Counted from the stretch's first letter, positions 1 to 50,931 are shown. The stretch is DNA of 50,931 nucleotides from Octopus sinensis (GCF_006345805.1 NW_021834159.1:1-50931); one strand, 5' to 3'. Notes: a model not told the origin generated them from the sequence alone. A program made the numbers and translations.

Positions 1-229
1 ATATGTATATAATTTAAAATGAATATAAAAACATCCACTTTTGTATATCTATGTATATGTGTGTATGTGTGTGTAATATATGTATGCATATGCACACATA
101 CACGCATGTATACATATATATACACATATATACATCCATGTATATTTTATATTTACTTATATATATATTGTATGACAGCGCCCTCGCGTCGATTCGATTC
201 GATTAGTTCCGTTCTTATTCTCCAAGTAC

Positions 230-234
<5 letters not shown>

Positions 235-277
<43 letters not shown>
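235..277. repeat. (TA)n microsatellite
   Basis: Pure TA run; explains the YI-rich ORF 19..327. Confidence 0.95.
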
Positions 278-280
<3 letters not shown>

Positions 281-647
281 GCTATATGTGTGTATGTGTA
301 TGTAAGATATATGTAAGTGTGCACTGAATGAAAAGTTTGAAAAATGGAAAAAAAAAAAAATGAAAAAAATATTATTAAGTACACATTTATTTTTAACATA
401 CCATTTTAATTAAGTCATTATATATATTATTAGATTATCATTCCATTGTGGAATTATTATGCTCTTTAATCCTTGAATATATCTCACAGGCAAAATATTA
501 CTCATTAGGCTTATGTATGACGTCGTGGACTTGCAATGTCCAAAGGTCTTAAATACGTATTCTCTCTCTCTACATATTTTCGAGATATATTTATTCCTAC
601 CCCGTCGTATTTTAGCATACAGGTAGCCTAGCTTTCACCACTACCAA

Positions 648-649
<2 letters not shown>

Positions 650-683
<34 letters not shown>
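650..683. repeat. (CTA)n microsatellite
   Basis: About 11 consecutive CTA units. Confidence 0.95.
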
Positions 684-1231
684 CATTGCTGCTGCTCCTG
701 CCCGTACCTCGCCATCCACAAAAAAATACGAACTAAAAATGCAATAAGTGCCGAAGTGAAAGTTGCTCTCGAAATTGTATTAGTCATTGATAAGGTCACA
801 GACTGTGACGAAAGGACTTTGACAGACTAATCAACTAACCAATTTGATCAATTAGAGTAATTATCTAATTGATTGGTAATAAAACTAACGTGGGACATTG
901 TCTATGAGTGTGCTTTTATGGGTAGCATGAGTTTCCGAAGTTCAAGTTACAATATATATTATAGATATATATATAATATATATATATATAAATATATACA
1001 TGCATACACACTCACACACACACGTTACTAAAAACTGACGAGCAGTTCTTTTGTAATTGTCAATTTGAGGAGCCATTACTGCGGCAGTTAAAACGTCCAT
1101 GCGTTTTTACATACAGCTTGCAATGCAGGGCATTCCTTTCATTAGCTCTCAAGAACAGATCTCTACAATTTTAGTACCTTTTAATCAACAATTTCATATC
1201 CCTTCATCGCTATTGAACAGCAATGATGCTA

Positions 1232-2024
1232 CTAGCGGTCTCATATGAAAATGACCCTAGTATCGACCTATTACATTTTAATCTATTTTAGGGTTAGGGT
1301 TTGAGTTAGGGTTAGTTAGGGTTAGGTGGAGGCGCAATGGCCCAGTGGTTAGGGCAGCGGACTCGCGGTCATAGGATCGCGGTTTCGATTCCCAGACCGG
1401 ACATTGTGAGTGTTTATTGAGCGAAAACACCTAAAAGCTCCACGAGGCTCCGGCAGGGGATGGTGGTGATCCCTGCTGTACTCTTTCACCACAACTTTCT
1501 CTCACTCTTACTTCCTGTTTCTGTTGTACCTGTATTTCAAAGGGCCGGCCTTGTTGTCACTCACTGTGTCACGCTGAATATCCCCGAGAACTACGTTAAG
1601 GGTACACGTGTCTGTGGAGTGCTCAGCCACTTACACGTTAATTTCACGAGCAGGCTGTTCCGTTGATTCGGATCAATCGGAACCCTCGTCGTCGTAACCG
1701 ACGGAGTGCTTCCTTATAGTTAGGGTTAGGGGAAGGGTATCTTTTTTTCTTCAGAAATGTAAATAAACCCAATCTGTTTCTTAAACGAGGGACATTTTCA
1801 TATGGCACAGAATGTTTTCACTTCAATAGACGTCATTGATTGGTTGAAATTGCAGAAATTGAAGAAGAAAAAACAACAAATATCTTACAAACTATTGAAT
1901 TTTCTCAATAAAGCCAAGAGAAAAAGATGTTTTATAAACACATTCTACCAGTATACGAAGTTTAAAAGTGTTTAGTTACGTGGAAATTATAAAAAAAAAA
2001 CTGCCGTTCAAACCGAAGAGATCC
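1232..2024 (+). mobile_element. Non-autonomous TIR element (GGATCT family, copy 1) with TTAGGG-like tract, interrupted by a SINE
   Basis: Reverse-complement homolog of 5836-6255 along its length. Right TIR aactgccgttcaaaccgaagagatcc ends at 2024; left TIR is degraded. TTAGGG-like units at about 1288-1326 and 1717-1730. Confidence 0.8.
1327..1716 (+). mobile_element. tRNA-derived SINE, family A, full length
   Basis: A box TGGCCCAGTGG and B box GGTTTCGATTCCC; 14-bp TSD tagttagggttagg at 1313-1326 and 1717-1730; near-identical to 6863-7205 and 9812-10198. Confidence 0.92.
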
Positions 2025-2846
2025 GTAATTTGTCCTGAACACTGTTAAATTCATCTTGTTTCCAACTCCTGTTAATCGCTCCACTGGCGGCCATTTCTGA
2101 TTATCTTTACTGTCTAAGTAAGTACTACAGCAATGTTTTATACAATAGATTTTTTCATCCTGTTTGAACTCCGATAAACACATCCCAGCTACATGCTTGA
2201 CGTGATATGTCAATGCATGAAAAGACTATTGCATATATGTTCCCTATCTGGGGAGACATTTTTAGGGCATTTATAATCCGTTAGGCCTTTCATATTGTTC
2301 CTGATATTTTATAGGTTGTTGCTATATCATCTTTCTGAGACTTCGCTCCATCCTTCTGAAATTTCACCTTTAATTCCCAAAGTGCCACGCACTTTTTGTG
2401 GCAGTCTTTTTCACCAATATTTTACATACAGCTATGTTTCCCAGCTATTCTTATAATCAGGCGTCCATGAGTACATATTCCGACAGTATTGCTCCCTCTA
2501 ACGGTTTTCAGGAGCATTTAAGCTATCAGGGAATGTCTGGGTTATTTTGATCTACACTATAGAATACTGGATCTTTACCCTTTGACCTACAGATTTAAAA
2601 AATAATTCTTTGTAACTAAATACTTCCAAACTTCGGACACTGGTAGAATGTGTCATATAAAACATGTTTTACTCTTAGCATATTTGAGAAAACTTATATT
2701 TACGAAGTAATTTCACGTTAAAGTAGGCCTATTTCGGTAATTTCAACCAATCAATGGCGTTTATTCAGCTGAATAAAATTACTGCCGTTGTTTGTCAACA
2801 AGAACTTCCGGCAGTGTATTTTTCGTTTGTCACTGTTATTTATGAC

Positions 2847-2936
2847 AACCCTAACCCTAACCCTAAAACCTTAACCCTAAACCTAACCCTAAAACCCTAA
2901 CCCTAGCACCCTAACCCTAAAACTCTGACCCTAAAA
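2847..2936 (-). repeat. Degenerate (CCCTAA)n interstitial telomere-like tract
   Basis: aaccctaaccctaaccctaaaaccttaaccctaa... forms the spacer of the foldback element. Confidence 0.9.
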
Positions 2937-3142
2937 CCGTAAAGATAAAACCAGTACAAACGCACGAACGATGTCATAAATAACAATGACAAACGAGAAA
3001 TACACCACCGATAGTTGTTGACAAACAACGGCAGTAATTTTATTCAGCTGAATACACGTCATTGATTGGTTGAAATGACCGAAATAGGCTTACTTTAACG
3101 TGAAATTACTTCGTAAATACAAGTTTTTCTCAAAAATGCTAA

Positions 3143-3570
3143 GAGTGGCTGTGTGGTAAGTAACTTGTTTACCAGCCACATGGTTTACCAACCACATGGT
3201 TCCGGGTTCAGTCCCACTGCGTGGCACCTTGGGCAAATGTCTTCTACTATAGCCTCGGGCCGACCAAAGCCTTGTGAGTGGATTTGGTTGACGGAAACTG
3301 AAAGAAGCCCGTCGTATATATGTATATATATATATATGCGTGTGTGTGTTTGTGTGAGTGTGTTTGTTCCCCTAGCATTGCTTGACAACCGATGCTGGTG
3401 TGTTTATGTCCCCGTTACTTAGCGGTTCGGCAAAAGAGACCGATAGAATAAGTACTGGGCTTACAAAAGAATAAGTCCCGGGGTCGTGTTGCTTGATTGA
3501 AGGCGGTGCTCCAGCATGGCCGCAGTCAAATGACTGAAACAAGTAAAAGAGTAAAAGAGTAAAAGAGAGT
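3143..3570 (+). mobile_element. tRNA-derived SINE, family D (internal TA/TG microsatellite), inserted in the right foldback arm
   Basis: Head gagtggctgtgtggtaag...ggttccgggttcagtccc; tail ...gactgaaacaag followed by (taaaagag)n; removing it restores arm symmetry. Confidence 0.9.
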
Positions 3571-4999
3571 AAAAGATGTTTTATATGACACATTCTACCA
3601 GTGTCCGAAGTTTGAAAGTGTTTAGTTACAAAAAATTATTTTTTAAAATCTGTAGGTCAAAAGGTAAAGCTTCAGTATACTTTTCTCTCTCTTGTTATCC
3701 TTGTGACTACTACATCGAAGCAGTTGCAGCTATGTCACCACTTCTGTCATATAGCATCTCTCTTGTATACTTCTGGCAAACGATCTGTTCTTCGCCCTTC
3801 GCTTAAGTCTTCACTCTCATACTTTTCTCCAGATTACTTTGGTGTCTGTTGAAACTGCATCAGGTTCACTCTTGAACACTGTTTGTGTCGTCTGTAATTG
3901 GTCTTCCTTCATCTGGCCATCAGTTTTTCCCCCAAAAAAGAAAAGCTTCACTTTGTAATCTGTCCGTCTGTGTGCAGCCCTGCGTGGCTAATAAAGAAAC
4001 ATATTTTGCATTGAATTGGGGCCACAACCTTATCCAAATCTATCACAGCATGTTTCATGGATAAATGAAAAAAAAAAAAAAACCATGGTTATTTTCCCAA
4101 ATGCCGAATTCTTCAAGAAACTATTCTTCAAAAATTTCACAAAATCCCATTTGTAGAGTTACCTAAGCATGGATATTGCACGTGTGTGTGTAAACACATG
4201 TTATTTGGCTTTCAATTTAAAAGAAACTAGTAGTTGTAAGTTGCGATATTTCAGCTCTAAAATGATTAGCCTAAACTCTGTCTCTTGTATCGTGTACTTT
4301 TTCAACAAGTTTCTGAACACAAGTGTTTATCAATTATACACTAGCATGAACAATCTCTCTTAATGATAGCGTATTTAGCATTTGTATCTGGTGATTATTA
4401 ACTGTGTGTTTTGTGTGTATGCATGTATGTATGTATGTGCATTTATTTATGTATATATATATTCTGTCCATAGAAAGAAAAATGAGTTTGCTTACCATTG
4501 TCAAATACGTCAACGGCAAGTGACAGCGATATATCCACATATAATTATTAGCAATGTGTATTCATTTGCTGTCAAGGTAAGGAGATAGTGCTGAAGTAGG
4601 AGGTTGTCAAACGACAAGTGGCGAGTGAGTGAGTGACAGTTGGAGAAATAAAATGAAAGTGAGTGTAAGGCTGAGGTGCTTAGCACACTGTCCTGGCTGA
4701 TAAATTAAGGAAAAACTGAAAGAGAGTGAAAGTATATAAACGAATGTGGAGTGGAGTCAACTTTATGTTGTTTTAAGCAGGACGACAAATAGGAACTGCC
4801 TTAACCATCCTGGTAAATACGATGGGGAAACAGGAGAAAAACAAAACATGCTGTTTTACAAAGGAGTATTGTGATAAGTGAATTTCTGTATAATGCTAAG
4901 CTTGAGATGACTTTATTGTAAATATTGTCTCACATTTTTAATCAATTTTTATCACTATAGGCACAGACAATATTGGAAGTGAATGATACTGCTCATATG

Positions 5000-5262
5000 A
5001 TATAAGTGTTCTTGAGCAAGACACTTTATTTCATGCTACTCCTGTTCACTCAGCTTTAGAAATGAGTTACGACGTCACTAGTGCCAAGCTGTATCGGTCT
5101 TTGCTTTTCCCTTGGATAACATCGGTGGCGTGGAGAGCGGAGGCTAGTATGCATACGCGACTGCTGGTCTTCGATAAACGACCTTACCCGGACTTGTGCT
5201 TTGGAGGGGAACTTTCTAGGTGCAATCCCATGGCCATTCATGACCGAAGGTGGTCTTTACCC
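5000..5262 (+). mobile_element. SINE, family C variant with alternative tail, 5' truncated
   Basis: gtgttcttgagcaagacacttt body followed by the gtgccaagctgta...ggtgcaatcccatgg tail; reverse-complement homolog at 24560-24872. Confidence 0.7.
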
Positions 5263-5835
5263 TTTATCTGATATATATATGCCAGCTAAAAGAATCACAA
5301 GCTCTCTCTTTCAGGATTAACATGCAGTTTAGAATCGTAAAAAGAGAAACAAAATTATGACAAATACCGGACGTAACTACAGGAAAATCCTATAATTTTA
5401 TCATATGTACATAACATAAGACCGACACACAGAACACACGTAGAATTTTTTATGGTCTTTGAACCGATTTTGTTACACATGCTCACAGTTAAGATGTGAT
5501 GTTAATAAAACATTGTTCGTTCCGCATTGTCACCTGAGATTCTTCTTGGTGAGTATCCAACGCCCTTCGATAATTTGTTTATGGATGCTTTCATCATTGG
5601 ATGAACAAAATTTATAGAATGGTTCACAACTTAACAACTATAACCTAAACTAACATAGGAAATCCACCTATCGGATATCAAACTTCTCTCTGTGGCTTTT
5701 CATTGGTGTTCGTTGTTGGGTATAACTACATTGCAATAGTGTAGCTCAGCTGCTATTTCAGAAATGTTCGTTCTATCACTGGAAGATATTATATAATTAG
5801 GTTTAGTTTCACTATGAAAACTTACAACACAAATT

Positions 5836-6255
5836 GGATCTTTTCGGTTTGAACGGCAGTTTTTTAAAAATAATTTCCACGTAACTAAACACTTTTAAAC
5901 TTCGTATACTGGTAGAATGTGTTTATAAAACATCTTTTTCTCTTGGCTTTATTGAGAAAATTCTATGGTTTGTAAGATATTTGTTGTTGTTTTTTCTTCA
6001 ATTTCTGCAAATTTCAACCAATCAATGACGTCTATAGAGGTGAAAACGTTCTGTGCCGTATGGGTATGTCCCTCGTTTAAGAAACAGATTGGGTTTATTT
6101 ACATTTCTGAAGAACAAAGAAACCCTTACCCCACCCCTAACCCTAACCCTAAAACAGATTGAAATGCAAATAGATCAATACTAGGGTCATAATTATGGGG
6201 TGACAATTTCACATGACACCGCTAGAAAAAACTGCCGTTCAAACCGAAAAGATCC
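5836..6255 (-). mobile_element. Non-autonomous TIR element (GGATCT family, copy 3), intact ends
   Basis: TIRs ggatcttttcggtttgaacggcagttttt / aaaaactgccgttcaaaccgaaaagatcc; perfect 8-bp TSD cacaaatt at 5828-5835 and 6256-6263; ccctaaccctaaccctaa near 6136-6152. Confidence 0.92.
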
Positions 6256-6653
6256 CACAAATTACTTACACTTTTACACAACACTAAACTGCATGTTAAC
6301 CAATTGCAGTTTATGAGCAACTGCTTTCGAAAAATGTATTACTTTTTTTTTGTTCAAAATTGTAATTATCTAAACACATTCCTAATGCATTCATTGATCT
6401 TTTGTAGTTCTTTTCTTTTTTTCGGCTGGTTTCTTCTCCTTCGATAAATATTTGCCGTTTAGTTGCGATTAACGAAACTGTTCATAACAGAATTAAAAGC
6501 TTTTTGATATAGGAGTTATCCTTATCATTGTCTCTTTTACATCTCCGAATTTACGCTACGTATAAATTTATTTACGTTAACATACTAGGAAAAGCAACTC
6601 AAACACTCAAGAGAACCACTTGTAGGAACGATTTGACACTTTGCACGGTTCTC

Positions 6654-6814
6654 TTTTCCCGCGTTTGATTTGAACTGAAGCCAAACGAAACACATTTACA
6701 AACTGCAACCAGAATGATAGAATAACCCGATGGCTGACATTCTGCCATAGACGGCGACGAATTAGACTGCGCCAAATGACAGGGGTGGCTGGTAGATTTA
6801 ACCCTGGCCATTGG
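6654..6814. promoter_or_regulatory. Candidate E2F/CHR/CCAAT promoter module
   Basis: TTTTCCCGCG 6654-6663, TTTGAA 6669-6674, GCGCCAAA 6769-6776 and ATTGG 6810-6814 (taaccaatgg on minus) in non-repetitive DNA. Motif match only. Confidence 0.3.
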
Positions 6815-6862
6815 TTACTTTTAGCGAAGTCAACAACTGTGTGGTAAATATTAGAGGAGGTC

Positions 6863-7205
6863 GGAGGCGCAATGGCCCAGTGGTTAGGGCAGCGGACTCG
6901 CGGTCATAGGATCGCGGTTTCGATTCCCAGACCGGGCGTTGTGAGTGTTTATTGAGCGAAAACACCTAAAGCTCCACGAGGCTTCGGCAGGGATGGTGGT
7001 GATCCCTGCTGTACTTTTCACCACAACTTTCTCTCACTCTTACTTCCTGTTTCTGTTGTACCTGTATTTCAAAGGGCCGGCCTTGTCACTCTCTGTGTCA
7101 CGCTGAATATCCTCAGCCACTTACACGTTAATTTCACGAGCAGGCTGTTCTGTTGATTCGGATCAACCGGAACCCTCATCGTCGTAACCGACGGAGTGCT
7201 TCCAC
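6863..7205 (+). mobile_element. tRNA-derived SINE, family A, with about 40-bp internal deletion
   Basis: 13-bp TSD attagaggaggtc at 6850-6862 and 7206-7218; lacks the ccgagaactacgttaagggtacacgtgtctgtggagtg segment present in the other copies. Confidence 0.92.
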
Positions 7206-7401
7206 ATTAGAGGAGGTCACCGGTTTGGGGATTCCTTCATCTTTACATCCACTAATCTTGGAGACCTGCAAAAGAAAGCCATAGGCACTACCCACTTCCC
7301 TTCTGATTATATATATTTATACAAGCAGGAGGACTGGGTTTCACTCGGAGTATAAACTCATAGCCATAACACAGTAATCTGTACTTGTAGTGTAATTTAA
7401 C

Positions 7402-7634
7402 TATTTCTTTACTACCCACAAGGGGCTAAACATAGAGGGGGACAAACAAGGACAGACAAACGGATTAAGTCAATTACATCGACCCCAGTGCGTAACGGGT
7501 ACTTAATTTATCGACCCCGAAAGGATGAAAGGCAAAGTAGACTACGGCGGAATTTGAACTCAGAACGTAACGGCAGACGAAATACGGATACGCATTTCGT
7601 CCGGCGTGCTAACGTTTCTGACAGCTCGCCACCT
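7402..7634 (-). mobile_element. tRNA-derived SINE, family B (CORE-like body), monomer
   Basis: 24-bp TSD tctgtacttgtagtgtaatttaac at 7378-7401 and 7635-7658; body contains the GCCTTTCATCCTTTCGGGGTCGATAAATTAAGTACC motif. Confidence 0.92.
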
Positions 7635-7680
7635 TCTGTACTTGTAGTGTAATTTAACACCTTTCTTCTAGGCATGGTTA

Positions 7681-8185
7681 GGTAAATATTTCGAAAAGGA
7701 CCCGTTCATACCTCGGTGTGAAATAAATTTTTCTCACGAGATTTTTCGAGTGCATTCAACATATCTGACCTCCAAACCCGCCGCAAGCCACTTTTTCCGG
7801 AAAAGAAAGTAGTGGTGGTGGTGATTGGGGACGTTGAAGTTTCCCACCAACGGAGTTTCCTTTCGCGGGTTTTTGTTTTTCTTTTCCAGGTTATTTCGAA
7901 TACTTTCAACAAAATAGCATCGAAACCACAAGAAAACGGCTCCTTTCCCCAGAAAAGGAAAGATTTGGCTGCTATTCCTAGCACGCCCTACTACCACGTA
8001 ACAGCTATCTGTGATAAAGGATCCGCTGATATTTCGTTGTGAAATAATTTTTTGACCTCTCCCCCACTTTCTTTTCCGGAAAAAAGGGAATTTGGAGGTC
8101 AGGTACATTGAATGCACTCGAAAAACCTGTGGAAAAAAGTCATTTCACACCGCGGTACGAACGGGTCCTTTACGAAATATTTACC
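7681..8185. mobile_element. MITE with about 125-bp terminal inverted repeats (Mutator-like by TIR length)
   Basis: 7681-7810 is the reverse complement of 8066-8185 (ggtaaatatttcg..aaggacccgttc..cggtgtgaaat..cgagtgcattcaa..tgacctccaaa..ttttccggaaaagaa); no TSD found. Confidence 0.8.
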
Positions 8186-8952
8186 CCAGAAATCGTTACA
8201 ACATGGTTATTTACTGATACACGAATAGACCGGTACAGTGTTTTTGCTTGACCCTTAAGCCTTTCTAACATTTTGTTTATGTATTGGGGTATACAAATAC
8301 ACCGGTACAGAAGATTGTAAACAATGAGTGTAGCTGTAATAATTTTTGTGGTACCAGACATCGTTACAACAGTAAACGCTAGACAGAATGGTTGACAAAA
8401 TGAAGAGAGAATGATAGAGATGAGTCGTCGTCGTCGATGGTATAAAATGCCCTCTACTACCTCATACATAACGACCGAGCAAACACACACATTCATATAC
8501 AAAATGTGACGTCGTGGTCGTGGTATAGAAAGATTATTTCCGAGAAAATTTTATATTGTTTCAATCCAATTGAAAATGAAAAACTACATGGTGACAGTCG
8601 CGGGGTGTAATAACTATTACCTTGTAAAATTTGATTTGATTTGGTGGAGCCGTTTGAGAATACATAAGGAAAAGACAGTGAGAGAGAGAAAAAAGAATTT
8701 TATATATGTGTATGTGAGATGGAGTAATAATACGTAAAAAAAAAGGACAAAGCAGATACACACCTGAATTGATACGTAAAATCCAACTACGAAAGAAGGG
8801 AGATGGTGTCCCAGCAAAGGTGAGTTGGCTTTAAGCAATGTAATTGTCGAGCTTAATGTGAGTTATAAAATATGGGTGCAATAAGATAAAAGGTGGACAA
8901 GCCTATCCAGCTTCTATTTTGATACACACGCCCGCGCAAATAATGTATATGT

Positions 8953-9353
8953 CGAAGCGCATGGCTAAATGGTTAGGCGGCGAGCTAGCAGAAACGTTAG
9001 CACGCCGGGCGAAATACTTAGCGGTATTTCGTCTGCGTTACGTTGTGAGTTCAAATTCCGCCGAGGTCGACTTCGCCTTTCATCCTTTCGGGGTCGATAA
9101 ATTAAGTACCAGTTACGCACTGGGGTCGATGTAATCGACTTAATACCTATGTCTGTCCTTGTTTGTCCCCTCTGTGTTTAGCCCCTTGTGGGTAATAAAG
9201 AAATAGGTTAGGGTGTTGCATCAATGATCGTAAAATTATGGTTTCGATTCCTGGACCGAATGTATGGTGTTCTTTTCTCCTTGCTCCAGTCCATTCAGCT
9301 AAAAAAAAATGCTGCAATGGACCGGATTCGCACCCGGGAGCTGTGGGACTGGA

Positions 9354-9393
<40 letters not shown>

Positions 9394-9440
9394 CATAGAA
9401 TCCGGTAAACCGGGCTTATGAGCCTTGGTTCGGAAAGGAC
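8953..9440 (+). mobile_element. Degraded family C SINE, split by a family B SINE
   Basis: gaagcgcatggctaaatggtta | ggttagggtgttgcatc...tttcgattcctggaccg rejoins into the family C head seen at 17149 and 30826. Confidence 0.75.
8976..9205 (+). mobile_element. Family B SINE monomer nested in a family C SINE head
   Basis: Full ggcggcgagctagcagaaacg...aaagaaata unit flanked by ggtta at 8971-8975 and 9206-9210. Confidence 0.9.
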
Positions 9441-9811
9441 CTTTCGTCATTTGATGATATTTATACATACACATGATAAGTATATGGTGTATAAACCGTA
9501 CACAAAACAAAACATCAGTCAAAATCAGTAAGTAGCGTTTAAATACTCGAGTGTAAAAAAAAAAATAACATCAGTGGATAAAATATATCATTGATTTTTA
9601 AGTGGGAGCCATCGTATTCACACGCACACACGAATGCATATTTTACTAGGAAGTCAAGCGACTACCACATACATCACAAACACTGTTTTCACTCTTGTAT
9701 CGTGATATTATACTCACTGTCTCTATCTGTCTGTGTCTCACTCTCTTTTTCCATCCATCTTCCTCTCTCTTCTTTCTATCTCTCTCTTTGTAACGTACTA
9801 TTTCATCCGCT

Positions 9812-10198
9812 TGTGGAGGCGCAATGGCCTAGTGGTTAGAGCAGCGGACTCGCGGTCATAGGATCGCGGTTTCGATTCCCAGACCGGGCGTTGTGAGTGT
9901 TTATTGAGCGAAAACACCTAAAACTCCACGAGGCTCCGGCAGGGGATGGTGGTGATCCCTGCTGTACTCTTTCACCACAACTTTCTCTCACTCTTACTTC
10001 CTGTTTCTGTTGTACCTGTATTTCAAGGGGCCGGCCTTGTCACTCTCTTGTGTCACGCTGAATATCCCTGAGAACTGCGTTAAGGGTACACGTGTCTGTG
10101 GAGTGCTCAGCCACTTAACACGTTAATTTCACGGGCAGGCTGTTCCGTTGATTCGGATCAACCGGAACCCTCGTCGTCGTAACCGACGGAGTGCTTCC
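9812..10198 (+). mobile_element. tRNA-derived SINE, family A, full length
   Basis: 12-bp TSD atttcatccgct at 9800-9811 and 10199-10210. Confidence 0.92.
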
Positions 10199-10239
10199 AT
10201 TTCATCCGCTCTATGTACTCGAAAACGTTAATGCTGGTT

Positions 10240-11665
10240 GCAGGAGGTTTTTGAGGACAAATTTGGTAATTTAGTTGAACAATTTTAATTCAGCACAAAC
10301 CAAATGGGTTTTAATAAAAAATTCCATGCAGGACCGAGATCGTTGACATACCTGCAATAAATGGACTTCATCTGGACAATGGCGGTCTTCGGTGATATTA
10401 TGTTATTGTGAGGACGTCAATTATCCACCCCTTTTTAGCAATACTCCAAACGTAGTAGTCCTTGGTTTTGGATCTGGTGAATTTGGAGGTCACAAGTTTG
10501 GTAGTAAATGGTTGTAAAGATTTTCTGACATTTTTTCGCAGGCTGCCTGGGCTGTGTGATAACGTGCTGAGTCTTGTTATAAATTCATTCAGGGTTTAAC
10601 AACTGTCTCTAGCGCTTCAACGTATCTAGAAGCATTAGCTCTAAGACCCTGTGGAAATATGCAAAGTGGCATGGCATGACTTTCATTACTCACCTATTTC
10701 TTTACTACCCACAAGGGGCTAAACACAGAGGGGACAAACAAGGACAGACAAACGGATTAAGTCGATTATATCGACCCCAGTGCGTAACTGGTACTTATTT
10801 AATCGACTCCGAAAGGATGAAAGACAAAGTCGACCTCGGCGGAATTTGAACTCTGAACGTAGTGGCAGACGAAATACCTATTTCTTTATTACCCACAAGG
10901 GGCTAAACATAGAGGGGACAAACAAGGACAGACATAGGTATTAAGTCGATTATATTGACCCCAGTTCGTAACTGGTACTTAATTTATCGACCCCGAAAGG
11001 ATGAAAGGCAAAGTCGACCTCGGCGGAATTTGAACTCTGAACGTAGTGGCAGACGAAATACCGCTGAGCATTTCGCCCGGCGTGCTAACGATTCTGCCAG
11101 CTCACCACCTTAAATTACTTTCATTACTCACCATCACAGTTGCTGGACATTTAGTGCGCAATCGCTCTGGTGACATCAGAAGAATCAGCCCACAGCCATC
11201 TTTTGGTCTTGGTCAAATTTATCCTCATCAGAGAAAAAACAAAGAATGCTATGCCCATCAGAGGTTCAAAAATTGTTAAGTAACCGCTTGGAATGGATCA
11301 AGCGGTTTTTCCTGAATTTGCAGACATGAACTGACCGCTCCTGATGCCATACGAGCTGTATCGAATATCCTCGGGCACCGTAGTTCTGAGAGTCCACTCC
11401 GACACATGAAGTTTTTTTAGTGATGACCTTCATTCATTTTTTTCCGGGTTTATCCCCGATCATGTTTTAAAACCCGTTGGATGAATTGCGGTGTCCTTAT
11501 GTTTGAACTTTTAAAGTGGTTTTTGAAACATTTCCGCCAAAATCTTCCATTTCCATCGTAGCTTTTGTGTGCGAAAGATCTTGCGGTGTTTAGAAAGTCA
11601 GCAATTTCTAAATCACCATTTTTCGCACATATAGCAGTTTATGACTGCATGTCTCTTTATTTGCC
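10240..11665 (-). pseudogene. Decayed Tc1/mariner transposase, DD37D (maT-like)
   Basis: Minus-strand translation across frameshifts gives KRHAVI, GDLEIADFL, RTPQFIQRV, HVSEWTLRTTVPEDIRY, FFSDE, PATVMVSNE, FPQGLRANASRYVEALETVVKP, QDSARYH, L*PPNSPD-(1-nt deletion)-DYYVWS. Counting from QD to the restored PLD gives 37 residues. Confidence 0.85.
10695..11116 (-). mobile_element. Family B SINE dimer inserted in the mariner fossil
   Basis: Two bodies joined at gacgaaatacc|tatttcttt; single 16-bp TSD actttcattactcacc at 10679-10694 and 11117-11132. Confidence 0.92.
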
Positions 11666-11679
11666 ACAGGGGATCTGAA

Positions 11680-11713
<34 letters not shown>

Positions 11714-11740
11714 TAATAATAATAATAATAATAATGATAA
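11680..11740. repeat. (AAT)n microsatellite
   Basis: Direct reading. Confidence 0.95.
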
Positions 11741-12016
11741 AAACATTTGGATTCATTTGAAGAAATAATTAAGAGTACTCAAGTAATGTTCACAGCCTGT
11801 ACATTAATCATGTCGGTATGTGTATGTTGCATACATATATCTGTGTCTGTCTGTCTATATTTATGCATATACTAATAATTAAGAGTTCTCAAATAACTTT
11901 CGCACCTTGTACATTAATCATGTCTGTCTGTGTGTTGTGTGATTGTCGCATACATACGTCTATGTATCTGTCTGTATTTGTAAATAAATGTGTGTATGCA
12001 CGTTTGTATACATATA

Positions 12017-12191
12017 GGCGCTGGTGTGGTTGTGTGGTAAGCAGCTTGCTTTCCAACCACATGGTTCCGGGTTCACTCCTACTGAGTGATACCTTGGCCA
12101 AGTGTTTTCTACTATAGCCTTGGATCGACCAAAGCCTTGTGAGTAGATTTGGTTGACGGAAACTAAAAGAGGCCCGTCGTATATATATATA

Positions 12192-12224
<33 letters not shown>

Positions 12225-12303
12225 ATAGATAGATAGATAGATATACATATATATATATAGAGAGATAGATAGATATACATATATATATATAATATATATA
12301 TAT

Positions 12304-12336
<33 letters not shown>

Positions 12337-12735
12337 TATAATACATATATTATATATATATATATATATAGATAGATAGATAGATATACATTATATATAT
12401 ATATAGATAGATAGATATACATATATATATATAGATAGATAGATAGACATATATATATATAGATAGATAGATAGATAGATAGATAGACATATATATATAT
12501 ATAGATAGATAGATAGATATATATGTATATATATATTATATATATATAGAGAGAGAGAGAGATAGATAGATATAAGTGTGTATGTGTGTGTGTTACGTCC
12601 CCGTAACTTTGCGGTTCGTCAAAAGATACCGATATAATAAGTACTGGGGTCGATTTCTTCGACTAAAACTCTTCAAGGCAGTGCTCCAGCATGGCCACAG
12701 TGAAATGGCTGAAACAAGTGAAAGAATAAAAGAAT
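12017..12735 (+). mobile_element. Family D SINE with a greatly expanded TA/GATA compound microsatellite (about 12178-12580)
   Basis: Head ggcgctggtgtggttgtgtggtaag, tail gaaacaagtgaaagaataaaagaa; same layout as 3143-3570. Confidence 0.88.
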
Positions 12736-12794
12736 ATATATACACAGGGCTTCCTCCTTCAAATTCGGTATCACCAACTTGAAACTCGTCGACG

Positions 12795-12896
12795 TTAGAT
12801 CTCAAATTCGTCAATGTCAGCTTCAATTTCTTTATCTGCAGTCTGCACTATGTCGTCGACGTTAATTTCATCATCGTCATATTTAAAATGTCGATA
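12795..12896 (-). CDS. Candidate terminal coding exon, acidic peptide YRHFKYDDDEINVDDIVQTADKEIEADIDEFEI*
   Basis: Preceded on minus by tttgtttcatcctacag (acceptor-like); 34 codons open in phase 0 with a protein-like composition. No family recognised and no upstream exon identified. Confidence 0.3.
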   Translation of the reverse strand, partial: YRHFKYDDDEINVDDIVQTADKEIEADIDEFEI

Positions 12897-13240
12897 CTGT
12901 AGGATGAAACAAATTTTTTTTTCTATGAACACACAATGACATCAGTGATTACTTGTCGCAGAATTGTAAAGGAATGTAAACATTAAATATCATAAAAAGG
13001 CTTACAAGTTTTTGAAATAAAAATTGCCTCATTATCGTAAAATATACATACGTTTCGTACATTGGATGTAAAACTACATATAATGCTATTTATACAACAC
13101 GACAAAGACAAAAATATATAACACCAGTTTAGCCTTTTATTCATTATTGATTTCAAATTTTGGTTCCAGGCCAGTAAGTTCGACGGAAAGCATAAGTGGT
13201 TTAAATCAAGCCCTGTACTCGACTCATACTTACTTCATCA

Positions 13241-13792
13241 AGGCGATGAGTTGGCAGAAACGTTAGCACGCCGGGCGAAATGCTTAGCCGTATTTCGTCT
13301 GTCTCTACGTTCTGAGTTCAAATTCCGCCGAGGTCGACTTTGCCTTTCATCCTTTCAGGTTCGATAAATTAAGTACCAGTTACGCACTGGGGGTCGATAT
13401 AATCGGCTTAATCCGTTTGTCAGTCCTTGTTTGTCCTCTCTGTGTTTAGCCCCTTGTGGGTAGTAAAGAAATAGGTATTTTGTCTGCCGTTACGTTGTAA
13501 GTTCAAATTCCGCCGAGGTCGACTTTGACTTTTATCCTTTCAGGGTCGATAAATTAAGTACCAGTTACGCACTGGTGTCGATGTAATCGACTTAATTCCT
13601 TTATCTGTCCTTGTTTGTCCACTCTATGTTTAGCCCCTTGTGGGTAGTAAAGAAATATGTATTTCGTCAGTTGCCGTGTTCTGAGTTCAAATTCCGCCGA
13701 GGTCGACTATGCATTTCATCCTTTAGGGGCCGATCTAATCGACTGGCTCCCCTCCCCCAAAATTTCAGGCCTTGTGCCTAGAGTAGAAAAGG
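13241..13792 (+). mobile_element. Family B SINE trimer; third unit has the alternative aggccttgtgcctagagtagaaaag tail
   Basis: One full head, then bodies restarting after aaagaaata at about 13475 and 13657. Confidence 0.88.
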
Positions 13793-13884
13793 ATACTTAC
13801 TTTGCTGGAATTCGTTGTGAGAAAATTTTTTTCATCAAAACGTATGAGGAAACATATAATCTTAATATGCACTATCTGAAACGC

Positions 13885-14158
13885 TTTTATCTTTCATCTT
13901 TTACTTGTTTCAGTCAATAGACTGCGGCTATGCTGGGGCACCGTCTTGAAGAATTTTAGTCGAACATATCGACCCCAGTACATATAGTTTTCAGAAGCCT
14001 GGTGCTTATTCTATCGCCCTATTTTTCCGAACCGCTAAGTTACGAGGACGTAAACACCAGTATCGGCAGTCAAGCAGTGGGTAGGGGGCAAGCACAGACA
14101 CAAAGATACACACAAACATCTTATATAATAAAAGAAAGTTTGTGTGTGTGTGTGTGCG
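13885..14158 (-). mobile_element. Family D SINE, 3' half
   Basis: cttttacttgtttcagtc...gaaccgctaagttacgaggacgtaaacacc matches the reverse complement of the family D tail. Confidence 0.8.
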
Positions 14159-15112
14159 AATGTTCTTTAGGGATTCGAAAACGGAGTTGCCGATTTTCAC
14201 TTATGAGGTATCAAAATATTCAGTAATCTTTCGGCTAGCAAATAAAGTATATTTTTTGTACAACTCATTTTTACTACAAAACTATCCTCGAATATGAGGC
14301 CGGGTCGCACAATTTTGAGGTCTTTAGGTGAGGGAGGCAACTCTGCCTGAACACTCTTAAAACACATGGAGTTTTACCTGGGAATGAAACTTCGAAGATA
14401 TACCGTCAACTTCATTAGTATTATTTAGTAGATAATCTCTTAATGTGAAACATGTTTTACTGTGTTTTGTTTAGCCCAGCGTCACCTCTGATATAGCAGA
14501 CCCATCGCATAGCTTTTTTTTATTTTGCTTCCTGAAATACTGTAAATTTGTGTCTTTCTTTTGATGAAATGGTGTAGTTTAAGAGACATTTGGCTGCTAT
14601 TTGTAGTAGCTCAAGTTACCACGAGACACCTCTGTATGTGTGTGTGTGTGTTTTGTTGTGGGGAAAAAATACTTTTTCTCAGAATATTTTGCACAATAAT
14701 GTTTTAAGAAATCTGGACATCTTTCTTACTGCTAAACCATTCAACTTCAAATTACAATTGTTAATTGCTGGAAGTCAAGTAGACTGAGATGTACATACAG
14801 TGCTATCGTATTGAGTGGAAGTTTAATACGAAGTTTTGAACTCGTTATCTCGTTGTTAGTAATCCATGACCTTAAATTTGAAGCCAGTAAATTTTTGAAC
14901 ATTATTTTACTGGGATTAGTCTTTCGACTGTCACCATAGTGGAGTATCACCTTCAAAAATTTAATTGTCTAGACTGACCTCAGTATCTATTTCAATCTGG
15001 CGTTTATTTTATAGATCTCTGCTTGATGAACTGTTAACTTTGAGACATAGTGGGGCGCAATACTCGATTTACCAACAAATGTAAACACACACACACACAC
15101 ACACACACACAT

Positions 15113-15270
15113 TAGGTGCAAGAATAACTGTGTGGTTGAGAAGTTTTCTTCCCAACCACATGGTTCCACGTTCAGTCCCTCAGCATGGTACCTTGAGCAA
15201 GTGATTTCTACTACAACCCTAGGCCAACCACAGACGTTTGGCTGAATTTGGTTGACAGAAATTGCAGCGT
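15113..15270 (+). mobile_element. Family D SINE, degraded head
   Basis: ctgtgtggttgagaag...caaccacatggttcc...ttggttgacagaaa. Confidence 0.7.
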
Positions 15271-15397
15271 TCTTCATCAGAAAATGACCGTAAAACATAT
15301 TTTATAAAGAAGAGTTGTTTGCTTCATATTCCTCGAGTGCTGATTCTGCCCATAAGAAAGGAACAAATAAAACCAATGTGGCTGTAGGTCATTACAT

Positions 15398-15424
15398 CCG
15401 GGCAACGCCGGGGTGCATTGCTAG
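15398..15424 (+). mobile_element. Helitron 3' terminus (hairpin plus CTAG|T); 5' end not located with confidence
   Basis: CCGG-GCAACG-CCGG hairpin 15398-15411, CTAG 15421-15424 followed by T; same signature as 20811-20838. Confidence 0.7.
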
Positions 15425-15454
15425 TGTGTGTGTGTAGGTGGGTGTGAATACATA

Positions 15455-15625
15455 TATATATATATATATTTCACTTTCCGTCTACCAAGTCAACTCACAA
15501 GGCTTCGGTTAGCCCGAAGCTATAGTAGAAGACACTTGGCCAAGGTGTCACGCAGTGGGACTGAACCCGGAACCATACAGTTGGGAAGTAAGCTTTTTAC
15601 CAAACAGCCTCGCCAGCGCCTATGT
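15455..15625 (-). mobile_element. Family D SINE head
   Basis: ttccgtctaccaagtcaactcacaaggc...gggactgaacccggaacc...ccagcgcc. Confidence 0.8.
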
Positions 15626-15919
15626 GTACGTGTATATACCTTTATGTTTTACATAAGCGTATAGCTTTTACACCTGTATTGTATTTTGTTAATGAACATC
15701 TACAGTTTCATATTCTCACACTTTAACCACTAATAACAATGTTTTTCATTCTCACTCTATGAATAGACTATAGACAGACTACAATAAACAAACGGTTTTT
15801 CCCTCCATATATCATTAGACGACAAACAATATATTTCTCACTCTCAGGAACAACCACTATAGAATTCTCACTGTAAGACTATAAACGTGTGCGCGTGGAC
15901 ACACACATACACTGTTTAA

Positions 15920-15950
<31 letters not shown>

Positions 15951-15999
15951 TGTGTGTATAAATATGTATGCATATATATGTATATGTGTATATGTATAC

Positions 16000-16032
<33 letters not shown>

Positions 16033-16050
16033 TATATATATATATGCACA
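15920..16050. repeat. (TATG)n/(TA)n compound microsatellite
   Basis: Direct reading; source of the MYVC-type ORFs. Confidence 0.9.
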
Positions 16051-17058
16051 CACACAGTGATGTCCTTCCTGTACTTGTCCTGTACTTACTTGATGTATTT
16101 TATATTTATTTATTTATAATCGAAAACCACGCAGCCTTGTCCACAATAAGTTTTCACTTTTATTAATAATTTCTGCGACTCTACTCTCTGTTCCCCTTCT
16201 TTCTTTCTCTCTCTCTTTTTCTTTCTTTCTTTCTTCCCCTCTACAATCCTCTTTACTTTCCGTTTCTTCCCCTCCTTCTTTGCCTTTTCCTGTTTGTCTT
16301 TCTTCCACCCCTTACTATCTTTCATTCCTTATCCCTTCTCCACACTCCGCTTGTTTCTTTCTCTCATTCTCACTCTTGTCTCCCTTCTCCTCTGCCTGTT
16401 TGCTCCCACATGACAACAAGCCATTTTTCTCACCTCTGTCCTTTCTGGACGCGACGTCCATCTAGCTGGACGCCGTTACTTTCTCGCCACCCGACGTTTT
16501 TCCTCTTTTTTCCCCTTCTACTATTTTCTTCTCTTCTATTTATTCTATATCCTTTCGAAATTTCTCCCAGGCATTACCCATTACAAAGCGTCTTGGCTTA
16601 ACACTCCTTAATGTTTGTCTTCGTTGATTATTACCCTGTACGATCACCCTGTCGTCGTTTCTTCGTTCGAAGGTCTAACTTTCCACAAGTTCTATATTTA
16701 AAAAAATTTCTGGATGCTGCTGTTTTATGAAGTTTTCCTATCTTGTCGTTGAAAGCTCGAAATAGGGAATAATTAACAGTCGACAACTGAGGAAGGAGTT
16801 AGACTTCTTTTGATATTTTTCCCGTACTTGTCTCTCATTATGTGTTTACGTAGTTTTCACTCGTTGGCGACGACCTATTCTTATTGTATATTTTTTGGTA
16901 TCTTGTCTAGTTAGTACTTCTCGCTCGTGTATTTTGGTATTTTTCACTCGCTGGTAATGTCCTGTACTTGATGCATTTATATATATATATGGAAATGGAT
17001 GCGTGGCGTTCAATTAAATTATAATATAAATATTATATATATATATATATATATATAG

Positions 17059-17095
<37 letters not shown>

Positions 17096-17148
17096 GTGTG
17101 TGTGTGTGTGTGTGGTGTGTTTGTACATATATATCTATGTGTGTGTGT

Positions 17149-17391
17149 GGAAGTGCGTGGCTTTGTGGTTAGGGTGTCAGCATCATGATCGTAAGATTGT
17201 GGTTCCGATTCATGGACCGGGTGACGCGTTGTGTTCTTCTGTAAAACACTTCATTTCACGTTGCTCCACTCAGTTGGCAAAAATGAGTAACGCTGTGATG
17301 GACTGGCGTCCCGTCCAGCTGGGGAACACACGCGCCATAGAAACCGGGAATCCAGGCCCATGAGTTTGGTTAGGCTTTAAAAGAGCACATC

Positions 17392-17430
<39 letters not shown>
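17149..17430 (+). mobile_element. tRNA-derived SINE, family C, with (ATT)n tail
   Basis: Head gtgcgtggctttgtggttagggtgtc, central gatggactggcgtcccgtccagctggg domain; homologous to 30826-31345. Confidence 0.88.
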
Positions 17431-17465
<35 letters not shown>

Positions 17466-17520
17466 TATATATAATATATATATATTATATATATATATGC
17501 GCATATATGGGTACAGGACG

Positions 17521-17755
17521 TCACCAACAGTAAACAACATGAAAAACAAAAACAAATGAGTTAAATACGTAAATAACGATAGAAAAAAGGACAAGTAATA
17601 CAAAGAATGACTCTTCTCATTGATCGAAATAGGGAGTAGATAGACAGCCGACAACTGACGAAGTGTCATACTTTGTATTACTTGTCCTTTTTTCTCTCGT
17701 TATTTGCATATTCAACTCATATCTTTTCGTATTTTATGTTGTTTACTGTTGGTCA
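17521..17755. repeat. About 90-bp imperfect inverted repeat with a 54-bp spacer (unclassified element)
   Basis: 17521-17610 caccaacagtaaacaacatg...ggacaagtaatacaaagaatgac is the reverse complement of 17665-17755 gtcatactttgtattacttgtcc...atgttgtttactgttggtca. Confidence 0.8.
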
Positions 17756-17782
17756 TATCTTGTAGCTATATATGCTGAAGAG

Positions 17783-18040
17783 TTAAGTTATGGGGACGTA
17801 AACACACCAACATCGGTTGTAAAGTGATGGTGGTAGGGGGACAAACACAGATACAAATACACAGTCACACACACACACACACATATATATATATGACGGG
17901 CTTCTTTCAGTTTCCGTCTACCAAATCCACCCACTCGGCTTTGGTCAGCCCAAGGCTATAGTAGAAGACACTTGCCCAAGGGGACTGAACCTAGAACCAT
18001 TTGGTTGGGAAGCAAGCTTCTTACCACACAGCCACTCATA
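17783..18040 (-). mobile_element. Family D SINE, internally shortened
   Basis: aagttatggggacgtaaacacacc...gggcttctttcagtttccgtctacc...ttaccacacagccactc. Confidence 0.82.
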
Positions 18041-18072
18041 CTTTATATATATATATATAAAACTATACATAT

Positions 18073-18152
<80 letters not shown>

Positions 18153-18732
18153 GTGTGTGTACTTATGCACACACACACACACAAAAAGTACCATCCGAAC
18201 GTGGCCGATGCCAGCTCCGCTTGACTGGCATGTGCTTGAGGAGACCTATTGAGTCAAGTACATCAACATCAAAATCAAAATCAAATAAAATGGAAATTGT
18301 AGTTATGACACAATGTTATAAATGCCCTAGTATGATATTCTCTGAGTCTCAGACCATAAACACCATAAATATTTTCTCAGACTCAGATAACAAATTATAA
18401 AATTACCATTTGTAAATCTCACAATTAGAGATATTACAGCAACATTTGTCCTAAGCCAGGACTGCCATGTTATGTTGGCAAACAATCTTTACCTCAAATA
18501 ACAAACATGCATATTTATGTCCAGTATGCATACATTAATAATATATATTTTTACACTTTCACACCACTAGCAAACTATAGATTTTTCACACTCTGATCTT
18601 ATTTGTGTATGCTATATTTTTCTAACTCTTAGATTCCTAGAACATTGTTATTGTTTTTTCAAGCACACTTCTCAATCACACAATGTTATTCAATCTCTCC
18701 CTCTTACTTCAAATACACCATATTTCCTGAAA

Positions 18733-18967
18733 GAGGCAAAGTAGCTGAATTCCTTTCGAGTGTTGGGCCTCATGGAGGTAATGTAGTCAAGTTCCTTTCG
18801 AGTGTTGGGTCTCACGGATTTAAGGTGGCTGAGTTCCTTTTGAAGATTGGGCTTCATGGAGGCAAAGTGGCCAAGCTCCTTTCAAGGCAAGGTGGCTGAG
18901 TACATTTTGAGCATTGGGGCTCATGGAGGCGAAGTGGCCTAGTTCCTTTTGAAGGGTGGGTCTCATG
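18733..18967 (+). repeat. Imperfect 42-bp tandem repeat, about 5.6 units
   Basis: Units start at 18733, 18775, 18817, 18859 (truncated), about 18884 and 18926; consensus near gaggcaaagtggctgagttcctttygagyrttgggyctcatg. Confidence 0.85.
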
Positions 18968-19258
18968 GAGGCAATGACCAAGACCTTTGGTATGATGTCA
19001 TGCTTGAGAAGAAGACCCATCAAGCGGAGCAAAATCACAGTTGTGACAGATACTGGTGTCACACAAATGGCACCCATGCTGGTAGCACGTAAAAGCACCT
19101 ATTACACTCTTGGAGTGGTTGGCATTAGGAAGTGCAACCAGCCATAGAAAACCATCAGACTGGATTCTGGAGCAGCCTTCTAGCATGCCAGTCCAGGCAA
19201 ACTGTGCAACCCATGCCAGCATGGACAATGGACGTTAAATGATGATTATGATGGTTGA
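18968..19258 (+). mobile_element. Non-LTR retroposon 3' tail ending in (GAT)n (RTE-type by my recollection)
   Basis: gcacgtaaaagcacc...ggttggcattaggaag...ccatgccagcatggacaatggacgttaaatgatgat; same tail at 21950-22145. Confidence 0.6.
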
Positions 19259-20453
19259 TGATTCTTGTTAACATTCTACTGCCAAAGATAGTTTATTTAA
19301 ACCCTTTTGTTGCCATATTTCTTTTGAAATACATGGTTTTCTTTCAATTAATTTTAAAAATAATGAACAATTTTTTAAAACATAACTTTGTCTATATTAT
19401 GCTGGTATTTGTGACATAAATCAACATGAAATTTTAATGAAAGGTTTTTATATTAAGATCACTTTAAAACATGAAGCTTGTATCAAGAACCAGGGGTGGT
19501 TTTGGGTGAGTTAATATTCAATGGGTACTTTAAGAATATGGCTATATTTTGTTAGTTCCCCCTTATGCATACACTATAGGGACAAATAGAGGAGCTTCTA
19601 TACTGTCCTGCTTATATAGATGGTTGAAACAGCAGAAAGATTTCACTACCATCCTCAGAAAAGGAAAGTACACTTTGAATAAAGTAGTCTCAGGTCCATC
19701 GTGTCCAAAAGACAATATAGATATGATTACAGAGGGAATACCTTTGATCATATATAGATTTGCTCAATCAAGAGCTGACTTGGTTTGAAACAATAATAAT
19801 TACTATAAGAGGCTTTACACAGTCATTCAACCTCTTAGTAATAGCAGTCAAATCTCCTCCAAATCATGCCCTACCATCTTGAAATAGGAAAGGCAAATTG
19901 GAGTATCTTGTCTGAGATGTAAGTACACTATTGCTAGAAAGAAGGAGGGATGGTTACTGCTGGATTGTCTTTGATAGAAGGCTTGTTGACATCCAACTAA
20001 ATAACAACAGTTATATCTTTCCTCCATCCAGACACATTATATTTAATTACACACTGATGTGAAATGTATCATATTTCATTAATGTAGAATATTATAAACA
20101 CTCTGTATTTTTGTTATTCTGAATATAGCTTCAGGATTTTCTGAGTGTCATACTACAAACACATTATTTATTTTTTTCTATTATCCTTCACAAATGCAAC
20201 ATATTTTATTTAAATTTGGTAATCATTATTTTGTATTTAAAACACTACTCATCATAGACATATAAATTTTTAATATAATTTTCAAAAAAATTATAGCTCA
20301 TATGCTTAGTGTATGTTTGAATTAAAATTTTTGTTTTCCAAACTTAAGCTCAGACACAAAATATTTATGTGACACTCAGTTTGCAAGTGCACCATATTTT
20401 TACCAAAACTCAACTCTAAAGTAAACCATATTTCTGCATACTCAAAAGACAAA

Positions 20454-20838
20454 TCTATATGTATAAAGCTGAAGTTGTCTCTGTGTGGCAGGTTTGGTAG
20501 CCTCCAACTAACACTATCTCCTCCTGCAGCGCAAGTTGACCAAAATTGAGAGTATGATAGAAGAAGGCTTGCTCTTCATTCCGTAGAAGATAAAATTCAA
20601 ATCGGACCATGTTAACACCAAAAATTATTTACATCAAAAAGGTGCATTTTTTTCTATGAAAATTCCTATTTTTTACGATTTTTTTTACTGCTGTGTTGCC
20701 ATTTTTTGGTGTACTTCAACCAGAAAAATGTTTACTTAAAGAGAATAACAAGCTACATAATGCAAAATTTTTACTTTTCAAAAATTCCAATTCTAAAGGG
20801 TTGAAACAAACCCGAGCAACACCGAGCGATACTGCTAG
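20454..20838 (+). mobile_element. Non-autonomous Helitron, complete
   Basis: A|TC start (tctatatgtataaagc), subterminal hairpin cccgagcaacaccgag 20811-20826, end CTAG|T; no TSD, as expected for Helitrons. Confidence 0.85.
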
Positions 20839-21651
20839 TTCAATATAATATATATCACACTCTGTCTTCAAGTACACCATATTTTCTCATGCTCAAAACT
20901 CAAAAAATTCTTATAAACAACAGCAACTGAACAGCATTGAACACAATATATCGAACACAATATATCTAATGAAACCCAGTCTTCTTCTTAATATATTTTA
21001 TTACCATGAGACCACAAACAAACTATATTTTGTTACACTCAAACCCCAAAACACAATATATTTCAAATCAAATATTTTTTATTTTATTTTACATTTAGAA
21101 CTATATTTTAACATCCTTGCACCTAAAACGCATAACAGTTTCTCATTTTCACACATAAAACCATATATTTTCTCACTCTCAAATCTTAAGTACACACTAT
21201 GTTAATCACAGTCTGCAAGCATTATATTTTCCTTCATTCAAACCTAATGTAAATTTTCAAGTTTAAACATAATTCACAGTCAAACCTCAGAAATTGTTTA
21301 GTTTATAATATAATTCACTGATTCGAATACTGTTTTTTTTTCATATTTTTGTAATATTTATTATTTCATTCTTAGACACATTCAGCACAATATTTTGTCA
21401 ACCTCAGATCACAAGCACACTATATTTAGATGTTCTGCATTTACTTCCTGTTAGATGTCAAATATATTTTCTCACTTTCAAAACTCAGGTATATCATATT
21501 CTGTCAAACTTGGGACACAAACTCTATATATTTCTCACACTCCCCATTAGATTGACAATTTTTTTCCTTGTATTTTTAATAATACATGTCACTCATGCAA
21601 TATCTTGCTCATAAGCTTAAATAATATATTTCCTGTAACTTAGACCTCACA

Positions 21652-22145
21652 CATCAGTCGTAAAAACCATTCCAAAACAGACCTTACCAGTGCTGGTGTC
21701 ACATCAAAAGCAACCAGCCCAATCTGTAAAATGGTTGGCATTACAAAGGGCATCCAGTTGTAAAAACCACGGCAGAACAGACCTCAGTAGTGCTGTTGTC
21801 ACATGTAAAAACACCCAGTCCAGTTTGTAAAGTGGTTGGAATTAGGAAGGGCATCCAGCCTTAAAAAAACTATGCTAGAACAGGCCTCACCAGTGCTGGT
21901 ACCACGTTAAAAGTACCTAGTCCATTCTGTAAAGGGGTGGGTATTAGTAAGGGCATTCAGCTGTAAAAATCATGCCAAGACAGACAGTGGAGCTTGGTGC
22001 AGTCCTCTGGTTTGCCAGCTCCTGTCAAGCCATTCATTCCATGCCAGCATGGAAAACAGATGTTAACTGATGATGATAATGATGATGATGACAATAATGC
22101 TGATGATGGTGATGGTGGTGGTGATGATGATGATGATGATGATGA
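21652..22145 (+). mobile_element. Retroposon tail preceded by three about 101-bp tandem modules, ending in (GAT)n
   Basis: catccag/cattcag...taaaaa anchors at about 21652, 21751, 21852 and 21954; terminal ccatgccagcatggaaaacagatgttaac followed by (gat)n. Confidence 0.75.
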
Positions 22146-23266
22146 CAAATCTATGCCAGACATACACTACTACTTCATAGACTACATATACACTATATTT
22201 TCACCTAGTCTATTCCTAACACACACTATTCCTTCACAGTTTATAAACACCTTATATTTTAATCATCTACTAACAGCCTCTCTTTCTTCATAGTCTACAT
22301 ACACACTATATTTTCTTGTAATCAACAAGCACACTATATTTCTAGATAGTCTCCATGCTCTATATTATTTTCATAAGTTACTTACAAATACACTTTAGTT
22401 CTCAGTCTGTGTACACACTATATTTTTTTCAAAATCTACAGACACCATTTATTTCACATTTCTCATACGCACTGTATTTTCTCATTCAGGCATCACCAAC
22501 TCAGTATTTCAATGCATTCTCATATCAGGCTAAATATCTTTTACATTTTGATTTCACAATATGTCATCCAGCTTAACACAGCCATTTTACTATTGGATGT
22601 CTTTTATTAGAGTCAACCTTTTTACAAGACTGGGTTAGTTGTCTGCAGATAATTTCCTCCAAACTGTTACAAGGGCCCTGAAAAATTGCAAAGAATTTCC
22701 CCCAAATACACATGCACAAAGACACAATGGTCTTCAAAAAAAAAAAAAAAAAGGCAATAATGATTAGCATTCAAAAAGCTAGAAATAGCAGCTAACGTTC
22801 TCTCTCTTTTGAACCACAAATCTTAGATAAAGAAAGGACACATTGGATAATAGTAATCCTAGAGATTACTTACAAAGCAAGATGGTCATAGCTGGAGTAC
22901 CTTTGATCATGGTTGAACAGGGGCTACATAAGAGCGGCAACAACTCAAAAGACTTACACATATTGGAGTCATCTAATTAATTTCTTATCAAAATATCACT
23001 TAATCACAAAGATTTTACCCATATTCTAATATACACTCTCCTCAAATCTTGAGTGCAGCAACATTCACTAAATTACCTAACAAAAATCATATAATAACAC
23101 TTCTAGACATATAAGAAGACTTCTAATTATATTAAATGAATGTCATATACTCAAGTTCTAAATGAAAGTCAGTTGTTGATTAGCCACAGGCCATCGTTGA
23201 TTGAACAGATCTGTTATCAAATAGAGCAACTGATTGCTAGAAATATTAAAGCATAGGACAAATATG

Positions 23267-23424
23267 TTTCTTTATTACCCATAAGGGCCTAAACACAGAG
23301 GGGACAAACAAGGACAGACAAACAAATTAAGTCGATTACATCGACCCCCAGTGCGTAACTGGTACTTAATTTATCGACCTCGAAAGGATGAAAGGCAAAG
23401 TCGACCTCAGCGGAATTTGAACCC
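23267..23424 (-). mobile_element. Family B SINE, 5' truncated
   Basis: tttctttattaccc...ggatgaaaggcaaagtcgacctc. Confidence 0.85.
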
Positions 23425-23656
23425 ATAGGATAAATAAATAGCTTGTGGTACTTGTTCTGGTTCTTTATGTTTCGAGTTCAAATCCTGCCAAGGTTAGCTT
23501 TGCCTTTCATTCTTCTGAGGCTGTTAAAATCCTTTATACCCTAGGTACAAGGCCTGAAATTTTGTACAAGAGAACTGGTTGGTTGCATGGACCCCAGTGC
23601 TGGACTGGTTTTTATTTTATCAACCTTGGAAAGATAAAAGGTGACGTTGACCTCTA

Positions 23657-23946
23657 TGGTTCAGTCCCACTGCGTGGCACCTTGGGCAAGTGTATTCTAC
23701 TATAGCCTCAGGCCTACTAAAGCCTTGTGAGTGGATTTAGTAGAAGGAAACTGAAAGAAGCCTGTCGTATATATGTATATGTATGTGTGTGTGTGTGTTT
23801 GTCCCCCCCAACATCGTTTGACAACCGATGCTGGTGTGTTTACGTCCCCATAACTTAGTGGTAGAATAAGCACTAGGCTTACAAAGAATAAATCCTGGGG
23901 TGCTCCAGCATGGCCGCAGTCAAATGACTGAAACAAGTAAAAGAGT
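23657..23946 (+). mobile_element. Family D SINE, 5' truncated
   Basis: tggttcagtcccactgcgtggc...gactgaaacaagtaaaagagt. Confidence 0.85.
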
Positions 23947-24559
23947 ATTAGTCAAGAACTGGATCTCTCTCTCTCTCTAGCTCTCTTGAATCTGTTGTGC
24001 TGTGACAACAACTTGGGTGGAAATAGGGGACGACACATTGTATCCTTTTCTTCCTAGATAATTCCTTTCACTCTATTGCAGTTGGAAAATGTGGTCCCTG
24101 AGATTCGGGAATAGTATGGATTCTGATAACATGCTGATGCAGGTTAAATACCTTCCAACAATGATGACCTAGTCTTGTGCATTCATCTATAGAACTATTT
24201 TATCCATGGTGTTCTTCCATGTTTAAAGACAATAGTGTGTGATTTGGCAGACATTTGGCTGCTATTTTTAGCAGGTCGTCTAGCTATGTAGTGATTCCAC
24301 CTCGTCATCATTAAGGTGTTTTTTCCCCTCTTAGACTCTTTCAGACTACTACTACTACTACTACTGATCCTGCTGCTGCTGCTGCTGCTATATTTTCATC
24401 ATAGGATGATTCATTGCCGAATACCTATAAGGTCTCTTCCAACCCTTCTCCATCAAGAACTCTCTTGGCTGTTTTAATCATGCTGAGCTTAGCTGGTGGT
24501 ACTTAGTGCTGTAAATCCCTTACAGAGCCATTAGCTCAACACTTAAAGACCCTCATCAG

Positions 24560-24872
24560 TCATGAATGACCATGGAATTGCACCTACAAAGTCCCTCTCT
24601 GAGGTACAAGTCCAGAGAAATTTGTTTATAGGAGCCCAGCAGTTGCCATGCTCCCCTCTCCATGTCAATGATGTTATCCAAGGGAAAGCAAAGGCTATTT
24701 ATTACAGCTTGGCACTAGTGACATTTTAACTCATTTCTTCAATTGAGTGAACTGGAGCAACATGAAATGAAGTGTCTTGCTCAAGAACACAACACACAGC
24801 CTGGTCCGGGAATCGAACTCACTACCACCCGATTGTGAGCTTGGTGCTCTAACCATTGAGCCGTGTACCTTC
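24560..24872 (-). mobile_element. Family C variant SINE (alternative tail)
   Basis: Reverse-complement homolog of 5000-5262, here with the head ggaatcgaactc...ctctaaccattgagcc. Confidence 0.75.
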
Positions 24873-25390
24873 ACCTCAACACTTACAGAAGTAGAAGGTA
24901 ACTTACAAAACAAGTTGACCCGAAGGGGTTCTTGATGGCTTCTCAACAGCTCACGGAAGTACTTGAACATAGCCATATAAACTCACTAAAACCTGACAAT
25001 TGTGCACTATTTTGCTCCTGGTTATAGCAATGAATTACTCGACTTTGAAAACAAACACCAAGGGAATAAAGGTGCTCCTGAGTAGCCACTCGATCTGCAA
25101 CAAATAACAGTCAAACTTCCCTCAAATGACACTTTACTGTCTTAAAAAGAAAATGGACATGCTGAATAATGTGGGTCCTCTGCAGATAAAAAAAAAAGAT
25201 GGGATGGTCACTTTTTATCATAGGTGTTCTCGATGAGGGTTGGACTAAGGTTAACAACGAGAATGACTACAACAAACACTATGGTGGGTCCCTAGGTAGT
25301 CGCTTGTCTTCCTAGAAATAGGTACCAAATCTTACTCATACCACACTCTACTGTCTTATAATTGGGATATCTCTACATATTGTGCTAACG

Positions 25391-25397
<7 letters not shown>

Positions 25398-25450
<53 letters not shown>

Positions 25451-25647
25451 TTGTTTGTCTGTGCGTGTCCCCACCAACATCGCTTGACAACCGATGTTGG
25501 TATGTTTACGTACCCGTAACTTAGCGGTTCAACAAAAGAGACCGATAGAATAAGTACTAGGCTTACAAAGAATAAGTCCTGGGATCGACTTGCTCGACTA
25601 AAGGTGGTGATCCAGTATGGCCGCAGTCAACTGACTGAAACAAGTCA
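25398..25647 (+). mobile_element. (TG)n tract plus family D SINE 3' half
   Basis: cttgacaaccgatg...ttagcggttc...ctgactgaaacaag. Confidence 0.82.
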
Positions 25648-26063
25648 ATATATATATATATAATGAAGAAATAAGTGATATAGGTATCCACTTTATACAG
25701 CTCAACCAATTAGCACACTGAAAGTACTTCGGGAATATAAAATTAAGGAGAAGAGAAAACAATTCAAAGGCCGATGTATATATTCATTCAATCCATATTA
25801 ACGAAATTCTCCATGGTATACAATATACATACATAGATGCATTCATCTATATGATATATAAAAAAAAATTCTAAGGATTTATAAATACATAGATATTATC
25901 GAAAATTTATAAATATATAAAAATTCATAGGCATATAAAAATTTACAAACGCATAAAAATTCATAAATATAAATATATAAAAGTTTAAGTCCATAAAGGT
26001 ACTTGTGAAATCCGAATGAAGAGGATGATAAAGCGGATGTAAAATAATTCATAAGGAGTCTGG

Positions 26064-26066
<3 letters not shown>

Positions 26067-26156
<90 letters not shown>

Positions 26157-26312
26157 CGACGGGCTTCCACACAGTTTCTACCTTGCAAATAGACTAACAA
26201 AGTATTGGTCGGCCCGGGATTATAGTAGAAGTCATTTGCTAGAGGTGCCGCAAAGAGGGACTGAACCCAAAACCGAATGGTTGCAAAACGAGCTTCTTTA
26301 CCACACAGCTAT
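26067..26312 (-). mobile_element. (TA)n tract plus family D SINE head
   Basis: TA run 26067-26156, then cgacgggcttcc...gggactgaaccc...ttaccacacagc. Confidence 0.75.
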
Positions 26313-26654
26313 GTTTGCAAATCAACGACGACGATGACGACGATGAACTACTTAGATCTTGATGGTCTCAGCTGTCTTGTTAGTGATAGGGTCCTGAGAT
26401 ACCATTGATCTAGCTCGTTGCTTGATACTACGTCAATACGGACATCTGCTTTTGCCCAATATATAACCACGCCTTTCTGTGGAGGACGCTTACGATAAGC
26501 TGATGCTGTATCTAGGATTACACAGTTTCAATTTCTATTTAGTCTTGCCAAATGACAACAACAATAATGATAACAACAACAAAAACAACAATAATTGTTT
26601 CAGATTTTGGCACAAGGTCAGCAACTTCGGGGTAGGAAGTATGTCGATAACATT

Positions 26655-26915
26655 GATGATGATGACGATGATGACGATGATGATGATGATGATGATGACG
26701 ATGACGATGACGATGATGATGACGATGATGATGACGATGATGACGATGATGATGACGATGACGATGATGATGATGACGATGATGATGAGGATGATGATGA
26801 CGATGACGATGATGACGATGATGATGATGATGATGACGATGATGATGACGATGACGATGATGATGACGATGACGATGACGATGATGATGATGATGATGAC
26901 GACGACGACGACGAC
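26655..26915. repeat. (GAT/GAC)87 trinucleotide repeat
   Basis: 261 bp of uninterrupted GAN triplets (GAT/GAC with one GAG); generates the poly-D/M/S/H/I ORFs of the track. Confidence 0.95.
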
Positions 26916-27284
26916 GCACTCAGAGAGCGCAAACATCCGCCAAGGCAATACCAATGTCCTCTCAACGATTAGCTGGAAGTGATTTTTAAAATGAGAACAT
27001 CTAAAATAAACTCAACTGCTCTTGCAAATCAGAATACTAAAAATGAATCCGACCGCTTTCAAAAATTAAGTTAAAAAAATCAGAAAATAATTCGGAACCC
27101 TTGTTTGGTACTGGATCGATCACAAAATCTAATCAGTTCGTGTCAGTCACAAGGCCAAACATCCCTTAAAGTTTCATCCGAATCCATCCAGCGGTTCTTG
27201 AGATATCTTGTCCACAGACAAACTAACCAACCAACAAACAAACAAATGCGACTGAAACAATACCTCCATCTTAGCGAAGGCGGA

Positions 27285-27289
<5 letters not shown>
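26916..27289 (+). mobile_element. Helentron-associated (HINE/DINE-like) non-autonomous element
   Basis: 5' gcactcagagagcgcaaacatccgccaagg sub-TIR, (caaa)n near the 3' end, terminal hairpin acctcc 27262-27267 / ggaggt 27282-27287. Class assignment is from architecture. Confidence 0.65.
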
Positions 27290-27336
<47 letters not shown>

Positions 27337-27371
27337 TAATAATGATAATAATAATAAATACCATAATGCAA

Positions 27372-27906
27372 TACCAGCCAGTGGCTCTCATTGCTTCTGA
27401 TCTTAACTGATTGGAAGTGTTATCATGTACATTGTTTTGTCTTGGTGTAAAAGATGGGCTACAGAAAATATTCTGCTCAAAACCAGGGATTTGCTTGTCA
27501 GTTGCTTGACCTTAACCAGTTGAGCATGTCCCGTGGTGGCTGACGGTATGTTCATCTCTGATTACGAGCAGAAGTAGGAGGGTGCATCATAGCCATGTGT
27601 TGTAAGGAATTCTAGGGGTTTGAATAATTCACCTCTGGAAACATGGGTGCTTTGTTCAACAGCCTTAAACAACCCTTATTCAGGGACCTTTTGAGCGGGA
27701 TGGGCAACTCAACCTGAAGAAAATTGTAACTGGGCCCCACCTGTTTATCTTGGTATGAGATCACCATGTGGTTGTGATGCATGTGCCTGGTGTGCCCTTA
27801 TCAGGCGGATAGTCATGATGGGTATACTGGGCTTCGTATAATTGTACTCCAGGGTCACTTTGATGGCATGCAGTGCTCTCTCACTCAATAATAATAATAA
27901 TAATAA
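27372..27906 (+). mobile_element. Probable LINE 3' UTR fragment ending in (AAT)n (Dong/R4-like)
   Basis: Non-coding segment ending ...gctctctcactc(aat)n, bounded by AAT arrays on both sides. Family call is from recollection and from the known TAA-repeat preference of Dong. Confidence 0.45.
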
Positions 27907-28121
27907 TGTTTCAAAGTTTGCCACAAGGACAGCAATTTTAGAAGATGGGATGAGTGGATTACAGCGACCCCAATGTTCAACTGGTACTTATTTTATCGAC
28001 TCTGAAAGCATGATAGGTAAAGGCGACCTCGGCGGAATTTGAACTCAGAACGTAGCCACGGGCGAAATACTGCTAAGCATTTCGTCCCGCGTCCTATCGA
28101 TTCTGCCAGTTCGCCGCCTTC
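27907..28121 (-). mobile_element. Family B SINE (alternative tail) embedded in (AAT)n
   Basis: tttcaaagtttgccacaagg...ctgccagttcgccgcc, flanked by AAT runs at 27889-27906 and 28122-28187. Confidence 0.88.
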
Positions 28122-28957
28122 AATAATAATAATAATAATAATATAATAATAATAATAATAATAATATAATAATAATAATAATAAATAAGGGTCTATGAGC
28201 ATTTCAGAATCTCATTAATGCTTTTGAAGTCAATGAGAAGAAAATGTTATTTTTTTTTTTTTGTATATTTGCTTCTCTTTCTTTCGTTCCTTCTGTCAGA
28301 GGTCATGCCACTCTCAATAAGATCTCTTTTTTTCCTATGGCCATTTTCCCGAGCAACATGTCTAACGTAACTCAGTTTTTCTTCCGCCAATAAATACTAT
28401 GCAGAAGTATTGTAGTTGTGCCAAATTTGTTCAGTATCCATTCGGTCATTGTTTTTTTTTTCTTTCTCCATAATTTACTCAAAGAAGACATTAGTGGCAC
28501 ATCATAGCCCCAAAATGCTTAAATTCTTCTTTTGCCATCTAACACCTTCATCATATAGCATTCAGATCTGCACAAGTGGTGATAGGAGACAGACAAAACA
28601 CCAGTTTTAAGTACTATATTTTTATGTCTTAATGGCGTCAGTTAAGTTTATTACAGTTGTCACGTAACAGGTTTATTTACCTAAATGGCTAGAGAATGAA
28701 AAGTACGTACCTGTATGGCGAACTAAGTTCTATGTGATGCCAGTGATATTTTTGTGAATGTAAGCTGCTCTCTTTCTTCCCAGCTCAAAAAAAAAAAAGA
28801 TAGAGTGAAAAATTTGAATAATTACATAAAATGACGATGTTTTAGTAAGCGGGTGTTTAAATAACTCAAAAACCCAACAAAGAATTTCTTATAATGAACG
28901 ATGTTTCTAAATTTTCTTTTCTGCATTTCTAAAAATCATTCATGATGTATAATAATG

Positions 28958-29600
28958 GTTTCAAATTTTTAGTGCAAGGCCAACAATTTCGGGAGAGGGG
29001 CTGAGTCGATTACATCGACCCTAGCGCTGAACTGGTACTTATTTTATCGACCTTGAAAGGATAAAAGGCAAAGCCGACCTTGGCGAAATTTGAACCCAGG
29101 ACGTAAGGACAAATGAAGTGCCGCTAAACAGTTTGCCCGGTGCGCTAACGACTCTACCAGTTCGCAGCCTTAGCCATAATAAGTTTCAAATATTTGGCAC
29201 AAGGGCAGCAATTTCGGGAGAGGGGGCTAGTCAATTACTTCGATCCCAGTACTTATTTATCGATCTCGAAAGGATGAAAGGCAAAGTCGACCTCGGCTGA
29301 ATTTGAACCCAGGACGTAAGGACAAATGAAGTGCCGCTAAACAGTTTGCCCGGTGCGCTAACGACTCTACCAGTTCGCAGCCTTAGCCATAATAAGTTTC
29401 AAATATTTGGCACAAGGGCAGCAATTTCGGGAGAGGGGGCTAATCAATTACATCGATCCCAGTACTTATTTATCGATCTCGAAAGGATGAGAGGCAAAGT
29501 CGAGCTCGGCTGAATTTGAACTCAGAACGTAAAGACAGACGAAAAGATGCTAAGCACTTGACCCGGCGTGCTAGCGATTTTGCGACATCATCTGCCTTCT
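28958..29600 (-). mobile_element. Three head-to-tail family B SINE units including a recent 213-bp tandem duplication
   Basis: 29087-29299 versus 29300-29512 differ at four positions by my count. Confidence 0.88.
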
Positions 29601-29904
29601 TCACGATGTAATAATAATTTATTTTTATTTCTTGTATTAGTTTCTGTTGGTCTATGGGTGTATAAAATTATTGTTTCAGCTGTGCAGAAAATACGATTTT
29701 CTTGTAACGGGTATGTAGAATTAGCAATGAGATGTTGGCGTATAATGGTTATTACCGCAGGGTATGGTTCGCCGATATAATTATAAATACACAATACTAA
29801 GGTTATCTTTTAAAAAATATATAACAAGATCTATTATTAGGCTTGAACACAAATTACGAACCGTTTATAACATTATCTACTAGAAAGTAATTATTATAAA
29901 TTTC

Positions 29905-30066
29905 GAGCGCAGGAGTGGCTGCGTGGCTAAGTTAGTTTTCCAGCCAAAGGGTTTCGGGTTCAGTTTCACTGCGTGGCATCTTCGGTAAGTGTCTTCTACT
30001 AGAGCCCCGAGCTGACCTAAGTCTTGTGAGTGGATTTGGTTGACGGAAACTGGAAGAAGCTTGTCT

Positions 30067-30125
<59 letters not shown>
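29905..30125 (+). mobile_element. Family D SINE head plus (TA)n
   Basis: gagcgcaggagtggctgcgtgg...gacggaaactggaagaagc. Confidence 0.82.
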
Positions 30126-30127
<2 letters not shown>

Positions 30128-30825
30128 ATGAATAGCTTTGCGTAAACCATGGTCCGTTTTGTTCTCTTACTTTATTATCATCTTATAATCATCTCTTAAT
30201 AATGACTTTTATGACTCGTATTATTACCTCAGTCAATCTAAATGTATATATTTGTCGTTACCTGTCATAAATAGCCTTTTTTTTTTAAATTTGCAGTGTG
30301 TATTTTCGTTGATTTTTCATATTTTACCCTTACATTTCCACGTGTATTTTATATTTTCTTTTTGTAACATATTTCTACTATATATATATAATTAATGTAT
30401 GTATGTGTGTGTTACTTTGTCTTGCCATCGCGTAAATACGTGCAATATATTTCCAATATTATGTGAAAGCATGTTTAGCCACGGGGTTATATTATATTGC
30501 TTGGAAACGGGGAAGAGTTGGCGACAGGAAGGGCATCCAGTCGCAAAGAAATCTGCCTCTACAAATTCCGTTTGACCCATTTGCAAGCAAGAAAAAAATG
30601 ACGTCGACGATGACAATGGTGATGATTTACCTTATTTGGTAGGTCTGTAATTCTCAACTACCAAACGTTCCATTGCTTGAGGTGATCATACCGTAGTATT
30701 ACAATATTTCATTTCCACTAGGTGTTTGCATTTCATATCAATCGAAATAAAATGGTCTGAATCAGGAACCGAAATCACGTCTATGCCTCCCTGTATGGCA
30801 TTTATCTGCCTCTAAGAGTAAAACG

Positions 30826-31345
30826 GTGGAGGCGCGTGGCTTAGTGGTAAGGGTGTCAGCATCATGATCGTAAGATTGTGGTTTCGATTCCTGGACCGGG
30901 CGATGCGTTGTGTTCTTGAGCAAAACACTTCATTACACGTTGCTCCAGTCCACTCAGCTGGCAAAAATGAGTAATCACGCAATGGACTGGCGTCCCGTCC
31001 AGCTGGGGAACACATACGCCATTGAAACCGGGAAACCGGGTCCAAGAGCCTGGTTAGGCTTTAAAAGGGCGCATTTATTATTTGTGGAGGCACGTTGCTT
31101 AGTGGTTAGGGTGTCAGCATCATGATCGCAAGATTGTGGTTTCGATTCCTGGACCGGGCGATGCGTTGTGTTCTTGAGCAAAACACTTCATTACACGTTG
31201 CTCCAGTCCACTCGGCTGGCAAAAGTGAGTAACACTGCGATGGACTGGCGTCTCATCCAGCTGGGGAACACATACGCCATTGAAACCGGGAAACCGGGAC
31301 CATGAGCCTGGCTAGGCTTTAAAAAAGGCGCATTTATTTATTATA
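30826..31345 (+). mobile_element. Family C SINE tandem dimer with one TSD pair
   Basis: Two near-identical full monomers (second starts at about 31083); 13-bp TSD taagagtaaaacg at 30813-30825 and 31346-31358. Confidence 0.92.
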
Positions 31346-31519
31346 TAAGAGTAAAACGTTGTGTAACTCGAGTTGGTATATAGGACAAAGATATGAGTAG
31401 TAGTTTGTTTTCTACTATCCACTAACGATTATTGTTTATGAAGTTTGAAACTATTTCTTTTTCTTTTTTCCTCTCTCTCTCTCTATCACTGTACACACAC
31501 ACATACACAGTCATACACA

Positions 31520-31640
31520 CGTATGTATGTATGTATGTATGTATGTATGTATGTATGTATGTATGTATGTATGTATGTATGTATGTATGTGTGTATATAT
31601 GTATGTATGTATGTATGTTTGTTTGTATGTATGTATGTGG
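31520..31640. repeat. (TATG)n microsatellite
   Basis: Direct reading. Confidence 0.92.
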
Positions 31641-32281
31641 GGGAGTTGAAGGTGGGTATTTACGTGTGTAATACACGTTTCGTAAGACACACTAATCGTA
31701 TATTATTTAAGTGCAACTCTCTCTACCACGACGATATTGGATTTCATTACTATATATATATATATATATATATATCATACATACACACGGGCGCACCCAT
31801 ATATATATATATATACATACATTATCTATATATATATATATATATACGCACACACATATATATATACATGCATATAAATATATATGTCCACACATATAAT
31901 AATTTTTTTATCTCACACACACACACATCTATATATATATGGTGAAGACGTGTGCCCTACTAATTAATGTGTTGATCTCATAAGGTCGGGCGTTCGACTC
32001 CTGGTCTAGCTGGCGCATTGTATTCTCGAGCATGAACATTGCTTTCATTCTATTCCACCCTCTCTCTCTGTCTCTGTCTCTCTGTCTCTTCTGTGTCTGT
32101 CTGTCTCTCTGTCTCTCTCTGTGTCTGTCTGTCTGTCTCTCTCTCTATCTATCTATCTATATATATACACACATTACATACATACATACATATATATACA
32201 TATATATAATATATATTATATATATATATATATCATATATATATAATATATATATATTATATAATATATATATATACTCTC

Positions 32282-32650
32282 TCTTTTTTACTCTCTTACA
32301 TGTTTCAGTCATTTGACTGAGGCCATTCTGGAGCACCGCCTTTAGTCGAGCAAATCGACTCCAGGACTTATTCTTTGTAAGCCTAGTACTTATTCTATCG
32401 GTGTCTTTTGGCGAACCGCTAAGTTACGGTGACGTAAACACACCAGCATCGGTTGTCAAGCGATGTTGGGGGGACAAACACAGGCACACAAACATACACA
32501 CACACAGACATATATATAATCCACTCACAAGTCTTTGGTCGACTCGAGGCTATAGTAGAAGACACTTGCCGATGGTGCCACGCAGTCGGACTGAACCCGG
32601 ACCCATATGGTTCGCATATAAGCTACTTACCACACAGCCACTCCTACGCC
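32282..32650 (-). mobile_element. Family D SINE, near full length
   Basis: tgtttcagtcatttgactg...ccacacagccactcctacgcc. Confidence 0.88.
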
Positions 32651-33186
32651 TATATATATTTATATATATACATACATAAATACACACACACATATATATA
32701 ATTGTTTATATATATATATATATATATATATAATATGTAATATATATAATTTTGCCTGTGTATAAACATTGATTCTACCTATGGATATACTTTAAACTAT
32801 TTCTATAGTTAGATCATAATTTTGTCTACATGTATGCTAATACTATAAATTAAGATGAGCCGGGAAAGGGTATTTATCTGGTCACACGTCCTTCCACAAA
32901 TAGTCGCCAAATTTCCATCCAATCACACCTTATTCTCTTAAAAAAGAGACTGTGTATTGGGTATCGGTATCCCGAAGACATTTTGTTGGAGAAGAAGACA
33001 TAATCATCACAGCTGGAATGCCTTTAATTATAGGTTTAATCAACACCGCCAACAAGAAATTAAGTCAAAATTCTGCCTGTCTTAATAAAAGTAACGTGCA
33101 CTAAGTTAATTACAGCACGTATTTAATTAATAATCATCATTAATATTTCAATTCCTTAGTATAAATAAGTTAATTCGAATGATATT

Positions 33187-33657
33187 TAATCCTCAGCTTT
33201 GCAACTGTTTGGTAAAGGCATTAATTCAAGTGACTGCATTCCGTTACAATTTTCTCGTATCTTCAAGCTAAGTAAGTTATAGTGATAAACACAAGATAAT
33301 TTGAGCGATTATTTTGAAAGAAAAAAATAAAGCAGTAATAATTGCTCTCCCCCTCAGGATTAGTAGAATGAGTAAAACGAAGCTAATCCGAGTGTCATTT
33401 AATCATTAACTTAACAATTTCTCAAAGAACAGACCCTTGAGTTAATAATATAATATTGGTGTTAAACGAATTAACCCAAGTGTCGTATAAACCGTAACAC
33501 TTAAAAACCCCTTAATCTCCAAGCCAACACTTATGTTAAATGAGTTAATCCGAGTATCTTTAAATCATTGGGCTTTTCTTTTACGACCCCGACCCCAGCC
33601 AGCCCCGGCGTCAGCCTCTCATAAAGTTAGTGCATTTGAGCTGGCTGAATTTAATCC
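33187..33657. promoter_or_regulatory. Cluster of TAATCC (K50 homeodomain-type) motifs, candidate enhancer
   Basis: TAATCC at 33187, 33384, 33546 and 33652, GGATTA at 33357, TAATCT at 33513, in repeat-free DNA. Confidence 0.35.
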
Positions 33658-33882
33658 AAGAGTCATTTATATTTTAATTGGCATCTCTTCGAAATCCTAC
33701 AAACTTCTTTGGGTATCAAAATTTCTTACATAATTTAATAATGTTGACAAACAAGTGACACATAGAATGGAGTTGGTAGTTGAGTGGGGACGTGTGGCGT
33801 GTAAGTAGTATCAGTGACCAAATCTACAATATTTAGGGCATGGCAGTTGTTGATGTAGGAATAATAATAATAATAATAATAA

Positions 33883-34276
33883 TGGTTTCAAATTATGCTA
33901 CAAGGGCAGCAATTTTTGGGGAGGAGATGAGTCAATTACATCGACCCCAGTGTTCAACTGGTACTTATTTTATTGACCCTGAAAGGATGACAAGTAAAGT
34001 CCACTTCCGTGGAATCTGAACTCAGAACATAGCGACGAGCGAAATACCTATTTCTTTACTACCCACAAGGAGCTAAACACAGAGAGGACAAACAAGGACA
34101 GACAAACGGATTTAGTCGATTTTATCGACCCCAGTGCGTAACTGGTACTTATTTAATCGACCCCGACAGGATAAAAGGCAAAGTGGACCTCGGCGGAATT
34201 TGAACTCAGAACGTAGCGGCAGACGAAATACCGCTAAGCATTCCGTCCAGTGCGCTGACGGTTCTGCCAGCTCGCC

Positions 34277-34372
<96 letters not shown>

Positions 34373-35655
34373 GTTTCAAATTTTGGTACAAGGCCAGAAG
34401 TTTCAAGGAGGGGCTAAGTCGATTATATCGACCCCAGTGATCATCTGGTACTTATTTTATCGACCCCGACCCCGAATGGATGAAAGGCAAAGCCGATTCA
34501 TCGGAATTTGAATTCAGAATGAAAACACGGGCGAGATGCTGTCAAGCATTTTGTTGGGTGTGGTAACGATTCTACTCACTCTCCAATAATAATTCTTTCT
34601 AACTTTTGGCACAAGACCAGCAATTGAAGGGGGAGGGGTAAGTTGATTACATCGACCCCCAGTGCGCTCAACTGGTACTTGTTTAGTCGACCCCCGAAAG
34701 AATGAAAGATAAAATCGGCCTCGGAGAGATTTTAGCTTAGCATGTAAAAAGCCAGAAAATACTATTAAGCGTTTTGTCTAGTGTGCTAACGATTCGCCCA
34801 GCTAGCCAATAATAATTCTAATCCTTACACAAGGCCTGAAAATTGTGCGAAGGTGGCTAATCGATTACATTGATCCCAGTGTTTAACTGGTACTTATTTC
34901 ATCGACTCCGAAAAGATGAAAGGCTAAGTCGACCTTGTTGAGATTTGAACTTAGAACATATAGAGACCCAGAAGAAAAGTCGCTAGGCAATTTATTCGAT
35001 TCACTAACGCTTCTTATTTCTTTATTGCCACAAGGGGCTAAACATAGAGGAGACAAACAAGGAGTGACAAAGGGATTAAGTCGATTACATCGACCCCATT
35101 GCGTGACTGGTACTTAATTTATCGACCCCGAAACGATGAAAGGCAAAGTCGACCTCGGCGGAATTTGAACTCAAAACGTAACGGCAGACGAAGACAGACG
35201 AAATACCTATTTCTTTATTACCCACAAGGGGCTAAACATAGAGGGGACAAACAAGGACATACATAGGTATTAAGTCGATTACATCGACCCCAGTGCGTAA
35301 CTGGTGCTTAATTTATCGACCCCGAAACGATGAAAGGCAAAGTCGACCTCGGCGGAATTTGAACTCACAACGTAACGGCAGACGAAATACCTATTTCTTT
35401 ACTACCCACAAGGGGCTAAACACAAAGGGGACAAACAAGGACAGACAAATGGATTAAGTCGATTACATCGACCCCAGTTCGTATCTGGTACTTAATTTAT
35501 CGACCCCGAAAGGATGAAAGGCAAAGTCGACCTCGGCGGAATTTGAACTCACAACGTAACGGCAGACGAAATACCGCTAAGCATTTCGCCTGGCATGCTA
35601 ACATTTCTGCCAGCTCACCACTAAGCATTTCACCCGGCGTGCTAACGTTTCTGCC
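33883..35655 (-). mobile_element. Pile of about eight family B SINE units, all on the minus strand, with (AAT)n linkers
   Basis: Units at about 33883, 34047, 34372, 34595, 34815, 35012, 35207 and 35391, each with the cgaccccagt...tggtactta...gaaaggatgaaaggc core. Confidence 0.9.
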
Positions 35656-36729
35656 AGCTTTAATGCTTGTCACAAATTTTGACTCCGTGTTGACCTCGCA
35701 AACCAGCTTGACCGATACTAGCTCTATCAAAAAGCACACATCATCAATGACCACATGTTCAAGTTTTTAATTCTTTTATTCTTCTGAATCTATTGATAGC
35801 ATAATGATATTTGTGACTTTCTACTCCTCTGCCTGTCTGCGTGTCTGCCTGTCTGTTTCTCCCTTTCTTCCTCTATCATCTCTTCTCTCTTCACCTCTGA
35901 CTGTTTTAGACCCAAATCCTAGCAACTGGTATCTATGTCTATTTAATATGCCACCAGACAGAAATCTTACTCGCACAAAACCCACATTTAATAACACCCG
36001 CCCACATCTGCATGAATAAACAAATACATGTTTAAAAAGGACATTACAAAAATATAACAGAAACACACTTTATGCAACTGCACTAAACCGAGTCACTTAC
36101 TATGATGCTAAAATCCCATCCAATGCTGTGAAATATTATCATTTAATAATAAAAATAAAGGTAGTAATTTGGAATAAAAAGGAAAAAAAAAACAGGACAT
36201 TGTTTCCAGCCTCCTAGGAATTTCATTTGATGGGATCTACTATGAGAGTATTCACTTAGCGATAAGGAATTACATGATACATAAATATTGAGGAAATGCT
36301 TAGTAAAGAAAATGTGTACTGGTCGTCGCCCGAATAAAATGGGATTGAGTTCTCCAGAGTCTGAGTTAGACACAAGACAGATGTTGAAGAGAGGAGACAT
36401 GTCATTGATGAAAGGACTTTGACAAACTAACAACCGATTGATTGTTTAACGATCGATTAGTCAGTTGATTAGATATTGAACCAGTGCGTGTGTTGTTATT
36501 ATTATTGGGCGACAGATTCAATGCAGACCTTGAAGAGAGGGGGCATATAATTGATGACGTCGTGAATAGCAACGAAAAAACTTGGAAAGAAACGGTTGAT
36601 TGTTTGCTTAAACAACACATAAACAGACGATCGATTAGTTGGCTGGTTAGACTTTTAACCAATTGTCTAACAATAAAGAAATGATATTGAACCAGTGCGC
36701 GTGTTTTTTAATATTGGCGAAATGACCCT

Positions 36730-37950
36730 CCCAAGACACAACAAAATATACTTCGAGACAATCCTAAAAGATTTTGTAGGAAAATTGCAAAAGCTAATAT
36801 ACATATTAAAGCCGCACATACCGAGGGGGAAGTATTTCTCCCAGGATTCATCAACGAGTCAGAGACTGAAGATACTATAGAGCAAATATGGAAAGATATC
36901 TTCGATGAAGGTCTTGGGACTTCACTGAGAAGTTACAGCAAAAGGAAATAACATGGGAAGGATAAACTCCCTAACTTCCGGTTGAATGCTTTCCCTAAAT
37001 CTCATGGGAGAATGACACACCTCTATAACAGCTTTATGCATGACTCCTGGAAAATACCTCCCAGTCTGCTATATAGAGTAACTCACTCTCCCAAAATGAC
37101 GAAACCAATAATCCTCAAAACTACCGACTGTGTAAAATAATTAATACCCATCGTTAATGAATATACGTATATCTTCCTGATAGATAACAAAATATTCCTG
37201 ACGAATAAGAAGGTTGTAAACATTGCTTGTATGAGAGTAAAGACAGGCTTTTAATCAATAAAACGATTCTAGAGGACTGGCATAAAAGCTTACAAAGATC
37301 TTTTCATTGCATATGTTGATTAAAAAAATACAAAACAGGCTTTGATAGCTTGATGAATATGCTAAGCCACATTATTGATGGAAGAACTTTCGAAAGCGTA
37401 CAATATACAGATAGAGAAGACTACCATAATCAAGTAATTAGATCTTGAAGAAAACTATAAATATTTAGAGCTATACGAAGTGGGTGGTATCCAGCGCCCA
37501 CAAACAAACGCACCAGGAAATGCAGAAAGAATGCTATCATAGTGTTAGCGCAATGCCAAAGTGCAAACTTAATGCGAGAAAGAAGATTGATGCTATCACT
37601 TGCTTATGCCTGTTGTAATCTACAGCTCTAATATCATAAAATGGCCCATCAATGACATGAATAAAATTGACGCAAAAATACGCAAGTTTCTCACGATGCA
37701 GACTATACATCCCACAAAAGAATGAAGGACGTCGACTGATGCTGTTGCAAATGTCTTTAAAGACAGTAATCATTGGATTAGACATCTCTCTAAAGAATAC
37801 TAATGACTGGATCTTTCAAGTTGTCTGCAAGCATGTAAGTACCAAGAAATTATATTCAATATCAGAAGAAGCAAAGAAATGTGTAAAGAAATTGACGATC
37901 ACCGAGACAAGATGAAACACTCGCAGTGGAAGCAAAACAAAAGCACAAGT
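36730..37950 (+). pseudogene. Decayed Dong/R4-clade non-LTR retrotransposon ORF fragment
   Basis: Across frameshifts: LRDNPKRFCRK, DKLPNFRLNAFP (36961), NPQNYR (37110), IAYVD..FDS, EENYKYLE (37447), KCKLNARKKIDAIT, NKIDAKIRKFLTM, RLYIPQKNEGRRL, KKLYSISEEAK. These follow the motif order of R4-clade RT and post-RT regions. Confidence 0.8.
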
Positions 37951-37965
37951 CAATTCACATGCAAC

Positions 37966-37977
37966 CACACAGACACA

Positions 37978-38076
<99 letters not shown>

Positions 38077-38088
38077 GCACACACACAC
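37966..38088. repeat. (CA)n microsatellite
   Basis: Direct reading. Confidence 0.95.
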
Positions 38089-38094
38089 GGCCAA

Positions 38095-38500
38095 AGGCAG
38101 TGAGCTGGTAGAATCGTTAGCACAGCGGACGAAATGCTTAGCGGCATTTCGTCTGCCTCTACGTTCTGAGTTCAAATTCTGCCGAGGTCAGCTTTGCCTT
38201 TCATACTTTCGGGGTCGATAAATTAAGTAGCAGTTACGCCCTGGGGTCGATGTAATCGTCTTAATCCCTTTTTCTGTCCTTGTTTGTCCCCTCTATGTTT
38301 AGCCCCTTGTGGGCAATAAAAAAATAAGAATCGTTATTATTCTGGGCGAAATGCTTAGCAACATTGTCCTTACGTTTTGAGTTCAAATTCCGCCGAGGTC
38401 GACTTTGCCTTTAATCCTTTCGAAGTCGATAAAATAACTACCAGCTGAACACCTTAATCCCTTCTCCGAAACTACTGACCTTGTGCCAAAATTTGAAACC
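38095..38500 (+). mobile_element. Family B SINE dimer; second unit has the ttgtgccaaaatttgaaacc tail
   Basis: Two ctgagttcaaatt...gaggtc cores in tandem. Confidence 0.87.
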
Positions 38501-39014
38501 AATACATACATATTAATATTACTCAAAGAAATACCAACTTTGATTTTCATGTTTTATTTACCATCTTATAATAATATAATATAAGATAATATAACAGAAT
38601 GAAATAATGGAATATTAAATATCCATTCTGATTGAACTAGTACTTTCATGCATTAAACTATGCAATCTTCAGGTTCATATAGTTGTGGTGACAGTTATAT
38701 TTTACAATTCACAACAATAATGAGAAGGCTAAAATGTGTGCCTTAAATACATTTGTATAGGTTCCAGAATGTTAAGTTTTACAAACTGTATTCTGAACAA
38801 CCAGTGTGTGACTTTACTAAATGATGTAAGTTGATTGGTGTTTGGTTTAGGCGTCACGGTTTGTTGAATATTGAATATGTCAAGAGACCTGTATTTTGGA
38901 CCTGGCCAAAGCAGTGTTTGGCTACTTTTAGAAATGTGAAGAACATTTCCCAGGGATTTTTTACATCTCATTTATCATCGTCAACATTATCATTACCTTT
39001 ATTATTGATGCCTT

Positions 39015-39018
<4 letters not shown>

Positions 39019-39074
<56 letters not shown>

Positions 39075-39075
39075 C

Positions 39076-39147
<72 letters not shown>

Positions 39148-39196
39148 CACACATATATATGTATATATATATGTACACATACACACACACACACAC

Positions 39197-39232
<36 letters not shown>

Positions 39233-39235
39233 CAA
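39019..39235. repeat. (TCTA)n followed by TA/CA compound microsatellite
   Basis: Direct reading. Confidence 0.93.
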
Positions 39236-41919
39236 CTTATATATACAAGTTGTTTATAATTTTAACCTTAAAGGTATTTTAATATGCTGCCACATTTTCT
39301 GATGAAATTTTTTTCTGTAAAAAAGCTTCATCCTATATTAGTGTATATATATATGTCTGCATCATACAATATATCAAGGCATTGCAGATAAATGATTTGA
39401 TAGATTCATAAACATAAAGTAGCTATAGATAAAAATATATAAGGACAATCCATCACACACCGACGAGAAATCGGTGTCAAGGTCGGATTGGAGTACACAA
39501 CGACCCCAACTAATCACCCACTTTGGACGCAGGAAAGTGATACATTCAAAAGTACCCATGAACATCCTTTGTTCTCAACAAAGCAAGAACCATCCCACGT
39601 CGTATGGACAGGCTAGTGTCTGGTGATGCTAGACTTCCGGTGTCGTTTTCACTAATGGTCTATCGCCTGAGTTTCTTTTGAATTCTTACATTAATTTTGT
39701 TCAGAAATACTTGTGTGTAGATAGTCTTTGTGAGAAGAATTGTGAATCTAAATTTAGACATGTGAGTATGTGTATGTGTGCGCGGAAGTGTGTGTGAGAG
39801 AAAGAGAATGGCTCTCGTCACACATTTTGCTTACCTTCGATTTGCAATCATATCGCCTTTTATAGCCACACGTGAACATTTTTGGGTTGCCCATCCTAAA
39901 GAGCAATAAAAGCCTTCTGGGTGTTTAGGCTTCCATACTATGCTAATTTTTTGACGTTGTCTTCACCTGTATCCTTTTATTTTCCTCTCTTCTACTTTTC
40001 TACTTACCACTTTCTTATACAGCAAGATTTTTCGTCTTCATAGAATTTACAGACATTCATCTCTGGTCTGTGGAAAAGGTGGAATTCCACGATCAGGAAT
40101 TGCACGTCATCTTGGGAAATAGTTTCCCTTCGGATGTTGTACTTTAACATTTGCTGTTTCTCATCAACATTCATCTTCTCATATCGTTCTTTACTCCACA
40201 ACGGTCCCTCGTTGTGCTCCAGTTTTTTTCGCTTGCCATCATCGCAAACGGATAGGATGGTGGTATCGATGGAAAGAGGTATCATCCTCTTATATCGATT
40301 ATAGTAGTCTTGCCTAGCTGTATATTTCTATATCAAATAGTATGAAGCTCCGAAAGACAATTCTAATATTGCGAATTCAGAGGAAGGTAGCGTGAAAGTT
40401 GGGAACATTTTTGAAGGTGATTCTCAATCACCAAGTTGCTTTTTTACATGGATCTCATTCCCCTAAGAAAGGTAGATTCACCTTCAGAACTTCAGCTGTA
40501 GTGCTATAAGAACTCCGGAATCTATTCTTGTTACTGTTTTTCTGCTTATCCTAACCCTCTGGGTTTTCCTTGCCTTTTCAGTCCGCCAGGACTTTTGCTT
40601 ATGTGAATATCTTTTACACATAAGCCTGTGAGCGCATATGGGTAAAAATTAGCCTTTCTGCCCTGCACCACCAGTTCAATTGCTCATGTTTCTCGCCCTC
40701 CGAATAGCTCTGTACACTTTCGGGGTCATAACTTGTAAATTTATGCTGATCCCTGCCATATCCACAAATCATTCTTTTCCATCTGTACACTACCGTCCAG
40801 TCACATTGTACTATGGCTGTGACAACGAGCCAGAATCAGTGTCGTTGCTAATGCTCCTGACTGTCAGCCCTGTGTTGCGAAGATCTAGGAAGATCTAGGT
40901 AGAAATCTATAGAAGGTTGTGTCGCTCATCACCTCCGCATACCGCACTGCCAACCCCTTCCTTACTCATGAAAACAGGTACTGCATCAGGTTTGCCTCGC
41001 CCGAGAGCAGGAAACTTTGACGTCATCCAGAGCCTCTTGTAAGTCGTCCGTAGAGGACAGACATATTAAAGCAGTCCTCACTTTGTGGGCTAAGGGTATC
41101 GCAAATTTTTCTTTGCTCGGCCTTAGACAAATTCCTCGGGCAACTGGAACATTCACCTGCCACATTTGTCTCTCTGGCTGAATCTTCTCTCTTTCTAGGG
41201 ATTTCCTTAATGCATGCAACACATGCAAAGCTGTGTGTTACTGCTATTGTTATTCACGACTCGTCAAAATGGATCACAATCGTATCAAGAACTACAAAAA
41301 CTATGTTTTTTAATTTTAAAACGTTAGTACTTTGTTTTACATTATTTTGTTAATTTTATTTTTGTACCTTTTTCTTGCTTTTGTGTGTTTTCTGTGCAGC
41401 TGTCAAGGTTCTTTCTTTTTTTTTTGTTATTTTTCATGGGGAATTAGTAAGTTTTTTTTACCGACATTTTATGTTGAATGTCAACCAAAACAAAAGAGAA
41501 GGAAAAAAAAAAAAATGGTGGCGGATCGGAAAAATTCGTTTTTGGCCTAATTTGGACGAGAAATTGAATTAGAATTATCTAAAAAATATATCGTTATTCT
41601 TTGAATCAATTTGAAAGAATTGACACACTAAAAAAAAAAAAAAATGTTATTCAACTTTGAAAAAAAAATAACACCCACAAAAATTAAACTGGATTCGGGT
41701 GTGTTGTGAGGTACATCTTGTCAGGTAAAGTAAAACAACAACAACAACAACAACTATTACTACTACTACTTAACTGGTACCTTTTTATTTTATCGACCTC
41801 GGAGGGATGAAAGGCCAAAGTGACACCGGCAAGATTTGAACTCGAAACGTATAGAGTTTAAATTAAATATTGCAATGTCCGATTCTCTAACAATTCTGAC
41901 AACCTATTTAATATCTTAG

Positions 41920-42227
41920 GAAGTACAATGGCCCAGTGGTTAGGGCAGCGGACTCGCGGTCGGGGGACCGCGGTTTCGATTCCCAGACCGGGCTACGTGT
42001 GTGTTTATTGAGTGAAAACACCTAAATCTTCACGAGGCTCCCGCAGGTGGTGGTGGCGACCCCTGTTGTACTCTTTCGCCCTAACTTTCTCTCACTCATT
42101 CTTCCTGTTTCTTGAGTAACGCTGCGATGGACCGGCGTCCCGTCCAGCTGGGGGAACACATACGCCATAGAAACCGGGAAACCGGGCCCATGAGCCTGGC
42201 TAGGCTTGAAAAAGGGCGCATAAATAA
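41920..42227 (+). mobile_element. Chimeric SINE: family A 5' half plus family C 3' half
   Basis: 14-bp TSD atttaatatcttag at 41906-41919 and 42228-42241; switch at ...ttcctgtttct|tgagtaacgctgcgatgg (about 42112). Confidence 0.88.
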
Positions 42228-42389
42228 ATTTAATATCTTAGATAGGCACATGGCCACACATTGGGTGGGGTAGGAGAGTTTAGCCGAATATATTCATTCC
42301 AGTATTTTCGTAGTGCTTTTTTTTTTCTTTTTATAAACTCCTGGAAGGATGAAAGGCAAATACAATCGCAATAGGACAACGCAGAGCAA

Positions 42390-42716
42390 AACAGACACTC
42401 CGTCGGTTACGACGACGAGTGTTCCAGTTGATCCGATCAATAGAACAGCTTGCTCGTCAAATTGACGTACAAGTAGCTGAGCTCTCAATACACAAGGGAA
42501 CCTTTAACGTAGTTCTCAGGGAGATGCAGTGTGTTACAGAACGTGGCAAGGCTGACTCATTGAATCATAGGTACAACTCATTTTTGGCCAGTTGAGTGAA
42601 CTGGAGCAATGGAAAATAAAGTGTCTTGCTCATGAACATAACGCGCCGCGGTAAATCGAACGCACGACCTTACGATCGTAAGCCAAATGCCCTAACCACT
42701 AAGCCACGCGCTTTCA
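42390..42716 (-). mobile_element. Degraded family A tail fragment (about 42390-42530) and family C head (about 42560-42716)
   Basis: cactccgtcggttacgacgacgag, and aactggagcaa...cctaaccactaagccacgcgc. Confidence 0.7.
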
Positions 42717-42747
42717 CGTAGAGTAAAAAGACTCGTAACTAAATACC

Positions 42748-43165
42748 TATTTCTTTACTACCCACAAGGGGCTAAACACAGAGAGGGACAAACGAGGACA
42801 GACAAAGGGATTAAGTCGATTACATCGACCCCTGTGCATAACTGGTACTTAATTTATCGACCCCGAAAGGATGAAAGGTAAAGTCAACCTCGGCGGAATT
42901 TGAACTCAGAACGTAGCGGCAGACGAAATACCTATTTCTTTACTACCCACAAGGGGCTAAACACAGAGGGGACGAACAAGGACAGACAAACGTATTAAGT
43001 CGATTATATCGACCCCAGTGCGTAACTGGTACTTATTTAATCGACCCCGAAAGGATGAAAGGCAAAGTCGACCTCGGCGGAATTTGAACTCAGAACGTAA
43101 CGGCAGACGAAATACCGCAAAGCATTTCGCCCGACGTGCTAACGCGTCTGCCGGCTCACCGTCTT
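42748..43165 (-). mobile_element. Family B SINE dimer
   Basis: 16-bp TSD ctcgtaactaaatacc at 42732-42747 and 43166-43181. Confidence 0.92.
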
Positions 43166-44469
43166 CTCGTAACTAAATACCGCATGGCATTTGTAACAAA
43201 CGCAGACAAAAATTTTATTCGGAGTGGTATAGTCGATTATAGTAATCCAGTACTTTACTGGTACTTGTTTTGTTGACATCCTGAAGGGGTAAAAATTAAT
43301 GTTAATCCCAGCTAGATTTCAACAGAGAACGAAGACGAACAATGTGACTACTTTATCTTTATAACGTTGATAGTCATCGACAATAATTTATGTTAATTTA
43401 TTATAAAAAATTATAATCTATTATTTTAAAAAAAAACTTACATTCTAAGAACAAAAAAATTCTGAACGAAATCAATCCCCTTATTATTTTGCCTTGCCTG
43501 ACTGTCTGAGAAAGAGTATTTATTCAAGTTAATAATTTAGCCATTTATCATTTCGATAAGCGCCGATAAAATATGTTGAATTAAGAAGAACTGGAGTGGT
43601 TGATTAGGTAGATCTTTATCGACTATTTATGTACCCTTCTCAGTAAATTTTGGATCTTCTCTCTTAGTTAGAAATCAATAATATAAGTAGCGACGACGAC
43701 GATGATATTTTCTGAATTTTCCCACCAGGGGGTGAAAATCGGACACAAACGATACACATATATTTTCTCATTACAATACGATACCATGCAACAACAACAC
43801 CTACAACAACGATATAATTCAGCAATAAAAACAAATTGAAAACTACATCTCCGCTGATGCATAAAGTGATGTAACATATCTCGTTCCAGGCGAGCGAGTT
43901 CTGAACTGTTAACTTCAAGTAACAAAACGATAGGAACAACAAAAAGAAAATAAAAACAAGTCATTTCATCCTCTATTGCGGACATAACGACAGCCTGGTT
44001 TCATTTAACAGCACCAAGACACAGTCTCTACATTACAGGAAACACAATCCTAGCAGAATATCCTATCGTTACTCATGGATGATCAACACACGATTAAATA
44101 AAACACGTCTAAACGATCTTGAGAGAAGACGCTTGCGTGGTCTCTCAGTTTGTTAGAAATAGCAGTCAAAAATTTTTTCTCAAATCACTCCCTAACGCGA
44201 TCGGTCTTCAACTTTTAACTTCAAGATGCTCTGGAGCAAAAAATAATGCAACAATAACAACAACAACAATAACAAACAAATAACAACAATAGCAACTATT
44301 GGAAAATTATTGAAAAATCAGTTTTAATATGAGAAATGACTGGAATAACAACATTTCTACTAACACGGTTTTAAATTACTGAAGCTTTTACATGAATTTT
44401 TCTACGCCTCAAAGTATGTATTTTAAAATCTGTGACACAACTAGAAACCTCAATGCAGCGCACCTTTTG

Positions 44470-44900
44470 AGACTGACCGTATCCTTTTCTTTCATATATG
44501 TGGAAAATGTCGACATCTTTGAAGTCCTGGGTGGATGTCTTCGTTCTACAACGAAGAGTCAGTCAGCTCTACAAAAGTGAATATCCAAGTCGCTTAATAC
44601 ATTTCAGTAAAAGTGGGTCAGAAAGGCTTTGTCATTGGATATGCAAGTGATTGTCTCTATGTCTTCTAGACATGTGCTTGAAAAGTCAAGCTTGTAGTTC
44701 ATTTCTATCTGTGGTAGATGGGTAAAAGTATCATCAATGTTTGCAGATGACCTCTTGAACCCATTATTAATATGTTTTCCCGAATTCCCCTGTGTCTGTC
44801 GTTTCACAGTAAACAATATTTGGTCGTCAGTGCTGAGGAGGCCAATGAGCCAAGAGCTATGGACCATAGACAGCCTCCAGGCGCAGGTTTGCTAGAAGGG
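44470..44900 (-). pseudogene. Possible highly decayed Penelope-like reverse transcriptase fragment
   Basis: Ordered weak matches ALGSLASSAL (cf. AMGSPLSP), NIDDTF (cf. YVDDTF), PTFTEMY (cf. KPTFTG.Y), ERKGYG (cf. NGYP), in different frames. Confidence 0.3.
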
Positions 44901-44934
44901 CCACCTGTCTGCATAACTTTGAATCTCATATACC

Positions 44935-45322
44935 TATTTCTTTACTACCCACAGAGGACAAACAAGGACAGACAAACGGATTAAGTCGATTACATCGACC
45001 CCAGTGTGTAACTGGTACTTATTTAATCGACCCCGAAAAGATGAAAGGCAAAGTCGACCTCGGCGGAATTTGAACTCAGAACGTAGCGGCAGACGAAATA
45101 CCTATTTCTTTACTACCCACAAGGAGCTAAACACAGAGAGGAGAAACAAGGACAGACAAACGGATTAAGTCGATTACAGCGACCCCAGTGTGTTACTGGT
45201 ACTTATTTAATCGACCCCGAAAGGATGAAAGGCAAAGTCGACCTCGGCGGAATTTGAACTCAGAACGTAGCGGCAGACGAAATACCGCTAAGCATTTCGC
45301 CCGGCGTGCTAACGTTTCTACC
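44935..45322 (-). mobile_element. Family B SINE dimer, 5' end clipped
   Basis: Same gacgaaatacc|tatttcttt junction at about 45100; no TSD seen. Confidence 0.88.
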
Positions 45323-45535
45323 AGGAGTCTTGCCTCTCTCGGAAGCTTGCACCTCTCGGAGTCTTGCTTGCACTGAATGGCAGATCAGAGTGAAGACTAC
45401 CTCCTTACTTGCTCGACAGATTACCCTGATGGCATTGGAGACACTGGTTTAATTTCTTCGTCATTTTCGTCGAAGCAGTCTTGCCGCTTGCAATTGGCTG
45501 AGCCGAGCCGACGTGCGCCCGGGCAGTTTGGTGAA

Positions 45536-45602
45536 CACTGTCTTTGAAGAAGGATCACTGTCTTGAAGAAGGATCACTGTCTTTGAAGAAGGATCACTGT
45601 CT
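45536..45602. repeat. 20-bp tandem repeat x3.3 (cactgtctttgaagaaggat)
   Basis: Units at 45536, 45556 (19 bp) and 45575, partial at 45595. Confidence 0.9.
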
Positions 45603-45761
45603 CTCGCTGCATCATTGTATTCATGTGGTCTGAATCACTATACTACCCAGGTTTGGTGAGGAAGTCGAGACGAGATTGTCTGGTATTTGGACTTCGTATT
45701 TGAACTTAACGAAATAGCCCTTTTACCACACAGACGTGCGTGCGTGTCTATCTGTCAGTCA

Positions 45762-45795
<34 letters not shown>

Positions 45796-45829
45796 ATAAA
45801 CATGAAGTCTTTAGTGACGTGCCAGTGAT

Positions 45830-45982
45830 AAATAATTGTGTGTGTGTGTATGTATGTGTGTGTGTGTATGTATATATATATGTATGTATGTATATATATG
45901 TATATATGTATATGTATGTATATATATATGTATATATGTATATGTATGTATATATATATGTGTATATATATATGTGTGTGTA

Positions 45983-46015
<33 letters not shown>

Positions 46016-46188
46016 GTACATACTTGAATGTGTAAATACATATATTTGTGTGTGTATTAAATATATATATAATTATTAGGTACATATATTTATACATAGA
46101 AATACGCATACCTTTCTATCTATCTATCTTATCTATCTATCGATATATATATCTATCTAATGATCTAATATCGATCTATCTATCTATA

Positions 46189-46222
<34 letters not shown>

Positions 46223-46569
46223 CTATCTATATCTATCTATCCACACAACACAAACACACCAACACAATATATATATATAAACATGAAGTCTTTAGTGACA
46301 TGCCAGTGATAATAAATAATTAGCAACAAACATTTTTAGTCGCACACACATATTTTCGACGCAAATTTTCAATTATTAATACAATTCGAAATTAAAAATA
46401 GCACCTGCATAACTTGAAGTAGCATTAAATTGTGTTAGACGTGTGTGTTGGTCGGTAAGGTGTGAGTGTTAGCATCTACGAGCGCTTGTGTCGTTGCGTG
46501 AGAGTTATATATATTTGTATGTATGTGTGTGTGTATATTTATATACATATATATTAATATATACATACA

Positions 46570-46611
<42 letters not shown>

Positions 46612-46667
46612 CATATATATATATATATATATACATACATATACATATATATATATAATAATATATA

Positions 46668-46703
<36 letters not shown>

Positions 46704-47115
46704 TATACATACATATACATATTAACTATATATATATATATATATATATACAACATTATATATACAAATATATACATACATATATATACTATATACATAC
46801 ATATATATACATACATAACATATATACATCATTATATATATATATATATATAATATATATATTACATACATATACATATATATTAATATATCATACATTA
46901 TATACAACATTTATTATAAATAATATATACATATATATATATATATAATATATATCTATATATATTATATATATATAGATAGATACATACATATATATAC
47001 ACACAAACGCCGCAGTCATTCACACTTACATTTGTGCATACATACATACACACATACATGCATACATACATACATACATACATACATACATACACACATA
47101 CATACATTTATATAT
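45830..47115. repeat. Large compound TA/TG/TCTA/TACA microsatellite field
   Basis: Direct reading; interrupted by unique sequence at about 46270-46510; source of about ten spurious ORFs. Confidence 0.9.
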
Positions 47116-47312
47116 AGGGCGGCTCTTAAGCTAGTATATAGCTTTTAAGCAACTAACCCTGAACGGGAAGATCTGCAAACAGATCTCTGACTTGTTTTGG
47201 AGAATTGGTTGCAATTGCTTCCTCCTGAGTCATATCCCCCAATGATGATCATATTCATTGCAATAACTCGAGCAAAAAAAAAAAATAAATAAAAAATAAA
47301 GAAAGAAAAAGG

Positions 47313-47598
47313 AAAATCGCCCGAAACAATCGCAGTCATAAAAACATTGGAATCCAAAATTCCAGGATTTCAGGTGTACGTATTTGGCCCGGAATGTTTT
47401 TAATTTACTCACGGAGCTAGCCTTTAGATTACAAAAATCGTTATCGTACAAAAAAAAAAAAAAAAACTTGTCGCAAAAATTGACTTTAAAAAGTCACCGA
47501 AAACAATCACAGTTACGAAAACTTGAGTATTCGAAATTTCAGGATTGTGGGTCCAAGATTCGGCCCGGAAAGTTTTTAATTTACTCATAGAGTCACCC
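47313..47598. repeat. Imperfect about 110-bp direct repeat, period 176 bp
   Basis: ggcccggaa.gtttttaatttactca at 47386 and 47562; aaacaatc.cagt.a.. and aaatt.cagga blocks are also paired. Confidence 0.75.
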
Positions 47599-47720
47599 TG
47601 ATTCTAAAATGGTATGATATGTTGGGCTACGACCACTAGGAGTAAAGTTGAAAAAGTGTGACACACTGATACACTGACACTCACATTTATTACATTATAT
47701 TATTATTATATTAACTTAAC

Positions 47721-48108
47721 GCGACGAGTTGGCAGAATCGTTTGGACGCTGGGCGAAAGGCTTACCGGTATTTCATCTGCCATTACGTTCTGCGTTCTAA
47801 TTCCGCCGAGGTCGACTTTGCCTTTCATCCTTTCGGGGTCGAAAAATTAAGTACCAATTACACACTGGGGTCGATGTGATCGACTTAATCCCTTTGTCCT
47901 TGTTTGTCCCCTCTACGTTTACCCCCTTGTGGACAATAAAGAAATAAGAATCTTTAGCGGCCGTAAGGTTTAGAGTTCGAATTCCGCCGAGGTCGACTTT
48001 GCTTTTCATCTTTTCGGGGTTGATAAAATTAGTACCAATTACGTACTGTGGTCAATATAATCGACTTAATCCCTTCCCCAAACAGGCTTAGTGCTTCTAG
48101 TAGAAAGT
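47721..48108 (+). mobile_element. Family B SINE dimer
   Basis: gcgacgagttggcagaatcg head; second core after aaagaaataagaa. Confidence 0.85.
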
Positions 48109-48620
48109 ATTTATTAATGTTGAAAATGTGTGACACGTTCACATTTAGTATACTAGCTATGTTTAATTTTGGGGAAACTTTATTTCAATTAAAGTGTGTG
48201 TGTATGTATATATATTTGTATTAAAGAAAGCAAAAAATAAAACAAAATTATAGTTCCCACTGCCACCATCAACACTACTTCTTTTATAAAACATTATCAG
48301 CTCTCCATAAATTTCTTTGTCTCTTTTTCTCTCCCTCGCTTTCTCTCTCTGTCTGTCTTCACTACCGCCCTCACCATCTCTATGCCTATTATTACTCTCA
48401 CCCCATCATGAAGAATTGTAGGAGTGTCATTGAATTGTGAGAGAAGGGAGTTCTAAGTGTGACACACTGACACACAGAAATTAGATTTCGCATGTGGGTG
48501 GAAAGTAACTGAGCATTAGAAATTGCTTATAGGATTTTTAGCATCACTGAAGTCATGACGAAAACATTGATGGGGTTTCTTATTTTCTTATTGTCTCGTT
48601 TCTTATTTCTTCTACTCCCG

Positions 48621-50109
48621 ATAGCCAGTCGCTTAACTGTTCAGGTGCGAGCTAAGATAACAGCACGCTATGAAGCGTGGAATTCCATTGTTTTGGTTCA
48701 GAGATGGTCGCGTGCATGGAAAGGTAATCGTGCAACACTACATCCGCAGACAATAAAAAGTTGTCATGCAAAGCTGATGACCACGGGCTCTGTTGATCCA
48801 TGCAAGAAGTGGCTGGCTGTCCAACCACATCCCGATCAGCGGAGAACGTGGCAACAGTGCTGGAAATGCTTAATCGCAGCCCGCAAAAATCAACACGTCA
48901 AGCAGCTCGGGTAAGTGGACTAACAAGACACACAATACGTACGGTGTTGCATAAGGAATTGAATTTTCGTCTGTGGAAATCCCATTACGTGCAGGAGCTA
49001 AAACCTGAAGACTGTGACCGCAGTTCACAGGGCCAAAATGTACAGATCTCACTCCATGTGATTTTTACCTGTGGGTTACACAAAAGACTGTGACCACAGT
49101 TCACAGGGCCAAAATGTACAGATCTCACTCCATGTGATTTTTACCTGTGGGTTACACAAAAGACTGTGACCACAGTTCACAGGGCCAAAATGTACAGATT
49201 TCACTCCATGTGATTTTTACCTGTGGGTTACACAAAAGACTGACCACAGTTCACAGGGCCAAAATGTACAGATCTCACTCCATGTGATTTTTACCTGTGG
49301 GTTACACAAAAGACTGTGACCACAGTTCACAGGGCCAAAATATACAGATCTCACTCCATGTGATTTTTGCCTGTGGTTTACACAAAAGACTGTGACCACA
49401 GTTCACAGGGCCAAAATGTACAGATCTCACTCCATGTGATTTTTACCTTTGGGTTACACAAAAGACTGTGACCACAGTTCACAGGGTCAAAATGTACAGA
49501 TCTCACTCCATGTGATTTCTACCTGTGGATTACACAAAAGACTGTGACCACAGTTCACAGGGCCAAAATGTACAGATCTCACTCCATGTGATTTCTACCT
49601 GTGGGTTACACAAAAGACTGTGACCACAGTTCACAGGGCCAAAATGTACAGATCTCACTCCATGTGATTTTTACCTGTGGTTTACACAAAAGACTGTGAC
49701 CACAGTTCACAGGGCCAAAATGTACAGATCTCACTCCATGTGATTTTTACCTGTGGGTTACACAAAAGACTGTGACCACAGTTCACAGGGCCAAAAAGTA
49801 CAGATCTCACTCCATGTGATTTTTACCTGTGGTTTACACAAAAGACTGTGACCGCAGTTCACAGGGCCAAAATGTACAGATCTCACTCCATGTGATTTCC
49901 ACCTGTGGGGTTACTCAAAAGAGGAGGTGTACAAGACAAAACCTCGCACACTGGAGGACTTGCAGACACGGATTCAGGAGGTTCTCAATGATATTCCAGA
50001 CGACGTCTTTCAGAAGATTGTTCATTCCATCCTTGGCAGTTTGAGGAAACTGGTTGACGCCACAGGTGCTTACGTTGAAATACGAAGATTCACTTTAGAA
50101 CAGTACTAA
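48621..50109 (+). pseudogene. Internally deleted Tc1/mariner transposase pseudogene
   Basis: ATA GCC AGT CGC (probable mutated start) RLTVQVRAKITARYEAWNSIVLVQRW...KLMTTGSVD, frameshift, GCPTTSRSAENVATVLEMLNRSPQKSTRQAARVSGLTRHTIRTVLHKELNFRLWKSHYVQELKPEDCDR (HTH region); C-terminus CGGYSKEEVYKTKPRTLEDLQTRIQEVLNDIP...GAYVE, stop at 50109. Confidence 0.9.
49008..49917 (+). repeat. 76-bp minisatellite, 12 units, inside the transposase
   Basis: Unit aagactgtgaccacagttcacagggccaaaatgtacagatctcactccatgtgatttttacctgtgggttacacaa. Starts at 49008, 49084, 49160, 49236 (74 bp), 49310, 49386, 49462, 49538, 49614, 49690, 49766 and 49842. Confidence 0.97.
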
Positions 50110-50237
50110 TCAAGTGAAGAACGAATATATAGTGCGTGTGTCTGTGACCACCCCGAAATACAACAATAACTGTTTCAACACACGGTCTCACATCTGGAAT
50201 CTTTCAACACAAATTCATAAACGTGTATATATTATTT

Positions 50238-50410
50238 TATTCTGTTACTTGTTTCAGTCATATGACTGCGGCCATGATGGAGCACCGCCTTTAGTCGAAC
50301 TAATCGACCCCAGGACTAATTCTTTGTAAGCCTAGTACTTATTCTATCGTCTTTTTTGCCGAACCGCTAAGTTACGGGGACATAAAGCCTGTTACCACAC
50401 AGCCACACCT
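50238..50410 (-). mobile_element. Family D SINE, internally deleted
   Basis: Tail gttacttgtttcagtc...aagttacggggacataa joined directly to the head ttaccacacagccacacc. Confidence 0.8.
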
Positions 50411-50614
50411 ATATATAAAGGATAGAAAGACATAGGCATGACTGTGTTGTTAAGAAGTTCTATGCATAACCACATCGTTCCATGTTCGATCCATTTACCG
50501 ATATTTTCGACAGATGTTTTCTAATTATCTTTTCTGTTATAGTCACGCGGCCTGGAATTTTATGGGGATGGGAAATAAGCAATTTCATTGCTCCTAGCCC
50601 TCAACTAGTAATTA

Positions 50615-50742
50615 TCTCACCTACCCAAAAGGATGAAAGGCAAAGTCAAACTTGGCAGTATTTGAACGCGGAACGTAAAGACTTGCAAAATAACGCTAAG
50701 CATTTTCCCCGACGTGCTAACGATTCTGCCATCTCGCCACAT
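50615..50742 (-). mobile_element. Degraded family B SINE
   Basis: aaaggatgaaaggcaaagtc...gtgctaacgattctgcc. Confidence 0.72.
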
Positions 50743-50821
50743 TAAGAATATTTTCTAATTATAGATTCGCGTTGACGAAACCTGAGATAGAAATCACCAG
50801 GTGGAAACTGTTCAAAAGTCT

Positions 50822-50822
<1 letters not shown>

Positions 50823-50883
<61 letters not shown>

Positions 50884-50931
50884 CATCATCCATCCTTCTA
50901 CCCTCCGTCCGTCCCGTCCGTCCATCCACCC
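50823..50931. repeat. (TCTA)n grading into (TCCA/TCCG)n
   Basis: Direct reading; runs to the window end. Confidence 0.92.

What the first reader, a model, noticed from the sequence alone, without database searches (positions are those of the whole stretch)
49008..49917. A mariner transposase whose catalytic core was replaced by a minisatellite made from its own third-aspartate motif
Seen: the HTH half ends at ...ELKPEDCDR and the C-terminal helix region resumes at GY.KEEVYKTKP. Between them lie 12 near-identical 76-bp units, each encoding D-L-T-P-C-D-F-Y-L-W (gatctcactccatgtgatttttacctgtgg). Established: SPDLxPxDF.LWG carries the last catalytic residue of Tc1/mariner DDD/E enzymes, and the first two aspartates (xSDE, QQD) should lie upstream; they are absent here. 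Seen: each unit begins with aagactgtgacc, copied from the pre-deletion EDCD codons. Only the first and last units have gaccgcag, and only the last keeps ctgtggggttact (the in-frame LWGY). Upstream gaagac and downstream aaagag share aaga. Inference: an internal deletion created a new junction, then microhomology-primed slippage or rolling amplification produced a young array. This would be satellite birth from a coding catalytic motif, and possibly a mobile carrier of that satellite. Because 76 is not a multiple of 3, a coding role is unlikely.
Basis: partly seen in the sequence, partly recalled or inferred. Interest (0 to 1): 0.8.

Follow-up and report, generated by a model that had tools for sequence, protein, structure and literature searches.

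The report
Dead transposon with self-derived minisatellite
A decayed cut-and-paste transposon copy in what looks like a cephalopod genome lost its catalytic core, and the 77-bp stretch spanning the deletion scar was then copied head-to-tail 12 times; this is a clean example of a process already well known, not a new kind of element.

Summary
Window 49008-49918 holds 12 head-to-tail units (eleven of 76/74 bp, the last of 77 bp) at 96% identity. They sit between the HTH half (48621-49023) and the C-terminal tail (to 50083) of a Tc1/mariner-superfamily transposase remnant.

Intact relatives (351-362 aa) show the family is DD41D/VS, not DD34D mariner proper. About 140 codons carrying the first two catalytic Asp are missing.

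Each unit is chimeric. Nt 1-16 are the EDCDRR codons of the N side. From about nt 17-25 onward the unit is the C side (GP[H]KC[PPRS]T-DLTPCDFYLWGYTK), including the third catalytic Asp codon. All 12 units share the same scar, so one deletion came before or with the amplification. The duplicated segment is bounded by a 4-nt AAGA microhomology. The edge units keep ancestral bases (G13, GGGG), as expected for arrays grown by unequal exchange.

"Satellite birth" and "mobile carrier" are not. No other copy of the unit was found anywhere I could search, and the source genome was not available. No 3' TIR is recognisable; a SINE sits where it should be.

Tandem arrays derived from transposons, including from Tc1/mariner elements and from transposase ORFs, are documented. 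Interest is low to moderate.

The parts
48491..48515 (+). 5' terminal inverted repeat of the element (CATGTGGGTGGAAAGTAACTGAGCA)
   Evidence: Matches the 26-bp TIR CAGGGTGGTTGAAAAGTAACTAGGCA of the intact relative in L002, where both TIRs are present at about 2855-2881 and 4220-4246. It occurs once in the window.
48621..49023 (+). N-terminal HTH half of the DD41D transposase (corresponds to aa 10-143 of P0001), decayed. ATA replaces the start ATG at 48621-48623, there is a frameshift between 48797 and 48812, and it ends ...YVQELKPEDCDR(R).
   Evidence: tblastn of P0001 gives aa 10-68 at 48621-48797 and aa 73-154 at 48812-49057 in another frame. blastn is 78.7% over 395 bp to L002:3036-3428. 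Translation. Pfam gives only sub-threshold HTH hits.
49008..49918 (+). Minisatellite of 12 units. Unit 4 is 74 bp, the other ten of units 1-11 are 76 bp, and unit 12 (49842-49918) is 77 bp. Each unit is N-side nt 1-16 (AAGACTGTGACCRCAG), then the deletion scar, then the C side (GPKCT-DLTPCDFYLWGYTK codons).
   Evidence: TRF, unit table, and alignments to intact relatives.
49023..49032 (+). Deletion scar as seen in unit 1, repeated at the same phase in all 12 units. The N-side sequence ends at ...GACCGCAG and the C-side sequence starts within the next few nt (TTCACAGGGCC).
   Evidence: The N-side match to L001 and L002 stops after GCAG, where relatives continue AATGGA. The C-side match is firm from GGGCC onward. 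The exact breakpoint is uncertain by a few nt.
49919..49922 (+). AAGA microhomology at the 3' edge of the array. Its partner at 49008-49011 is the first 4 nt of unit 1.
   Evidence: Sequence read directly. The chance of this 4-mer from window base composition is about 0.0055.
49879..50083 (+). C-terminal tail of the transposase in frame, from DLTPCDFHLWGYSKEEVYKTKP... to ...AYVEI (aa 295-362 of P0001). The original stop is replaced by CGA at 50084-50086.
   Evidence: tblastn gives aa 286-362 at 49852-50082. blastn is 85.6% to A. pharaonis L001:10204-10383. Translation.
50233..50330 (+). 5' part of an unrelated SINE-like repeat that occupies the place where the 3' TIR is expected. It is not part of the element but explains the missing end.
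   Evidence: Seven copies in the window share TTTTACTCTTTTACTTGTTTCAGTCATTTGACTGCGGCCATG.... No 3' TIR with 6 or fewer errors lies downstream.

Best explanation
A copy of a DD41D/VS (Tc1/mariner superfamily) DNA transposon, most likely in an octopod cephalopod genome, suffered one internal deletion of about 140 codons (about 420 bp, roughly aa 144-283 in P0001 numbering). The deletion removed the first two catalytic aspartates. It joined the linker codons EDCDRR to the stretch just upstream of the third-aspartate motif.

A 77-bp segment spanning that scar, bounded on both sides by AAGA, was then duplicated in tandem. The likely mechanism is microhomology-mediated slippage, template switching or unequal exchange. 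The array then grew to 12 units by unequal exchange or replication slippage.

During growth, a variant carrying G13>A and a 1-bp loss in the G run (77 to 76 bp) took over the interior, while the edge units kept ancestral bases. The array is non-coding and has no demonstrated function. It is a locus-specific minisatellite inside a dead, probably immobile element.

Shown here: the anatomy, the homology of both unit parts, the shared scar, the microhomology and the edge-unit pattern. Inferred: the order of events, the enzymology of the duplication, and neutrality.
For: 1. Array: 12 units at 96% identity.
2. Family: 13 intact relatives have a D2-D3 spacing of 41. The D of TPCDF aligns with SB100X E279 and WSDE/MQDG with D153/D244.
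3. Core absent: tblastn of the intact 362-aa P0001 finds only aa 10-154 and 286-362 in the window.
4. Chimeric unit: nt 1-16 are identical to the N flank and match L002 at 15/16. Nt 36-76 are 91% identical to L002:3881-3926 and nt 25-76 are about 80-81% identical to A. pharaonis L001.
5. C-side reading: the C frame reads GPKCTDLTPCDFYLWGYTK against GPHKCPPRSSDL...FLWGYTKEE in the A. pharaonis model P0034.
6. Order of events: the same scar and the same two small in-frame gaps (3 and 12 nt) are present in all 12 units, so these preceded or accompanied amplification.
7. Microhomology: AAGA lies at both array edges, about 0.0055 by chance.
8. Edge-unit pattern: G13 occurs only in units 1 and 12, matching GACCGCAG in relative L001. 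GGGG occurs only in unit 12, matching the relatives. Unit 12 is the most divergent, with 5 differences against 0-3 for the others.
9. Decay of the host copy: the start is ATA, there is one frameshift, and the stop is lost.
10. Precedent: microhomology-mediated internal deletion of Tc1/mariner elements (PMC3814204) and TE-derived tandem arrays (PMC12628747, PMC9659126).
Against: - No intact copy from the same species was available. The deletion breakpoint is therefore only placed to within a few nt, and its own microhomology cannot be judged.
- The order "deletion, then duplication" cannot be separated from a single complex repair event.
- Unit number rests on one assembly, and no reads were available.
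- Uniqueness of the locus is untested in the source genome. The collections I searched probably do not contain that genome.
- The shared variants at non-adjacent units (T69 in units 5, 9, 11; C58 in units 7, 8, 12) are not explained in detail.
Confidence: 0.8

Rival explanations
1. One-step origin. The deletion and the first tandem duplication arose together during abortive gap repair (synthesis-dependent strand annealing with template switching) after the element was excised. Later growth followed as in the main model.
For: All units share one scar and the array sits exactly at the scar. Short homologies lie at both the scar region and the array edges. Interrupted gap repair is the accepted route to internally deleted cut-and-paste elements (own knowledge; PMC3814204 for Tc1/mariner miniaturisation).
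Against: Nothing in the sequence requires simultaneity. Two small in-frame gaps (3 and 12 nt) inside the C-side part are shared by all units, which suggests the deleted copy, or its source, had time to change before amplification.
Confidence: 0.15
2. The unit is part of a dispersed family: a non-autonomous, scar-bearing element carrying a variable internal array (like Xenopus miDNA4) or an independent satellite. The window then shows just one member.
For: Deletion derivatives of this transposase family that keep the HTH and the C tail do multiply elsewhere. P0012, P0013, P0016, P0022 and P0030 share one junction, QELT|RWLGRRGPHEW. Octopus bimaculoides XP_014768905 (P0002) has the same N+C architecture. 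This genome readily makes short tandem arrays of TE units.
Against: There is no second copy of the unit in the 51-kb window, in JGI metagenome contigs, or among 5.8 billion predicted proteins searched with unit-specific frames. P0002's junction (CES|RTPRRPDL, about CDR|WPPRSPDL) differs from the one here. This copy has no recognisable 3' TIR. None of these searches covers the source genome, so the negative result is weak.
Confidence: 0.1
3. Assembly artefact. The true locus has one or a few units, and the assembler inflated the array.
For: Tandem arrays are error-prone in assemblies, and no reads were available here.
Against: The units are not identical. There are 14 variable columns, including a 2-bp deletion in unit 4 and distinct edge units that join seamlessly to unique flanks. 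The array is only 911 bp and easily spanned by single long reads.
Confidence: 0.04
4. The array is a pre-existing satellite, unrelated to the transposase, that was captured by or inserted into the element.
For: Capture was proposed for the Xenopus miDNA4 array (as summarised in PMC12628747).
Against: Both parts of the unit align to the transposase gene of intact relatives. The first and last units are continuous with the flanking coding sequence in the right frames.
Confidence: 0.01

Closest known systems
miDNA4, a Tc1/mariner MITE of Xenopus tropicalis carrying an internal satellite as one monomer or as a variable array (Scalvenzi and Pollet, as summarised in PMC12628747 and Table 1 of PMC9659126)
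   Same: Both are non-autonomous Tc1/mariner-superfamily elements with a head-to-tail array inside the element. In both, short direct repeats or microhomologies at the array edges are invoked for expansion.
   Different: miDNA4 is a multi-copy mobile family, and its authors proposed capture of a pre-existing repeat. Here a single copy is known, the 3' TIR is missing, and the unit is demonstrably made from the element's own coding sequence across a deletion scar.
Satellite or tandem repeats derived from TE open reading frames (Table 1 of PMC9659126). Examples: CficCl-61-40 from the Tnp2 transposase of a CACTA element in Chenopodium; PROsat and Pvc20 from LINE-1 ORF2; HinfI from CR1 ORF2.
   Same: The tandem unit descends from TE protein-coding sequence that no longer codes.
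   Different: Those are abundant, genome-wide satellites. This is a 12-unit, 0.9-kb minisatellite at one locus.
Microhomology-mediated miniaturisation of a Tc1/mariner element into MITEs in Aedes aegypti (PMC3814204)
   Same: An internal deletion of a Tc1/mariner element removes the catalytic region, with short homologies involved.
   Different: No tandem amplification of the scar is part of that story. Those derivatives kept both TIRs and multiplied.
DD41D/VS family of Tc1/mariner transposons (PMC6875036, PMC8472432)
   Same: Intact relatives of the remnant have the DD41D spacing and are 338-362 aa long. The intact copy examined (L002) has about 26-bp TIRs.
   Different: The window copy has lost D1 and D2. 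Placement in a tree with reference VS sequences was not done.

Membership tests
Tc1/mariner superfamily, DD41D/VS family (ancestry of the remnant) | Catalytic triad D, D, D with 41 residues between the second and third | tested here: met
   Met in 13 intact relatives of the remnant (50-68% identical to it): D2-D3 spacing is 41 and D1-D2 is 87-89. The triad positions were fixed by alignment to SB100X. The window copy itself keeps only the third D codon.
Tc1/mariner superfamily, DD41D/VS family (ancestry of the remnant) | Complete transposase (HTH DNA-binding half plus DDD core) in this copy | tested here: not met
   About aa 144-283 are absent from the element and from the window. The start is lost, there is a frameshift, and the stop is lost. 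It is a remnant, not a functional member.
Tc1/mariner superfamily, DD41D/VS family (ancestry of the remnant) | Terminal inverted repeats at both ends and a TA target-site duplication | tested here: inconclusive
   The 5' TIR is present at 48491-48515. No 3' TIR with 6 or fewer errors was found, and a SINE occupies the expected place. The TSD cannot be read.
Tc1/mariner superfamily, DD41D/VS family (ancestry of the remnant) | Phylogenetic grouping with reference VS/rosa transposases | not tested
   No reference sequences were at hand. The assignment rests on the spacing signature only.
mariner proper (DD34D) | 34 residues between the second and third catalytic Asp | tested here: not met
   The spacing is 41 in all intact relatives. 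Mos1 and SETMAR match only weakly, at E 7e-7 to 1e-3.
TE-derived internal minisatellite | Head-to-tail array lying inside the element | tested here: met
   12 units at 49008-49918 lie between the two transposase halves.
TE-derived internal minisatellite | Unit homologous to the element's own sequence | tested here: met
   Both unit parts align to the transposase gene of L002 and L001.
Satellite DNA in the classical sense | Many long arrays, high genomic abundance | not testable with these tools
   The source genome is not available. Only one 0.9-kb array was seen, and there were no hits.
Mobile non-autonomous element carrying a satellite (miDNA4-like) | Several insertions with both TIRs and a variable unit number | not testable with these tools
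   The source genome is not available. This copy lacks a recognisable 3' TIR, which argues against current mobility of this copy.

The most novel reading that the evidence does not exclude
The scar-spanning unit is not confined to this locus. It would be the founder of a dispersed or mobile tandem-repeat family in this cephalopod genome: a Tc1/mariner deletion derivative that carries and spreads a satellite made from its own third-Asp coding motif. Its origin would be traceable to the base pair.
Probability: 0.08. Interest if true: 0.5.

Novelty: new member of a known kind. Interest (0 to 1): 0.25.

Why it matters
It is a tidy, base-pair-resolved snapshot of how a tandem array can start from a transposon. 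It shows a single deletion scar, a 4-nt microhomology at the array edges, and ancestral edge units around a homogenised interior. That makes it a useful textbook-style illustration and a possible polymorphic marker.

It does not reveal a new mechanism. Arrays born from TEs, including from Tc1/mariner elements and from transposase or other TE ORFs, are already catalogued (PMC12628747, PMC9659126). It would matter more only if the unit proved to be spread through the genome.

Tried and rejected
1. A 3' TIR candidate at 50236-50256 aligned to the L002 3' TIR. I rejected it because that stretch is the conserved 5' end of a SINE-like repeat with 7 copies in the window.
2. A 19/20 match of 50575-50593 to the inner 5' TIR region lies next to a diverged copy of the 184-bp repeat (50603-50677). 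It reads as a continuation of that repeat, so I treat it as chance.
3. A weak ACCACCCC at 50147-50155 resembles the TIR tip but is too short to call.
4. A fuzzy search for either TIR with 6 or fewer errors found no 3' partner.
5. Two exact scans of JGI metagenome contigs found nothing. One used the third-Asp 30-mer and one used the unit-unit junction 29-mer.
6. A protein search with the unit translated in all frames found no protein at E of 10 or better.
7. Look-ups of two window ORFs and of Octopus bimaculoides P0002 found no record. The source assembly and the DNA of P0002 could not be fetched.
8. Pfam on the remnant halves, and even on intact relatives, gave only sub-threshold HTH hits. The family was assigned from the triad spacing instead.
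9. Single-strand folding of two units is not unusual (z = -1.28), so there is no support for a hairpin-driven mechanism.
10. No tRNA or Rfam family was found in the window.
11. I considered that the unit's first 16 nt might come from the C side, because GACTGTGACCGCA resembles GACGCGGACCTCA of the RRGPH codons at 10/13. I rejected this because they match the N side at 16/16.

Full report
**Observation**

Tandem Repeats Finder reports one array at 49008-49922 with period 76, 12.1 copies, 96% matches and score 1688.

Parsing the units gives 12 units from 49008 to 49918. Unit 4 is 74 bp (TG lost) and the other ten of units 1-11 are 76 bp. Unit 12 is 77 bp because it keeps GGGG where the others have GGG, GGT or GGA.

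GACCGCAG is found only in units 1 and 12. The array is preceded by CCTGAAGAC and followed by AAGAGGAGG.

**The host element**

Translation shows ...RLTVQVRAKITARYEAWNSIVLVQRW... and, after a frameshift...SAENVATVLEMLNRSPQKSTRQAARVSGLTRHTIRTVLHKELNFRLWKSHYVQELKPEDCDR running into unit 1. Another frame of unit 12 reads DLTPCDFHLWGYSKEEVYKTKPRTLEDLQTRIQEVLNDIPDDVFQKIVHSILGSLRKLVDATGAYVEI.

A protein search with the two halves joined found 67 relatives. Several intact 338-362-aa proteins are among them (P0001, P0003, P0004 and others).

In 13 intact relatives the motifs W[ST]DE, xQDG and PxDF[FY]LW give spacings of 87-89 and exactly 41. Alignment of P0001 to the Sleeping Beauty catalytic domain puts these three acidic residues on D153, D244 and E279. 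The family is therefore DD41D, called DD41D/VS in the literature (PMC6875036, PMC8472432). It belongs to the Tc1/mariner superfamily but is not DD34D mariner.

tblastn of P0001 against the whole window finds only aa 10-154 and 286-362. The catalytic core with D1 and D2 is missing here and anywhere nearby.

The copy is decayed:
- ATA stands where relatives have the start ATG (48621-48623).
- There is a frameshift between 48797 and 48812.
- The stop after ...AYVEI is replaced by CGA.

**Ends of the element**

The intact copy in locus L002 (an ENA contig) has 26-bp TIRs, CAGGGTGGTTGAAAAGTAACTAGGCA. The window has a clear 5' TIR at 48491-48515.

No 3' TIR is recognisable. The place where it is expected, about 120-160 bp after the ORF as in L001 and L002, is taken by a SINE-like repeat starting near 50233. 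That repeat has 7 copies in the window. An apparent match there to the L002 TIR was part of that repeat and was discarded.

**What the unit is made of**

DNA alignments to L002 (intact) and to two partial copies in Acanthosepion pharaonis (L001) show two parts.

- Unit nt 1-16 (AAGACTGTGACCRCAG) are the E-D-C-D-R-R codons of the linker after the HTH half. In unit 1 they are continuous with the N flank. They match L002 at 15/16 and share GACCGCAG with L001. After GCAG the relatives continue AATGGA (M-E), whereas the unit continues TTCACAGGGCC.
- From about nt 17-25 to nt 76 the unit matches the region just upstream of and through the third-Asp motif. Identity is 91% to L002:3881-3926 and about 80-81% to L001:13304-13360 and L001:10204-10259.

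In the C frame the unit reads (Q)FTGPKCTDLTPCDFYLW(G)YTQK. The A. pharaonis model P0034 reads PRGPHKCPPRSSDL..FFLWGYTKEE, and P0001 reads RRGPHEWPPRSPDLTPCDFYLWGYTKEE.

So the unit keeps roughly aa 284-308 of the ancestral protein, with two small in-frame gaps (H; PPRS). It includes the codon of catalytic D300. The deletion removed about aa 144-283, roughly 420 bp (numbering). The breakpoint is certain only to within a few nucleotides, because no intact copy from the same species was available.

**Order of events and mechanism**

All 12 units carry the same scar and the same two small gaps. These therefore existed before, or arose together with, the first duplication.

The duplicated segment is bounded by AAGA on both sides. 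One AAGA lies in GAAGAC of the EDCD codons and the other in AAAGAG of the TKEE codons. By base composition that 4-mer has a chance of about 0.0055. This fits microhomology-mediated slippage, template switching or unequal exchange for the founding duplication.

Unit 12 shows that the segment was originally 77 bp. The interior then became dominated by a variant with G13>A and a 1-bp shorter G run. Unit 1 keeps G13 and unit 12 keeps both G13 and GGGG, which are the states seen in relatives.

Unit 12 is also the most divergent unit, with 5 differences from the consensus against 0-3 for the others. Conserved-ancestral, poorly homogenised edge units are the expected signature of arrays that grow by unequal exchange (established knowledge about tandem repeats).

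Interior units differ from their consensus by about 1.4 positions on average (about 1.8%). The host copy is 15-22% diverged from its nearest available relatives, but those come from other species, so the array cannot be dated here. "Young" is plausible but not measured. I found no evidence for rolling-circle amplification.

**Coding or structure**

No reading frame stays open across the array on either strand. The longest ORFs lying wholly within the array are 32-60 codons, and 76 is not a multiple of 3. Two units folded as single-stranded DNA are not more stable than shuffles (z = -1.28). Nothing points to a function.

**Is it a satellite or a mobile carrier?**

I could not search the source genome. 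Within reach, every search was negative:
- no other copy of the unit in the window;
- none in JGI metagenome contigs with two different exact patterns;
- no predicted protein matching the unit-specific frames among 5.8 billion sequences;
- window ORFs not on record.

These negatives are weak, because the collections probably lack this genome.

Relatives show that deletion derivatives keeping the HTH and the C tail are common in this family. Five proteins share the junction QELT|RWLGRRGPHEW. Octopus bimaculoides XP_014768905 (P0002, 204 aa) joins EDCES to RTPRRPDL. That junction differs from the one here, so it is not evidence for a family with this scar. With the 3' TIR missing, this particular copy is unlikely to be mobile.

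**Source organism (inference)**

The nearest named proteins are from Octopus bimaculoides and A. pharaonis. The window copy shares RAWKG and IKSCH with the octopus proteins.

The dense SINE-like repeats of the window are absent from 23.5 kb of A. pharaonis. This points to an octopod rather than a cuttlefish. The identification is not proven.

**Comparison with what is known**

Tandem arrays and satellites born from transposable elements are well documented and recently reviewed (PMC12628747, PMC9659126).

- Closest case: miDNA4 of Xenopus, a Tc1/mariner MITE with an internal satellite present as one or many units, with microhomologies at the edges.
- ORF-derived satellites are also listed: CACTA Tnp2 transposase, LINE ORF2 and gag.
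- Microhomology-mediated internal deletion of a Tc1/mariner element is documented in Aedes (PMC3814204).

What is particular here is only the clarity. The unit straddles the deletion scar, contains the last catalytic codon, and both founding boundaries are still readable. I class it as a new member of a known kind.

**Verdict**

The wider claims of satellite birth and a mobile carrier are unsupported. Interest is 0.25.

Noticed in passing
window 7401-7583, 9026-9208, 10692-11059, 13292-13734, 23267-23422, 34046-34229, 35015-35572, 38146-38326, 42745-43113, 44932-45283, 47770-48075 and others: A 184-bp SINE-like unit gives 29 blastn hits in the 51-kb window. At six or more places it lies as exact head-to-tail dimers or trimers with period 184. 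Short tandem arrays of TE units therefore seem routine in this genome, which puts the 76-bp array in context.
   Followed up: partly
window 3515-3539, 12690-12714, 13908-13932, 23909-23933, 25616-25640, 32303-32327, 50252-50276: A second SINE-like family has the conserved 5' end TTTTACTCTTTTACTTGTTTCAGTCATTTGACTGCGGCCATGCTGGAGCACCGCC, with 7 copies. One copy sits where the transposon's 3' TIR should be.
   Followed up: partly
window 1288-1326 and 2847-2942: Interstitial telomere-like repeats lie in opposite orientation about 1.5 kb apart: (TTAGGG) about 7 copies and (AACCCT) about 11-15 copies.
   Followed up: no
window 30826-31338: A 258-bp unit is present twice in tandem (93% identity). Its start looks like a tRNA-derived SINE head (GGCTTAGTGGTAAGGG ... 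GGTTTCGATTCCTGGACC), but ARAGORN and Rfam call nothing in the window.
   Followed up: partly
proteins P0012, P0013, P0016, P0022, P0030, P0028, P0002 and window 49023-49032: Independent internal-deletion derivatives of this DD41D family in several organisms have their C-side breakpoint within about 10 codons of each other, inside RWLGRRGPHEW just upstream of the third-Asp motif. This could be a deletion hotspot, or a bias from how the hits were found (the query held only the two halves).
   Followed up: no
P0002 = Octopus bimaculoides XP_014768905.1: A 204-aa gene model has an uninterrupted ORF made of the HTH half fused to the C-terminal tail, without the catalytic core. It could be a TE remnant annotated as a gene or a retained truncated protein. 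Its DNA could not be fetched.
   Followed up: partly
L001 10001-13502 (Acanthosepion pharaonis CAHIKZ030005382.1): The gene model P0034 (237 aa) is stitched from two partial copies of the same transposon about 3.1 kb apart. Each copy ends with its own 3' TIR (about 10501-10527 and 13702-13728).
   Followed up: partly
window 12180-12548, 46534-47116, 26654-26899: There are very long simple repeats: (TA) about 189 copies, (TA)/(TATATACA) over about 580 bp, and (TGATGA) 41 copies.
   Followed up: no
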